Virus record (IMG/VR): IMGVR_UViG_3300020073_000092
Source of the DNA: an uncultured virus (IMG/VR IMGVR_UViG_3300020073_000092)
Taxonomy: Duplodnaviria > Heunggongvirae > Uroviricota > Caudoviricetes
DNA: 64,000 nt
Reading direction: 5' to 3' (one strand)
Below, in pieces: positions 1 through 64,000 of this stretch (its first letter is position 1; every line of letters starts with the position of its first letter). A program made the position numbers and the translations under genes. The notes beneath the pieces are model-generated. The model ran no database searches. It was not told the origin of the DNA and saw nothing but the letters and a program-made list of their open reading frames with translations.

Positions 1-1881
1 ATGACAACTTTGGAACAAGCCTATGAAGAATATAAAAAGAATAAATTGAGTCGAAAAAGTTGGTTATGTATGGCGGAATCTTTATTGGCTGAAGGGCGTA
101 GAGAAGAAGCGGTATTATTTGCGTCTTTATTGCACCGTAATGGGGGCAATATTTCATCACTATCAAGTCTTACCGAAAAAGATTTTTATGGTACTGAGCG
201 TGGTCGTGACTTTTTTCGCTTGGCCTTGATGAATGTAAGTCATACACCCTTGACTATCGATATATATGATGATGCAGGACAGAACGTAGGATTGCATTAT
301 CGGTCTTGTGTGGGAAATTTTTTGCCCGGAGAATATGATTCAGATAATATGTATCGCTACTATTGCGGTGTATATAATGAAGGTGATTTTATTAATGAGG
401 GATTTAAGCGCTTAAAAGCTTTGGATAGAGCAAAAGAGTTTAGTCCTTATCGTTATGATAATATTCCCTTTGATGTTATGCGAGCCCAAAGCGGCAATGT
501 ATATCAGGCTGATTTTGGCCAGCAGACTGTTGTCTTGCCGTTAGCAGCCACAGGCCCTTCGCAGCGCCTTTGTCTTAGCGATGGAAAAATGGAACAATCA
601 ATGGTATTGGGGCAATACGAGTTTCGTATGGTGCGCGTGAAAGGAAAAATAAAAATAACTTCTGATGGAGATTTCCTGTGGGGCGAGCCAATTGTTTTGC
701 GACATGATTCCAAAAGACACAGGCTGGTGCTGAACATCCTTTTGGATAGTCTTAGTTGGGCAGCTGTAAGAGAGGATCATTATAAAGATGTTCCGCATCT
801 AAAGAAATTTTTTGAACAGGGCTTGATTTTTGATGAGGCTTATAGTCCGGCAGAATATACATTTCCTTCACTTAATGCAATGAGTACAGGAAAATATATG
901 CATCACTCGGGCATTATTGATGAAGGGATTTATGCACCTTGTGAAGCGCAGACCGAAACCCTTTCGGCACAGATGAAGGCACAGGGGTATTATTGCGTTA
1001 ATATTATGGGGGATGGACGCGGGTTGATGACAGGAGCAATGCGCGGCTTTGACCGACTAATTATTAATCCTTATTTAGAAAATTATACGAATATTGGTGT
1101 ACGGAGAACGATTGACCATCTGGAAGCTTTTAATGAATGTGATAACTATGTTTTCTTACATATATCAGACCCCCATCCCTTTAGCAATACTATCCCTGTA
1201 TCCTTGCCAACCCAGACGAAAACGCCTTGGCAGGAGATGAGTTTTGCCGATTCTCCAAGAGAGGCGGCATTGCGGCTTACTAGTACAGATTTCTTTAAGG
1301 CGGATAACCGCTATATGATTAGACGTATGGATGAAGAATTAGGGAGACTGTTTAGATATATTGAAGATAATTATGGAGAGGATGAATATATCGTTAATGT
1401 TTTTTCTGACCATGGGGTATCGATATATACGGATGAACAATACTTCTTTAAGGATACGCAATGTCATGTGGCACTTATGTGTCGTGGCGCGGGAATCCCC
1501 ATGGGAAAACACAGTCAGGAATTAGTTAATGGAATTGACCTATATGCTATTATGGCCAGGGAATGTGGCTTTATGCAGTTGTTATCCAGTACGGATGCCA
1601 ATTTGCCAGCTGCTTTTGGTGGTCAGGAAAGGGAGATAATTTATAGTAATTCAATCTTTCCTGGACAAACATATAAGCTTTGTATGAGAACCAGGGATTA
1701 TGAGTGTCGTTTGGAAACAAAGGCAGTAGTTTCATTAGAAGGTAGAATAAATATAGATGACTTTACGATGCAGGTTTATACTCGCGGAAAAGAACACAGT
1801 ATAGTGGAAGATTCGTATATAAAAAACTATTTTATTGATAAGGCTGCGGAATTTTTAGTTGGTTTGGTCGAAGAAATTTGA
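1..1881 (+). CDS. Alkaline-phosphatase/sulfatase-superfamily protein (sulfatase-like hydrolase/transferase); start may lie upstream of the window
   Basis: Metal-ligand motifs ILLDSL and FSDHG; SPAEYTFPS has Thr at the nucleophile position; paralog of the next gene. Confidence 0.75.
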   Translation: MTTLEQAYEEYKKNKLSRKSWLCMAESLLAEGRREEAVLFASLLHRNGGNISSLSSLTEKDFYGTERGRDFFRLALMNVSHTPLTIDIYDDAGQNVGLHYRSCVGNFLPGEYDSDNMYRYYCGVYNEGDFINEGFKRLKALDRAKEFSPYRYDNIPFDVMRAQSGNVYQADFGQQTVVLPLAATGPSQRLCLSDGKMEQSMVLGQYEFRMVRVKGKIKITSDGDFLWGEPIVLRHDSKRHRLVLNILLDSLSWAAVREDHYKDVPHLKKFFEQGLIFDEAYSPAEYTFPSLNAMSTGKYMHHSGIIDEGIYAPCEAQTETLSAQMKAQGYYCVNIMGDGRGLMTGAMRGFDRLIINPYLENYTNIGVRRTIDHLEAFNECDNYVFLHISDPHPFSNTIPVSLPTQTKTPWQEMSFADSPREAALRLTSTDFFKADNRYMIRRMDEELGRLFRYIEDNYGEDEYIVNVFSDHGVSIYTDEQYFFKDTQCHVALMCRGAGIPMGKHSQELVNGIDLYAIMARECGFMQLLSSTDANLPAAFGGQEREIIYSNSIFPGQTYKLCMRTRDYECRLETKAVVSLEGRINIDDFTMQVYTRGKEHSIVEDSYIKNYFIDKAAEFLVGLVEEI

Positions 1882-1896
1882 CTAGGAGGCGAGCTT

Positions 1897-4008
1897 GTGA
1901 AAAAATCATTGCGGGAACAGAATCGTGAATTATTTCATAAGCTATGGGCTCATTGTGAAAAAAATGACTTTACGGATGAGTATTTACAATTGCTGATTGA
2001 ATTTTGGCAATTGTTGCCAGAAAATGAGACAGAAGGCAATATTTTTTATGCTCTTTATGCTAAAGCGCATAAAAATTATCAAGTGGCTTTGGAATATGCA
2101 TTGAAAGCTTATGCTAAGCGCAAAATAAACTGGACACTTTGGTGTATCTTACGGGATTGCTATTATGCTTTGGGGAATATTGAACTGGCGGCAATCTTTG
2201 CTGCTAAGGCAGATAAATTTTATAATGAGCCGGTGACGCTTAACATTCCCAAGAATCGATTAGCTTCTGCTATGGATGCTTTGTCATTAGGTATGGGGCG
2301 GGGAATTTATGCGCCTACGGCCTATACAAGAATGCGTTATACGCCACAGGGGATGAAAGGAGATAGGGCAATTTTTGCAGGAGAATTTCTACCGAATTTT
2401 TCCAATAATGGAGAATATCGCTTGTTTTCTGCTGCGTATGTAGAAACAGAACTTCAGGATGACAAAGGTAAATTATTGGACTTTATCAAGGATAATGGAG
2501 AAATGTCATTTATAAGCGGTGGAGATTTTACCTATGATTTAATTAAGGTAGCAGATAAGGGACAAAAATGTTTGGTTAATGTGAATGAGGCGCCGGTTAT
2601 TGTTGGTTTGGTAGGTAAGAATGTTCATCAACAAGTAGATTTCTCCAGTCAAGGTGGCAGTGCCATATCTTATTTGGGAAAATGGGCAAATAGTTTCTTT
2701 CGTTTAGAGGAAACAACGGAAATATCTTCGCAAGAAGGTTTGCTCTGTACAGCGCCCATTCTTCTAAAGCATAGCGCAAAACGCTGTAAAGCGGTGATAA
2801 ATGTTTTGTTGGATGGCCTTTGTTGGCGTGCTATTCAAGACAAAAAATATGAAATGGTGCCCAATTTATTGCGCTTCTTTCAACAAGGGGTAATATTTAA
2901 CAATCATTATTCTGTGTCAGAATATACATATCCATCTCTGGCGACGATTGAAACTGGTCTTTATCCTTATAATTCGCAGATTTTTAATGATAAGGCTTAT
3001 CATACGTTGAATGTGGAATATAAGAGCATTTCAGAGCGAATGCATGAGCTTGGTTATTATTGCGTAAATATTATGGGAGATAGCGCAGGTAGCTATAATG
3101 GTACCATGAGAGGGTATGACAGATTGATTGTGAACTGTTGTGGTGGCACGCCGCTGCATATCGGTGTTGAGAGAACGATTAACCATTTGGATGCATTTTC
3201 TGAAACGGATCAATTTATCTTTTTGCATGTAGGTAATTCTCATCTTTGGTCGGCGCATAATTATCAGTTACCATTAAATACACAGACGAAGCTGAATATT
3301 TGGCAGCGTTCGTTAAAAGAAGAAGAAGAAAAGACCAGTGTTCACCTGGAAAAAAGAGATATATACCTCCATTGGAACCAAGAGGGCATTAAAGCTTGTG
3401 ATACACATATGGCAAGGCTTTTTCAATATATACGGGAGCACTATGCGGAAGATGAATATCTACTGACGGTTTATTCAGATCATGGCAGTCCTATTTATGG
3501 TAATTCTCCTCATCTCCTTAGTGAGTATCAAAATAGTGCGGCCTTTATGATGCGGGGGCGTAATGTTCCTCAATTAGGTTTTGTCGATGAATTGACTAGT
3601 GCGGTGGATATTTATCCGGCTTTAGGAAGATGTTTGGGATTTGAAGCCGTTAATATAGATGGTAATTTACCAATAGCTTTGGGCGGGACGGAACGAGATT
3701 ATGTAGTTAGTATGTCCATGTATCCACCAACTCCCTATGCGATTTGCGTTCGAACGAAAGAACATGAATGTCAGGCAATAACAACAGGGTGTTTGGATGA
3801 AGATGGTCGTACAGATTTAACTGGTATGAATATAGATATTTTTCAGCGACCTGACGGAGAAAAAATGGAAAGTCATGAGTTAAGGGCTTATTTTGAGCAT
3901 ATTATACAACAGGAAACAAAGGCAATTGACAACTGTGGTACACAGTGGCCAAATATGAGGGAGGCAAGGCTGGCGTGGTTTGAGGAGGAATCAAAACATG
4001 GAAAATAA
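1897..4008 (+). CDS. Sulfatase-like hydrolase/transferase with N-terminal TPR-like helices
   Basis: VLLDGL, SVSEYTYPS and YSDHG motifs; AGGAGG RBS before GTG. Confidence 0.75.
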   Translation: MKKSLREQNRELFHKLWAHCEKNDFTDEYLQLLIEFWQLLPENETEGNIFYALYAKAHKNYQVALEYALKAYAKRKINWTLWCILRDCYYALGNIELAAIFAAKADKFYNEPVTLNIPKNRLASAMDALSLGMGRGIYAPTAYTRMRYTPQGMKGDRAIFAGEFLPNFSNNGEYRLFSAAYVETELQDDKGKLLDFIKDNGEMSFISGGDFTYDLIKVADKGQKCLVNVNEAPVIVGLVGKNVHQQVDFSSQGGSAISYLGKWANSFFRLEETTEISSQEGLLCTAPILLKHSAKRCKAVINVLLDGLCWRAIQDKKYEMVPNLLRFFQQGVIFNNHYSVSEYTYPSLATIETGLYPYNSQIFNDKAYHTLNVEYKSISERMHELGYYCVNIMGDSAGSYNGTMRGYDRLIVNCCGGTPLHIGVERTINHLDAFSETDQFIFLHVGNSHLWSAHNYQLPLNTQTKLNIWQRSLKEEEEKTSVHLEKRDIYLHWNQEGIKACDTHMARLFQYIREHYAEDEYLLTVYSDHGSPIYGNSPHLLSEYQNSAAFMMRGRNVPQLGFVDELTSAVDIYPALGRCLGFEAVNIDGNLPIALGGTERDYVVSMSMYPPTPYAICVRTKEHECQAITTGCLDEDGRTDLTGMNIDIFQRPDGEKMESHELRAYFEHIIQQETKAIDNCGTQWPNMREARLAWFEEESKHGK

Positions 4009-4711
4009 ATGGCATGAAATCTGGGAGAAGCGCTCTGCGAATCTGACCGGTATTGATAAAGCAGATTATCAGGCTGTTTTTGCAGAATTGAAACGTATTA
4101 ATGGTTTTGATATTACAGATGGTGGCATTCCTATAAAGGCGTTGATCGAACAATATGAAGATACGAAGATGAAAACAAAAGTAGAACAGGGGGGGACACT
4201 GTTTGAAGTAGGTTGTGGATGTGGGGCAAATCTTTACATGTTTCAGCATGATGGTGTACAAGTAGGAGGATTAGATTATTCTCAGGCACTTATCGATATT
4301 ATGCAGGAAATCATACCCAAAGACAATCTTAGAGAATGTATATGCGATGAGGCTATCAATATGCCTGTCGATATAAAATATGATGCAGTTCTATCCAATA
4401 GCGTCTTTTCCTATTTTCCGGGGGTTGGTTATGCAGAGCAGGTCTTGCTAAAAATGCTTGCCAAAGCCAATCATAGTATTGCTTTGCTTGATGTGCATGA
4501 TGCAGAGAAGAAAGAAGCGTTTATTGCCTATCGTGTAAAAAATACGGAGAATTACGAAGAACGCTATAAGGATTTACCCAAATTATTTTATCCTCGTAAA
4601 TTTTTTGAGGACTTTGCAGTAAAACATCAATTGCGGATAGAATTTTATCGGTCAAAAGTGGAAGGATACTGGAATAACGATTTTATTTACAATGTATATA
4701 TGTATAAGTGA
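3998..4711 (+). CDS. Class I SAM-dependent methyltransferase
   Basis: FEVGCGCG motif I, GLDYS; GAGGAGG RBS before ATG 3998. Confidence 0.85.
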   Translation: MENKWHEIWEKRSANLTGIDKADYQAVFAELKRINGFDITDGGIPIKALIEQYEDTKMKTKVEQGGTLFEVGCGCGANLYMFQHDGVQVGGLDYSQALIDIMQEIIPKDNLRECICDEAINMPVDIKYDAVLSNSVFSYFPGVGYAEQVLLKMLAKANHSIALLDVHDAEKKEAFIAYRVKNTENYEERYKDLPKLFYPRKFFEDFAVKHQLRIEFYRSKVEGYWNNDFIYNVYMYK

Positions 4712-4723
4712 TGAGGAAAGATT

Positions 4724-5440
4724 ATGATGAACGTGCAAAGAGCTGTTTTTTTGGCCGCAGGAAAAGGAACCCGTATGGCACCATTAACAGATACGCTGCC
4801 AAAACCTTTAGTAAAGGTCCATGGGAAGCCGATTATAGCAACACTTCTTGATGCGGTTGTGATGGCTGGGATTGAAGAAATATATATTGTTCGTGGCTAT
4901 TTAGGAGAAAAATTCAACTGCTTATTGCAGGCTTATCCGCAAATCAATTTTATTGACAATCCTGATTATGAAAAAGCCAATAATATTTCCTCGATAGTAG
5001 CGGCAGCAGACTATTTGGCTAATGCCTATATCATTGAAAGTGACCTGTTGCTTAGTAATCCGGCTCTGATAACGGCACAGCAGACTTATAGTAATTATTT
5101 GGCTATATACAAGGACAAAACGGATGATTGGTGTTTCTACACGGATGAAACGGGAAAAATTAAACAAATGGCTGTGGGAGGCACACACTGTCAGCAGATG
5201 GTGGGGATATCTTATTGGACGGAATCTGATGGTGTTAAATTAGCACAACGAGCCAAGGAACTGTATGCGGATGCTGCGAATCATCAGTTGTATTGGGATG
5301 AGGTGGCATTATCCTGTTTTTTGCCTGACTTTGCTATAAAAACAAGATTGTGTCAACAAGAAGATATTATTGAAATTGATACATTGGCCGAATTACAGGC
5401 ATTAGATAGCAGTTATCAAAGTCTTTCTATGGGGGAGTGA
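4724..5440 (+). CDS. LicC/PntC-like cytidylyltransferase (phosphocholine or phosphonate activating)
   Basis: LAAGKGTRM...PKPL and EIDT motifs; lies near AEP genes. Confidence 0.8.
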   Translation: MMNVQRAVFLAAGKGTRMAPLTDTLPKPLVKVHGKPIIATLLDAVVMAGIEEIYIVRGYLGEKFNCLLQAYPQINFIDNPDYEKANNISSIVAAADYLANAYIIESDLLLSNPALITAQQTYSNYLAIYKDKTDDWCFYTDETGKIKQMAVGGTHCQQMVGISYWTESDGVKLAQRAKELYADAANHQLYWDEVALSCFLPDFAIKTRLCQQEDIIEIDTLAELQALDSSYQSLSMGE

Positions 5441-5472
5441 AAATTTAAGACTGTGGATGAGGTGTCGTAAAA

Positions 5473-7608
5473 TTGAAAGAAAAGAAACGGTTATATGTAC
5501 GAGAAGAAAAGAGCTGGGCGCAGGCATGTGCAAAAAAATACCTGTCAGAATCTTCGTTGCAAGTTATGGAAGTACCTCAGGGGATTATGTTACCGCCAGA
5601 TAATTGGAATTCGCAGACAGGAGAGTTTCAGGGAGGCGTTTGTGACAAAGATGGAAAATTCGTGGCCGGATTATTTCGTAATAAACCACCACAGGCAGGA
5701 TTTTATGGGGTTTCTTCTGCCTATGGGGTAAAAGATACTGATTTAAAATATGAAGATAAAGATGTAATTTTTGGTGGTGTTCTTATTGGTCACTTTGGTC
5801 ATTTTATATTGGAATGTCTAGGTCGTTTGTGGTATGTATTGCAACAAGATGAACCATATAAACCTTTAGTTTTTTTGAATGAGCTTGATATTTGTCCATG
5901 GTTTTGGGATTTTTTTGCAGTGCTTGGGATTGCGAGAGAACGTATTATAATATTGAAGAGTCCAACACAATTTAAATCGATAGTTGTGCCAGAAGAATCT
6001 GTGCATAGTTGGTACAATTATACGCAGGAGTACTTACTACCATATCGTTATATGGTAGAACAGGCGCAAAAGATCACGGAGAAAAAATCGCTGGGGAAAA
6101 AGATTTTTTTGACGCGGAATCGTTTAGTTGATAGTCAGACAAAATGTGTTAATGAAGACTTCTTTTGTCGCTTTTTTGCAAATCATGGCTTTGTCATGGT
6201 AGAGCTGGAAACATTTCCCTTGGCTGAGCAAATATCGATTGTTCATAATGCCGAGGAAATTGTTGCCATAATGGGGTCACTTACCCATTGGGCTTTATTT
6301 TGTCGTCCAGGGACGAAATTTACCATGTTGACACGTACTAGTAACGATGTTTTGGGTTCACAGTGTTTGCTTAATGAAGCGTCAAATGTGGATTGGTATA
6401 TCGTGGATACGGCCATGAATTTATTTTATGCTAATCGTGCTGTGGGGGTATGTTTGATTGGCCCAACTGTATTTTGGCAGGAGTATGTTAGGGATCACTA
6501 TGGTGTGTGGCAAGAAGATGATAGATGGAAGATTGCCTATCATGAATACCTGCGGGAATGGACAGATTATATGCTGCAGCCACAAAAATGGGAAATGGTA
6601 AAAGAATTTGAACCATTGGTCTTATTGACAAGCCTGAATAAAGCATTACATCAAAATGATGTGATGTTTGCAAAAGAAAATGATACGGAATCGATAAACT
6701 TTATTTGTGCAGATGCGGAAACGGCCTATTATTGGGATGAAAGTAAAAATGGCCTTTTTAGATTGAACTTGAATGATGGCGAAGTAAATATATGTTATCG
6801 CAGTTTGCTAAGGGAATATCCTGCTCCACAATACGGTATGTTGGCAAAGGTTGGTAGTTTTTTAGTATTGACACCAGAAAATGCTGAGGCTGTTTTAATT
6901 TATGACTTAGAAAATGAGAACGTTAAAACAATAACACTGCCAGCTCACTTGCCTAGAGGTAACTACCGTTATGCAGTTGTATATGGAAATTGGGTAATTA
7001 TGACTGGATACTGCCAAGGGACAATAATTGCCTGTGATCCACAAGCTGGTGAAATACGTTATTTATTAAATTTATCAGCAGAGAAATTGAAGGATGGCTG
7101 TGATAGCGTCACAACGATATTTGGCAAGCCTTGTTTAGTAGCAGATTTGTTATATGTACCTGTTATTGATACAAATCAAGTTTTGGAGCTTAACTTAGCG
7201 CAAGGTGGCTATAAGATTTATCATGTAGGGGCAAGGGAAGCTGCTTATGGTTTTGCTGCCGCTTATGCAGGTAATGTATGGCTAGCGCCTAGTCAAGGGG
7301 GGCCATTAGCGGTATGGAATCCGCCTACTGGCATAATGCAGATAATAGACCGTTTCCCCGCGGCGGTAAGTTTTAGCAAAGTAGAAGGAAATATCCGTTT
7401 TTTTACAGATGTAATTGCAGTGGGGGCTTATTTATGGTTATTCCCTTGGGGGGCAGACAAAATACTGCATGTAAATATGGAAAATGGTAATATTGAAATA
7501 GCCGCAATAGATGAGATATTTTCAAAGCCAAGTGTATCATGCGGATGTATTGCAAATGATAAATTGCTGCTTGGAATAGATGGAGAAATAAAGATATACA
7601 AAATATGA
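5473..7608 (+). CDS. GT61/DUF563-like glycosyltransferase with C-terminal beta-propeller-like region
   Basis: GHFGHFILE, IFLTR, EQISIVHNAEEIV..GS motifs; repeated beta-blade-like C-terminal segments. Confidence 0.65.
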   Translation: MKEKKRLYVREEKSWAQACAKKYLSESSLQVMEVPQGIMLPPDNWNSQTGEFQGGVCDKDGKFVAGLFRNKPPQAGFYGVSSAYGVKDTDLKYEDKDVIFGGVLIGHFGHFILECLGRLWYVLQQDEPYKPLVFLNELDICPWFWDFFAVLGIARERIIILKSPTQFKSIVVPEESVHSWYNYTQEYLLPYRYMVEQAQKITEKKSLGKKIFLTRNRLVDSQTKCVNEDFFCRFFANHGFVMVELETFPLAEQISIVHNAEEIVAIMGSLTHWALFCRPGTKFTMLTRTSNDVLGSQCLLNEASNVDWYIVDTAMNLFYANRAVGVCLIGPTVFWQEYVRDHYGVWQEDDRWKIAYHEYLREWTDYMLQPQKWEMVKEFEPLVLLTSLNKALHQNDVMFAKENDTESINFICADAETAYYWDESKNGLFRLNLNDGEVNICYRSLLREYPAPQYGMLAKVGSFLVLTPENAEAVLIYDLENENVKTITLPAHLPRGNYRYAVVYGNWVIMTGYCQGTIIACDPQAGEIRYLLNLSAEKLKDGCDSVTTIFGKPCLVADLLYVPVIDTNQVLELNLAQGGYKIYHVGAREAAYGFAAAYAGNVWLAPSQGGPLAVWNPPTGIMQIIDRFPAAVSFSKVEGNIRFFTDVIAVGAYLWLFPWGADKILHVNMENGNIEIAAIDEIFSKPSVSCGCIANDKLLLGIDGEIKIYKI

Positions 7609-7620
7609 GGTGACAAGTTT

Positions 7621-8727
7621 ATGAAGCGTAATATACTGCTAAATCCCGGTCCTGCCACAACAACGGATACAGTAAAGCAGGCACAAGTAGTGCCGGATAT
7701 TTGCCCACGGGAAAAAGAGTTTGGGCAGGTTATGGAAAATATTTCTGCAGGTTTACTAAAAATAGTTCATGCTGATCAAAAAAAATATGCCGCAGTTTTG
7801 TTTTGTGGCTCTGGGACTTTGTGTATGGATGTGTGTGTGAATTCGTTGGTACCGCAGGAAAAGAAAATTTTGTTTGTCAATAATGGCGCGTATTCAGCAC
7901 GGGCTGTGGACATTGCTAAGGCGTATGGTTTGGATTATATAGACTTGGCATTTCCCGTAGATGGTTTGCCGGATTTAGATGCGGTTGAGGCAGCGTTGGC
8001 TGCTGATGAGAATATAGCTGTGGTTTATACTACGCATCAAGAAACAGGGACGGGAATACTAAATCCTATTCGAGAAATTGGCGCACTGGCGCATAAGCAT
8101 GGCGCTGTATTCGTGGTTGATACCACATCAACCTTGGCTATGTTGCCAATAGATATTGAGCAGGAAAATATTGATTTTTGTATGGCTTCAGCACAAAAGG
8201 GCATACAGGCAATGACAGGGCTTTCCTTTGTTATCGGACGTACAGATATTATTGAGGCTTCTAAGGATTATCCTTTGCGCTCTTATTATTGTAATCTTTT
8301 TATGCAATATGATTATTTCCGTCAAAATGGACAAATGCATTTTACTCCGCCCGTACAGACCATTTACTCTGTACAACAGGCTTTGCAGGAATACTTTGCT
8401 GAGGGAGAACAAGCCAAGTGGCAGCGTCATCAGGCAGCGATGGCAGAAGTACACGCAGAACTAAAAAAAATGGGTTTTCGGGAAGTTATTCCCCGTGAAA
8501 TTCAATCCGGTTTGGTGGTGGCTGTGGCTTATCCGGAAACTGCTAACTGGGACTTTGATAGAGTTCATGATTATTGCTACGAGAAAGGATTTACTATTTA
8601 TCCGGGGAAAATGCAAAATAAGGGGACATTTCGTTTGTGCGTACTAGGTGCAATCAATGCAGAAGATATAAAGGCCTTTTTCAACGTATTTCGTCAAGCG
8701 TGTTCTATTGAGAATGAAAATCTATAA
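7621..8727 (+). CDS. aepZ: 2-aminoethylphosphonate aminotransferase (PhnW/AepZ family)
   Basis: LLNPGPATT, HQETGTG, SAQKG (PLP Lys), FTPP, GFTIYPGK. Confidence 0.9.
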   Translation: MKRNILLNPGPATTTDTVKQAQVVPDICPREKEFGQVMENISAGLLKIVHADQKKYAAVLFCGSGTLCMDVCVNSLVPQEKKILFVNNGAYSARAVDIAKAYGLDYIDLAFPVDGLPDLDAVEAALAADENIAVVYTTHQETGTGILNPIREIGALAHKHGAVFVVDTTSTLAMLPIDIEQENIDFCMASAQKGIQAMTGLSFVIGRTDIIEASKDYPLRSYYCNLFMQYDYFRQNGQMHFTPPVQTIYSVQQALQEYFAEGEQAKWQRHQAAMAEVHAELKKMGFREVIPREIQSGLVVAVAYPETANWDFDRVHDYCYEKGFTIYPGKMQNKGTFRLCVLGAINAEDIKAFFNVFRQACSIENENL

Positions 8728-8767
8728 TGGAATGGATGCATAATTTTATCGTCGTGAGGTGTAAATC

Positions 8768-9880
8768 ATGCAAATTCAAGATTTCATAAACATTTTAGGT
8801 GCCGAATTCTATACCGGTGTACCAGATTCATTGTTACGACCTTTATGTGATTATCTTTATACGAATTACGGCTTAGACAATAAACATCATGTGGTTGCTG
8901 CCAATGAGGGAAATGCTGCCGCTATTGGAGCAGGCTATCATCTGGCTACGGGAAATGTTCCCGTTATATATATGCAAAATAGTGGCGAAGGCAATATCAT
9001 AAACCCCTTGGCATCGCTTTTAAGTGAGGACGTTTATGGTATACCGGCATGGTTTATAATTGGCTGGCGTGGAGAACCAGGTATTCATGACGAACCACAA
9101 CATGTTCAGCAAGGCAAGGTTACACTATCGTTGTTGGAGACAATGGGGATGCCATATGTGGTTGTCGATAAAGAAATGACTATTGCTGAGCTAAAAAAAG
9201 GAATAGAACCTTTGCAACAATCGATAAAAGCGGGAGGGCAAGCGGCTTTGGTTATACGCAAGGGGGCATTGGAAAATGAATTTAAGGTAAAACATAACAA
9301 TGCTAATACGTTGACCAGAGAAGAAATTGTTCAAGCTGTTGCGAAGGCTGCTGCTGATAGTCCGATAATTTCAACTACGGGCAAAGCTAGTCGAGAACTT
9401 TTTGAATATCGAGAAAACACCAGGCAGGGACATGCCTATGATTTTCTCACCGTAGGGTCAATGGGACACAGCTCATCTATTGCATTAGGCGTAGCCATGC
9501 AAAAAGAGGAACAGGAAGTTTGGTGCATCGATGGCGATGGAGCTGCTCTGATGCATATGGGAGCCATGGCCGTTATCGGCTGTGTACATCCGAAAAATCT
9601 TATTCATGTCATCATTGATAATGCAGCCCACGAATCCGTAGGTGGTATGCCTACTGCTGCTAGAAAGATTGATTTTAAGAAAATAGCTGAAGGATGTGGC
9701 TATGACAAAATATATCAGGTAGCCACGGAAGATGAGCTGAATATAGCCCTGACTAAACTTAGGCAAGGTAATGGTCTGCGACTTTTGATAGCCAAAGCGG
9801 CCATAGGCGCAAGAGTAGATTTAGGGAGGCCAACCAGCACGCCGAAGTCTAATAAAGTGGAGTTTATGAAAAATTTATAA
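8768..9880 (+). CDS. aepY: Phosphonopyruvate decarboxylase
   Basis: FYTGVPDS, AANEG, DEPQH, VGSMGHSS, ThDP motif DGDG...N, GRP. Confidence 0.95.
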   Translation: MQIQDFINILGAEFYTGVPDSLLRPLCDYLYTNYGLDNKHHVVAANEGNAAAIGAGYHLATGNVPVIYMQNSGEGNIINPLASLLSEDVYGIPAWFIIGWRGEPGIHDEPQHVQQGKVTLSLLETMGMPYVVVDKEMTIAELKKGIEPLQQSIKAGGQAALVIRKGALENEFKVKHNNANTLTREEIVQAVAKAAADSPIISTTGKASRELFEYRENTRQGHAYDFLTVGSMGHSSSIALGVAMQKEEQEVWCIDGDGAALMHMGAMAVIGCVHPKNLIHVIIDNAAHESVGGMPTAARKIDFKKIAEGCGYDKIYQVATEDELNIALTKLRQGNGLRLLIAKAAIGARVDLGRPTSTPKSNKVEFMKNL

Positions 9881-9906
9881 CCGTCATAGCTGATAAGGAC
9901 AGGAAT

Positions 9907-11073
9907 ATGAAAAATGAATATATACGGACAAGTATTATTATCTTGAGCTATAATGCCTTAGAGTATACACAGCTTTGTTTGGAGAGTATCCACAAAAACA
10001 CTCGGCAGGGAACGTATGAAATCATCGTAGTGGACAATGGTTCCACGGATGGTTCGGCAGAATGGCTGCAAAGTCAAAAATATATACGCTGTATATTAAA
10101 TAAAGATAATCAAGGTTTCCCAAAGGGCTGTAATCAAGGTTTGAAGATCGCTAAAGGTGAAAATTTACTCTTATTGAACAATGATACTATTGTCACTCCG
10201 GGATGGTTGGATAATATGCTGACTGCCTTGCATAGCAGGCCGGATATAGGAGCGGTCAGTTGTATGACTAACTGTTGCCAAAATGAGCAGGCACTTAGTT
10301 TGCCCTATCACTCCATTGAGGAACTTATGGAAGTATCGAGGGATTTTAACCAATCGAATTCTGCAAAGTGGTATTCGTGGATGATGCTGGTAGGTTTCTG
10401 TTTGCTCTTTAAGCGTGAGGTTTATACGCAGCTAGGCGATTTGGATGAGATGTTCAGTCCGGGCAATTTCGAGGATGATGATTATTGCCTGCGCATGCGC
10501 AAGGCTGGCTATGAATTGCTGTTATGCGGTGATACATACATTCATCACTTCGGCAGCGTGGCCTTCACGGGAAAAAATGATGCTGCCCAGCAGAAGGCCA
10601 AGGAAGATCGCTATAAAGCATTAGTTCTCAAAAATCGGGCATATTTTTTTCAAAAGTGGAACATTTTAGGAACATATCGTTCCCATTATAGGATGACGGA
10701 TTCGCTACTTAAAACACTAGCATCAGGACAGGAAGTTTTGATGGTAAACTGTGATTTAGGTTATGAACTCTACTGGCTGAAGCGAAGACAGCCGGATGTA
10801 GCGTTGTATGGCTTGACCTTAGATAAACTGGGCGTAGAGGTAACCGGGAAAACGTTCCCCCTATTTTTTTGCGAGGACTTTTGTGAAGGGCTGGAAAAGT
10901 ATTACCAGCAAAAACGCTTTGCACGGATTGCCGTGCTGGGAAATTATCAAAAATTGCCTAATGGTGAAGGCCTGATTCAGGCATTACAGCAGCACCTGAT
11001 CAATCCAGGTATACTATTTTTCGGTGATGAGGAGCATATCTACCATCTGTCGGTGGGGGATACTGGGATGTAA
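9907..11073 (+). CDS. GT2 family glycosyltransferase
   Basis: VVDNGSTD, LLNND and FEDDD motifs. Confidence 0.9.
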   Translation: MKNEYIRTSIIILSYNALEYTQLCLESIHKNTRQGTYEIIVVDNGSTDGSAEWLQSQKYIRCILNKDNQGFPKGCNQGLKIAKGENLLLLNNDTIVTPGWLDNMLTALHSRPDIGAVSCMTNCCQNEQALSLPYHSIEELMEVSRDFNQSNSAKWYSWMMLVGFCLLFKREVYTQLGDLDEMFSPGNFEDDDYCLRMRKAGYELLLCGDTYIHHFGSVAFTGKNDAAQQKAKEDRYKALVLKNRAYFFQKWNILGTYRSHYRMTDSLLKTLASGQEVLMVNCDLGYELYWLKRRQPDVALYGLTLDKLGVEVTGKTFPLFFCEDFCEGLEKYYQQKRFARIAVLGNYQKLPNGEGLIQALQQHLINPGILFFGDEEHIYHLSVGDTGM

Positions 11074-11078
11074 AAAAA

Positions 11079-12387
11079 TAACTATTCACCAGTAGTTTAA
11101 GAATCTCTTACAAATGTACGATAAACTAAATAAAATGGAAAGGAGGCGGCAATCATGATGACACCTGAGGAACAGGCGTATGTTCGCAAGCTAGAAGAAA
11201 CAATTGTTAAATTAGAAGCTCGCATAGCAGAACTAGAACGCCGTCTCAACATGAACAGCTCTAATAGTTCCAAACCGCCTTCCACGGATAAGCCAAACCA
11301 GAAAAAGCGCAGTCTCCGTAAACCGTCAGGAAAAAAGCCCGGCGGTCAAAGTGGACATAAGGGAACTACCTTGAAATTGCCCTGTGCACCATCCAAAATT
11401 ATTCCTTGCAATCCAAAAGAATGTGCAGGTTGTGCATTAGCAGTCCAGTGTCAAGGCAAATGCTTAGAAAGCCGCTATGAGATAGATGCTGAAATTACGG
11501 TGGTTGTCCATAAGTATTCACAGATGGAATATTTTTGTGTCCAAAATCAAACACCTGCCTTCGCGGAAATTTCCCGGAGAATATTACAGCAACAAAGTGC
11601 TATGGCCCTAAGATTCAGGCGTTAGCTATTGGCATGAACACCTATTGTGCTGTTTCGGTCAATAAAATACATGAATTTTTCATGTCCGTATTAAAACTGC
11701 CTGTAAGTACGGGATTTATTCATAATGCCGTAAAGAAAAATGCAGGCAAGCTCGATGATGCCATTAGCAGTATAAAAACAGCCTTATATTCTGCACCTGT
11801 CGTACATGCTGATGAAACAGGAGTGCGTGCATCAGGGGAAACAACATGGTTACATAATGTTTCCACCGAGATGTACACCTACCAGCATGTCAGCGAAAAA
11901 CGCGGGCAAGATGGCATGCGGGAGGGGGATTTTCTCCAACATTACAAAGGCATAGTGATCCACGACTGTTGGCGCCCCTATTGGAAATTCCAATTTGAAG
12001 CGCATGGGCTTTGCTACGCCCATATACTGCGGGAACTGCAAGGTGTTATAGATAACAATCCAAAGCAGGAATGGGCTGAACTTATGATATGGCTGCTTTG
12101 TAAGATGAAAAGCACCAAGGAAAAGCTCATGGATACGGGGAAAACATCTGCCAGTGCCTACTATTGCCGACTATACAAGGGATATTGGCAAGGCTTAATC
12201 TACCAAGGCAAGCAGAATAATCCCATAGAATACAGTGACAAGGGGAAAAGAAAACGGAATATTGCCAGACGATTGGCAGACCGACTGGATGAATACAGCG
12301 AGGATTTTTGTCGTTTCTTCTGGGACTTCCGTGTGCCCTTTGACAACAACCAAGCGGAACGGGATGTCAGACATGCCAAAGTCAAGA
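11079..12387 (+). mobile_element. IS66-family (ISBst12-like) element, right end deleted
   Basis: Left end TAACTATTCAC (terminal G missing); near-identical to 54283-55760 up to GTCAAGA at about 12387. Confidence 0.9.
11155..12387 (+). pseudogene. IS66 transposase, split by a -1 frameshift near 11535 and 3'-truncated
   Basis: NSSNSSKPPS, HADETG, HDCW and DNNQAERD motifs spread over two frames. Confidence 0.85.
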
Positions 12388-13345
12388 AAACGCTGGCTTC
12401 CCCAAGGGCTGCAATCAAGGTCTGGCGGTCGCCCAAGGGACAGAGTTTTTACTGCTGAACAACGATACCATCGTGACGCCGGGGTGGCTAACCAACCTGC
12501 GGATAGCCTTGTATAGTGCCGCAAATATCGGGGCTGTGGGCTGCCTGACCAATCACTCATCCAATGAGCAGGCCATCAGCCTGCCTTATCAATCGATTGA
12601 AGAACTAACGGAAGTTGCAGAAAAATTTAACCAATCCGATCCGGCGAAATGGTATCCATGGATGATGCTGGTGGGCTTTTGTTTGCTTTTTAAGCGTGAG
12701 GTCTATATGCGAATAGGTGGATTAGATGAAGCTTTCAGCCCCGGTAATTTTGAGGATGATGACTACTGCTTGCGCATGCGACAGGCTGGTTATGAGTTGT
12801 TACTGTGCGGTGATACTTACATCCATCACTTTGGCAGTGTCGCCTTTACCGGAAAAAACAATGCTGCCCAGCAGAGAGCCCAACAGGAACGCTACAACAA
12901 GTTGATTGAAAAAAATCGTAGTTATTTCATGCAAAAGTGGCACGTACAGGGAACATATCGTTCACATTACGAAATGACGGACCTATTGCTAAAGGAAATA
13001 ACAGGGAAAGAGGACGTACTCTTGGTCAACTGTGACATGGGCTATGAACTGTTTTGGCTGAAACGGCGAGCCCCGGAAACCACTGTCTATGGACTTACCA
13101 CGGATAAATTGGGGGTTGAGGTGACGGGAAAAAGTTTTCCTTTATATGTATGCCATGACTTTATGGATGGATTGGTCAAACATTATGCCGAGAAAAAATT
13201 TGCCCGAATTGTCTTGCTGGGGAATTATAAGAAACGAGTGCAGGGGGATAGACTGATTCAGACATTGCGTCAGCATTTGACGGAGGACGGTCTGCTGTTC
13301 TTTGGTGATGCAGAGCGTATATACCGCATGCCCGCTCATGATTAG
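12386..13345 (+). pseudogene. 5'-truncated GT2 glycosyltransferase, paralog of 9907-11073
   Basis: Frame reads ENAGFPKGCNQGL...LLNNDTIVTPGWL directly after the IS junction; roughly 65 N-terminal residues are missing. Confidence 0.85.
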
Positions 13346-13552
13346 TGGCTTTGCCTACATAATAAACAGAAAAAAAGATATATTGGCCGCAAAATATTAA
13401 GAAAAATAGCAAAGTAACGATAATATAGTTAGCAAATATGAAGGATTAAGAAAATTTTTGTGGAATAATATAATCGTATAAGGATTAAATATTCTCAATA
13501 TGCGTGTTCGTACTGTACTGGCGCAGAAATTATCATTGAGAGGGCGATGTAG

Positions 13553-14132
13553 ATGGCTATCCAAAAAAGACTTTTGTCAATACTGAAAAATGCCTATGCA
13601 GCCCTCGAGATGGTGCCAGTGGGAAATCTGCGGGACACGTATGTACTTTTACAGAGAATAAAAGAAGCGCAGGCCCTGTGTAGAAAAGGGCTGCCCCAAA
13701 CTGCTTATGGGGAATATGGAGAAATCTATGACGGACTGGTGACGGCTCTCAATCAGGTTCTTTCCGGGAAAGCTGGAAATGACTCGCAGGAGATCCTATT
13801 CTTGTGCAAGGAACTCTTGCAAGAGCTTGTAGAGGAGACCACCAAGGAAAACAAATTCAAGAAGGAGATGTTCTTCCTGCCCTATAAAGCCAGTATGTGG
13901 GATAGTCTGGAAAGCGTGTGGAAGGCAGCAGATGAGGACAAAGAAAACTGTCTTGCCTATGTAATGCCGATTCCTTACTGCGACAGAAATCCAGATGGAA
14001 CTGCCAGAGAGTGGCATTGTGAGCGAGATTTGTTCCCAAAGGATGTACCCACTTTGGATTGGCGGGAAATAGATTTGAAGCTGATGCACCCAGATGTGAT
14101 TTTTTATCATTATCCCTACGACAACTGCAATC
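13553..14132 (+). pseudogene. 5' fragment of a CDP-glycerol glycerophosphotransferase-like protein
   Basis: Paralog of 14513-15781 up to YPYDNCN, then unrelated sequence. Confidence 0.8.
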
Positions 14133-14140
14133 AATTTAAC

Positions 14141-14259
14141 CACAATTCGATACAATTCCGAAAATTAGGTGCATGCCCGAACCCCCTTGAAACAAGAGGA
14201 TTCGGGGATTTAGCTAATTTTGAATCTGACGTATTGTATCAAATAAGTGTCTGATTGTG
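14141..14259. repeat. Long imperfect nested palindrome
   Basis: Pairs GATACAAT/ATTGTATC, AAAATTAG/CTAATTTT, CCCGAA/TTCGGG, CTTG-AAA-CAAG. Confidence 0.7.
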
Positions 14260-14277
14260 AAATATAGACTTCGCTTG

Positions 14278-14364
14278 GGTGCAAATGGGTGCATTTTGGG
14301 TGCAGCGGGTGCATCCTTGGTGCAAATTGGTGCACCCGGGTGCAGATGGGTGCATTTTGGCGCA
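14278..14364 (+). repeat. Array of nine GG(T/C)GCA hexamers at about 10 bp period
   Basis: Copies start at 14278, 14288, 14299, 14308, 14319, 14329, 14339, 14349 and 14359. Confidence 0.9.
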
Positions 14365-14414
14365 CCCACCCCCAAAAGCATACTGAGATTGTATGAGATA
14401 GTGTGTGTCCATTA

Positions 14415-14462
14415 GCCTTCCCCTATGGGGAAGGTGGCAGACCGAAGGTCTGACGGATGAGG
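14415..14462. repeat. REP-like double hairpin
   Basis: CCTTCCCC-TAT-GGGGAAGG followed by CAGACC-GAA-GGTCTG and GGATGAGG. Confidence 0.65.
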
Positions 14463-14512
14463 TTTTCGTAGCCTCACCAGTTAATGAAAACTCTTTCCAG
14501 GAGGTGAACCCC

Positions 14513-15781
14513 ATGGCCATCAAAAATAGACTCCTATCCAAACTGAAATCCACCTGTGTACTCATGAACATGGCAGCCATCTCCCATCCCCAGAAGATGC
14601 ATCCCGTGTACCGCAAGCTAGTGGAGGCTAGGGAATTATGCCAGCAGGGACTGACTGAGAGCAATTTTGCCAAGTACGCGGAAGTCTATGACGGAGTTAT
14701 CATGGCCGTCAAGCAGGTGTTGGATGGAGGGGTCGGCAGTGACACTCAGGAGATCGTGGGTCTCTGCCAGGAACTTTTGCAGCATATTATGGTGGAGACT
14801 TCCAAAGAGGAACATTTCAAGAAAGAAATGGTGTTCCTGCCATATAAGTATTCCATGTGGGATTCCTTGGAGAGCGTGTGGCGGGCAGCCTATGAAGATA
14901 AGGACAACTGTCTGGCTTATGTGATTCCTATCCCTTATTGCGACAGGAATCCTGATGGCACTGCCAAGGAGTGGCATTGCGAGAGGGAGTTTTTCCCAGC
15001 GGATATTCCCACGCTGGACTGGCAGGAAGTGGACTTGAAGGTCATGCATCCTGATGTGATTTTCTTTCATTACCCCTACGACAACTGCAATCGGGTTACG
15101 AGCCCCAGCCAAGAATACTACAGCAGTAATCTTAAAATGTGCACGGACAAGCTTGTTTATATACCGTATTTTGTTACTGGCAAGACAGTCAAACCTAACT
15201 TTATTCAAGAACCAGGAGTCAATAATGCTGATTATGTCATTGTAGAAAATGAAAAAATTAAAGCGATTTATGAGGAATACTATTCAGTGGGGGAACTTCC
15301 TGAAGGCAAGATTCTCGCTCTTGGTTCGCCTAAATATGACAAGGTTATTGCAGCAAGGAAAGAGGAATATCCCTTACCTGAGGCTTGGGAGCGTCTGATA
15401 GCTGGACGTAAAATTATTCTTTACAATACCAGCTTGCAGGCGCATTTAGTTCATTCGGATAAAATTTTAGAGAAGCTATATTCTGTACTCCTTTATTTCA
15501 AGGAACGAAAGGATTTAGCATTTTGGTGGCGTCCGCATCCGCTGATGGAAGCAACACTGGATTCTATGTTGCCTCATGTAGCATCGGTTTATCGGGAGGT
15601 ACGTGATGCTTATGTGAAGGAGGGGTGGGGGATATATGATGATACCCCAGAGATGGAACGAGCTATTGTGTGGAGCGATGCTTATTATGGGGATACTAGT
15701 TCCATGGTGGAGTTGTATAGCAAGACGGGCAAACCTATAATGATACAGGACATGGAAGTTAAGAATATTAAGTTGGGATGA
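14513..15781 (+). CDS. CDP-glycerol glycerophosphotransferase-like (GT-B fold) protein
   Basis: AGGAGGTG RBS before ATG 14513; LVYIPY, LGSPKYD, WRPHP and DAYYGDTSS motifs. Confidence 0.7.
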   Translation: MAIKNRLLSKLKSTCVLMNMAAISHPQKMHPVYRKLVEARELCQQGLTESNFAKYAEVYDGVIMAVKQVLDGGVGSDTQEIVGLCQELLQHIMVETSKEEHFKKEMVFLPYKYSMWDSLESVWRAAYEDKDNCLAYVIPIPYCDRNPDGTAKEWHCEREFFPADIPTLDWQEVDLKVMHPDVIFFHYPYDNCNRVTSPSQEYYSSNLKMCTDKLVYIPYFVTGKTVKPNFIQEPGVNNADYVIVENEKIKAIYEEYYSVGELPEGKILALGSPKYDKVIAARKEEYPLPEAWERLIAGRKIILYNTSLQAHLVHSDKILEKLYSVLLYFKERKDLAFWWRPHPLMEATLDSMLPHVASVYREVRDAYVKEGWGIYDDTPEMERAIVWSDAYYGDTSSMVELYSKTGKPIMIQDMEVKNIKLG

Positions 15782-15823
15782 TGAGAAATTCCTGCTAGGT
15801 CGTATAAATGAAGGTAACAGATT

Positions 15824-17608
15824 ATGTTAAGTAGATATCAAATATCTCAAAGTATCATGACATATAGGAAAGAGGGAGACTTCGAAAAAGCTGCAGAGGA
15901 AGCTGATAAGGGAATTGCGTTGTATCCTCAGGATAATTTCTACTATAAAATTAAGGGCGATTTATTACTGGAGCAACGAATCTATACTAAGGCAGCTGAT
16001 GCGTATAAAGATTTTTTAGAGCATCTTAATGAAAGTAAGCTACAGTATTTTAGACATTTTGCAAAATTTTGGAAATTCTATTCACAAAGTGTTGATTATG
16101 TAGAGAAAAATAAATTATATCAAGATATAAAAGATAGGGCTAATAATGATAAATATAATACTTTAGTTTGTCGTGAATTAGTAAGGTTATTTTGGAATGA
16201 GAAGATTGAAACAGATGTATCTTTTGAATATGTAATAAAAAAAAATAATAAGCACTTTGTAAAATGGTTGAGAAATCATGAGGAGTCAAAGCAACTATGG
16301 GAGATGTATTGTTTTCTTTTTTGGCTTAATGAAAGTATAGTAATGGATGTGCTGAAGATAGAAAACAATCGATGTGTTGTGCGAAATGTTTTATATACGG
16401 TGTCTGTTATGGAACGTTTTGGACTTTACAAGGAGGGAGTTGAACTCGTAAGTTGGTTTTTGAAAAGAAGTAGTGATGAGGTGGCGGTGCGATCTCTATT
16501 TAGGTTATGCCGAAAAATTGGAAGTTATGAAGCCGCAGATAAATACTTAAGTGCGAATCCGAATATAGTAGATAAGGCGAAATTCAATATTCAGTATGAA
16601 CTTTTTTATTACTATTTATCTTCTGGTGATGAAGAACATCTTCAGAAAACGTTGCGATGTTTAAGGCAAAGTGCAAATGATAGTATTCCTATTAGCAGAA
16701 CTGTGCAAAATTTTTATATACAGTTAGGTAAATTTGATGATGCACAAGATATGCAAAAAAATATTTCGAAGTTAAGGGCTAAGAAAGAATATTCAAAGAC
16801 AGCTGAGGGGGAAGCTGAGGCGATAGAAGCCACAGAAGGCGTATTATATACATTTAAAAATATCGTAACTGAACAGGAACATGCGCGTCAACTAATTGCC
16901 GTAAAAGAACTTTTAAGGGGCTTTTCGCACGAATTGGGTCAACCGATTACCAATATACGTTATGGTATACAACTATATCAGATGAAGATGGAAAGACATA
17001 TGGAATCAGTAGAGGAGCTGAATGCTCTGCTGGATAATATATTAAAGCAAACGGAACGTTTGCATAGATTGTTAAATATTTTTTCCCCTATTGTAGATGG
17101 GAAGAATGGAAATATGTTTTTTAATTGCATAAATAACATACATCAAGTTTTTGAAGACATGAGACCGCGGCTTGAAAAGTTAGGAATTTGTTATGATATA
17201 ACAGGGGTAGAAAGTTTTATTGTATATGGTGACCCAGTAAAATTTGATCAAGTTTTTTATAATCTTGTTGCCAATTCGGCAGATGAACTGGTAAATAAAT
17301 TGGGATTTAAGCAGATATTAGTTAATGCAGCGATGAGCGGCGACAGATTGCGAATCTCATTTCGTGATAATGGTAAGGGGATACCAAAAGAGATTTGTAG
17401 AAAGATTTTTCATCCGTTCTTTTCAACAAAAAATAAGAATTTTTCTGATGGAGGGACTGGTTTGGGGTTGTACATTGTTTGGAATATCATTAAAATGTAT
17501 GGTGGTTCGATATATGTTAATTCTAAATGCCTAGGGGGAGCAGAATTTATTATTATAATGAATAAAGGAGAAGTGAAAGATGTACCAGATACTTATAATA
17601 GAAGATGA
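15824..17608 (+). CDS. Soluble sensor histidine kinase with N-terminal TPR region
   Basis: H-box FSHELGQP, N-box NLVANS, G1 DNGKGIP, F-box FHPFFSTK, G2 GGTGLGL; TPR-like N-terminus; no transmembrane segment seen. Confidence 0.9.
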   Translation: MLSRYQISQSIMTYRKEGDFEKAAEEADKGIALYPQDNFYYKIKGDLLLEQRIYTKAADAYKDFLEHLNESKLQYFRHFAKFWKFYSQSVDYVEKNKLYQDIKDRANNDKYNTLVCRELVRLFWNEKIETDVSFEYVIKKNNKHFVKWLRNHEESKQLWEMYCFLFWLNESIVMDVLKIENNRCVVRNVLYTVSVMERFGLYKEGVELVSWFLKRSSDEVAVRSLFRLCRKIGSYEAADKYLSANPNIVDKAKFNIQYELFYYYLSSGDEEHLQKTLRCLRQSANDSIPISRTVQNFYIQLGKFDDAQDMQKNISKLRAKKEYSKTAEGEAEAIEATEGVLYTFKNIVTEQEHARQLIAVKELLRGFSHELGQPITNIRYGIQLYQMKMERHMESVEELNALLDNILKQTERLHRLLNIFSPIVDGKNGNMFFNCINNIHQVFEDMRPRLEKLGICYDITGVESFIVYGDPVKFDQVFYNLVANSADELVNKLGFKQILVNAAMSGDRLRISFRDNGKGIPKEICRKIFHPFFSTKNKNFSDGGTGLGLYIVWNIIKMYGGSIYVNSKCLGGAEFIIIMNKGEVKDVPDTYNRR

Positions 17609-17996
17609 AAAGGATACAGCTAATCCGGTTAAGGGAGCATTGGAACTAGAAGGTTTTATGGCTGATATAGCTAATAATGGTGATGAAGCAATTAAGATGT
17701 TTGGTCAAAAGGAATATGATTTAGTGCTATTGGATATTGGCTTGCCAGGAATGTCTGGTGAGGAGGTATTAAGAAGAATAAGAGATGAGAATCCGTACGT
17801 TTATGTGATAGTTTACACAAATTATGAAGCTTTTGAAGATATAAAAAAACTTACCAATATTGGTATTGATGGATACATAAATAAAGGAGGAAGTGCGGAT
17901 TTAAGTGAGCTTGTAAAGATTATTAAAGATAAACTCAAACCCCTCGATGAAATTGGAGTAAAAAAATTATTAAGAGAGGATGCCATAGTATCATGA
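17580..17996 (+). CDS. Stand-alone response regulator receiver (no output domain)
   Basis: IIEDE, phospho-acceptor LLDIGLPG, YT and YINK motifs; 138 aa. Confidence 0.9.
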   Translation: MYQILIIEDEKDTANPVKGALELEGFMADIANNGDEAIKMFGQKEYDLVLLDIGLPGMSGEEVLRRIRDENPYVYVIVYTNYEAFEDIKKLTNIGIDGYINKGGSADLSELVKIIKDKLKPLDEIGVKKLLREDAIVS

Positions 17997-18577
17997 ACTA
18001 TCTCATAGATACAAATGTATTCTTTGACGTTTTGCGACAAGGAGAAGGGAGCACAGAAGACTCTTTTGAATTTGGATTAAAAGAGGCACAAAAGGGGGAG
18101 TGCTATATATCATATATTACACAAATTGAAATAATTTCTGTAATAGGTAAATACGCTAGAGGCGGAACAAATGATTGGCAACAATGCAAACGTCAAATAG
18201 AGTTAGAAGATGGGAATTTTGGGATGTGCTCTAACAGGTGCCGTGTGGAAGCGCCACGGAAAAAATGGCCATCAAAGAGAATAGGTGCTCTGAGAAAATT
18301 ATTGAAAGACATTCTGGCTGGTGAGAGCGATGTTTTAAGTGTAAAAGTCTTAGATATAAACAAAAATGTTTTACAAGAGGCATCATCATTTATAGAAAGA
18401 GCAGTAAGATTTCGGTTTGGATCACTGGATGCTATTATCGCTGGAACAGCTAAAAGTTACAAAGACTTAGACTTATATGTGGTTACTAAGGATAAGGGGT
18501 TTCGTGCTGCTCTTTTTGTTACGGGGATACCATTATATAAGGAGGATAATAAAGAAACTATAAATGGTATGGCATAA
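17993..18577 (+). CDS. PIN-domain (VapC-like) nuclease with a Cys-containing insertion
   Basis: YLIDTNV, QIEI, LDAIIAGTA and VVTKDKGF acidic motifs; ATGA overlap with the receiver gene. Confidence 0.8.
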   Translation: MNYLIDTNVFFDVLRQGEGSTEDSFEFGLKEAQKGECYISYITQIEIISVIGKYARGGTNDWQQCKRQIELEDGNFGMCSNRCRVEAPRKKWPSKRIGALRKLLKDILAGESDVLSVKVLDINKNVLQEASSFIERAVRFRFGSLDAIIAGTAKSYKDLDLYVVTKDKGFRAALFVTGIPLYKEDNKETINGMA

Positions 18578-18742
18578 ATTGAAGTGAGAAAGTCAGATCG
18601 AAAAATAAAAGTATTCTTGTTGTTAGATTCGATGGATATTGTGTGATGCTAGTTCTGTTATTCAGCTAGATATTAAGGCAGTGAAGCTTATTTATTATAT
18701 GGAATGTAGAAGTGAATCATATCATATAGCAGGAGGCGATGA

Positions 18743-19729
<987 letters not shown>

Positions 19730-19762
19730 TGGCTTGATATGATGTTGGCAATTGGAGGCTCT

Positions 19763-20687
19763 ATGGACAAATTATCTTTGCTGTCAAGAATTCGCAGCAT
19801 ATATGAGGCAAATTCCAATATAATGCAATACCTAAGAGATTTATCGGGTAGCCATGAGAATTCAACGGATGATATTATGATATCCTATGATTTTCAGGCA
19901 GGAAGCTATATAGAAGGGTATTTAGTAAATCCAAAATGGAAAGACAAATACTTGGAGCGATTGGTAAGAATATTTGAGGAATTGCCAGGTAGTAAGAAAT
20001 CTGTTTTTGAGGCAGGCGTTGGAGAAGCAACAACACTGATACCTTTTATAAATCTTCTCAACAAGGATGTTTGTTCAGGGGGGGGTGGACATATCCTGGT
20101 CACGAGTCAGAGCAGGACAGGATTTTTCAAAGAAGAATCTTGGCAAGGGGGATAGAATGCCCGTTTTGGCCATGGCTGATATGTTTTCACTGCCTTTGGC
20201 AAATTCTTCGGTGGACATCGTTTATACAAATCACGCAATGGAACCAAATGGTGGACATGAAGCAGATTTGCTAAAAGAATTGTATCGCGTTGCGCGGGAA
20301 TATTTGATTTTATTGGAGCCAGCGTATGAATTTGCGAGTGCAGAAGCCAAGGCTAGAATGGAGAGAAACGGATATATAAAAAATTTGTATCAGACTGCAA
20401 AATCGCTGAAATATGATGTTTTGACGTGGGAGTTATATGGGGAGTCAGCCAATCCTTTGAATCCTACAGGTTTGATGATAATTAGAAAACATCCATTAGA
20501 GGAATCTAGCGAGAAAGAGATAAAAGGGATCAATTACGTGTGCCCATTGACCCATAGTAATATGGAAATAATGGGTAATGTATATTATTCGAAAGAAAGC
20601 ATGCTGGCGTATCCTATTATTAACGGTGTGCCATGCTTATTGAGTGAATATGCGGTGGTTGCAACTAAAATGTCGGATTATTTCTAA
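19763..20687 (+). pseudogene. SAM methyltransferase with C-terminal Trm112-like domain, frameshifted at a G8 tract (20078-20085)
   Basis: FEAGVGEAT in the first frame; GVDISWSR...YVCPL...YPIINGVP in the +1 frame; G7 restores one ORF. Confidence 0.8.
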
Positions 20688-20700
20688 CGGGTATGAAAAA

Positions 20701-21861
20701 ATGATTTATTATGGCAAACAAAATGTAAATGATGAAGATATACAGAGTGTTGTAGAAGTGCTTCGTTCAGATTTCCTGACGCAAGGGCCTATGATTGAAC
20801 GCTTTGAGCGATGTGTAGCGGATTATTGTGGTGCAAAATATGCAGTAGCAGTTACAAACGCTACATCTGCTCTGCATATTGCCTGCCTGGCTGCTGGTTT
20901 GGACAGGGGAGATGTCTTGTGGACAAGTCCTATAACCTTTGTAGCTTCAGCTAATTGTGGACGTTATTGTGGAGCAGATGTTGATTTTGTGGATATTGAC
21001 ATCGATACCTACAATATAAGTGTAGAAAAGCTCGAAGAAAAGCTAAAGGATGCCAAGCAGGCAGACAAGCTTCCTAAGGTTGTTGTTCCTGTGCATATGG
21101 CAGGACAATCATGTGATATGAAACGTATATGGGAATTGGCAAAGGAGTATGGTTTTACCGTGCTGGAGGATGCTTCTCATGGTGTAGGGGCAGATTATAT
21201 GGGCGGCAAAGTTGGCTCATGCCAATTCTCGGATATGGCTGTGTTCAGTTTCCATCCAGTGAAGATTATTACTACCGGCGAGGGTGGGATGGTTCTTACG
21301 AACAACAAGGCACTATATGATAAACTGTGTCTTTATCGCAGTCATGGCATCACGAGAAATCCTGATCTCATGACTCACGAAGCTGATGGCTCCTGGTATT
21401 ACCAGCAGCTGGAGCTGGGCTTCAACTATCGTATGACAGACATACAGGCATCGCTTGGCTATAGTCAGATGAAGCGCTTGGAGGAGTTTGTGCAGCGGCG
21501 TCGTTACCTGACAGACAGATATAATGACTTGCTGAAGGGCTTGCCCGTTACTTTGCCGGGCGTTATTCCTGATGCGAATCCGTCTTGGCATATATATTCT
21601 GTACGGGTGCAGCTTGATCGGGTCAAGCTCACCAAGAAGGAAATATTCGGGGAAATGCGTAAGCGCGGCTTTGTGCTGAATCTGCACTATATTCCGGTGC
21701 ATACGCAGCCGTACTATGAGAAGCTTGGGCACAAGAAGGAGGAATGCCCGGAAGCCATGCGCTATTATGAAGAAGCGTTGACATTGCCGCTTTACTTTTC
21801 CTTGACAGATAAGCAGCAGGAGGAAGTAGTTAAAAATCTGAGAGAGGTCTTAACGCTATGA
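20701..21861 (+). CDS. pseC: UDP-4-amino-4,6-dideoxy-N-acetyl-beta-L-altrosamine transaminase
   Basis: YGKQ, LTQGP, SFHPVKIITTGEGG and GFNYR motifs. Confidence 0.95.
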   Translation: MIYYGKQNVNDEDIQSVVEVLRSDFLTQGPMIERFERCVADYCGAKYAVAVTNATSALHIACLAAGLDRGDVLWTSPITFVASANCGRYCGADVDFVDIDIDTYNISVEKLEEKLKDAKQADKLPKVVVPVHMAGQSCDMKRIWELAKEYGFTVLEDASHGVGADYMGGKVGSCQFSDMAVFSFHPVKIITTGEGGMVLTNNKALYDKLCLYRSHGITRNPDLMTHEADGSWYYQQLELGFNYRMTDIQASLGYSQMKRLEEFVQRRRYLTDRYNDLLKGLPVTLPGVIPDANPSWHIYSVRVQLDRVKLTKKEIFGEMRKRGFVLNLHYIPVHTQPYYEKLGHKKEECPEAMRYYEEALTLPLYFSLTDKQQEEVVKNLREVLTL

Positions 21862-22562
21862 GTGCTGTTGCTGTTATAACTGCCCGTGGAGGCAGCAAGC
21901 GTATTCCCAGGAAGAATATAAAGAATTTTTGTGGAAAACCAATTCTGGCATACTCTATAGAAGCAGCATTAGAGAGTAATCTGTTTGATGAGGTGATGGT
22001 TTCCACAGACGATGATGAGATAGCAGAGATTGCTGAAAAATATGGTGCGAAAGTGCCTTTTCGGCGTAGCGCAGAGACATCGGATGATTGCAGTAATGTC
22101 GATGATGTATTGCGGGAAGTACTCGCAACATATAAGACGCAGGGGCGAATTTTTCAAGAGATGTGTTGTTTATATGCCACTGCACCTTTTGTGGATGGTG
22201 AGAAGTTGATACAGGCACATGACAAATTGTGTGGAGATGTGGAGCAGGTGTTGGCGGTAGCAGAGTATGCTTTTCCACCTCAGCGTAGCAATGTCATTAG
22301 AGATGGGTATTTGGTGTATGCCCACCCTGAATTTTACACAACTAGAAGCCAGGACTTGGAGCCGGTTTACCATGATGCAGGTCAATTTGCTTTTTACAGG
22401 CTATCGGCTTATATGACGTTCAGCGATAATCGTATTGTACCTTATATTTTGCCAGAACTCGAGGTGCAGGACATAGATAATCCATCTGATTGGCAACTGG
22501 CAGAGATGAAGTTTCAGTTAATGCAGCAGAAGAAAGGAAGCAGACATGTTTCATCTGCATGA
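21858..22562 (+). CDS. pseF: Pseudaminic acid cytidylyltransferase
   Basis: ARGGSKRIPRKN, RSQDLE..YHDAGQF and QDID motifs. Confidence 0.9.
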   Translation: MSAVAVITARGGSKRIPRKNIKNFCGKPILAYSIEAALESNLFDEVMVSTDDDEIAEIAEKYGAKVPFRRSAETSDDCSNVDDVLREVLATYKTQGRIFQEMCCLYATAPFVDGEKLIQAHDKLCGDVEQVLAVAEYAFPPQRSNVIRDGYLVYAHPEFYTTRSQDLEPVYHDAGQFAFYRLSAYMTFSDNRIVPYILPELEVQDIDNPSDWQLAEMKFQLMQQKKGSRHVSSA

Positions 22563-23577
22563 AAAAATAAGTAGTGGTGGTATCTACATCATAGCAGAAA
22601 TGAGTGCTAACCATGCTGGGCAGTTGGAAAAAGCTATGGAGATAGTGAAAGCTGCTAAAGAGGCTGGTGCTGATTGTCTCAAAATACAGACATACACGGC
22701 AGATACCATCACTATTGACTGTGAGGCACCTTGTTTTCAAATTCATGGTGGTTTATGGGATGGTTACAATCTTCACGACCTTTACGAAGAGGCGTTTACA
22801 CCGTGGGAATGGCAACCGAAGATTAAGGAGTACTGTGAGAAGATAGGTTTGGACTTTTTGAGTACCCCTTTTGATTTTACGGCGGTCGATTTCTTGTCTG
22901 GGATGAACTGCGAGGCATATAAGATTGCCTCCTTTGAGTTGGTGGATATCCCCTTGATTGAATATGCGGCAAGACTTGGCAAGACCATGATTATCAGTTG
23001 CGGTATGGGGAGCAAGGGGGAAATTCAGGAGGCACTGGATGCATGCCATCGTGCGGGTAACGACGATGTTGTTCTATTGAAGTGCTGTAGTGAGTATCCT
23101 ACTAATCCAACTAACTTGAACCTTGCCACATTAAGTGACATGCAGTCTTTTGGCGTACCCTTAGGGCTTTCAGACCATAGCATGGGGCACATGGCCGATG
23201 TAGTAGCAGTCGCCCAAGGTGCATGTGTGATTGAAAAACATTTCTGTCTTTCAAGGAATGAAAAAAGCCAGGATTCAGCCTTTTCAATGGAGCCAGCAGA
23301 ATTTAAGGCCATGGTGAAAGCAGTGCAGGAAGCTACTCTGATGCGTGGGAAAGTCCAGTATGGGCCAACTGAAGCAGAGGCAGAGGAGTACAAGTGCCGC
23401 CGTAGCCTTTTTGCAGTGCAGGATATTCCGGCAGGGACGATACTTACTAATGAGAACGTTCGTAGCATACGTCCATATGATGGCTTGCCACCCAAATACC
23501 TGCCCCAGGTGTTGGGCAAGACGGCGAAAGTTGACATTGCCTTTGGAACACCTCTTTCGTGGGAACTTGTGGAGTGA
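22546..23577 (+). CDS. pseI: Pseudaminic acid synthase
   Basis: IAEMSANH, KIQTY, KIASFE, SDHS and EKHF motifs; C-terminal SAF-like domain. Confidence 0.92.
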   Translation: MFHLHEKISSGGIYIIAEMSANHAGQLEKAMEIVKAAKEAGADCLKIQTYTADTITIDCEAPCFQIHGGLWDGYNLHDLYEEAFTPWEWQPKIKEYCEKIGLDFLSTPFDFTAVDFLSGMNCEAYKIASFELVDIPLIEYAARLGKTMIISCGMGSKGEIQEALDACHRAGNDDVVLLKCCSEYPTNPTNLNLATLSDMQSFGVPLGLSDHSMGHMADVVAVAQGACVIEKHFCLSRNEKSQDSAFSMEPAEFKAMVKAVQEATLMRGKVQYGPTEAEAEEYKCRRSLFAVQDIPAGTILTNENVRSIRPYDGLPPKYLPQVLGKTAKVDIAFGTPLSWELVE

Positions 23578-23583
23578 GATAAA

Positions 23584-24342
23584 GTGAAAGTAGCGATGAT
23601 GCAGCCGACTTTTCTTCCTTGGCTTGGATATTTTGAACTGATAATGAAAGTGGATTTATTCGTCTTTTGTGATGATTTTCAGTTTGTTCGAAAAAGCTAC
23701 CATCAAAGAAACAGATTGCTTTTTGGAAAACAAAATGTTACTGACATTACGGTTCCAGTCAAGAAAAAGGGCGTATATCAGCAGAAAATAAATGAGGTCG
23801 AAATCCGGGAGGACTTGCCGTGGCGTACCAAGTTGTGGAAAAGTATAGAATTAAACTATCACAAAACGCCATATTTCTCAGCATATAAAGACAAAATAGA
23901 GCCATTGATAGTGCAGCCTAAAGAAAATTTAGCAAAACAAAATATGGAGTTGATAGAATGCATAAGTTCTCTTATAGGAGCTAAAACTGAATTTATACGG
24001 AGTTCTGAACTTCACGCTATAGGAGCGCGCTCAGAACTTGTGAAGAATCTTTTGCATGAAGTTCATGCGGACAGCTTTTATCAAGCACACGGTTCGTTTC
24101 CCTATATGAATGAAGATGGTGTTTTCCCGTTGCGTGATATTCCAGTGTATTTCCAGGATGCGGTTCCTATACCTTATAGACAATATAATAATAGTACTGG
24201 ACAATTTGTTCCATATCTTTCGGTTTTGGATGTTCTTTTCAATATCGGAGCAGAAGACACGGCCAAGATTGCTTCCTGCATGACGGAGCACTGGCTGGCT
24301 TGGACTGAAATGTTAAATATACATCAGACATATCATGTCTGA
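23584..24342 (+). CDS. WbqC family protein
   Basis: MQPTFLPWLGYF, DDFQF, RNR and LSVLDVLFN motifs. Confidence 0.9.
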   Translation: MKVAMMQPTFLPWLGYFELIMKVDLFVFCDDFQFVRKSYHQRNRLLFGKQNVTDITVPVKKKGVYQQKINEVEIREDLPWRTKLWKSIELNYHKTPYFSAYKDKIEPLIVQPKENLAKQNMELIECISSLIGAKTEFIRSSELHAIGARSELVKNLLHEVHADSFYQAHGSFPYMNEDGVFPLRDIPVYFQDAVPIPYRQYNNSTGQFVPYLSVLDVLFNIGAEDTAKIASCMTEHWLAWTEMLNIHQTYHV

Positions 24343-24380
24343 TAAAATGCTCATCTCAGATTTTAGCAGGAGTGGACGTG

Positions 24381-25493
24381 ATGGAGAAGAAAAGGGTTGG
24401 CATTATTACATTGCATAACTGGTTCAATTATGGCTCGATGTTGCAGTCGTATGCAGGACAGAAAAATATTGAGGCATTGGGTTATGAATGTGAACTTATT
24501 GATTTCAGACATCCGCGTGTTGATAACAATCGTTCATATAAGCTATATAAGCCATCTGAAGAAGATGCTGAGATTGCGAAAAGATTTCGCGGGGAGTTAG
24601 TGAGGCGAAAAGCAGCTTTTGAAAGCTGGTTGCCTTTATACAATCTTAGTCCGCGCCTGTACAGTTCTGAGGAGGAACTGAAAGGAAACAAGGATTATGA
24701 TATCTATGCCACTGGCAGCGACCAAATCTGGAATGTGAATTTCCGCATGGCTTCCAGTGCATACTTTCTGGCTTTTACGGATTCTCACAATAAGGTAGCG
24801 TTGGCTTCTTCTATTGGTCGTTGCAAGTGGGAGATGTTGGGAAACTATGCACAGCATATAGAAAAATTCCGTCAAGTTTACATTAGGGAGCAAGCAGGGG
24901 CTGATTATCTGTCTGAGCATTTGCCGCATATGAAGGATAGGATTGGCGTGATGTTAGATCCAACCCTCCTGGTGAGTAGGGAGGATTGGGAGGCAGTTGC
25001 CAGAGAGTCTTCTTTCGGAGAATGCAGTAGGGGAGACTATATTGCTTGTTATGCTACTTTGGATGAAGAAATGGAGCATATGCTGCCCATGCTTGAGAAA
25101 CTTCATCGCCTTACGGGGCTGAAGGTTGCTCTATTTGGCATGATGCAGCCCCGGTTTGCAGATTATATCGAAAATGTGGTGGATGTAGGCCCTCGTGAAT
25201 GGCTTTCGCTTATTGCCAATGCTTCTTTTGTCCTAACCCATTCCTTCCATGGCACAGCTTTTTCCTTGAAATTTCAGCGACCGTTCATTACTTACAATGA
25301 CAATTTGGAGAATCCACGTAAGGAAGGTATCTTAAAGAAGTTTGGCTTGCTTGGCCGTATTGCTCATCAGGCAAACGAGATAGAGGAAATTTATAAGACG
25401 GCAATAGATTTTGAGACTGTTGGGAAATATATGAAGGTTGATATAGAAGAATCTCGGGATAAGCTGAGGAGGGCTCTTGATGGTTGCAGATGA
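24381..25493 (+). CDS. Polysaccharide pyruvyl transferase family protein
   Basis: NYGSMLQ, GSDQIWN, DPTLL and SFHGT motifs. Confidence 0.88.
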   Translation: MEKKRVGIITLHNWFNYGSMLQSYAGQKNIEALGYECELIDFRHPRVDNNRSYKLYKPSEEDAEIAKRFRGELVRRKAAFESWLPLYNLSPRLYSSEEELKGNKDYDIYATGSDQIWNVNFRMASSAYFLAFTDSHNKVALASSIGRCKWEMLGNYAQHIEKFRQVYIREQAGADYLSEHLPHMKDRIGVMLDPTLLVSREDWEAVARESSFGECSRGDYIACYATLDEEMEHMLPMLEKLHRLTGLKVALFGMMQPRFADYIENVVDVGPREWLSLIANASFVLTHSFHGTAFSLKFQRPFITYNDNLENPRKEGILKKFGLLGRIAHQANEIEEIYKTAIDFETVGKYMKVDIEESRDKLRRALDGCR

Positions 25494-26586
25494 GAAATGC
25501 ACCGGCTGTGGTGCCTGCAGGGTGGCTTGTCCTATGGGAGCTATAGCCTTGAAGGAAGAGACGGGAGGATTGAAGCCACGCATAGATAGAGAACTGTGTA
25601 CTGAGTGTGGTGCTTGTGAGAGAGTCTGTCCGGTGGCTGGCAAGGCTGTTATTCCCCAGCATTCCATGAGGAAAGCTGATCTGTTTGTGAACAATAATTT
25701 CTTTGATAGGGGCGTTTCCTCGTCAGGAGGTTTTTTCAAGGCCTTATCCGATTATGTCTTCTCTAAGCATGGTGTGGTGTATGGCGCAGCATGGTGCAAC
25801 GAATATACTGCGGTCAACATGGTGCGGATAAAGAACCCGGATGATATCTATCAGTGCATGGAGAGCAAGTACATACAGGCAGATACATGCAATACCTTCC
25901 ACGAGGTGGAAGAAGATTTGCGTTCGGGGCGTTTGGTTCTTTATGCGGGAACTCCCTGCCAGATAGCTGGCTTGCATGGCTGTTTGGGGCAGGATTATGA
26001 AAATCTGCTGACACTAGAGGTGTTTTGCCATGGTGTTCCAGCGGTACATCTTTGGCAGTCATACTTGCGAGATTATCATGGGCATGAGGATGTTATTCGA
26101 TATGTGCATTTCCGATACAAGAGGCGTGGTTGGTGGGAAGCACAAATGAAAATACAGTACGCTCACAATGAATATTTGTCTTCATTTAGGAATACAAACG
26201 ATTCCTATATGTTTGTATTCCTAAATAACTACTCTCTTAATCAGGCTTGCTATGACTGTCCTTTCCGTAAGAGGGAACATGCCGGGGATTTTTACATCGG
26301 AGACGCCTGGAACATTAATAAGATCAAGCAAAACATGGATGATGACCGTGGCATTTCTATGGTGGTGACTTTGACTGAAAAAGCGGAAAAAATCCTGTCT
26401 GAAGTTTCCAAGGGAAACAACGTCTTTCCAGTGACTTTGGAAGAGGGCGTATGTAGTTCTAAGGATTTGTTTCAGTCTAAGATGCGCCCTGCTATATGGG
26501 AGAAATTTCAGCAAAAAGTATGGGATGAAGGTTTCAAATCAGCATACGAACTAATCATGGAGGAACGGTCAACAAATGGAAAATAG
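25480..26586 (+). CDS. F420 hydrogenase/dehydrogenase beta-subunit-like Fe-S protein
   Basis: Two CxxCxxCxxxCP motifs, SSSGG, GTPCQ, CHGVP. Confidence 0.88.
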   Translation: MVADEKCTGCGACRVACPMGAIALKEETGGLKPRIDRELCTECGACERVCPVAGKAVIPQHSMRKADLFVNNNFFDRGVSSSGGFFKALSDYVFSKHGVVYGAAWCNEYTAVNMVRIKNPDDIYQCMESKYIQADTCNTFHEVEEDLRSGRLVLYAGTPCQIAGLHGCLGQDYENLLTLEVFCHGVPAVHLWQSYLRDYHGHEDVIRYVHFRYKRRGWWEAQMKIQYAHNEYLSSFRNTNDSYMFVFLNNYSLNQACYDCPFRKREHAGDFYIGDAWNINKIKQNMDDDRGISMVVTLTEKAEKILSEVSKGNNVFPVTLEEGVCSSKDLFQSKMRPAIWEKFQQKVWDEGFKSAYELIMEERSTNGK

Positions 26587-27268
26587 AAAACTATGGAATG
26601 AACTTTATAAGGAAGCAAGGCATCGCATTAAATATCCTGCTGAAAATGTCATACGCTTCGTGCGTAAAAATTTTATTTGTAATGGAAAGGAAAAAATATT
26701 GGATTTAGGTTGTGGAGCGGGACGGCATGTGATTTATCTTGCCGATACGAACATCGTCCCATACGGGGGGGATTTCTCTGCTTCTGGCGTGGCCTATACA
26801 AAAGATATACTGGAGCAACTGGATTACAGCCAGTTTGTTGGCAACATTATAGAGACCACAACCTACAACCTGCCTTTTGAAGATGATTATTTTGATGGCC
26901 TGATCTGCTGGGGCGTCCTTTACTATATGGACAAGACACATATCAAAGAAAGTGTGCGAGAAATATACAGGGTGCTGAAAAAAAATGCTTTGGCATTGGT
27001 GCTCATAAGGACTGTGGAAGATTACCGCTGTCAAGATGCCAAAAGGCGCGGTGCAAAAGAGGTTGAGGAACGTACTTTCATGCTGGAGGAACATGAGACA
27101 GCCAAGTCCGCAGCTAAGGAGGACGGTATGCTTATGCATTTCTTCACAAGGGATGAGGTGCAGGAGCTTTTTGCCGATTTTAGTGAGATTACGGTGGATA
27201 CAGTGACTCAGACACATGAGAATGGCAGCTATCAGGATCAGGATTTCCTGATTACGCTGAAAAAGTGA
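26576..27268 (+). CDS. Class I SAM-dependent methyltransferase
   Basis: LDLGCGAGRH and LPFEDDYFD motifs. Confidence 0.88.
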   Translation: MENRKLWNELYKEARHRIKYPAENVIRFVRKNFICNGKEKILDLGCGAGRHVIYLADTNIVPYGGDFSASGVAYTKDILEQLDYSQFVGNIIETTTYNLPFEDDYFDGLICWGVLYYMDKTHIKESVREIYRVLKKNALALVLIRTVEDYRCQDAKRRGAKEVEERTFMLEEHETAKSAAKEDGMLMHFFTRDEVQELFADFSEITVDTVTQTHENGSYQDQDFLITLKK

Positions 27269-27293
27269 TTTGCAGCAGAGGTGGGATTCAGCC

Positions 27294-29288
27294 ATGGTGG
27301 TTATCAGGGCGGACGGCAATGGAAAAATAGGCATGGGGCATTATATGCGCTGTTTTGCCATTGCCTATGAACTCAGGCGGCGAGGGGAAGAAGTGTGTTT
27401 CCTTCTGGCGCCGGATGCGGATGCAGGTGCAGTCAGGGAACAAGGATATCCTTTGCATCAGCTGGAAAAGATAGCCGAGCCTTTAGGCTGGGACGCTGCA
27501 GAGGCTGCTGAATGGCTGAAAGGGCAAGAGCAGGCCACTGTTTTTATAGATACCTACCGCATTGATAGCGAAGCAATGGCTCTATTGTCTGATGCGGCGC
27601 ATAATGCTTGCTATATGGATGACCTCTATGCTTTCGATTACCCTATTGCAAACATAATCAACTACAATTTGGAGGCGGGGAAGGAATCCTATCAAGGTCT
27701 GCTGACAAGCAAAACTGAACTGTATATCGGGCCGGCTTACTATCCAGTGCGGGAAGAAATATTGCATGCCAAGGTTAAGCATTTGCGTTTAAAAGCAAGA
27801 CGGATACTTATCACCACAGGAGCCACAGACCCTTTGCACATAGAACTGGCTCTGTTGAAAAGAATAGTGCAGGACAAGCAATTGCTTGCCTTGGAATTAA
27901 TCGTTCAGTGCGGACTGTATTACGAAAAAGATTATCTGGAGGAACTTCAGGAGTTTTCAGCACAGTATGATTGTATTCGTTTGCAGGGATGGACTAAGGA
28001 TATGGGAGCACTGTACGCTTCCTGCGATATTTGTATTGCCCCCGGCTCTAGTTCCATGAGTGAGGCAATGACAGTAGGTATTCCCTGTATCAGTTTTGCT
28101 TTTGTGGATAATCATTTGAATCAATGCCATATCATGGACGAAAAAGGGTTGGCTCCATATGCAGGAGATTTTCGTAAGGAGTCGGAGAAAGTTTGCCAAA
28201 GGATAGAACACTTCCTGTTGTATTTTTTGGATATTGAAAATCGAAATTTTGCGAGGGCTCAATTTGCTGGAGTATTTGACGGCAAGGGCGCGGCCAGGAT
28301 TGCAAAGATTCTGGCCGCGCCACAGCGCAAAGTGCGCCACAGCGCAAATGAAAAGTGCAGAAGAATTATAGGCATTAGAGCTTCTGCAATTATCTATAAT
28401 TTTATTCTTTCAAATCATGTTCAAGGCACTGTTTTGATGCCTGCCAACATTTGCGAGTGTGTGCCAGCCATCTACAAAAAAGCAGGTATGGATTTCCTGT
28501 TTTGTGACATAGAGTTTGGCACCTGGGTGCCGGATGAGGAGGAGATAATATCATTATTGTCCACCCGGGCAGATATAAAGGTGCTTCACTATAATCGCAC
28601 TTATGGCGAAATGGGAGATCACAGCGAATTTTTCCAAGAAGTAAGGAGGAGGTTTCCTTCAGTTATCATTGTTGATGACCGTTGCCTTGCCTTGCCAGAC
28701 TGGCAGGGTAGTGAATGTCAGGCAGACCTTACTATCTATAGTACGGGCAATACAAAACCTGTCTGTGTAGGCAAGGGCGCATTTGCTTTTTTGGGGAAAT
28801 CGTGGAGGTATGAAATGTATCATTTGGAGGGTGATACAGATGCAGCAGATGCGGCTTTTGATGCTTCTATCAAGAGATGCCATGCAGAGCATAAAAGTGC
28901 AGAGTGGGATATTTTATTGGATAACTGGACAGATCCAGCGCAGATGCCGGAGGCAGATTATGAGCAGGTAGTTCTTATGGAACTAGCACATATTATAACA
29001 CATAAGGCTGCAATTAATGGAATTTACAAGAATTTGCCTAATGCATTACCTGATGGGATGCATGACTGGAGGTATAACATATTAGTTAGGAATCAGGATG
29101 AGTGCATGAAAAAGTTATTTCAAGCTGGACTTTTTGCTAGTAGGCACTATCTAGGATTGGGTAATGGGTACTTTAGTGAAAAAAGTATGTTTAATTGTGA
29201 TTGGTTGGCAAAGCATGTAATCAACCTATTTAATGATAACAATTATAATGTAGAAATGGCAAAAAAAACTGTGAAATGCATATTATAA
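27294..29288 (+). CDS. pseG: PseG-like UDP-sugar hydrolase fused to a divergent DegT-like PLP-fold domain
   Basis: IRADG..IGMGHYMRC, MDD, GATD and DGKGAARI motifs; second half has VLMPANIC..VP, IVDDRC and YSTGNTKP. Confidence 0.75.
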   Translation: MVVIRADGNGKIGMGHYMRCFAIAYELRRRGEEVCFLLAPDADAGAVREQGYPLHQLEKIAEPLGWDAAEAAEWLKGQEQATVFIDTYRIDSEAMALLSDAAHNACYMDDLYAFDYPIANIINYNLEAGKESYQGLLTSKTELYIGPAYYPVREEILHAKVKHLRLKARRILITTGATDPLHIELALLKRIVQDKQLLALELIVQCGLYYEKDYLEELQEFSAQYDCIRLQGWTKDMGALYASCDICIAPGSSSMSEAMTVGIPCISFAFVDNHLNQCHIMDEKGLAPYAGDFRKESEKVCQRIEHFLLYFLDIENRNFARAQFAGVFDGKGAARIAKILAAPQRKVRHSANEKCRRIIGIRASAIIYNFILSNHVQGTVLMPANICECVPAIYKKAGMDFLFCDIEFGTWVPDEEEIISLLSTRADIKVLHYNRTYGEMGDHSEFFQEVRRRFPSVIIVDDRCLALPDWQGSECQADLTIYSTGNTKPVCVGKGAFAFLGKSWRYEMYHLEGDTDAADAAFDASIKRCHAEHKSAEWDILLDNWTDPAQMPEADYEQVVLMELAHIITHKAAINGIYKNLPNALPDGMHDWRYNILVRNQDECMKKLFQAGLFASRHYLGLGNGYFSEKSMFNCDWLAKHVINLFNDNNYNVEMAKKTVKCIL

Positions 29289-29348
29289 CAATTTTTAAAC
29301 TAAATATTTGCAATTGAAGATGATTATAGAGGGGGGAAAAATTATATT

Positions 29349-31520
29349 ATGTATATTGAAAAAGGATATAATAAGTTTAATTTCATAGAACTATTGTTAG
29401 CCCTAGCTAATATTAAGATATCTGTAAGTGATGTTAATATCATGCAAGAGAAATATTCGCTGTGTGAAGATTGGAGGAAAAAAATAGAGGGTAAAAAGAT
29501 TGTTTGTTTTTGGTTAAGTCAGTCGGTGATTGTTGGAGATATGAACGCAGATATTTATAGAGCGATGGGGGTCTTGGACTATATAAGGAAAATATGTAAA
29601 CAAAATAAAGAATTCATTATTTGGTGGATAGATGATGGAGCTATGGGAGAATTTATAGAACAAGGTGATAATAATGTGTTGCAAAAAAAATATGACTATC
29701 AACTATTTTTGAATAGTATTAAGGACGATTCGCAGGTTATATATGACAATTCGGGTAAATTTAAAAGAGTTTTGTCTGTAGCTGATATTTTTTTTGGAGA
29801 TGAAGGATATTTGAGTAATGCCTTTCGTCGTGTAAGGAAACCTGTTTTTATTCAAGATGCAAAGCGACAAAATTTTAGTTCTAGTAGATATGTTACTCTT
29901 GACGATTGGTTGAAAAATATAACTGATAAATATCGAAAATCAACATGGAAGGAGCCAAATGGATGGCAGAAAGCTTGCCATGGACGAAAAATAGTGCTTT
30001 ACTATCAGGATGTTGAAGCTCTGATTGGAAGAAGTGAGGCTGTTATAGATAGACTGGAACGCATGTCTAGATTGGCTCAAAAACGTAAAAAAATATGCTT
30101 TTACTGGTGCGGTAGTCAAAATAATGAAAAAGTAGTATCAATATTACCAGAAAAACTAAAGAAGCGTTATAGAGAGTGTCAGCAAATCTTCCATAAAGAA
30201 GAAAATTGTATTGTTGACACAATTAATACGATAATAGATTCACTGCCGATAGTGGATGCTTATTATGGTGATGATGGTATATGGATAGATGAATTTCTAG
30301 AATTTGGTAAAAATGTTATACATCAGTCATATGATTTGCGCGCAAATGAAGAATTGATAATGCCTACATTGCTTGAAAGTTCTTTTTTATTGAATTATAT
30401 TGATGGTGTTTGGGTAGGTGATGCTTATTATTTTACTTCTTGGTATGGTGGTAACGGATTATTTTATGTAATAAAAGGAACCAGAAGTGCCCGTTTTGTC
30501 TCGCATATCCCAATTAGTAATAATACGGAGCGTAATAATCTATTTTGCGCAATTGAACATTATGAAGGAAAGCTCTTTTTAATTCCTACTAAGGCTAGAG
30601 AACTTATGATTTACGATTTATGTAGTGGGGAGTGGAATAGAATTGGAATCAGTCGTAAATATATGTGGGACAGCTTCAGCCTTTTTTCGAGAGCTATTAG
30701 ACAAGAAAACATAATTTGGCTAATGCCTCTTAGTTATTATGCTATAGGAAGATTGGATTTAAAGTCTAAGAAGCTAAAGTTGATAGGTGGATGGGGGGGA
30801 GATGTTCAGCCATATATTTATAATCCGGATTCACAGCATTTCGTAGGGGCAGTAAAATCTAGAGAACATATATGTTTTGGTGCTTATCAAAGTAATCATA
30901 TTATTGTGCTATCTATAAGAAATCAAGACGTCAGAGTAGAACGTCTTGAGATAATTGGATGCGGATTGACAGGAATTTGTACTGATGGAGAAGATTTTTG
31001 GCTTGTTGCTAGAGATGGCGATGGAAGTATATATCAATGGTCACCCCAAAATGGTATTAAAGGGAAAATAAGTGGAATATTGCCTGATTCGTTTGATGGA
31101 CAATTGTTATATCAAGGAGGAAACTTGTGGTTATTTTCAGCATGTGATGATAGTTATATAAAGTATAATATTAAATCCAGGCGTATTTCTAAGCGTGAAC
31201 ATTATCTTCCAATTCATTTGCAAGGTAAATTGAATTTACGTAAAGCGTATGTGGATGATAAATATTTATATTTCCTTCCTAATATGTCAGAAGAATTTTT
31301 ACGTATAAATGTAAAAACAGAAGAAGTAGAAATTATGACGATTAAACTAGATGAAAATGATTTGAGAAGCTTTATGAAAGAGCAGTTCAATGGAAATGAA
31401 TTCAAGGATAATGATTTTTATAGTGATAATGAGATGGCTTCTTATCTGGAAGAGTGTAACCTGCAATTAGAACGGTTGAATTTGGCTGGAAAAAAGATTT
31501 ATGAGAATTTTACAAATTGA
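29349..31520 (+). CDS. Hypothetical protein: two degenerate glycerophosphotransferase-like C-terminal domains plus a beta-propeller-like region
   Basis: Repeats W..KI.GKKI...ADIFFGDEG and W......RKIVLY...DAYYGDDG resemble the C-terminus of 14513-15781. Confidence 0.55.
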   Translation: MYIEKGYNKFNFIELLLALANIKISVSDVNIMQEKYSLCEDWRKKIEGKKIVCFWLSQSVIVGDMNADIYRAMGVLDYIRKICKQNKEFIIWWIDDGAMGEFIEQGDNNVLQKKYDYQLFLNSIKDDSQVIYDNSGKFKRVLSVADIFFGDEGYLSNAFRRVRKPVFIQDAKRQNFSSSRYVTLDDWLKNITDKYRKSTWKEPNGWQKACHGRKIVLYYQDVEALIGRSEAVIDRLERMSRLAQKRKKICFYWCGSQNNEKVVSILPEKLKKRYRECQQIFHKEENCIVDTINTIIDSLPIVDAYYGDDGIWIDEFLEFGKNVIHQSYDLRANEELIMPTLLESSFLLNYIDGVWVGDAYYFTSWYGGNGLFYVIKGTRSARFVSHIPISNNTERNNLFCAIEHYEGKLFLIPTKARELMIYDLCSGEWNRIGISRKYMWDSFSLFSRAIRQENIIWLMPLSYYAIGRLDLKSKKLKLIGGWGGDVQPYIYNPDSQHFVGAVKSREHICFGAYQSNHIIVLSIRNQDVRVERLEIIGCGLTGICTDGEDFWLVARDGDGSIYQWSPQNGIKGKISGILPDSFDGQLLYQGGNLWLFSACDDSYIKYNIKSRRISKREHYLPIHLQGKLNLRKAYVDDKYLYFLPNMSEEFLRINVKTEEVEIMTIKLDENDLRSFMKEQFNGNEFKDNDFYSDNEMASYLEECNLQLERLNLAGKKIYENFTN

Positions 31521-31635
31521 TCAAAAGGATAATAGTTTGTTTATAATGTTAAGGATTTATATGTAATGTACGATTTTTGAATTTTAAAGAATCGTCCTAT
31601 ATAAAACTATTCTATATAATTTAGGAGTAACTAAA

Positions 31636-33051
31636 ATGCAGTATATAATATTTGGAACGGGTATGGCGGGCAAAGAACTCTTGAGTCACTTGAAGAAAGA
31701 AAATGTGGTGTATTTTTGCGACAATGATAAAAATAAAGTTGGGAGGAGAGTAGAAGATATAGAAATTATTTCTTTTGAGAGACTTAAAGAAATAAGTGAA
31801 ATATATCCAATCTATATAGCTATGAGTAGTTTTGCTCAAGCGCAGGTAAGAGAACAGTTAGAACAGGCAGGAATAACAAATTACATATTGTATGAAAATG
31901 ATAAAAAAAGAGAACCTAAAATAAGGCGTAAAGTTGATAGTGAAATCGATAAGCTTATATTAGAGATGAAAAAGAGGATGAAGACTATTGATCCAATAAT
32001 TAACTTTGCTGAATTTAAGTATCTTGTTAAAGAATGCAAAATGAGGAGTGAAGGAAAGGCGTTGTATAGTACAGGTCAGAGTGATACTGAATTGTATGGT
32101 TACGGCAAAGCGTTGATGGATTATGCTGAACTGCAATGTGATTATGATAAGTTCCCGATTGTTTCACATGGGGTAGATGTTATTTATCCAGGTGCGCTTC
32201 CTAGATTGCTTAATTTTTCAACTGCAACAATCGTATTTGGAAATCATTATAAAAAATTACATAATTCTGCAAGGCCGTATGTTCCTATTTTTTCTGTTGG
32301 ACCATATATAAAGTATGCATTGCCTAATTATTCAACGGAAAAACTAAATGAAATGAAATCTAGAAATGGGAAAACAGCGGTAGTATTCTTATCACATAGC
32401 ATAGAAGAGGTGAATATAAATTATGATGAAAGTGTAATTTTGAGACAGTTAGTAGATGGGTATGCGAAACAATATGATACGATAATTGCTTGCATTTATT
32501 GGCATGATATTGATAATGAATTTTGTGAGACTTTATATCGTAATGGCATTCAAATAGTATCAGCAGGGTTCAGGTGGGATGAACAATTTGTAAATCGACT
32601 TAAATCGATATTGACACTTGCTGATGCAGTTGTTTTCTATGGATTTACCACAGCTATTATTTTTGCTATAGCTATGAAGAAAAAAATAATTTATCATGAT
32701 ATAAATGTAAAATATGATGCGGAACCATCTTGTAAAATTTTTTTTGAAACATTTGAAAAAAAACGAGAAAAAAATAGATGGAAAAATAATCCATTATATC
32801 TAGAGGGGGATACATTGAAGTGGAATGATAATTGTTTAAATGAGTATTATGGCTTAAATATTTTTAAGTCAAAAAAAGAAATAAATTTGATTTATCGGGT
32901 GTGTTGCGATATATGGGAAAACTGTGAAATGATAGAAAGAAGTTATCCTATAGGTGTATATAGAACATATTTAAATTATCAAAAAAAATACGAGTATGAT
33001 AAATTAACTGTTTTATCAAGAGCGATGGGTCAAGGTGCGATTATAATATAA
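31636..33051 (+). CDS. Hypothetical glycan-modification protein with N-terminal small Rossmann-like domain
   Basis: IIFGTG...FCDND; AGGAG RBS. Confidence 0.6.
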   Translation: MQYIIFGTGMAGKELLSHLKKENVVYFCDNDKNKVGRRVEDIEIISFERLKEISEIYPIYIAMSSFAQAQVREQLEQAGITNYILYENDKKREPKIRRKVDSEIDKLILEMKKRMKTIDPIINFAEFKYLVKECKMRSEGKALYSTGQSDTELYGYGKALMDYAELQCDYDKFPIVSHGVDVIYPGALPRLLNFSTATIVFGNHYKKLHNSARPYVPIFSVGPYIKYALPNYSTEKLNEMKSRNGKTAVVFLSHSIEEVNINYDESVILRQLVDGYAKQYDTIIACIYWHDIDNEFCETLYRNGIQIVSAGFRWDEQFVNRLKSILTLADAVVFYGFTTAIIFAIAMKKKIIYHDINVKYDAEPSCKIFFETFEKKREKNRWKNNPLYLEGDTLKWNDNCLNEYYGLNIFKSKKEINLIYRVCCDIWENCEMIERSYPIGVYRTYLNYQKKYEYDKLTVLSRAMGQGAIII

Positions 33052-33116
33052 ATTTCTTCTGTTACTTGTACTTGAATTTAAGTAGAATTAAAAGTATCTG
33101 CAAATTAGGTGGGAAA

Positions 33117-34277
33117 ATGGGAAAATATAATGTTTTAAATATACTGCATGAAATGCGAACCTATGGTGTTACAATTTATGGTGCTGGCAGTCGTGGAAAT
33201 AGAGCATATGAAATATTGACTGAAAATGGGTATTACATTAAACATATTATTGATAAGTGCGAAGAAAAAAAGCTGGGAGGAATGAGTGTAAAAAAAATAT
33301 CAGAGTTTACAGGTAGAGATGATTCGGTTTGTGTAATAACACCATTATTAGATATTAATGAATATGAGAAGATTAGGATGGAACTGGATAAAATTTTTTT
33401 TATTTCAGTAGACATGAGATTGATAGATTGGCTTGAATCTGGTATACCTAAAAATGATGGCGTAATAAATTATTGTATGTCAAGACCTTTTAATCATTAT
33501 GAATCACCGTTTCCCAATAGAATGGAATATGAGTGTTCGTTAAAATGGGCAGAGATGCCATGTGACGTAGAACTAAATATAGAGAGACAATTATCGTTTG
33601 CAAAACATATCGGAAAGTGTACTAATGAATATCGAAAAAAATATAATAAAGAATTTAGATTCCAAAGTAATAATATGTTTGATGCTGGAGAGGCAATGGT
33701 TTATCACAGTATGATTCGATATTTTTGTCCTAAACGTATTACAGAGATAGGTAGTGGTTATTCCACTGCTGTTGCGTTAGATACTATTGAATTTTGGAAT
33801 GACTGTAAAAGTATAATTTATTGTATTGAGCCATATCCATCTAGGCTATTTAGAATACTTAAGAGGGATGACAATAAAAGAATGGAATTGCATAAGTGTT
33901 TTTTACAAAATGTATCATTAACTAGTTTTGAAGAACTAGAAGAAAACGATATTCTTTTTATTGATTCTTCACATGTGTCAAAAAGCGGCGGCGATGTAGT
34001 TATGGAGTATCTGCAAATACTGCCAAGATTAAAACCGGGAGTAGTGATTCATATTCATGACATATTTTATCCTTTCTGTTATCCAGCTGAATGGATAGCG
34101 GAGGGGAGACCTTACAATGAAGCATTTATATTACAGGCCTTTTTAATGGGGAATAATGATTATGAGATATTATTTTGGGAAGATTACTTCGAAAAACACC
34201 ATACTGATGAGTGGAAAGAAAATTGTGGGGGGGATTTGCCAGGAGGGAGCAGTTTTTGGATGAGAAAAATTAGATGA
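33117..34277 (+). CDS. SAM-dependent methyltransferase (Methyltransf_24-like)
   Basis: EIGSGYST, LFIDSSH and IHIHDI motifs. Confidence 0.85.
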   Translation: MGKYNVLNILHEMRTYGVTIYGAGSRGNRAYEILTENGYYIKHIIDKCEEKKLGGMSVKKISEFTGRDDSVCVITPLLDINEYEKIRMELDKIFFISVDMRLIDWLESGIPKNDGVINYCMSRPFNHYESPFPNRMEYECSLKWAEMPCDVELNIERQLSFAKHIGKCTNEYRKKYNKEFRFQSNNMFDAGEAMVYHSMIRYFCPKRITEIGSGYSTAVALDTIEFWNDCKSIIYCIEPYPSRLFRILKRDDNKRMELHKCFLQNVSLTSFEELEENDILFIDSSHVSKSGGDVVMEYLQILPRLKPGVVIHIHDIFYPFCYPAEWIAEGRPYNEAFILQAFLMGNNDYEILFWEDYFEKHHTDEWKENCGGDLPGGSSFWMRKIR

Positions 34278-34316
34278 TTATATATGATAAAAATTAATAA
34301 GATGGAAGTGAGATAT

Positions 34317-35504
34317 ATGGAAGATGTACATGTCTGCTTTTCTATTCATGATGAAAAAGGTGATTATTGCAAGTATTTAGGTATTGCTTTGGTTTCTATG
34401 CTGGAAAATACCAATTGCAATCCGCATATTCATATAGTACTGGATTCATCGGTAAGTAAAGTAAATCGTGACAGACTTAGTGACTTAAGTAAACAATACG
34501 ATTGCAATATATATTTTCATGAAATTGATAATGCAAGATTGAATCTCTTTAAAGATGCGGTGAAAATATATAGCATAGGTACATTGTTTAGATTTTTTAT
34601 GGTGGAGGCATTACCGACTTCTTTAAGTAAAATTTTATACTTGGATGACGATTTGGTTGTTAATATAGATGTCGAGGAATTATGGAATATCGATTTAGGA
34701 ATAAATACTATAGGCGCATGTAGGGACCAAGGGGTTAATGATTTGAAAATTCCACCTGGTCCGTGCTTGCAAAAACGTGTTCTAGTGGAAGATTATTTTA
34801 ATCAAGGTGTGTTAATAATAAATTTAGATAAGTTAAGAGAATATGATGATTTTTTAAAAATGTGCATAGATGTTTTAGCAGCACATACTGATTACAAGTT
34901 TTTGGACCAAGATGTGTTTAATGATATTTTTAATGGCAAAGTGAAGTACATACCAGAAAAGTTTAATGTTTTTACTAGATATGTAAGGAAAAATAATGTG
35001 AAAGAATGTGAATGCATACTTCATTTTAGTGCAGATTATGAAAACCCAGAGAGCAATTGTTGGATTGATAAGAAATTGTTTGAACATTGGGGGAGATCTG
35101 CTTGGGGCATGGAGATGTATGATTACTTTCACTCTTGCATCAAGCGTAAGAACAATGCAATAGAACTTTCCAAGAGAATAATATATGTATTATCTTCTGG
35201 AAAGAGAACACTATTTATATGGGGAGTAAATAGTGTTCTAAGGAACGAATTAGAGTTGAATTATAATATATGCAAGAACGTGGAAGCTTATGTTGATAGT
35301 GACACAGCGATGATGGGGATGCAGATAAATGGGAAGGATATATGTTCTCCAGATGTATTGAATCAGGAAATATATAGGAATGCTTTTGTAATTGTTTTAT
35401 CACATCGCTATTACGAGGAGATAAAGTGTGAATTGGAAAAAATGGGGAAAATTGAAAATAGTGATTTTGTTGATGGTGCAATTTTGTTGGAGAAGCGAAA
35501 ATAA
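34317..35504 (+). CDS. GT8 family glycosyltransferase
   Basis: LYLDDD, YFNQGV and DQDVFN motifs. Confidence 0.88.
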   Translation: MEDVHVCFSIHDEKGDYCKYLGIALVSMLENTNCNPHIHIVLDSSVSKVNRDRLSDLSKQYDCNIYFHEIDNARLNLFKDAVKIYSIGTLFRFFMVEALPTSLSKILYLDDDLVVNIDVEELWNIDLGINTIGACRDQGVNDLKIPPGPCLQKRVLVEDYFNQGVLIINLDKLREYDDFLKMCIDVLAAHTDYKFLDQDVFNDIFNGKVKYIPEKFNVFTRYVRKNNVKECECILHFSADYENPESNCWIDKKLFEHWGRSAWGMEMYDYFHSCIKRKNNAIELSKRIIYVLSSGKRTLFIWGVNSVLRNELELNYNICKNVEAYVDSDTAMMGMQINGKDICSPDVLNQEIYRNAFVIVLSHRYYEEIKCELEKMGKIENSDFVDGAILLEKRK

Positions 35505-35568
35505 ATATTAATATTGAATAGAGATAATGAACCCTGAGATGTAAAGAAATATAATTGGAGGTATAAGA

Positions 35569-36762
35569 GTGTTGCCTTTGGTCAGTATTATTGTTCCAAT
35601 TTATAATATGGAGAAGTATTTAAGGAAATGCATAGATAGTGCCATTGGTCAGTCATACAATGAAATTGAAATTATATTGGTAGATGATGGTTCTAGTGAT
35701 AAATCTGGAGAAATTTGTGACGAATATTCTGGCAGAAATAGTAATATTAAAGTTATTCATAAGCATAATCAAGGCTTGGTCAGTGCAAGGAAGGATGGTC
35801 TCACCATAAGTTCTGGTGATTTCATAGTTCCTTTAGATGCTGATGACTGGATTGAGCCATATATGATAGAAGAAATGATGGATAAAATGACTGCAGAAAA
35901 AATCGATATGGCTCAATGCGGTTTGGTATGGGAGTATGCTGATGGGAAAAAATTTATAAATGATGACATTATTGCTGAGGGAATGTACGACTTAGCTTTG
36001 GATTATAACAGGATATACAGAAATTTATTTACTTTGGAAGATGACCAATCTAGAAATGGTATGAGACTAAACATATGCTCATGTATTTTTAAGAGAGAGG
36101 TATTGATTGCATCCCAAAAGCATGTACCGGATAAGCTATGCAATGGTGAGGATGATGCATTGTTTTTTGTAACCATGCTTCAATCACAGCGGTTTTATAA
36201 ATTTGAACATCCATATTACCATTCCTTAGTTAGAAACGAATCTATGTCTAGGTCGGCTAAAATGTTCAACCCCAATCAGGTGTTTATGATAGAAAATACA
36301 GTACGTCCTATTTTAGATAAGCATAAACAAAAAAGCAATATTGAGTTTTTGTTCAATAGATATTTGCTTAATATGTTGAATCTTTACGCAGGAGTAATAT
36401 GGGGGTGTTCGTACAAAAAAATGTATAATATCGACATTTCTACAATTCCGTTAAGATCGAAAATTGTATTATATGGTGCTGGAGAGGTAGGACAGTCATT
36501 ATATTATATTTTTAAAAATAAGTATAGTATTGTTGCTTGGCTAGATGAAAGAAAGAGAAGTGCGGTTGGTGTAAAAATTGAACGTGTGAATGTTATTCTT
36601 AATTTGGAATTTGATTATGTTATTTTAGCTTCCGCAAAAAGTGATGTCCTTGATGATATGGATAGAATGTTACTGGGGTTGGGTGTATCAAAAAATAAAA
36701 TAGTTAAAAAGAGAGCAGAGGTGATAAATGAAAATGCTTGTTGTGTAGTAGATTCGGTTTAA
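35569..36762 (+). CDS. GT2 family glycosyltransferase
   Basis: SIIVPIYN, VDDGSSD, DADD and GED motifs. Confidence 0.9.
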   Translation: MLPLVSIIVPIYNMEKYLRKCIDSAIGQSYNEIEIILVDDGSSDKSGEICDEYSGRNSNIKVIHKHNQGLVSARKDGLTISSGDFIVPLDADDWIEPYMIEEMMDKMTAEKIDMAQCGLVWEYADGKKFINDDIIAEGMYDLALDYNRIYRNLFTLEDDQSRNGMRLNICSCIFKREVLIASQKHVPDKLCNGEDDALFFVTMLQSQRFYKFEHPYYHSLVRNESMSRSAKMFNPNQVFMIENTVRPILDKHKQKSNIEFLFNRYLLNMLNLYAGVIWGCSYKKMYNIDISTIPLRSKIVLYGAGEVGQSLYYIFKNKYSIVAWLDERKRSAVGVKIERVNVILNLEFDYVILASAKSDVLDDMDRMLLGLGVSKNKIVKKRAEVINENACCVVDSV

Positions 36763-36784
36763 GATTATTATGGAGGAATGCTAT

Positions 36785-37933
36785 ATGGCAGAAAAAATGA
36801 TAAATTTTAATGAGCCACCAATTATTTCTTCTGGAAATAAATATGTTGTAGATGCTATAGCCTGTGGAAAACTTAGTGGCGATGGTAAATATACCAAGAA
36901 ATGTAGCAGGTGGTTAGAAGAAAACTTTAATTGTAACAAAGTTTTACTTACAACGTCATGTTCAATGGCTCTAGATATGGCAGCGATATTGTGCGATGTA
37001 AAGCCGGGAGATGATGTTATTCTTCCAAGTTTTACTTTTTCGTCAACTGCAAACTCGTTTGCATTACGAGGGGCAAATCTTGTATTTATTGATATTGATC
37101 CTAAAACCATGAATATGGATGCTGACTTGTTGGAAAAAGCAATAAATAATAATACAAAAGTAATTATACCAGTTCATTATGCAGGTATATCTTGTGATAT
37201 GGATGCGATAATGTCTATAGCAAAAAAACATGATATATTTGTGGTTGAAGATGCAGCACAAGGAGTTATGAGTACCTATAAAGATAAAGCTTTGGGAACT
37301 ATGGGAGATTTGGGATGCTATTCATTTCATGAGACCAAGAATTTTTCAATGGGTGAAGGAGGGGCGTTATTAATTAACAATGAAAAGTTAATAAAGCGAG
37401 CTGAAATTATTAGAGAGAAAGGCACCAACCGAGCACAGTTCTTAAGAGGAGAGATTGACAAATATACTTGGGTTGATTTGGGTGATAGTTTTCTGCCAAG
37501 TGATTTAAATGCTGCTTACCTATGGGGGCAATTGGAAGTTGCCGATGATATAACAAAAAAAAGGATGCACATATGGGAAAAATATTATAATGCGTTTAAA
37601 GAATATGAAAAAGAGAATCGTGTAGAATTGCCTAATGTGCCTAGTAATTGTAAACATAATGCACATTTATTTTACATTAAATTTAAGGATATTGAGGAAA
37701 GAACAGAATATATTAAATTTATGAAGGGAAATGGAATTGCATGTACATTCCATTATGTACCATTGCATTCAGCACCAGCAGGACTGAAATATGGTGGCTT
37801 TTCAGGAGAAGACAACTTTACAACTAGAGAAAGTAAAAGATTGGTACGGCTTCCTTTACACTATAATCTTGAAGATGAAGACATCGAATATGTTATATCA
37901 TGTACAAAAAAATTCGTGGAAATGATTGAATAA
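36785..37933 (+). CDS. wecE: dTDP-4-amino-4,6-dideoxygalactose transaminase
   Basis: SGDGKYT, SFHETKN, EKGTNR..F.RG..DKYTW and FHYVPLH motifs. Confidence 0.93.
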   Translation: MAEKMINFNEPPIISSGNKYVVDAIACGKLSGDGKYTKKCSRWLEENFNCNKVLLTTSCSMALDMAAILCDVKPGDDVILPSFTFSSTANSFALRGANLVFIDIDPKTMNMDADLLEKAINNNTKVIIPVHYAGISCDMDAIMSIAKKHDIFVVEDAAQGVMSTYKDKALGTMGDLGCYSFHETKNFSMGEGGALLINNEKLIKRAEIIREKGTNRAQFLRGEIDKYTWVDLGDSFLPSDLNAAYLWGQLEVADDITKKRMHIWEKYYNAFKEYEKENRVELPNVPSNCKHNAHLFYIKFKDIEERTEYIKFMKGNGIACTFHYVPLHSAPAGLKYGGFSGEDNFTTRESKRLVRLPLHYNLEDEDIEYVISCTKKFVEMIE

Positions 37934-37956
37934 GACTGAAGTATAGAATTAAGTAG

Positions 37957-39354
37957 GTGCCTCTTATGAAATCGGCAAAAAATGATTATCCAATAATTAG
38001 TATCATAGTTCCAGTATATAATGCATCGTACTATCTCTGTGATTGCCTGGATTCAATTGCTGCTCAAACATTCAATGATTTTGAGTGTATTTTGATAGAC
38101 GATGGCTCTACGGATGGTTCTGGCGCAATATGTGATAGATATGCAAAATTAGATGATAGGTTTAAAGTCGTACATCAATCAAATAGAGGGGCACATGCTG
38201 CACGGTTGGCTGGATATAGGCATTCCAAAGGGTTTTTTATTGGATTTGTGGATAGTGATGATTGGATAGAGCCAGATATGTATGAAAAGCTTGTTTCTGC
38301 TATGCATGATGATGTCGACATATCAATGGTTTGCTTTGTTCAGGAATGTCAGGGTAGTCCTTTGATGGAAACTCGAGAAAAATGGGGTGAGACTGCCATT
38401 AATGCTAAAGATGCTTTAGCACAGTCTCTTACTAGAAGAGTTTTCGGATGGGAATTGTGGTGTAAACTATTTAGAAAAGAATTGTTTGATGAAAGTATTT
38501 TCCATACAGAGCTAAGTGTGGGTGATGACTTGGTAACATCTTGCCTTTTATTTTTGAGGGCAAACAAAGTAATGTATATGCCGTGTGATTTGTATCATTA
38601 CCGTTTGCATCCGCAAAGTATGACACATATTGATAATATGTACACTTCATTGAAATTAATAGAGGCAATAAAGAGCCTATTGTTGTCTTATAGTAATTTT
38701 GATATATTCATTACTGATTACTTGTTGTATTGGCACTCGTATTTGATAGTTGGGAATCTATTGTATTCGTACAGTTCGAACGAAAATAGTATTATTTATA
38801 AAAAGTTGTTTTCGGAATTGAAGTGGTCATTGTCAAAAATAAATGATAAGGGACTTGATAGAAGAGAAAAGCTATTTGTAAAATTTGTTATGCACTCAGA
38901 ATATGATGGATTTCTTAATAAGATGAAAACAAGAAATAGAGTGAAATGTTGTTTTTTTGCGGGGGATAAGGAAGTGTATATATATGGTGCCGGGAAAATG
39001 GGAAATAAACTTCGTGAGAGTCTTGTTGAAATGGGGATTAAAATTAAAGGTTTTATAATATCTAAAAAGACGGATGATATAAAGGAAGTAGCTGGGGTTA
39101 AATTATATTCTTTGAACGAATTGCTTGATAATTTATCACGCATATGTATTTTTCTTGGAGTGTCTGTTTACTATATAGATGAAATAAAAGAAATTCTATT
39201 AAAAAATGGAGCAAAACATATTTATTGGCCACCTATGATGAAATATGGGCAATTGGATAATAAAGGTCTTGATAGGGCAAGAAATAAATTACTATATTTA
39301 CAAAAAGCACGCGAAGGGATGTATTATGAAGGGAACGATGGACGGATTTATTGA
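37957..39354 (+). CDS. GT2 family glycosyltransferase
   Basis: SIIVPVYN, IDDGSTD and VDSDD motifs. Confidence 0.9.
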   Translation: MPLMKSAKNDYPIISIIVPVYNASYYLCDCLDSIAAQTFNDFECILIDDGSTDGSGAICDRYAKLDDRFKVVHQSNRGAHAARLAGYRHSKGFFIGFVDSDDWIEPDMYEKLVSAMHDDVDISMVCFVQECQGSPLMETREKWGETAINAKDALAQSLTRRVFGWELWCKLFRKELFDESIFHTELSVGDDLVTSCLLFLRANKVMYMPCDLYHYRLHPQSMTHIDNMYTSLKLIEAIKSLLLSYSNFDIFITDYLLYWHSYLIVGNLLYSYSSNENSIIYKKLFSELKWSLSKINDKGLDRREKLFVKFVMHSEYDGFLNKMKTRNRVKCCFFAGDKEVYIYGAGKMGNKLRESLVEMGIKIKGFIISKKTDDIKEVAGVKLYSLNELLDNLSRICIFLGVSVYYIDEIKEILLKNGAKHIYWPPMMKYGQLDNKGLDRARNKLLYLQKAREGMYYEGNDGRIY

Positions 39355-41335
39355 TAAAAAAATAATAGTTTACGGGACGGGTTTAAATGCGAAATCATTT
39401 ATAATTAAATATCGAGAAGTGCTAGATATTATTTGTTGTTTGGATAAAGTAAGACGATTTGGTGATTGTGCTGGTATTCCTATTAAGAATTGGGCAGAAA
39501 TTGAAATAGGAACGGCAGATTGTATTGTTGTTGCTGCAACTGATAAGTATATAAGAGAGATATATTTTCGTATTATATACGATTGTGACAGGAACAAGCT
39601 TGACATTTATGACTGGCGTGGGGTAAATCTGAGAGATGTTTATAGTTATGAATATGTACCTTATAATGTTCGTCCTTTTTTGAAGAATGAGAGAATGGAA
39701 ATGCTGAAAAGAGCCATAGATGACCACGAGGCCATAAGTTTTGATTTGTTTGATACCCTTATAATGCGCAGGACTATGGAGCCTGAGGATGTTTTCAAAA
39801 TAGTAGCAGCTCATTTGGAAGATTCTTGCCCTGTTAAGGACGAATTTTTTCTTTTGCGTAAGAGTTGTGAATTAGAAGTCAATGCGGTGGTATATGGTTT
39901 TGATGAAATATATAGGAGAATCGAAAAGAAAGCCGGATTGAAGGTACATGAACTTGACTATATTGCCGAAATGGAAATAGCCATTGAAAAAGAAGTGATG
40001 GTTCCAAGGAATGGAATGAAGGAAATACTTGAATACGCAGTAAGCAAGGGAAAAAGAGTAAATATTATTTCAGATATGTATTTGAGTGTTCAGGTTCTGG
40101 AAGATTTAATTAATCACTTGGGTATTCAAGGATATGAATATATATTCGTGTCATGTGAACATAAAGCAAGCAAAGGAGGAGAACTTTTTGATATATATAA
40201 AGAAAAAATAAAGGCGAATTCCTACCTACACATAGGTGATAATCAATATGCGGATGGGGAATGTGCATTATTACATGGGATAGATGTATTTATGATTCCA
40301 TCAGGTATTGATCTGCTGCGTGCATCTCCGTTGCGCAAAATATTATATTATGCAAAGGGGGATGCAAACCGAAGGTTGATTGGTGAGTGCATTGCAGAGT
40401 TGTTTCAAGATCCGTTCTGTCTTTGCGGGGCAGGAGGGAGGATACCCGTTGCGTTACCGCATATTCTCGCCAGTTGCTTCATTGCACCTATTGTTTATAA
40501 ATATTTAGAAGCTCTTATAAACGAGGTGAAGCAAAAGAAATATAATAAAGTCTTGCTTGGAGCCAGAGATGGATATATTTTCGACAGAATAATCAAGGAG
40601 GTGCCATTGGGATTAAAGGCTGATGATTTTGTCTATATGTATGTTTCACGTACCTTGGCCTTTCAATTGGGTTTAGGGACTACGGCGGTAGACGAAGACT
40701 ACAAAAAATATTTGGAAGTCGATGACCGTAGAAAAATCGAGCAGGATAAAGACTTCCTTAGTGGAAAAGAAAAAATTCCTTACAGACATACAAAAGAAAA
40801 CTATACAAAATATCTTCGACGACTGGGTGTTACGCTGTCTGGAAAATATTTATTCTGTGATTTGATTTCAGGTGGGACGGTACAGCATTCGATTCAAGGA
40901 ATGTTTTCAAAAGGCTTGGATGGATTTTACCTAGGAAGATCTTTTAATTATCAGCATCGTGAAATATCGTATGTCAGTGTGTTTGAACGTGGAGAAATTC
41001 CTAATGACCAGTTGTTAGTAGATTGCTTGGAGACATTTGTGGTATCTCCAGAAACAACAGTGACTGGTATGGATTCTCAGGGAGAATTCTTGTTTGCAGA
41101 TGAAAAAAGAAGTAAGTCGGAGTTAGTGCTTTTGTCGAAAGTGCAGGATGAAATTGTAGTGGCTGTAAAAGGCATTGCAGATCTTGCTGCAACTTGTGAA
41201 GGGAAAATAGATAAAATGCTAACTTACATGCTTTTACGTGGTGTCGAATACATTGAACCTATAGGTCAATTATCACAATTGAAGGAATGGATTTACTATG
41301 ATAATAATGGCGAACAGACAAGGCTTTTTGTATGA
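39326..41335 (+). CDS. HAD-superfamily protein of polysaccharide loci
   Basis: SFDLFDTL, ISDMY, HIGDN..AD and ARDG motifs; start codon uncertain. Confidence 0.8.
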   Translation: MKGTMDGFIDKKIIVYGTGLNAKSFIIKYREVLDIICCLDKVRRFGDCAGIPIKNWAEIEIGTADCIVVAATDKYIREIYFRIIYDCDRNKLDIYDWRGVNLRDVYSYEYVPYNVRPFLKNERMEMLKRAIDDHEAISFDLFDTLIMRRTMEPEDVFKIVAAHLEDSCPVKDEFFLLRKSCELEVNAVVYGFDEIYRRIEKKAGLKVHELDYIAEMEIAIEKEVMVPRNGMKEILEYAVSKGKRVNIISDMYLSVQVLEDLINHLGIQGYEYIFVSCEHKASKGGELFDIYKEKIKANSYLHIGDNQYADGECALLHGIDVFMIPSGIDLLRASPLRKILYYAKGDANRRLIGECIAELFQDPFCLCGAGGRIPVALPHILASCFIAPIVYKYLEALINEVKQKKYNKVLLGARDGYIFDRIIKEVPLGLKADDFVYMYVSRTLAFQLGLGTTAVDEDYKKYLEVDDRRKIEQDKDFLSGKEKIPYRHTKENYTKYLRRLGVTLSGKYLFCDLISGGTVQHSIQGMFSKGLDGFYLGRSFNYQHREISYVSVFERGEIPNDQLLVDCLETFVVSPETTVTGMDSQGEFLFADEKRSKSELVLLSKVQDEIVVAVKGIADLAATCEGKIDKMLTYMLLRGVEYIEPIGQLSQLKEWIYYDNNGEQTRLFV

Positions 41336-41358
41336 TATAGAGATAATGGGGTGATTAC

Positions 41359-42075
41359 ATGGCAAATATTGCACTTCTGATTGCAGGCGGCTCAGGCAAC
41401 CGTATGAAGCAGGACATTCCCAAGCAATTTCTTACAGTCAATGAAAGGCCTGTTATAGTCTATACGTTGGAAGCTTTTGAAAAGCATCCGGAAATAGATG
41501 AGATTGCGGTAGTGTGTTTGGAAAGCTGGGAAAATGTACTGTGGGCTTATGCGAAGCAATTTAATATTAATAAGCTTAAATATGTTACCAAGGGAGGAAA
41601 GAACGGGCAGGATTCTATACGCAATGGTGTGTTCGGACTAGAGAAGTGTCACGACAAGGATGATATAGTTCTGATTCATGATGCTATTAGGCCGATGATT
41701 TCAGCGGACATTATTTCGGACAACATCCGTGTATGTCGGGAGTATGGGAATGCTATTACTGTAATCCCGTGTGCAGAGGCAATGCTTCGTACTGAAGACG
41801 GTCTGGAATCATCGGCACTCTATCCTCGGGATAATCTGAAAAGAACACAGACTCCACAGGCATTCAAATTAGGTGAAATTTGTGATCTTCACCGCAGGGC
41901 ATTGAAGGCTGGTATTACAAATTCAGTGGCCTCCTGCACGTTGAAGGTAGAGATGGGAGAGAAGGTGTTTTTCTCCAGGGGTTCCGAGAAGAATATCAAG
42001 TTGACTACCGTGGAGGATATTGATATCTTTAAAGCATTGCTTATGGCCAAGAGGTCGGACTGGTTGAAGGGATAA
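41359..42075 (+). CDS. IspD/TarI family cytidylyltransferase
   Basis: AGGSGNRM..PKQF, HDAIRP, QTPQ and NIKLTT motifs. Confidence 0.9.
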   Translation: MANIALLIAGGSGNRMKQDIPKQFLTVNERPVIVYTLEAFEKHPEIDEIAVVCLESWENVLWAYAKQFNINKLKYVTKGGKNGQDSIRNGVFGLEKCHDKDDIVLIHDAIRPMISADIISDNIRVCREYGNAITVIPCAEAMLRTEDGLESSALYPRDNLKRTQTPQAFKLGEICDLHRRALKAGITNSVASCTLKVEMGEKVFFSRGSEKNIKLTTVEDIDIFKALLMAKRSDWLKG

Positions 42076-42076
42076 C

Positions 42077-43147
42077 ATGAAACTTTACAATAACGAACAA
42101 TGGGTGGCTGATATTGATGAGGTAATATCTGTCGTGCCTGAATTAAATGAGTTGATGGGATGCAAGGTCATGATTACAGGCAGTACTGGTCTTATTTGTT
42201 CAGCTGTTGTGGATGTCTTGGCACGTTGGAATGCTACCCATGTTGAGAAGATAGGCATAATTGCAACAGGTAGAAATGAAACAGGTGTAAGTTCAAGATT
42301 TTCTTATCTGATTAATGAGCCTTGGTTTGAAGTAATGGCCTATGATGCTGTTTTCCCAGTTTTGCCTAAAGATTTTTCATGTAACTACATTATTCATGGT
42401 GGAGGAAATGCATCGCCCAACAAAATAGTGAGTGAGCCTGTGGAAACGATGATGGGGAATTTTCTGGGAACACAATGTTTGCTTGAATACGCTAGAGAAT
42501 ACAGTCTGAAACGTCTGCTGTATATATCCAGTTCGGAGGTTTATGGACATTCAGAGGGGGGCAAGCCGTTCAAAATTTATGATTATGGTTATGTTGACCT
42601 CTTACAGCCTCGCAGTTCATATGCCTTAGGAAAAAGAGCTGCGGAGACATTGTGTGTATCCTATGGGGCGGAATGGGGCGTTGACTCGGTGATTGTCAGG
42701 CCGGGGCATATATACGGTCCTACAGCACGTGAATCAGATAACAGAGTTTCCTCTGTTTGGGCTTATGCAGCAGCGCGGGGCGAAGACATAGTCATGAAAA
42801 GTAATGGCGCACAAATTAGAAGCTATTGCTATGTGCTTGATTGTGTGACAGCCATACTTAAGGTGCTGTTGCGTGGTAAATCCATGAATGCCTATAATAT
42901 TTCGAATCCAGATGCTGTCATAAGTATTAAGCAACTGGCAGAACTGTTGACTCAGGTTGGAGATTGCTCACTACGTATTGAGTTGCCCAGTGAAACTGAC
43001 AAGAAGGGGTTCAATCCTATGCTGAATTCATCCTTGGATGCAAGTGAACTAATGGCATTGGGATGGCGAGGCCGATTTGATGCTCCAAAAGGTATTAGCC
43101 ATACAGTTGATATTTTAAGGTCAATATTATCGACAAGAAATGTATAG
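42077..43147 (+). CDS. NAD-dependent epimerase/reductase (extended SDR), probably the CDP-alditol synthesis partner
   Basis: TGSTGLI, SSSEVYG and YALGK motifs. Confidence 0.85.
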   Translation: MKLYNNEQWVADIDEVISVVPELNELMGCKVMITGSTGLICSAVVDVLARWNATHVEKIGIIATGRNETGVSSRFSYLINEPWFEVMAYDAVFPVLPKDFSCNYIIHGGGNASPNKIVSEPVETMMGNFLGTQCLLEYAREYSLKRLLYISSSEVYGHSEGGKPFKIYDYGYVDLLQPRSSYALGKRAAETLCVSYGAEWGVDSVIVRPGHIYGPTARESDNRVSSVWAYAAARGEDIVMKSNGAQIRSYCYVLDCVTAILKVLLRGKSMNAYNISNPDAVISIKQLAELLTQVGDCSLRIELPSETDKKGFNPMLNSSLDASELMALGWRGRFDAPKGISHTVDILRSILSTRNV

Positions 43148-43174
43148 TAATATCGTTACTGAGGAGAAGTGGCT

Positions 43175-44653
43175 ATGGTTACCGCAAATTTACCAGATAG
43201 ATTTTATATATACGGAGCAGGACATCATGCTAGAATTTTTATGAGCTGGCTTCGAGTATGTAAGATGGAAAGCCGAATTAAAGGATTTATTGTGTCACAA
43301 CTTGCAGAGGGGCAGGAGGAATTCTGTGGTTGGCCTTTAAAGTGCCTCAAGGAAATGGTATCTTCTTTACGCGGCGAAAAAGTATGTGTTGCCATATCCG
43401 AAGCAATATCATTCGGGGTAAAGGATAATTTAATTGCAGTGGGAGCTGAAAGTATTCAACTTACGGATAAGCAAATAGAAAACATGGAAGAAAATGTGTT
43501 TTCGTTCTTTGCATCAAAGGAAAACCTTCTTAATCAAGTTGTGGTTTGGAATTACTGGGGCATGGGTTATTATGAGCAGTGCAAATATATAGTAGAAGAG
43601 TTACATAGACGTGACAAGAGTATAAAGGTTTACTGGGTAATAAAGGAATTGGTCAAGGCAGATTTTCCAGAATGGGTTATTTCGGTTAAATTTGATTCAT
43701 ACGAATACTATGAGGTTATGAGTAAATCTAGAATTCTTATAACAAATGTTAATTCACCTTGTAGTCCAAGGTGTAAACAGAGTTATCAATATTATATTTT
43801 TACGTGGCATGGAATAGGTCCGACAAAAAGGGTAGAATGGGATAGTAATGAATGTAGAGCAGCAGTTGGGTATGATAAAAAAGTTATGAGTGATAGGTGG
43901 AATGCTGCAGATATAATGATAGCTGGTTCAGATTTTTGCCATCATGTATATAGAAATGCCTTCCTTTATGACGGAGTTATTGAAAATTGGGGGTATCCCA
44001 GAAATGATATTTTTTTTAAGGAAATATCGTATAAAGATGAGATAAAAAAGCGGTTTGGCATTGAAAAAGACAAGAAAATCATGCTGTATGCCCCTACCTT
44101 CCGCCATGAATTGATGAAAAGCAAGGATGCGGACAGACTGAAAGAGATATACGATATTGATCTGTCTATGGTTAGTAGAGCCGCGGAAAAGAGATTTGGT
44201 TCGAAATTTGCTATTCTTTATAGATTTCATCCTTTTGTCTATAGCTTCGTTGACATAACAGCCTACAGGCAATATGGCATAGATGTGACTTACTATCCGG
44301 ATATGCAGGAACTGCTCACGGCAACCGACATCTTGCTTACGGACTACTCTTCTTCCATGTGGGATTTTTCCTTGACACGAAAGCCTGTTTTTTTGTGTTA
44401 CCACGATGCTGAGGAGTACGAGGCTAAATATAATGGCTTTTATATATTCCCGGATGAATATCCATATCCTAAGGGACATAGTACAGAAGAGCTTTGTCAG
44501 GAGATAATGTCCTTTGATGATAAAGAGTATCAAAAAAGGCTTGATGGCTGGTTTGAAAGATTTGGTACATATGATGATGGGAAAGCTTCAGCACGTGTCG
44601 TAGATAGAATTTTAGATGTATTCGAGCATCCTGCCAAGTATGGTAAGGAATAG
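43175..44653 (+). CDS. TagF/TarF-like CDP-alditol phosphotransferase
   Basis: TWHG, GYPRND, YAPTFR, FHP and TDYSS motifs. Confidence 0.9.
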   Translation: MVTANLPDRFYIYGAGHHARIFMSWLRVCKMESRIKGFIVSQLAEGQEEFCGWPLKCLKEMVSSLRGEKVCVAISEAISFGVKDNLIAVGAESIQLTDKQIENMEENVFSFFASKENLLNQVVVWNYWGMGYYEQCKYIVEELHRRDKSIKVYWVIKELVKADFPEWVISVKFDSYEYYEVMSKSRILITNVNSPCSPRCKQSYQYYIFTWHGIGPTKRVEWDSNECRAAVGYDKKVMSDRWNAADIMIAGSDFCHHVYRNAFLYDGVIENWGYPRNDIFFKEISYKDEIKKRFGIEKDKKIMLYAPTFRHELMKSKDADRLKEIYDIDLSMVSRAAEKRFGSKFAILYRFHPFVYSFVDITAYRQYGIDVTYYPDMQELLTATDILLTDYSSSMWDFSLTRKPVFLCYHDAEEYEAKYNGFYIFPDEYPYPKGHSTEELCQEIMSFDDKEYQKRLDGWFERFGTYDDGKASARVVDRILDVFEHPAKYGKE

Positions 44654-44659
44654 TGTGTT

Positions 44660-46198
44660 ATGGAGGACCAAAGTATCATGGAAGTAAATTACATTGTAGT
44701 TCAGGCTGGTGGCCTTGGCACCCGTTTGGGTAGGCTGACGCGCAATCGTCCCAAGGCTCTAGTGCCGGTGTTGAATCGACCGATTGTGTTTCATTTGTTT
44801 GAACGATGGCCGAAGTGCAAGTTCATTATCATAGGCGATTATAAATATGAGGTTCTAAGCCGTTATCTGCAGGCTTTTGCTGATGTGGACTATCTGTTGG
44901 TCAAAGCCGAGGGCAAGGGCAATGCCGCGGGAGTGGCAGAGGGGCTTCGCTATATCCCAAAGGGTGAGCCTTTTTTGCTGATGTGGTCTGACTTGCTGTT
45001 GGACGAGAGTCTTGCCCTGCCGGAACTTCCAGCTCCTTGCTATGTAGGGGTATTGGATAATTTCCCCTGCAGTTGGCGTTTTCGAGAGGGGATGATGGAA
45101 AAGGCTCCGTCTGAAGGAAAGTCTGGCGTGGCTGGCTGTTTTCTTTTTGATACTAAAGGAAGGCTTCAGGGATTACCTAAGGAGGGGAGCTTTACCAAGT
45201 GGCTGACGGAAAGCAATATTCCTTTACAGGCGTGGAATTTGAGGGAAACTGCTGAGGCAGGCACAATTGAAGCAGTAAGAACCATAGACCCGGGCACAGC
45301 TCGTTGTCGTCCTTACAATCATATGGAGTTTACCAAGGACTGCGTCATAAAGACAGGGGTGAACGATGAGGGACGGAGGCTAATTGAGCGTGAGGTTCGC
45401 TGGTATAAGGCTGTGGCGGCCTATGGCTTTCAGGCAGTACCAAGGATTTATGTGTATGAACCTCTTACCATGGAGCGCATAGATGGCGAAAATATTTTCC
45501 TAGTACAGCTTTCTGAGGAGCAGAAAAAAAATGTTATAGATCAGTTGGTGGAGATGCTGGATGGGCTGCATAAGTCGGCACGACCGGGGCCGGATTATTT
45601 CGGCTTGGAGAAGGATTACTACAGCAAGACCATCAAGCGGGTGCAGGGAATACGTGATGCTATTCCTTTTGCCGACCAGCCCTATATCAATATCAATGGC
45701 AAGCAGTGCAGAAATGTTCTGGCGTTCCGTGATGAATTCCAGCGTGAGATACATGACTTTCTGTTCGATGCAGAGTATGGCCCCATTCACGGCGATTGTA
45801 CCCTGACCAATACTATGATTGATAAAGATGGTCATATTTACTTTATTGATGCTCGAGGTTATTTTGGTACCAGAGAGATTATGGGGGATGTTTACTACGA
45901 CTGGGCCAAGATCTATTATTCTCTGGCAGGTCGTTTTGACAGGTTTAATATTAAGGACTTTGATCTGGAAATCACGGAAGATGGGGTCAAGTATGAGATT
46001 GCCAAGAGCGGCTGGGAAAACTTGACCCAGTATTTTATTGATAAGATCCCGGACTGCAATGTGGCGAAACTCCAGCTTATCCATGCCATAGTCTGGATTT
46101 CCCTGGCCAGCCACTGCTGGGAGGATTATGACTCCATGTGTCTGGCGTTTTATAATGGCCTTGCTTTGTGGCAGGCTTGGCAGGAGGAAAATGCATGA
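44660..46198 (+). CDS. Nucleotidyltransferase fused to an APH/choline-kinase-like phosphotransferase
   Basis: QAGGLGTR..PKAL at the N-terminus; HGDCT..N, FIDARG and YDWAK at the C-terminus. Confidence 0.85.
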   Translation: MEDQSIMEVNYIVVQAGGLGTRLGRLTRNRPKALVPVLNRPIVFHLFERWPKCKFIIIGDYKYEVLSRYLQAFADVDYLLVKAEGKGNAAGVAEGLRYIPKGEPFLLMWSDLLLDESLALPELPAPCYVGVLDNFPCSWRFREGMMEKAPSEGKSGVAGCFLFDTKGRLQGLPKEGSFTKWLTESNIPLQAWNLRETAEAGTIEAVRTIDPGTARCRPYNHMEFTKDCVIKTGVNDEGRRLIEREVRWYKAVAAYGFQAVPRIYVYEPLTMERIDGENIFLVQLSEEQKKNVIDQLVEMLDGLHKSARPGPDYFGLEKDYYSKTIKRVQGIRDAIPFADQPYININGKQCRNVLAFRDEFQREIHDFLFDAEYGPIHGDCTLTNTMIDKDGHIYFIDARGYFGTREIMGDVYYDWAKIYYSLAGRFDRFNIKDFDLEITEDGVKYEIAKSGWENLTQYFIDKIPDCNVAKLQLIHAIVWISLASHCWEDYDSMCLAFYNGLALWQAWQEENA

Positions 46199-46572
46199 AG
46201 GAAAATTTAAGGTTGTCCACCTTGGGGAAGACCTGGATTTTTGATTTTGATGGTACCTTGGTGGAGCACAATGGCTATAAATGTGGTGCTGACCATTGGC
46301 TACCGGGAGCCAAGGAGTTTTTGCAGGGACTCCCGGCAGAAGATTATGTGTTGATCCTGACAGCTAGGGAGGAGGCAGCTCGTAAGGCAACGGAGGATTT
46401 CCTGAAGCAGGAGGGCATACGCTACGATGATATAAAATTCCAGATACCCATGGGGGAGCGTATCCTTTTGAATGACAGCAAGCCATCAGGACTGAAAATG
46501 AGCTACAGCGTAGAGTGCAAGCGCAATGAAGGGTTACTAGGATTGAATGTCGAGATTGATGAAGATCTATGA
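46195..46572 (+). CDS. Small capless HAD phosphatase
   Basis: FDFDGT, LTAR and ND motifs; AGGAGG RBS. Confidence 0.85.
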   Translation: MKENLRLSTLGKTWIFDFDGTLVEHNGYKCGADHWLPGAKEFLQGLPAEDYVLILTAREEAARKATEDFLKQEGIRYDDIKFQIPMGERILLNDSKPSGLKMSYSVECKRNEGLLGLNVEIDEDL

Positions 46573-47996
46573 GAAGAATATGGCGGTTGGTATTGGAAGG
46601 TGAGATGATGGAGTATAGGGAGATAAGTGGGAAGAAATTGTCTAATGATGAACTTATCCTTAGGCGAAAGGTTCGGAAGGAAGTAGAGAAAATATCAGAA
46701 CAGATTCCTCTGGCCAGCAAGAAAATATATGCCATGGGTCGCTTGTCGAATGCTGATATTCTGGATGACATACTACATGATTATCACAGCAAGGTTGAGG
46801 CCGTGGTTGATAATAACAGAGACAAGGTAGGCCTTCATGCCTATGGGAACAAGATATTTGATATTGTGACACCGGAAGATTTCTGGAGTCAGAACTGCGA
46901 AGAAGTAGTGTTGCTGATATTCTCTTTCCGTTTTTGGAGTGAGATGCGTGAACAGATGATACGCAAAGGCTATGTGGAAGGTAAAAATCTCTTCGTTATC
47001 AACATGCTAACCGCAGAAAAAAAACTGGCATTCATAAAAGCTGGAGTGAAGCTTTTGCAATCCTTTGAGGAAAAATATGGGGAAGATGTATTTATCTTCC
47101 TTCTTCACGGGCCTATTGGGGACAATTTCCTGTTTTACAGTTTCCTGCCATATTATGTCCAAAGGGAAGATATAAAGAATCCTCTTTGCATTGGCACTGA
47201 GCTGAGTAGGAGGATTCATAGACTATTTGGTCTTTATAATTTTGAGGAGGTAACCAAAGAACAGATTTTCTCTTTGGAGTACCTGTATATGTTCTTGGGC
47301 AATGGCAATCATAAATTCAAGATTTTGCAGATATGGGAATTTGACTTCCATTTCAATAGATGCTGGATAAGATTCAGGCCCGGTTTCACCTTCATGGATA
47401 CCTTTAGGAAGTATGTGTATGCTCTGGAGGATAAAAAAACGCCTTTGTTGCCTGCTTTTGCGGAATGCGACCAGCAGGTGAAAGAGCATTTCGGAAGACT
47501 AGGTTTGCACCCAGGGCTAACCGTTATTATTGCACCTTTTGCCTATTCTATAGTCGCTCAGCCTCCGAAGATTTTTTGGCAGTGCCTAGTGAGCCACTTG
47601 CGGGAAGCAGGCTATGATGTGGCGGTCAATGCCCGCACTGAATATGAGACGAACTTCCTGTCAGATGTGCCGGTCATGTCTTATGAGTTAAGTGATAGTC
47701 TGGCTTATTTGGAATACGCCGGTGCCTTTGTCAGCATGCGCAGTGGTTTTTGCGATGTCACCTCTCAGGCCAAGTGCCATAAGGTGATTTTATATCCTGA
47801 GTATAAAGGAATAGATTATGAGAGGCATCGTTCTGATATATATTTTGGTGGTTTGAAGAATATGGGGCTTTGCAACGATGCCTGGGAATTGGAGTACAGG
47901 TATTATGAAGGCATCGAAGAAGAAACAGCCTATTGGGAAAGTTTTGCCGAGCAGATTGTGGCTGGATTGAAAGAGGACAATAAGGTGGTTCATTAA
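46569..47996 (+). CDS. Hypothetical protein, putative GT-B-like transferase
   Basis: GPIGD, IIAPFAYS and MRSGFCD motifs; paralog of 48554-49840. Confidence 0.55.
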   Translation: MRRIWRLVLEGEMMEYREISGKKLSNDELILRRKVRKEVEKISEQIPLASKKIYAMGRLSNADILDDILHDYHSKVEAVVDNNRDKVGLHAYGNKIFDIVTPEDFWSQNCEEVVLLIFSFRFWSEMREQMIRKGYVEGKNLFVINMLTAEKKLAFIKAGVKLLQSFEEKYGEDVFIFLLHGPIGDNFLFYSFLPYYVQREDIKNPLCIGTELSRRIHRLFGLYNFEEVTKEQIFSLEYLYMFLGNGNHKFKILQIWEFDFHFNRCWIRFRPGFTFMDTFRKYVYALEDKKTPLLPAFAECDQQVKEHFGRLGLHPGLTVIIAPFAYSIVAQPPKIFWQCLVSHLREAGYDVAVNARTEYETNFLSDVPVMSYELSDSLAYLEYAGAFVSMRSGFCDVTSQAKCHKVILYPEYKGIDYERHRSDIYFGGLKNMGLCNDAWELEYRYYEGIEEETAYWESFAEQIVAGLKEDNKVVH

Positions 47997-47997
47997 A

Positions 47998-48528
47998 ATG
48001 ATAGACGAGAAAATGCTGGAAAGTCATATCCAGCTGGCAGAGAAAGGCAAGCTGGTCTGGCAGGAAATAGATGTTGCCTTCGATGCAGATTTATATATCT
48101 TGTTCCCACATGTAGCAGATGTTTATAACTACTATGCCTTGCTGCATATGGAACAGTATTTGGAGACCAAGGGATCAAAGAAAGTGGTGCTCTTGTTCAG
48201 TGAAGACGTCATTGCCAAGGCATTGCCGCTGTTATGCCAACGGGCGGTGCTGACGCACGAACTCAGCAGTGCAGATATAGATGCCTTGCTGAAGTATTAT
48301 GCTCTGTTCGAATTTACATCCAGGCTGACTATTGTTTCCCTGACGCGACCTTATGATACTTGTGCGGAAAATCTGCTGGGGGTGCATGGTGTGACCAAGG
48401 AAGATTTGTTGTGCTATGATATTTTTCATTTTACAGGAACACCACAGAAAAGTGCCCCCATATATGATGGTGATGATAAGGACATCATAGATTTTCTGGC
48501 GCTAGGTGAGCAGGTAATGAAATTGTGA
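47998..48528 (+). CDS. Hypothetical protein resembling the middle domain of the flanking paralogs
   Basis: Long ORF tightly packed in the operon. Confidence 0.6.
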   Translation: MIDEKMLESHIQLAEKGKLVWQEIDVAFDADLYILFPHVADVYNYYALLHMEQYLETKGSKKVVLLFSEDVIAKALPLLCQRAVLTHELSSADIDALLKYYALFEFTSRLTIVSLTRPYDTCAENLLGVHGVTKEDLLCYDIFHFTGTPQKSAPIYDGDDKDIIDFLALGEQVMKL

Positions 48529-48553
48529 TGGCAGGAACATTGGAGGCTGAGCT

Positions 48554-49840
48554 ATGAGACCAGAACTGGCTGAAGAAATAAAGGAATGGCTCTCAGCCTG
48601 GGACAGCCGTAGCAGGATCTTTATAATTGGCAGGCTGGAAGATGTGGGAGAGATTGTGACATTGCTTCGTTCCTGCGACTTGGAGCCTGCCGGTATTTTG
48701 GATAATGACAGCGTCAAATGGGGACGATGCTTTATGGGGCTGACTATTTCTTCTCCCAAGAAGGCCTTGCTTCCCAATGATGAAAACATCCGCATCATCG
48801 TGCATTCCCCTAAGTATTGGGCAGAGATATTGCGGCAGTTTGAAGGCTTCGGCTATGGGGAGGGAGAGCAGGTCTTTGTGTTGGAACGCCCCAGTCCGGA
48901 GAGCAACTGGCGGGCTGTGCGGGCAGGGCTGGCATTATATAAGAAACTGCGGCGGGAGTACGGCCAGCGCAAGATATTTCTGGCGGACGGGCCGTTGGGA
49001 GACTATTACCTGCTGGGGCTGTATTTCCATACTTATTGTCAAAGTAATGGCATTTCCTCCTATCTGATGGCGGGAGCTTCGAAGGGATTGAAGAAATTAT
49101 CTCCATATTTTGGCATCGAGCCGGTGGTCTCCCTTACCCAGGAGCAGTCAAACAGCCTTATACAGGCCTGGACTTTTTTCGGAGAGGATGTGCTGGAGCT
49201 TTTTCCACTGACCCGCTGGCAGGGAAAATTCCGATTCAATCCGTCGCTGTTGCGTCTGAGCCACCATTGCACTTTTATGGATACATTCAGGTGTTTTGCC
49301 TATGGATTGCCCTCAGATACGCAGCCCTGTCATCCCCAGTGGCAGGGGGACAGGGAGGCTGTGGAGCGATATTTGCAGTCCAGGGGAGCAAAGCCTGGGC
49401 TGGGAGTGCTGCTTGCTCCCTTTGCCTATTCGGCGCAGATTATGCCCTGGGCCTTTTGGCAGAAACTGGCTTCGGTTTTGCAGGAAAAAGGCTATCAGGT
49501 ATTCATAAATGTAGCAGGTGCCGAGGAACAGTCAGACATTGAGGGAGCTTCAGTCCTGCGCTTTGATTTCCCGGATACCATTCAGGCTATGGAATATCTG
49601 GGCTTAGTCATAGGCACTCGCAGCGGTTTCTTTGATGTGACCTGCCAGGCAAATTGTCATCGCATAGTTTTCTATCCATCCAAGACACCGGGGCTAGTGC
49701 CCTGGCATCACCCGGACATTGAGTTCTGCGGGCTGGAGCGGATGGAGCTGTGCGCAGGGGACGAGAAATTGAAAGAAATAACAGTAGACAAGGAGCAATC
49801 CTTGGCGCAGCTATTAAAAGATATTGAAGGATATTTGTAG
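48554..49840 (+). CDS. Hypothetical protein, putative GT-B-like transferase
   Basis: GPLGD, LLAPFAYS and TRSGFFD motifs; GGAGG RBS. Confidence 0.55.
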   Translation: MRPELAEEIKEWLSAWDSRSRIFIIGRLEDVGEIVTLLRSCDLEPAGILDNDSVKWGRCFMGLTISSPKKALLPNDENIRIIVHSPKYWAEILRQFEGFGYGEGEQVFVLERPSPESNWRAVRAGLALYKKLRREYGQRKIFLADGPLGDYYLLGLYFHTYCQSNGISSYLMAGASKGLKKLSPYFGIEPVVSLTQEQSNSLIQAWTFFGEDVLELFPLTRWQGKFRFNPSLLRLSHHCTFMDTFRCFAYGLPSDTQPCHPQWQGDREAVERYLQSRGAKPGLGVLLAPFAYSAQIMPWAFWQKLASVLQEKGYQVFINVAGAEEQSDIEGASVLRFDFPDTIQAMEYLGLVIGTRSGFFDVTCQANCHRIVFYPSKTPGLVPWHHPDIEFCGLERMELCAGDEKLKEITVDKEQSLAQLLKDIEGYL

Positions 49841-49872
49841 GCGATAAGAATTTAAAGAGATGAGGGACGCAT

Positions 49873-50733
49873 ATGCTGGTATTGGAACCTATTGTGCATG
49901 AAACTATTTGGGGCGGGCCGCGCCTGACCCCTTTGACCACCACCGGGGAAACGCAGATAGGCCATCTGTACTCCGTTTATGCCAGGAAAGAACTTTCCAA
50001 CAAAATCTTGAATGGAATGCATGCGGGCAAGACTTTGCAGGACATGCGGCCAGATTTTCCACTGACCATAGCTTTGACGGAAGCAGATAAAGACCTCAGC
50101 TTGCAGGTGCATCCAGATGATGATGCGGCACAGAAGATGGAGCAGATGGCAAGAGGCAAACGGGAGTCCTGGTATTTTCTGGAGGCTCCTGCAAGTGGCA
50201 TTCTGGTGAATGGTTGCTGTCTGAAGGACATGGAAACTATCCGCACCCATGTGGCACAAAATGAATATGAGGGCGTACTGGACTACTTGCCTGTGACGGT
50301 AGGCGACTATGTGTTCGTGGAGCCGGGCACTCTGCATGCGATATCTGCAGGCAGCCTGGTCTATGAGATCGAGCAGGGGGCAGATTTCACCTATCGCTTC
50401 TATGACTATGATCGTGTGGATGCCCAGGGCAGGAAGCGAGAACTGCATACGGAAAAAGCCTTGGCCTGTCTGCACCCGGAACTGAAGTCTGTGGTCAGGC
50501 AATACCAGGAGGGAAGCCCCATAGTAGAAGCAACCTATGCTACGCAGCTTCACCACGGTTTGAATGGCTATGAGAACAAGCAGGATAAGGAAGTCTGCTT
50601 CACTTTGCTGAAGGGGCAGGGGAAGGCTGACGGAATTGAACTGCGTCCCGGTATGACGGTGATTCTGTCTCCAGAGGAAAAGGTTGCTGAACTTGAAGCT
50701 CGGGAAGCCATGACTGCCTGGCTGACGATTTGA
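49873..50733 (+). CDS. Type I phosphomannose isomerase-like cupin
   Basis: IWGG, LSLQVHPDD, ESWY, GTLHA, EIEQ..D.TYR.YDY.R and RELH motifs. Confidence 0.88.
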   Translation: MLVLEPIVHETIWGGPRLTPLTTTGETQIGHLYSVYARKELSNKILNGMHAGKTLQDMRPDFPLTIALTEADKDLSLQVHPDDDAAQKMEQMARGKRESWYFLEAPASGILVNGCCLKDMETIRTHVAQNEYEGVLDYLPVTVGDYVFVEPGTLHAISAGSLVYEIEQGADFTYRFYDYDRVDAQGRKRELHTEKALACLHPELKSVVRQYQEGSPIVEATYATQLHHGLNGYENKQDKEVCFTLLKGQGKADGIELRPGMTVILSPEEKVAELEAREAMTAWLTI

Positions 50734-50745
50734 GGAGGATTTGCT

Positions 50746-51411
50746 ATGCCACGTAAACATAGGATAGAATATTGTGCTTCCATGATGTGTGCAGACTACG
50801 CCTGCCTGCGGGATGAGGTGGAAGCTTTGGAGAAGAGCGATATTGACAGTTTTCATATTGACATCATGGATGGCCGCTTCGTGCCCAATTTTGCCATGTC
50901 TCTGAATGATATGGCTTATATAGCCTCAGCTACCCAAAAGCCGCTGGATGTGCATCTGATGGTAGAGCACCCTGTAAATACGGTGGATTTGTTCCTACGC
51001 AAATTACGCCCAGGAGATACAGTATATATGCACCCGGAGGCAGAGTATCATCCGTCTACTACTTTGCAGAAGATTATAGATGCAGGCATGGTGCCAGGCA
51101 TTGCCATAAATCCGGGTACCAGCGTGGCCACGGTGATGGAGATGCTGGTCATTGTGAAGAAGGTTCTGGTGATGGCGGTGAACCCTGGCAATGCAGGTCA
51201 GATGTTCCTGCCGTATGTGAGCAAGAAGGTCAAAAGACTGCTGAAGCTGAAGGAGGAGTATAAGTTCAAGATTTACTGGGATGGTTCTTGCGGTATGGAC
51301 AAGATAAATACCTATGCGCCACAAGGGGTGGATGGGTTTATTCTGGGGACGACTATCTTGTTTGGGAAAGGGAGGCCGTACGGGGATATTTTGGCAGAGT
51401 TGCCGAGATGA
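50746..51411 (+). CDS. Ribulose-phosphate 3-epimerase family (Rpe/AlsE-like)
   Basis: HIDIMDGRFVPN, DVHLMV, MAVNPG and DG motifs. Confidence 0.9.
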   Translation: MPRKHRIEYCASMMCADYACLRDEVEALEKSDIDSFHIDIMDGRFVPNFAMSLNDMAYIASATQKPLDVHLMVEHPVNTVDLFLRKLRPGDTVYMHPEAEYHPSTTLQKIIDAGMVPGIAINPGTSVATVMEMLVIVKKVLVMAVNPGNAGQMFLPYVSKKVKRLLKLKEEYKFKIYWDGSCGMDKINTYAPQGVDGFILGTTILFGKGRPYGDILAELPR

Positions 51412-51534
51412 GTGCGGACAGGTGGCAGGAAAGGCTGGGCAGTGTAATGAACTGGCATGACAGCGATGTTAGAGCTGAGGTCGCAGGTAAAAAATGATGC
51501 TTGACAAAAGGCACTACATAACAGGGAGGAAAAC

Positions 51535-54192
51535 ATGGAATCATTTAATTATGGAGGCTCAACATGGGCAAAGTGGGATTTACATATTCACTCAGATGCT
51601 TCAGATGGAAAACAAACCCCGCAGTAGATAATAGATGAAGCAGTGAATAAAGGGATATCGGTAATAGCACTAACGGATCATCATACTGTTAGCAATATTG
51701 ATGAAATAAAGAAATACGCGGCAAGCAAAAATATCGTAGTCATAAGCGGAATAGAGTTTAGAACTGAGTATGGTGCTAAATCTGTTCACATGATTGGCCT
51801 TTTCCCAGAAAAGTATGGAAATATAACTTTGAATCAAAAGGAGTTGGAAGAACTTATTCTTAGCCCGTTGAAATTGTCAAGAACGGCGATTGTTGCAAAA
51901 GGAAAGGAAGAAAAACCTGAGGCAAACAATGATGAAGCTTTTAAAATTGGGATGTTTAAGGTACAGGTAGACTTTAAGGACGCAGCAGATTTGATTCATC
52001 GGTATGGTGGACTTGTGTCGGTACATGCTGGTAATAAAACAAATAGTATTGAAGAAATGAAGCATGAGGGTAGGGGAACAAGTAATGTTAAAGATGTTGT
52101 AGATTCTCTTGGTACGCTCAAAGAGGAGTTGTTGACAAATTATATAGATATTTGCGAGATTGGTAGTGCTTCAGATCGAAATGCTGACTTTTATGTGAAA
52201 ACCTATTCAAAGCCAGTAATTGCTGCATCTGATGCACATAAAACAGCTGATGTTGGAAAATTATTTACGTGGATAAAAGCTGATAAGACTTTTGATGGAT
52301 TGAGGCAAATAATATATGAGCCTGAATTACGAGTGAAGATTCAGAAAAATGAGCCTGAAATAAAGAGTAAGTATCAAGTCATTGAAAAAGTATCATTTAA
52401 TCATGCTGATTTTGGAAATCAGGAAATTCCACTTAATCCAGGGTTAAATACAATTATTGGTGGAAGATCTTCTGGAAAATCAATCCTTCTTGGATGTATT
52501 GCAAAACTTGCAGATTATACTGGAAAAGTTAAGGGCGATAATGAAGATTATGAAACATATTTGGAAGATGTTACGGCCTCAATGAGTATTCTATGGGCAG
52601 ATGGATCAAGGGAAAGAGGTCGTAAGGTTGAGTATTTCCCACAATCATATATCAATGGTTTGGCAGCAAAAGCTGAAAACACAGCCAAGCTTATTGAAAA
52701 TATCCTTAAAGGAGACAGCAATCGCAGAAATTGTTATGAAAGTTTCGAAAGAAATCTGAGTAAGAATAATATGGAAATAGCAAGTCTACTTGAAAGCTAT
52801 TTTAATCTTAGAAGCGTAAAGAAAGATCTCGAAGATCAATTGCAGAGCATAGGCGACCCTGTTGGTATCGAAAATGAGATTAGCAGGCTTCAGAAAGAAG
52901 TTGATGAGCTGAAAATAAACCTGACGATTAAGCTTTCTGTTGAGGATGAAGTACAATATATATCACTTAAAGAAGACCTTGAAAAACGAAAGAACCATAT
53001 AACGTTGCTTAAGACTGCTTTATCACAATTGAGCGAATTGACGAATCTACATGTGATGAAAGATATATCTGCTGATTTGATTAGTTTGCCAAGCAATGTA
53101 AATCAGAGAATAACAGCTTTTTATGATGAACTAAAGCGAGAAACCGGAGAGAAATGGCTCGAAATTATAAAACAAGTTAAGGATGAGACATCAAATTGTA
53201 TTCTTTATGATGAAAATAAGATAAAGGAAATTGAGAGTGATAATTTATACCAAAAGGGAGAGACCTTCTATAAAGAGAATGGTGCAGTAGATGCCTTGAA
53301 TAAGCGTCTGGATTCTGAAAAAAAGAAAGCTGAATACATTAAAGAAAAGCTTAAGAAATGTAAGGAATATGATGAGAAAATTATTACTGCTCAAAATGCT
53401 ATAATGGAGAAGCATGCTTCATTTTATAACATTATGACAGCTGTTTCTGAGCAAGTATCAATGGAAAAGGATGACGTGTCTATTGTACCGGTACCGCAGT
53501 TCGCTAGTGAAAAATTTTCTTCATTTGTAGACAATAATTTTAATAAACGTGGTCAGAAAGTACAGGCTTTATTGGGATTTGTTTGGCAGGATGCAACAAG
53601 TTTTAATGAATTCATTGAGAATGTTTTTGAAGATATCGTTAATGGCAGATATACATTAAAAAGCAGTAGGGATGAAAAACAAGTAGCAAGTGAACTTGTA
53701 TCTGCGAATTACTATAAACTTATATATGATGTGAAATATCAAGGGGACACTCTTTCTTCAATGTCAGAGGGAAAGAAAGCATTTGTGATTTTAAGAATGA
53801 TTCTTGATTTTGATGAGAATGAGTGCCCCATTTTGATAGATCAGCCAGAAGACGATTTGGATAATCGGGCAATATATAATGATTTGGTTACTTATATTCG
53901 TGCCAAGAAGGCACATAGACAGATGATATTGGTAACACATAACCCGAATGTAGTGGTTGCTGCGGATTCTGAGGAAATAATTGTATCTAATCAGGATGGA
54001 ATTAATAGTAAAAATCAAGATGATATTAAATTTGAGTATCGTTCTGGTGCTATGGAAAATACATATGAACAGGATAAAACAAAATCGGTATTAATTTCGC
54101 AAGGAATAAGACAGCATGTTTGTGATCTGCTTGAGGGCGGAGACATCGCATTTAAGCAACGAGAAAATAAATACGGGTTTAGTATTAAATAA
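51535..54192 (+). pseudogene. PHP-domain plus SMC/ABC-like ATPase (Ppl/TrlF-like defence protein) with in-frame TAG at codon 31
   Basis: GGGAGG RBS; ATG 51535 reads WAKWDLHIHS then TAG (51625-51627); LTDHH, SDAH, Walker A GGRSSGKS, signature MSEG, IDQPEDDLD, VTHN. Confidence 0.85.
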
Positions 54193-54282
54193 CAATGTAT
54201 TCTCCATTCTTTATTGTTATCGCTCTCTTTAGTTTCATTCTATCATTGCGGTATATGGCGGTCAAGAAGGGGCTGATACATA

Positions 54283-55760
54283 GTAACTATTCACTAGCTA
54301 ATGCCCAGGGAATACAAGATGCCTGAGCAAGCGTTGCCATTATTGTATCTATGACAGCAATGCCATGCTTACGGGCTGTGCTTAATACGGAGTTAATTTT
54401 TGCAAATTCTTTAGCACCTTCCAGCGAGCGGAAACAACCGGAAACTTTTATCTTGACTTTGACATGTCTGACATCCCGTTCCGCTTGATTGTTATCAAAA
54501 GGTACACGGAAGTCCCAGAAGAAACGGCAAAAATCTTCGCTGTATTCATTCAGTCGGTCTGCCAATCGTCTGGCGATATTCCATTTTCTTTTCCTCTTGT
54601 CACTGTATTCTATGGGATTATTCTGCTGGCCTTGGTAGATTAAGCCTTGCCAATATCCCTTGTATAGTCGGCAATAGTAGGCACTGGCAGATGTTTTCCC
54701 CGTATCCATGAGCTTTTCCTTGGTGCTTTTCATCTTACAAAGCAGCCATATCATAAGTTCAGCCCATTCCTGCTTTGGATTGTTATCTATAACACCTTGC
54801 AGTTCCCGCAGTATATGGGCGTAGCAAAGCCCATGCGCTTCAAATTGGAATTTCCAATAGGGGCGCCAACAGTCGTGGATCACTATGCCTTTGTAATGTT
54901 GGAGAAAATCCCCCTCCCGCATGCCATCTTGCCCGCGTTTTTCGCTGACATGCTGGTAGGTGTACATCTCGGTGGAAACATTATGTAACCATGTTGTTTC
55001 CCCTGATGCACGCACTCCTGTTTCATCAGCATGTACGACAGGTGCAGAATATAAGGCTGTTTTTATACTGCTAATGGCATCATCGAGCTTGCCTGCATTT
55101 TTCTTTACGGCATTATGAATAAATCCCGTACTTACAGGCAGTTTTAATACGGACATGAAAAATTCATGTATTTTATTGACCGAAACAGCACAATAGGTGT
55201 TCATGCCAATAGCTAACGCCTGAATCTTAGGGCCATAGCACTTTGTTGCTGTAATATTCTCCGGGAAATTTCCGCGAAGGCAGGTGTTTGATTTTGGACA
55301 CAAAAATATTCCATCTGTGAATACTTATGGACAACCACCGTAATTTCAGCATCTATCTCATAGCGGCTTTCTAAGCATTTGCCTTGACACTGGACTGCTA
55401 ATGCACAACCTGCACATTCTTTTGGATTGCAAGGAATAATTTTGGATGGTGCACAGGGCAATTTCAAGGTAGTTCCCTTATGTCCACTTTGACCGCCGGG
55501 CTTTTTTCCTGACGGTTTACGGAGACTGCGCTTTTTCTGGTTTGGCTTATCCGTGGAAGGCGGTTTGGAACTATTAGAGCTGTTCATGTTGAGACGGCGT
55601 TCTAGTTCTGCTATGCGAGCTTCTAATTTAACAATTGTTTCTTCTAGCTTGCGAACATACGCCTGTTCCTCAGGTGTCATCATGATTGCCGCCTCCTTTC
55701 CATTTTATTTAGTTTATCGTACATTTGTAAGAGATTCTTAAACTACTGGTGAATAGTTAC
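54283..55760 (-). mobile_element. IS66-family (ISBst12-like) element, full length, 1478 bp
   Basis: 12-bp terminal inverted repeats GTAACTATTCAC at both ends; no target-site duplication. Confidence 0.92.
54287..55683 (-). CDS. IS66 transposase split across two frames (55683-55213 and 55303-54287)
   Basis: Same -1 shift as the first copy; intact C-terminus KVSGCFRS. Confidence 0.8.
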
Positions 55761-55859
55761 ATTGAGATTAAAGTATGGTTATCAACAAGATGCTACACTG
55801 GTTGCGATTTGAATCAGCATCTTTGTTTCATACATGAAGATGAAGCGGGAAGAATTGGT

Positions 55860-56180
55860 ATCGATGAAGATCATGATCAGGAATATGGAGAAAAGCCATT
55901 AGACGAGTTCGTTTGTAGTATTGTAGGACTGGATATGGGCGCGGTAAAAGAAGATTTCTCAGAGTACCTAGATGGAGCAAATCTTTACAGTAAACAGATT
56001 TATTTTCTGAATCAGATGTTGAGTTCATTGTTCATAATGGCTAGATGAAAAATCTGTCCGTGCTTCAGGAATATCCGTTTACGGATTAGGGAAATGTTGT
56101 TGATATATTTACAGCTTAATGTCTAGATGGAAGCCCGGAAGGTTATAGAATAGATAAATTTAAATCCAGCAGTTAAAGGT
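55860..56180 (+). pseudogene. hsdR: Degenerate 3' remnant of a type I restriction subunit (EcoEI R C-terminal-like)
   Basis: PLDEFVCSIVGLDMGAVKEDFSEYL...QIYFLNQ, then in another frame VHNG*MKNLSVLQEYPFTD*G; boundaries approximate. Confidence 0.6.
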
Positions 56181-56212
56181 AGAAACTACATTATCGTATG
56201 GGAGGAAAACTG

Positions 56213-58684
56213 ATGGCTAGCATTTTCTTATCGCATAGTAGCAAAGATAAAGAGAGATATGTAAGAATTGTTGCAGAGAAATTGGAAAAGGAATTTGATG
56301 AGCATAGTGTTCATTATGATGAGCACACATTTGAAGCGGGAATGAAATCACTAGAAGAAATTGAAAAAGGTTTGGATAATACTGATTTATTTGTAATTTT
56401 TTTGTCCAGGGCTTCATTAAATTCAGATTGGGTTAAAAAAGAACTATTAGTGGCTAGAGAAAGTAATATTATAAAGCGTATTTATCCAATAGTAATTGAA
56501 GATAACCTAGATTGGAATGATAAAGAAATTCCTGAATGGCTTAAGGAATACAATTTAAAGTATATATCTAAGCCATCTAAAGCTGTCCAATTAATTAGGA
56601 AAAGATTAATTGAGATTACTTGGGAGCAAACATCTGAAAATAGTTATAAAGATGCTATTTTTGTTGGAAGAAATGCTCAGGTTCAAGATTTTGAAGAACG
56701 GAAGTATGATTATGACAAAGAAACGGTGGTTGCATACTTTGCTTCAGGAATAGTTCAAATTGGCCGGAAAAGCTTTCTTAAGCACTGTTTTGTAAAGGCA
56801 AACATCATAGATAGACAAACTTGCCCGTCAATAATCGAAGCGGGAATGTATGATGGTGTTGAGGATCTTATTGTTTATTTAAGAGATTTGGGATTTAGCG
56901 ATGATATTGACATTTCAAACTTTATGAACCAATCTTTGACGGAGAAAACAGAGATTTTGTCAAGAATTTTGGATTCTATATCTGATAATAAAGAAGTTGT
57001 TTTGATTGAAGATAAGGGGTGCATTGTAACGCATGAGGGAACTGTTTGCGAATGGTTTATTGAAGCACTTAAAATGATGCGAAAAAAAACAAGGACTGTT
57101 CTTGGAGTTGCCTCGAAGTTTAACATAAAACTACCTATAATATGTGATGAAATGTATGTTATTAAGATTCCGCCGATGGATAAAACGGAATCTGCGGGCC
57201 TTTTGCAAAAATATCTTGACCAAAAGCGGGTTGGCTTACAAAGAGAAGATTTTAAAAATTATGTAAATTTAATGAATGGTTTTCCGGCGCAGGTAAAGTT
57301 TACAGTCTCTCTATTACAAAAATATGGCGCAGAAAAAACATATGATTATGCGGCTGAAATTAAGAATTATGATTCCGAAATTATAATTCAATTAATGAGG
57401 CCTTATGAAGATAATGAAGAATATAGGGATTTCGTTATGCTATTAGTTGAACTGGATATGGTTACATACCGGACAATTCAAAGTATAGTCAAGGATGTTG
57501 ATTTCGTTTCGAATATAATAAACAAACTGTATGTTGATGGCGTTATTGAGTTTTATGGTGTAAACAGGGAATATATTAAAATTGCATATGTAGTGCGTGA
57601 ATATATTACAAGAGCAGGTTACAAAACACCAGAACGGTATCAAAATGCCATAAATGAATATATTACCAATTTTCTAGATAAATATGAATATGCAGAGTTA
57701 GATATGCCTGACTATTTGTATAAAATTAAGGAACAGGTTAAGCATGGCGAGTATAATAACGAGTATATGCTCCCGTCACAGTATTTAAAGACGATGGTTG
57801 AGTTGTATGAAAAAGATAGGGACTATGCGAGAGTAATAGAATTTGCTGATACAATCCTAAAAAGCTGTGAATATATAGAAGAAAAACTTGTATTTGAGAT
57901 CAGGTTCTTTTTATGTATGGCTTTAGCACAGAAGAGAGAGAGAAGGTTTTTGGCCGAAGTACAAGAAATACATGGAGCAGATCATAATTTCCTGCTAGGA
58001 TTTTTTTACAGAAGGGAGGGACAGTATGAAAGAGCGTTGTCAGAAATAGAGAAGAGCCTTAGTTTACGAAAGAATTTCTCAAAAGCCAAAAGGGAGAAGG
58101 TGCAATTACTGATCAATCTTGAACAGTATGATGACGCTATTGAATTAGCTAGAGAAAACTATACGAATGATAAGAAAAATGTATATCATGCACATGCGTA
58201 CCTATTATGTATATTAAAAAGCGGAAGAAATGCAGATAGTATAGAAGTGATAGACGAAATACTTTTAAGTATTTCTAAATCATTAACTGATTTGGGGAAA
58301 GAATTGTATCCTAGATGTAAAGCGTTGGTTTCTATGTATTGCGAAAGAGATATTGATAAGGCATTGGCGCTAATTGATAAAGTAATCGAGGAGAGTGATT
58401 ACAAAATTTACGCAATCCAAGACAGATTTGACATATGTGAAAAAGCTAATGATATTGACGAAATGAAAAAAACCATAGAAATACTTGAGTCGACCAATAT
58501 GCGTGATGCTTATGGCAAAGAGCGTGCAATGATTAGATTCCAAATTTTGCTAGCTGCATACGAGGGCGATAAAAAGTGTGCATTTTCACTGCTAGATGGC
58601 ATGCAACATAAGAAAATACGTTTAAATTCAAATGTATTATCAAAGAAGGTGAATGCAATATTGATGCGCCAGAAAACATTGTAA
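56213..58684 (+). CDS. TIR domain, divergent STAND-like P-loop and TPR protein (NLR-like defence candidate)
   Basis: IFLSHSSKDK, SDWVKKEL (catalytic Glu), FVGR, GIVQIGRKS, C-terminal TPR helices; GGAGG RBS. Confidence 0.85.
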   Translation: MASIFLSHSSKDKERYVRIVAEKLEKEFDEHSVHYDEHTFEAGMKSLEEIEKGLDNTDLFVIFLSRASLNSDWVKKELLVARESNIIKRIYPIVIEDNLDWNDKEIPEWLKEYNLKYISKPSKAVQLIRKRLIEITWEQTSENSYKDAIFVGRNAQVQDFEERKYDYDKETVVAYFASGIVQIGRKSFLKHCFVKANIIDRQTCPSIIEAGMYDGVEDLIVYLRDLGFSDDIDISNFMNQSLTEKTEILSRILDSISDNKEVVLIEDKGCIVTHEGTVCEWFIEALKMMRKKTRTVLGVASKFNIKLPIICDEMYVIKIPPMDKTESAGLLQKYLDQKRVGLQREDFKNYVNLMNGFPAQVKFTVSLLQKYGAEKTYDYAAEIKNYDSEIIIQLMRPYEDNEEYRDFVMLLVELDMVTYRTIQSIVKDVDFVSNIINKLYVDGVIEFYGVNREYIKIAYVVREYITRAGYKTPERYQNAINEYITNFLDKYEYAELDMPDYLYKIKEQVKHGEYNNEYMLPSQYLKTMVELYEKDRDYARVIEFADTILKSCEYIEEKLVFEIRFFLCMALAQKRERRFLAEVQEIHGADHNFLLGFFYRREGQYERALSEIEKSLSLRKNFSKAKREKVQLLINLEQYDDAIELARENYTNDKKNVYHAHAYLLCILKSGRNADSIEVIDEILLSISKSLTDLGKELYPRCKALVSMYCERDIDKALALIDKVIEESDYKIYAIQDRFDICEKANDIDEMKKTIEILESTNMRDAYGKERAMIRFQILLAAYEGDKKCAFSLLDGMQHKKIRLNSNVLSKKVNAILMRQKTL

Positions 58685-58712
58685 TAATCTGCAACAGCGA
58701 TACGTGTTTATG

Positions 58713-58733
58713 ATGGGTACATTTTGGGTACAG
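58713..58733 (+). repeat. Direct repeat TGGGTACA x2 (11-bp period), related to the 14.3 kb array
   Basis: ATGGGTACATTTTGGGTACAG versus ATGGGTGCATTTTGGGTGCAG at 14285-14305. Confidence 0.7.
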
Positions 58734-58874
58734 TAGCTTTTGAACGGTATGAATATATTGAGAAGAGAAGTTGTCAAGCCTAGAGAGGTGTATAATGGAC
58801 CCATGGATTCAGACCAGTGTTTGAAATTTTAAGCGCGCATGATATAATAACCGAACAAAATGGAGGTCATAATC

Positions 58875-59213
58875 ATGCCAAGAAAAAAGTACACTGCTGA
58901 ATTCAAGACCAAGGTCATCCTATCGATACTACAAGGTGACAAAGAGTTTAACGAGATATGTGCCGAATACAACCTTAACCCCAGCATGGTCAGAAAATGG
59001 AAGCAGGACTTCCTGCAAAATGCCCATCTTGCTTTTGGTGCCACTGCTGAGCGCAAGAACGCTCAGAGAAAGGAGGATGACCTGAAGAAGAAAAACGACC
59101 AGATGCTGAAGACGATTGGCCAGCTGACATTGGAGCGTGATTTTCTTCAGGACTGTTTTCGCCAAGCTGGAGAAGTCCTGCCTAAACTGCCGGACTTTGA
59201 TCCAAAGGGATAA
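58875..59213 (+). CDS. IS3 OrfA (HTH)
   Basis: RKKYTAEFK...W...IGQLTLERDFL; GGAGG RBS. Confidence 0.85.
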   Translation: MPRKKYTAEFKTKVILSILQGDKEFNEICAEYNLNPSMVRKWKQDFLQNAHLAFGATAERKNAQRKEDDLKKKNDQMLKTIGQLTLERDFLQDCFRQAGEVLPKLPDFDPKG

Positions 59214-60030
59214 CGGGCTTTCTGTCCGCCGGCAATGTGAACTCTTGGGACTCAACCGTTCCAGCGTCTATTACGAACCAACAGAGCCAGATGAAGCGTA
59301 CCGGCTGCTAGATGATGAGCTTATGAAACGTATCGACTACTGGCATACAAAATGTCCTTATTTCGGTTCCCGCAAAATTCTCGACAAACTACGAAAAGAA
59401 GGCTATGGCATAGGCCGCAAGAAAGTTCGCCGGCTCATGTGCGAGATGGGCATAACAGCCATATATCCAAAAATCAATTTATCCAAGCGAAATTTCAAGG
59501 AGGCTGTTGTGCCATATCTGCTGCGCAATTATAAGGTGAATTTTCCCAATCAGGTCTGGTCCATCGACATAACTTATATTCCCATGCGGCGCGGCCATAT
59601 GTATTTAACGGCCATAATTGACTGGTATAGCCGGAAAATCGTTGGGCACCATTTGTCGGATACCTTAGATACAAGAGAGGTCTTGTACGCGGTGAGAGAG
59701 TCTGTAGCTAACCATGGCATTCCGTCTATCCTGAACTCTGACCAGGGTAGCCAGTTTACCAGCGATGATTACAAAAAACTCCTACAGGAGTATGGTATTC
59801 GTCAAAGCATGGATGGCAAAAGTCGCTGGGCCGATAACATTATGATTGAACGATGGTTCAGCAGCCTCAAAACCGAAGCTATATATCCGAATGAATATAC
59901 TTCACCTCGGGAACTGCGGCAGCTGATAAATGGCTATGTCCGAGACTATAATACAATCTGCTCTCATAAATCGCTGGACTACAAGGTTCCAAACGAAGTC
60001 TATTATGGAGCTTTTGCCAATATTGCATAA
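59137..60030 (+). CDS. IS3 OrfB DDE transposase (true start uncertain)
   Basis: WSIDITY, NSDQGSQF and IERWFSSLKTE motifs. Confidence 0.9.
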   Translation: MIFFRTVFAKLEKSCLNCRTLIQRDNGLSVRRQCELLGLNRSSVYYEPTEPDEAYRLLDDELMKRIDYWHTKCPYFGSRKILDKLRKEGYGIGRKKVRRLMCEMGITAIYPKINLSKRNFKEAVVPYLLRNYKVNFPNQVWSIDITYIPMRRGHMYLTAIIDWYSRKIVGHHLSDTLDTREVLYAVRESVANHGIPSILNSDQGSQFTSDDYKKLLQEYGIRQSMDGKSRWADNIMIERWFSSLKTEAIYPNEYTSPRELRQLINGYVRDYNTICSHKSLDYKVPNEVYYGAFANIA

Positions 60031-60077
60031 CGCGCTTAAAAATTTTCAAGGTGGTCTTGACTAGGGGACCATTATAA

Positions 60078-60276
60078 TTTCCAGTAGAGTTTGCTAATTT
60101 TGAGCACAGAGTAAGAGTTTTGTCCGTTAATTATGGAGAGCAGGATTTCAATGCAGTAACTTTAGGGCCTGGTTCATATCTCGTGAGTGGTAGTTTTGAA
60201 TTTGGCAGTATAGATTGTCAGGTCCTTATAGGATGTTATTCATCTTTAGGACATAGAATTATAGTAAACGTCAATG
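60078..60276 (+). pseudogene. Gene fragment, possibly a hexapeptide (CatB-like) acetyltransferase, trapped between IS ends
   Basis: Open frame TLGPGSY...VLIGCYSSLGH. Confidence 0.3.
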
Positions 60277-60344
60277 GTAACTATTCACCAGTAGTTTATG
60301 AATCTCTTACAAATGTACGATAAACTAAATAAAATGGAAAGGAG
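60277..60344 (+). mobile_element. 68-bp left-end remnant of the same IS66 element, cut at its RBS by IS110
   Basis: GTAACTATTCACCAGTAG...GGAAAGGAG matches the other two left ends. Confidence 0.9.
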
Positions 60345-60385
60345 CATTCCCGTTAAGAACAAATTCCAGGTTTGAGAAATAACGA

Positions 60386-60454
60386 AAACTCCCCTAAACT
60401 AGAATTACATACCGGGTCGTCAAAGCGCCCTAAAAAATCTAGTTAGGAGAGTTT
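60386..60454 (+). promoter_or_regulatory. 5' UTR stem that would sequester the IS110 recombinase RBS
   Basis: AAACTCCCCTAAACTAGA pairs with TCTAGTTAGGAGAGTTT, which contains AGGAG. Confidence 0.6.
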
Positions 60455-60459
60455 CCAAT

Positions 60460-61743
60460 ATGAATTCTACACAAAATATCAAAATTAGTCAAATCACTGA
60501 GGACATTTTAATCGTTGGCATCGATGTTGGCTGCTTCACGCATTACGCCCGTGCCTTCGACTGGCGTGGCATGGAAGCCAGCTATGTGTTCAAATTTACC
60601 AATTGCCGGGATCAGTTCGAGAGGTTCTTGTGCTGGATGCGCAAGGCAGCCCATGAGAACGGCAAGAAAAAGATCCTTGTGGGGCTTGAGCCCACGGGCC
60701 ATTACTGGTTCGCACGGGCTCAGTTCCTAGAGGAAAACAATATTGGTATCAGCATGGTCAATCCATACCATGTGAAACAGACCAAAGAACTTGACGACAA
60801 TAATCAGACCAAGAACGACCGAAAAGACCCCAAAGTCATCGCCAAGCTTGTCACAGAAGGGCGCTACAGCTATCCGTACGTTCCTATGGGCATCTACGCA
60901 GACCTGCGCAACTTCCATAATATGTACCTGGACTGCACCAAGGACCTTATCAAGGTCAAAAACAAGCTGGCACGGTGGTTCAACATCTGGTTCCCGGAAT
61001 ATGGGGAAGTTTTCAAGGATATGGGGGCTAAGAGCAGCCTCATGCTGCTCGAAAAGGCTCGTACTCCAGATGCAGTCATCACACTGGATGCTGAAGGCAT
61101 TAACGCCATCTGGAGGGAAGCCAAACTCCGTGCAGTAGGCATGAAAAAGGCCCAGCGTATCGTCGATGCAGCCAAGCGCAGCATTGGCAGAAAAGCTGGC
61201 CGCAGGTCGGCATCTTTCGAGCTGGAAATGCTTTTGGCAGACTACTGCAAAATAAAAACTCAACTGAATAAGGTTATGGCAGAACTGGAAGGACTGTGCA
61301 AGGAAATCCCAGCGACAAAGCAAATGCTGGCCATCAAAGGCATCGGCCTAAAGAACGTGGTGGGCTTTCTGGCTGAGGTGGGAGATATAGGACGTTTTCA
61401 AACACCGAAGCAGATACAGAAACTGGCAGGTCTTGCCCTGAAAGAGAACAGTTCAGGCAAACACAAAAGTGAAACCAGCATCAGCAGGCGAGGAAGGAAA
61501 CGTCTGAGAACGGTGCTGTTCACCGCTGCAATCTCACTCATTGGCAAGAATAAAGCTTATCAGAAGCTGCATCAGCACTACACCCAGCGGCTGAACAATC
61601 CGCTGAAGAAGAAGCAGTCTGTCGTAGCCATTGGCTGCAAGCTTATCCGTATATTTTTCACACTACTCAGTAAGGGAGTCGCTTACGACGAAGAAAAAAT
61701 GCTGAATGACATTGTGTGGGAAGATGAAGCAATAGCAGCCTAA
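60460..61743 (+). CDS. IS110 DEDD recombinase/transposase
   Basis: VGID, LEPTG, KNDRKD and ENSSGK (Ser loop) motifs. Confidence 0.95.
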   Translation: MNSTQNIKISQITEDILIVGIDVGCFTHYARAFDWRGMEASYVFKFTNCRDQFERFLCWMRKAAHENGKKKILVGLEPTGHYWFARAQFLEENNIGISMVNPYHVKQTKELDDNNQTKNDRKDPKVIAKLVTEGRYSYPYVPMGIYADLRNFHNMYLDCTKDLIKVKNKLARWFNIWFPEYGEVFKDMGAKSSLMLLEKARTPDAVITLDAEGINAIWREAKLRAVGMKKAQRIVDAAKRSIGRKAGRRSASFELEMLLADYCKIKTQLNKVMAELEGLCKEIPATKQMLAIKGIGLKNVVGFLAEVGDIGRFQTPKQIQKLAGLALKENSSGKHKSETSISRRGRKRLRTVLFTAAISLIGKNKAYQKLHQHYTQRLNNPLKKKQSVVAIGCKLIRIFFTLLSKGVAYDEEKMLNDIVWEDEAIAA

Positions 61744-62160
61744 GGAAGCAAGAAATATCTCTGATTTCTGGTTAGACGTCCACCGCAAGGTGCCAGACAT
61801 TGGGGCAGTACAACCAAATATGAAGAACTGGTAGCCAGGATTTTTTCCATTAGAGCGCATAAAGCGACTCGGCAAAGGAGCATACATGGCACCCGGATAT
61901 GGATAAGCGGAACGAAGGAATTTAGGACTCTGCATAGTCAGATGATCCTGTTAGACATGGGAGGTTCGTTACCATAAGGCGAAGGGATTATATTGGTCTT
62001 CCCAAAAGCAAGGCAATGACGTTAGCCTCGCTATACCCGAAATCCCGTTTACGCCATGCATAATGCACCACTTATTCATGTTATGTTGTTCTTCGTAAAT
62101 TAAACTGCCATGAAAAACTAAGAAAAACGGAGATATTCAAAGATAATTAAAGATTATATA
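61744..62160 (+). ncRNA. Putative IS110 bridge/seek RNA region
   Basis: About 420 nt non-coding end containing AAAGGAGCAT, which matches the left junction; boundaries unknown. Confidence 0.45.
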
Positions 62161-62174
62161 GGGAGGTACTTATT

Positions 62175-62461
62175 ATGATTATAAGATTTGGTGATATAGG
62201 AAAGAGTTTAGGAACGCGGGATGATGGAAGAAGATTTAGGATGCAAATAGTTAATGGGTTTAATGAACAAAAAAAGTTGAGCTAGATTTTCATGGCGTGG
62301 AAATGGTGTCAAATTCGTTTGCGGATGAATGTATAGGTAAATTGGTTGAAGAGATGGGGCTTGAGAAACTAAAAAGTTTTACAACCTTTAAAAATACCAG
62401 TAAGAATGTGGCGATGGTGTTACAAAAGGTTATCAAAGATAGACTGGCAAGTGTATGTTAG
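62175..62461 (+). pseudogene. STAS-like (DUF4325-type) protein frameshifted at an A7 run
   Basis: LGTRDDG, then in the -1 frame ELDFHGVEMVSNSFADECIGKL. Confidence 0.75.
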
Positions 62462-62596
62462 AATGGAGTTGATGTTCGTATTGCTAATATTTATAGAGCA
62501 GAATAGAAAAAGATATGGTGCTACATAAAGGCTAGTGCGGTATGCATTAGCCTGAATCTTTGTAAACGAAAAACCATCCGGTGTATCACATATACG

Positions 62597-62626
62597 AAAA
62601 GAACCTGACCAGCACTAGTCAGGTTC
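62597..62626 (-). terminator. Rho-independent terminator after tnpC
   Basis: GAACCTGAC/GTCAGGTTC stem followed by TTTT on the minus strand. Confidence 0.65.
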
Positions 62627-62632
62627 AAATTT

Positions 62633-64000
62633 TTATTTGCAGTTCTTCTGGATTTCGTCACTCCAAGGCAGGTAGTTTTCCAGCAACTCAGGATGTATTT
62701 TGAAATTCAGATTGGGAAGATTTTCAAATAGATAGGTCAAATAACGAAATGGCTCCAAGTCATTGGCTTTGCTGGTTTCTACTATGCTATAAACGGCAGC
62801 GCTGGCGGCTGCGCCCTTCGGTGAGGCGCTGAACAACCAATTCTTGCGGCCAATGGTAAAGTTGCGGATAGCCCGTTCGCAGATATTATTCGAAAGAGCG
62901 ATGTTGCCATCTGTCAGGAAGGCACTAAGCCCTTTCCGATGATTCAAGGCATAGTTAACCGCCTTACCCAGCGCAGATTTAGGCAACGCCTTGGGCTGGA
63001 TTCCTTCCAGCCACACGAAGAAAGCCTCCAGCTTGTCTTTTTCAAGCCGCAGACGCTCTGCCTGCCGTTCTTCAGCAGACTTATGGGAAAGCTCTTTATC
63101 TAAGGCAAACAGTTCATTGATTTTCCGGATGGCCTGCCCGCTTATGGATTCGGCTGCTTCTTCCTGCGAAATTCCTGCCGGAATAGCATCCACAAAGTAG
63201 CGGCGGGCATGCACCCAGCAGAGAGCATGTTCCTTGCAGGGAATCTGCTCATAACCGGCATAGCCGTCTGTTTGCAGGATGCCCTTATATCCCTCAAGGA
63301 ACTTTCCGGCAAAGCCTCCGTTCCGGCCGGGATGGTATTCGTAGATCCGGATTTGCCATCCGTCCTGCACGAACTCGCCATTGGTATACACCCACATGTA
63401 AGACTTGGTCTTATTCTTCCGCCCTTTTTCGTTGAGCACCTGTACTGGCGTTTCGTCTGCATGGATTACCGGCTGCTTCAAAAGCTCTGTGTGCATGCAA
63501 TCTACCAGCGGCATAAGCCAGTCTTCTGCTGACCGGATCACCCAGTTGGCCAATGTGGCCCGGGATAACTCTACGCCAATGGATTTCCACTCCTGTTCCT
63601 GACGGTAAAGAGGCATGGAAAACTGGTCTTTCTGCGTAATGACATGCGCTACACTGGACGGCGAGGCGATGGACTTTGCCAGCACCGGCTGCGGCATCTG
63701 TGGCTTTTCGATGGAGAAATGTTCTTTTTTCCGGCATTCCAGGCATTGGAAGGATTCTCGGTAAAAATCGATGACTTTTACGTAGCAGGAATGAACTGCA
63801 CCTCCGTACAGATTTTCTCTCGGCCCATGGATGTGAGCTGTGTCCCGCAACGTTTGCAGATACGCTCATCTTTCGGCAGGGTGATTACACGTTCCTCATG
63901 CGGCATATCTTTCAGAATCTGATCAAGATGGCCTTTCTGCTTCTTGCGCCGCTGATGAGCAGGGTCTTCAATGACCGGCTCAGGAGCACTGCCTTTTGCC
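62633..64000 (-). pseudogene. tnpC: IS66 TnpC transposase with a 1-bp frameshift near 63780
   Basis: Upstream frame ICKRCG...FIPAT* continues as VKVIDFY in another frame; HADETP, QTDGY, CWVHARR and NNICERAIR motifs. Confidence 0.85.

What the first reader, a model, noticed from the sequence alone, without database searches (positions are those of the whole stretch)
60338..62177. IS110 that targets Shine-Dalgarno sequences, with a matching guide candidate in its 3' non-coding end
Seen: the left junction cuts the IS66 RBS (GGAAAGGAG|GCGGCAATCATG in intact copies). The right end GGGAG|GTACTTATTATG rebuilds an RBS for the next gene. The 3' end contains AAAGGAGCAT (61874-61883), identical to 60338-60347, and a GGGAG at 61959-61963 like the right tip. 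Known: IS110/IS1111 recombinases use bridge/seek RNAs, and IS900 inserts at RBSs. Inference: the RNA is programmed against the SD consensus and restores it on insertion.
Basis: partly seen in the sequence, partly recalled or inferred. Interest (0 to 1): 0.7.

Follow-up and report, generated by a model that had tools for sequence, protein, structure and literature searches.

The report
Bridge-RNA insertion sequence aimed at ribosome-binding sites
This is an IS110-family mobile element whose own small guide RNA is programmed with the ribosome-binding-site consensus, so it lands just in front of genes and leaves them a new ribosome-binding site; the kind of element is known, this way of aiming it is a new variant.

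Summary
Window 60345-62165 is an intact 1,821-bp IS110-family element, with a 427-aa DEDD/Ser recombinase at 60460-61743. Its 422-nt 3' non-coding end carries a two-loop bridge/seek-type RNA at about 61834-61986.

- **Target guide.** The hexamer 61875-61880 lies on the 3' side of the first internal loop. It is identical to the six bases left of the insertion point.
- **Covariation.** Across 66 distinct (left flank, guide) pairs from relatives, flank positions -6 to -1 match the element's own guide in 58, 55, 62, 64, 66 and 66 cases. Position -7 is at chance. Ten guide hexamers occur, and nine equal their consensus flank.
- **Handshake and donor guide.** The next two guide bases copy the first bases of the element. 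The second segment, 61952-53 plus 61959-63, copies the right tip and covaries with it.
- **Insertion sites.** 44 of 57 distinct right flanks have a start codon 5-13 nt downstream that opens an ORF. The right tip supplies a new Shine-Dalgarno at the old spacing.

No guide for the right flank was found, so specificity is about 6+1 nt. The window copy has flanks that do not belong together. Targeting of ribosome-binding sites is already known for IS900.

The parts
60278..60344 (+). First 67 nt of an IS66-family unit, ending in the Shine-Dalgarno of its first ORF; this is the left flank of the insertion
   Evidence: 97-98.5% identical to the starts of 4 other copies in the genome. Identity ends at 60344. 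The intact copies continue with another sequence and an ATG 9 nt on.
60339..60344 (+). Left target hexamer read by the guide; the last two bases (60343-60344) are the inferred crossover core
   Evidence: Identical to 61875-61880. Family-wide match per position. The core is narrowed to 2 nt by elements whose target and right tip share only those two bases (L099).
60345..62165 (+). IS110-family insertion sequence, 1,821 bp, single copy in this genome
   Evidence: ends; family.
60345..60459 (+). Left non-coding end (115 nt). 60346-60350 is complementary to RNA 61917-61921. A promoter-like site lies at 60372-60400
   Evidence: Left end conserved in 66 loci. Promoter-like match scores 9 of 12 and sits in a block conserved among relatives (by eye).
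60460..61743 (+). Recombinase gene, 427 aa
   Evidence: PF01548 scores 83.5 bits and PF02371 77 bits. NF033542, 'IS110 family RNA-guided transposase', scores 216.7 bits against a cut-off of 140. Acidic residues and the Ser-Gly motif are invariant in 11 relatives.
61744..62165 (+). Right non-coding end (422 nt), which encodes the guide RNA
   Evidence: A profile of this end aligns in 88 stretches of related loci. No Rfam family matches: the only hit has E 8.5 and is below threshold.
61834..61890 (+). Target-binding arm. The outer stem is 61834-61837 with 61887-61890. The inner hairpin is 61853-61855 with 61868-61870. The internal loop is 61838-61852 and 61871-61886
   Evidence: Helices 1 and 2: 5 of 6 and 4 of 4 pairs show changes on both sides.
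61875..61880 (+). Target guide, same sense as the left flank. It would pair with the strand that carries the complement of the Shine-Dalgarno
   Evidence: 58, 55, 62, 64, 66 and 66 of 66 matches at positions -6 to -1. 0 of 10,000 shuffles reach the observed value at -6 to -4. These are the top two of 3,540 column-by-flank tests.
61881..61883 (+). Handshake-type extension that copies the first bases of the element (60345-60347)
   Evidence: The first two bases equal the first two bases of the left end in 49 of 66 pairs. The first base co-changes with the left end in 5 of 5 elements of one subgroup.
61892..61986 (+). Donor-binding arm. Stems are 61899-61902/61972-61975, 61906-61909/61967-61970 and 61924-61927/61946-61949. 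The outer stem 61892-61894/61984-61986 is tentative
   Evidence: Helices 3-5 are 100%, 89% and 87% paired. The outer stem is not distinguishable from shuffles.
61916..61921 (+). Donor guide on the 5' side of the loop, complementary to bases 2-7 of the left end
   Evidence: Read from alignments. Two elements (L018, L068) change the RNA base and the left-end base together. The window itself has one mismatch.
61952..61965 (+). Donor guide on the 3' side of the loop. It is split: 61952-53 and 61959-63 copy the last 7 bases of the right tip, and 61964-65 is a handshake-type extension towards the right flank
   Evidence: 61952 and 61953 are identical to right-tip positions -7 and -6 in 52 of 52 rows. 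Positions -5 to -1 match in 61, 60, 61, 61 and 61 of 61 rows, with co-changes. The next base equals right flank +1 in 58 of 61 rows.
62159..62165 (+). Right tip of the element. It serves as the replacement Shine-Dalgarno for the downstream gene
62166..62461 (+). Right flank: a 9-nt spacer, ATG at 62175, then a frameshifted DUF4325 gene
   Evidence: Pfam PF14213 on 62297-62458; one search showed stops in the uninterrupted reading.

Best explanation
An intact IS110-family element carries, downstream of its recombinase gene, a bridge/seek-type RNA with two internal loops.

**First loop (target-binding).** Its 3' side holds a 6-nt guide with the sequence of the Shine-Dalgarno consensus. The guide would pair with the DNA strand that bears the complement of the Shine-Dalgarno sequence. 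It is followed by 2 nt that match the first bases of the element.

**Second loop (donor-binding).** Its 5' side is complementary to bases 2-7 of the left end. Its 3' side copies the last 7 bases of the right tip in two pieces, followed by 1-2 nt that match the first bases of the right flank.

**Layout compared with IS621.** Read on the strand antisense to the recombinase gene, the crossover core is CT. Seen this way the layout is the one solved for IS621: right-side guides on the 3' sides of the loops, each followed by a handshake guide. The transcription unit, however, is inverted relative to the core.

**Consequences.**
- The circular form would recombine at a 6+1-nt site that is found mainly at ribosome-binding sites.
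- The element ends up co-directional with the gene.
- The old Shine-Dalgarno is left on the left flank.
- The element's right tip gives the gene a new Shine-Dalgarno at the same spacing.

**Shown here:** element ends, family, structure covariation, guide-target and guide-donor covariation, and position relative to start codons.

**Inferred:** that the RNA is made and bound by the recombinase, that a circle is the donor, and that downstream genes stay translated.
For: **Family.** Pfam and NCBIfam assign the protein to the IS110 family.

**Ends.** The left junction is fixed against 4 uninterrupted copies in the same genome. The right end is fixed by the end of homology in relatives.

**Target guide.**
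- 66 distinct (left flank, guide) pairs were compared. 46 match 6 of 6, 15 match 5 of 6, and 5 match 4 or fewer.
- 10 distinct guide hexamers occur, and 9 equal their consensus flank.
- Shuffling gives 131.2 +/- 4.2 matches against 175 observed, with 0 of 10,000 shuffles as high.
- Non-Shine-Dalgarno guides also match their flanks: L031, L090, L099 and a Cytobacillus plasmid copy at 7 of 7.

**Donor guide.** It covaries with the right tip.

**Structure.** 88.2% of cells pair, against 32-52% when partners are slid. 15 of 22 pairs show compensatory changes. The covariation score is 0.339 against 0.188 +/- 0.011. Both guides lie in the internal loops.

**Ribosome-binding-site position.**
- 44 of 57 distinct right flanks have a start codon 5-13 nt downstream.
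- The control, the same 4-mer elsewhere in the flanks, gives 131 of 558.
- An annotated Sporomusa plasmid has the next CDS start 8 nt after the junction.

**Published model.** Guide definitions come from passages of PMC11208160. Handshake guides come from passages of PMC11208158. The 3' location and reversed order of the matches come from sections of PMC11187229.
Against: - **No direct evidence that the RNA is made or bound.** Contigs from RNA libraries cover the element but cannot show transcription or RNA ends. No circle junction was seen there.
- **Folding of the window sequence alone is unremarkable.** It is no more stable than shuffles (z 0.19). Its minimum-energy fold pairs four guide bases with the 5' side of the loop. 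That pairing is possible in 83.8% of cells but has no compensatory change.
- **No guide for the right flank was found**, unlike IS621. Neither left-type guide reaches the core.
- **The sequence preference explains most of the site preference.** In the window's own genome 60.0% of hexamer+G sites are already followed by a start codon and an ORF. The sequence preference alone therefore accounts for most of the 77%.
- **The G at right flank +1 is part of the Shine-Dalgarno consensus**, so only 2 co-changing cases support pairing there.
- **Relatives are not independent**, so shuffle counts overstate significance.
- **No empty site with both flanks was recovered**. Absence of a target duplication beyond the core is therefore inferred.
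- **The window copy itself has flanks that do not belong together.**
Confidence: 0.85

Rival explanations
1. The recombinase protein alone recognises the purine-rich site. On this view the internal 10-mer is a chance repeat, or the Shine-Dalgarno of a small ORF in the 3' end, and has no guiding role.
For: The 10-mer repeat alone is weak: 3 of 100 shuffles give two copies. In the window an ATG follows the segment by 5 nt and opens a 6-codon ORF. The last three positions of the guide and of the target hardly vary, so they say nothing either way.
Against: Positions -6 to -4 change together in guide and flank across 10 guide variants, including variants unlike a Shine-Dalgarno. The ATG after the segment is missing in many relatives, such as L026, L027 and L010. 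The segment lies in a loop of a structure supported by covariation, next to a second segment that tracks the element's own tip.
Confidence: 0.04
2. The RNA guides insertion, but ribosome-binding sites are not the point. The element simply follows a 6+1-nt word that happens to be common there. Rebuilding of the site by the right tip is then a by-product of the shared core, not a selected feature.
For: In the window's own genome 277 of 462 hexamer+G sites (60.0%) are followed by a start codon and an ORF, against 44 of 57 insertions. Distant relatives carry guides for other words and do not sit in front of genes, as in the Cytobacillus plasmid.
Against: The right tip keeps a Shine-Dalgarno-like pentamer in all 61 distinct rows, although only two bases are needed as core. 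No terminator-like site lies in the element. The element is always co-directional with the downstream ORF in the 44 cases. The guide consensus across the gut and rumen clade stays on the Shine-Dalgarno word.
Confidence: 0.1
3. The copy in the window is a dead relic whose RNA no longer matters, and the guide-flank identity is inherited from an ancestor inserted elsewhere.
For: It is a single copy in the genome. Its flanks are non-cognate and the rest of the IS66-like unit is missing. Fragments of the same element lie in related genomes.
Against: The ORF is full length and keeps all residues that are invariant among 11 relatives. Both ends and all guide segments are intact. The left flank matches the guide at 6 of 6 positions.
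Confidence: 0.15

Closest known systems
IS621 and its bridge RNA (IS110 group; Durrant et al. 2024, PMC11208160; Hiraizumi et al. 2024, PMC11208158; passages read)
   Same: - DEDD + Ser recombinase domains.
- The RNA has a target loop followed by a donor loop.
- The guides on the 3' sides of the loops are followed by 2-nt handshake guides that match the other DNA partner.
- The right donor guide pairs discontiguously.
- The core is CT when read on the strand the 3'-side guides pair with.
   Different: - The RNA lies downstream of the gene, and the whole transcription unit is inverted relative to the core.
- The recombinase is 427 aa against 328 aa. Only the C-terminal part matches by sequence, at E 2.7e-6.
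- No programmable left target guide was found, and the left donor guide does not reach the core.
- The target is about 6+1 nt instead of 11-14 nt.
IS1111-type elements and their seekRNA (ISEc11, ISKpn4, ISPa11; Siddiquee et al. 2024, PMC11187229; sections 6, 9, 13 and passages read)
   Same: The long non-coding region and the RNA lie downstream of the gene. In the donor loop, the segment complementary to the gene-sense strand precedes the segment identical to it.
   Different: No subterminal inverted repeats were found. The recombinase is far longer than the 330-350 aa given for that family. That paper notes that some IS110-type elements also have a downstream region, and this element fits that description.
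IS900 of Mycobacterium avium subsp. paratuberculosis
   Same: It is an IS110-family element whose insertion motif is a start codon, a 6-nt spacer and the complement of a Shine-Dalgarno. The motif is printed in PMC8141618 (passage read). 'IS900 targets translation initiation signals' (Doran et al. 1997) was seen only as a reference-list entry.
   Different: - It belongs to a different phylum and is a distant protein.
- As printed relative to IS900, the motif puts the gene to be translated on the strand opposite the transposase. Here the transposase and the downstream gene are co-directional.
- No ORF spans the opposite strand here; the longest is 198 aa.
- I found no paper that links IS900 targeting to an RNA guide.

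Membership tests
IS110 family (RNA-guided DEDD/Ser recombinase elements) | Recombinase with DEDD_Tnp_IS110 and Transposase_20 domains | tested here: met
   PF01548 scores 83.5 bits and PF02371 77 bits, both above cut-off. NF033542 scores 216.7 bits against 140.
IS110 family (RNA-guided DEDD/Ser recombinase elements) | Conserved acidic residues and Ser-Gly motif | tested here: met
   D22, E77, D120, D123 and S331/S332/G333 are invariant in 11 relatives. Equating them with the catalytic residues of IS621 rests on the published pattern, not on an alignment made here.
IS110 family (RNA-guided DEDD/Ser recombinase elements) | Non-coding RNA with internal loops whose sequences track target and donor | tested here: met
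IS110 family (RNA-guided DEDD/Ser recombinase elements) | Insertion at a short shared core, with no terminal inverted repeats and no further duplication | tested here: inconclusive
   No terminal or subterminal inverted repeat rises above shuffles. A core of 2 nt is shared by target and tip. No empty site with both flanks was recovered.
IS110 family (RNA-guided DEDD/Ser recombinase elements) | Circular intermediate; RNA bound to the recombinase | not testable with these tools
   No right-to-left junction appears in the contigs of 4 runs, but contigs drop rare forms.
IS1111 group | Long non-coding region and RNA downstream of the gene | tested here: met
   115 nt upstream against 422 nt downstream.
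IS1111 group | Subterminal inverted repeats of 7-17 bp | tested here: not met
   In the window the best local match is 5 nt, and 178 of 200 shuffles do as well. In 7 further relatives no match recurs at a consistent place.
IS1111 group | Transposase of about 330-350 aa | tested here: not met
   427 aa. The size range is taken from PMC11187229, section 6.
IS110 group of the IS621 type | Bridge RNA in the left end, upstream of the gene | tested here: not met
   The RNA is in the right end.
IS110 group of the IS621 type | Programmable left target guide that includes the core | tested here: not met
   No RNA column tracks the right flank (3,804 tests). An anchored test of the 5' side of the loop gives no signal. 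Power is limited to 60-61 rows.
IS900-type elements that target translation initiation regions | Insertion between Shine-Dalgarno and start codon | tested here: met
   44 of 57 sites, with spacing 5-13 nt and a mode of 9-10.
IS900-type elements that target translation initiation regions | ORF on the opposite strand that takes over the host signals (hed) | tested here: not met
   No minus-strand ORF spans the element; the longest is 198 aa.

The most novel reading that the evidence does not exclude
This lineage would be a natural minimal bridge system in which target choice rests on a single 6-nt guide plus one or two handshake bases, with no second programmable target guide.

Such a system would treat every strong ribosome-binding site as an attachment site. 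It would always insert co-directionally, and it would hand the gene a replacement site with no terminator in between. It would therefore ride inside operons almost silently.

The window's copy, with a left flank from one ribosome-binding site and a right flank from another, would then record an RNA-guided half-site recombination between two such sites. That is a deletion made by the element itself rather than by homologous recombination.
Probability: 0.25. Interest if true: 0.75.

Novelty: new variant of a known kind. Interest (0 to 1): 0.55.

Why it matters
- **It offers an RNA-level explanation for an old observation.** Some IS110-family elements land between the Shine-Dalgarno sequence and the start codon. 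Here that behaviour traces to a guide that spells the Shine-Dalgarno word.
- **It shows how short a natural bridge-type target can be.** The target is about 7 nt, and no second target guide was detected. This bears on the half-match and off-target behaviour now studied for engineered bridge recombinases (abstract of 10.64898/2026.08.31.748434).
- **The family is abundant and offers many natural variants.** 560 of 591 candidate stretches in the metagenome scan encode relatives. It is also present on Bacillota plasmids, in 59 records. Natural guide variants are therefore plentiful.
- **It matters for annotation.** Such insertions sit inside operons without destroying the downstream translation signal.

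Tried and rejected
- **Rfam.** A scan of 60000-62600 found nothing usable; the single hit had E 8.5.
- **RNAalifold.** On 37 sequences it recovered only part of the structure. The helices were then set by eye and tested.
- **Outer stem of the donor arm.** 3-5 bp are possible in 37 of 37 sequences, but shuffles do nearly as well, 3.86 against 4.22. It is left as tentative.
- **Pairing of the guide with the 5' side of its loop.** It is possible, but there is no compensatory change.
- **Guide for the right flank.** None was found. One column (61846 against flank +6) stood out, but as identity rather than complementarity, among 3,804 tests.
- **Subterminal inverted repeats.** None found.
- **Empty sites.** The DUF4325 flank has no homologue in 23 genomes of the genus. 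The right flank of L027 is found only in its own genome.
- **Sequencing runs.** Contigs from RNA libraries of 3 studies cover the element. One contig (61798-61982) has a higher depth than its neighbours in that run, and no circle junction was seen. Contigs cannot show transcription, RNA ends or absence.
- **Earlier notes of this scan.** None for this genome.
- **Paper searches.** A search for a recalled IS900 motif returned only unrelated primer matches. The motif was then found in PMC8141618.
- **Supplements.** The supplements of the bridge-RNA papers, which list predicted targets of many elements, were not read. They may already contain this lineage.
Full report
**What is there**

The window holds one ORF of 427 aa at 60460-61743. 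It has the two domains of IS110-family recombinases: PF01548 at 83.5 bits and PF02371 at 77 bits. It scores 216.7 bits against a cut-off of 140 on NCBIfam NF033542, 'IS110 family RNA-guided transposase'. By sequence it is only distantly like the solved IS621 and ISCro4 proteins (E 2.7e-6 and 4e-6, C-terminal part only). The element is single copy in its genome.

**Ends**

*Left end.* Bases 60278-60344 are the first 67 nt of a 1.3-kb IS66-family unit. Its ORFs carry DUF6444 and DDE_Tnp_IS66. The unit has four other copies in the genome. In those copies the sequence runs on through the ribosome-binding site to an ATG. Identity stops after 60344.

Six relatives found in the first search all begin with the same left-end sequence, preceded by unrelated DNA that ends in the same four bases.

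*Right end.* It is set at 62165 by the end of homology in relatives with unrelated right flanks. The element is therefore 60345-62165, 1,821 bp. It has 115 nt of non-coding DNA upstream of the gene and 422 nt downstream.

**Relatives**

- The genome collection gave 7 loci. The closest is 77% identical in protein, in a record titled Mitsuokella.
- A protein search of 262 genomes of the family found 9 with a match at E 1e-60 or better, counting the window's genome.
- With an alignment of 11 proteins (A1), the metagenome scan found that 560 of 591 candidate stretches encode relatives. The best 80 were kept as L034-L113.
- A profile of the 3' non-coding end aligned in 88 stretches of these loci.
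- A profile of the left end placed the left junction in 66 loci.
- A subgroup with a left end one base shorter was placed from a separate alignment of 19 loci.

**The target guide**

The table lists, for each locus, the left flank and the segment homologous to 61871-61883.

*Rows counted.* I removed duplicates (same 10-nt flank and same guide) and loci that lacked either the guide or at least 6 nt of left flank. That left 66 pairs.

*Per-position match.* The flank equals the element's own RNA segment at positions -6 to -1 in 58, 55, 62, 64, 66 and 66 of 66 pairs. At -7, -8, -9 and -10 it matches in 30 of 64, 16 of 63, 11 of 62 and 22 of 61 pairs.

*Per-pair match.* 46 pairs match 6 of 6, 15 match 5 of 6, and 5 match 4 or fewer.

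*Guide variants.* Ten different guide hexamers occur, and for nine the consensus flank is identical.

*Shuffle control.* At the three variable positions (-6 to -4), 175 of 198 cells match, against 131.2 +/- 4.2 after shuffling guides among flanks. None of 10,000 shuffles reached the observed value. Relatives are not independent, so this is not a probability.

*Blind scan.* A scan of all RNA columns against all left-flank positions (3,540 tests) put 61875 with -6 and 61876 with -5 at the top.

*The largest group.* It consists of near-identical elements with one guide, and it sits at 36 different sites. 27 of these have the exact hexamer. The flanks share nothing else. The flank is therefore chosen by the guide and not copied into it.

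*Guides unlike a Shine-Dalgarno.* These also match their flanks: L031, L090, L099 and a Cytobacillus plasmid copy at 7 of 7.

**Handshake and donor guides**

*Handshake after the target guide.* The two bases after the hexamer equal the first two bases of the left end in 49 of 66 pairs. Where the left end starts with another base, the RNA base changes with it (5 of 5).

*3'-side donor guide.* A second conserved segment copies the right tip. RNA positions homologous to 61959-61963 equal the last five bases in 61, 60, 61, 61 and 61 of 61 distinct rows. There are co-changes at -5 (10 rows) and -4 (3 rows). Two further bases, five positions upstream (61952-61953), equal tip positions -7 and -6 in 52 of 52 rows. 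This is a split pairing of the kind described for the right donor guide of IS621 (passage of PMC11208160).

*Handshake after the donor guide.* The base after the pentamer equals right flank +1 in 58 of 61 rows: G with G 56 times and A with A twice. At +2 the match is 29 of 61 and at +3 it is 10 of 61. G at +1 belongs to the Shine-Dalgarno consensus anyway, so only the two A cases speak for pairing.

*5'-side donor guide.* On the 5' side of the same loop, 61916-61921 is complementary to bases 2-7 of the left end. Two elements change both partners together, and the window has one mismatch (read by eye).

**Core**

Elements whose target and right tip share only the last two bases limit the core to those two bases (L099). 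On the strand antisense to the gene they read CT, which is the IS621 core.

**Structure**

On an alignment of 37 sequences (A2) I tested five helices. The 37 were chosen from 60 distinct RNA sequences by a filter of under 93% identity.

- 88.2% of 798 cells pair, against 31.9-52.0% when the 3' partners are slid by 1-3 columns.
- 15 of 22 pairs show changes on both sides.
- The covariation score is 0.339, against 0.188 +/- 0.011 in 500 shuffles, none of which reaches it.

The target guide lies on the 3' side of the internal loop of the first arm. The two donor segments lie on the two sides of the internal loop of the second arm.

Weaker points:
- An outer stem of the second arm is possible in all 37 sequences but is not better than shuffles.
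- The window sequence folded alone is no more stable than shuffles (z 0.19). Its best fold pairs four guide bases with the opposite side of the loop. Across the family that pairing is possible in 83.8% of cells without any compensatory change, so it stays open.

**How this compares with the solved system**

In IS621, the left guides pair with the bottom strand and the right guides with the top strand. All four guides include the CT core (PMC11208160 passages). Two bases 3' of each right guide pair with the other DNA after strand exchange (PMC11208158 passages).

If the CT-bearing strand is called top here, the assignments are:
- The hexamer is a right target guide with its handshake extension.
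- The split tip copy is a right donor guide with its handshake extension.
- The segment complementary to the left end is a left donor guide.
- The arms come in the same order as in IS621.

The differences are:
- The gene and RNA are transcribed from the other strand relative to the core. This fits the reversed order reported for IS1111-type seekRNAs (PMC11187229).
- The left donor guide stops short of the core.
- No left target guide is detectable.

The element is not an IS1111-type member by the published criteria. It has no subterminal inverted repeats, and at 427 aa it lies outside the 330-350 aa range. That paper notes IS110-type elements with a downstream non-coding region, which fits.

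**Ribosome-binding sites**

Among 57 distinct right flanks with at least 60 nt, 44 have ATG, GTG or TTG 5-13 nt after the junction. The mode is 9-10 nt. In each case the start codon opens an ORF of at least 50 codons or one that runs to the end of the data. Several of the 13 misses, the window among them, also have an ATG at that distance but a short or broken ORF.

Controls:
- The same 4-mer elsewhere in the flanks gives 131 of 558.
- In the window's genome the figures are 27.9% for the 4-mer, 42.1% for the hexamer and 60.0% for hexamer+G.

The preference for translation starts therefore follows largely from the word the guide spells, with a modest excess.

After insertion, the old Shine-Dalgarno stays on the left. 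The right tip, a Shine-Dalgarno-like pentamer in 61 of 61 rows, sits at the same distance from the start codon. No terminator-like site lies in the element.

In a complete, annotated Sporomusa plasmid, the CDS after the element starts 8 nt after the junction.

**The window copy**

Its left flank matches the guide at 6 of 6. Its right flank belongs to a frameshifted DUF4325 gene, not to the IS66-like unit. The remainder of that unit is nowhere in the genome. A contig from another run shows the same arrangement.

The breakpoint lies exactly at the element's right end. Two readings fit:
- Recombination between two former copies deleted what lay between them.
- The element's own recombinase joined its right end to a second ribosome-binding site. 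Half-match recombination of this general kind is reported for IS621 (abstract of 10.64898/2026.08.31.748434).

I could not tell them apart. No relative holds the DUF4325 locus.

**Novelty**

Insertion at translation starts is known for IS900. Its motif is printed in PMC8141618, and the 1997 paper appears in that paper's reference list. Bridge and seek RNAs are known.

I found no paper that describes a guide spelling the Shine-Dalgarno word:
- Searches for 'bridge RNA' + IS110 + 'ribosome binding site'.
- IS110 + Shine-Dalgarno + 'insertion sequence' + 'target site'.
- 'bridge RNA' + Shine-Dalgarno.
- The main texts of PMC11208160 and PMC11187229 do not mention ribosome-binding sites as targets.
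- A 2026 preprint on bridge RNA diversity concerns longer, not shorter, recognition (passages).
- Supplementary tables were not read.

I file this as a new variant of a known kind.

Noticed in passing
window 11079-12390 and 55681 region; also 60278-60344: A 1.3-kb IS66-family unit (DUF6444 ORF plus a DDE_Tnp_IS66 ORF in another frame) has four further copies in the genome. The copy at 11079 sits between two ORFs (9907-11073 and 12473-13345) whose products resemble each other.
   Followed up: partly
window 58860-60030: Two overlapping ORFs (117 and 297 aa) read like an IS3-type orfA/orfB pair. This label is from reading the translation and was not tested.
   Followed up: no
window 56198-58684: An 828-aa ORF lies directly upstream of the mobile elements. 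Its family was not looked up.
   Followed up: no
window 62633-64000 (minus strand): A different IS66-family transposase (DDE_Tnp_IS66 at 311 bits, plus the C-terminal element). It is unrelated in DNA to the 1.3-kb unit.
   Followed up: partly
window 60387-60401: The left end holds an inverted motif that resembles the right tip, about 45 nt in. It overlaps the second hexamer of the promoter-like site. It was seen as an alignment in relative L027.
   Followed up: no
L031, L090, L096, L104, L073 left flanks: The same or a very similar left flank of 15-25 nt recurs in front of elements of two subgroups, with different right flanks. This resembles the hybrid flanks of the window copy.
   Followed up: no
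L089 and L092 left junction: The left junction carries three extra bases that repeat the core region.
   Followed up: no
window 61886-61906: An ATG 5 nt after the guide opens a 6-codon ORF. A similar one exists in the largest group of relatives, but many relatives lack it.
   Followed up: partly
L127 (Cytobacillus firmus plasmid): A relative at 47% protein identity has a guide 7-mer identical to its left flank. The 7-mer is not a Shine-Dalgarno word, and the next annotated gene is on the other strand. The record holds 3 places with this protein.
   Followed up: partly
window 61798-61982: In one metatranscriptome run, a contig covering just the predicted RNA has a depth of 14.9. Neighbouring contigs have about 3-4. 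Contigs cannot rank expression.
   Followed up: no
G002 loci L007, L014, L016; G013 L009; G026 L012; G007 L013: Fragments of the same element (ends only, or with internal deletions) lie in four other genomes of the genus, each at a site ending in the same four bases.
   Followed up: partly
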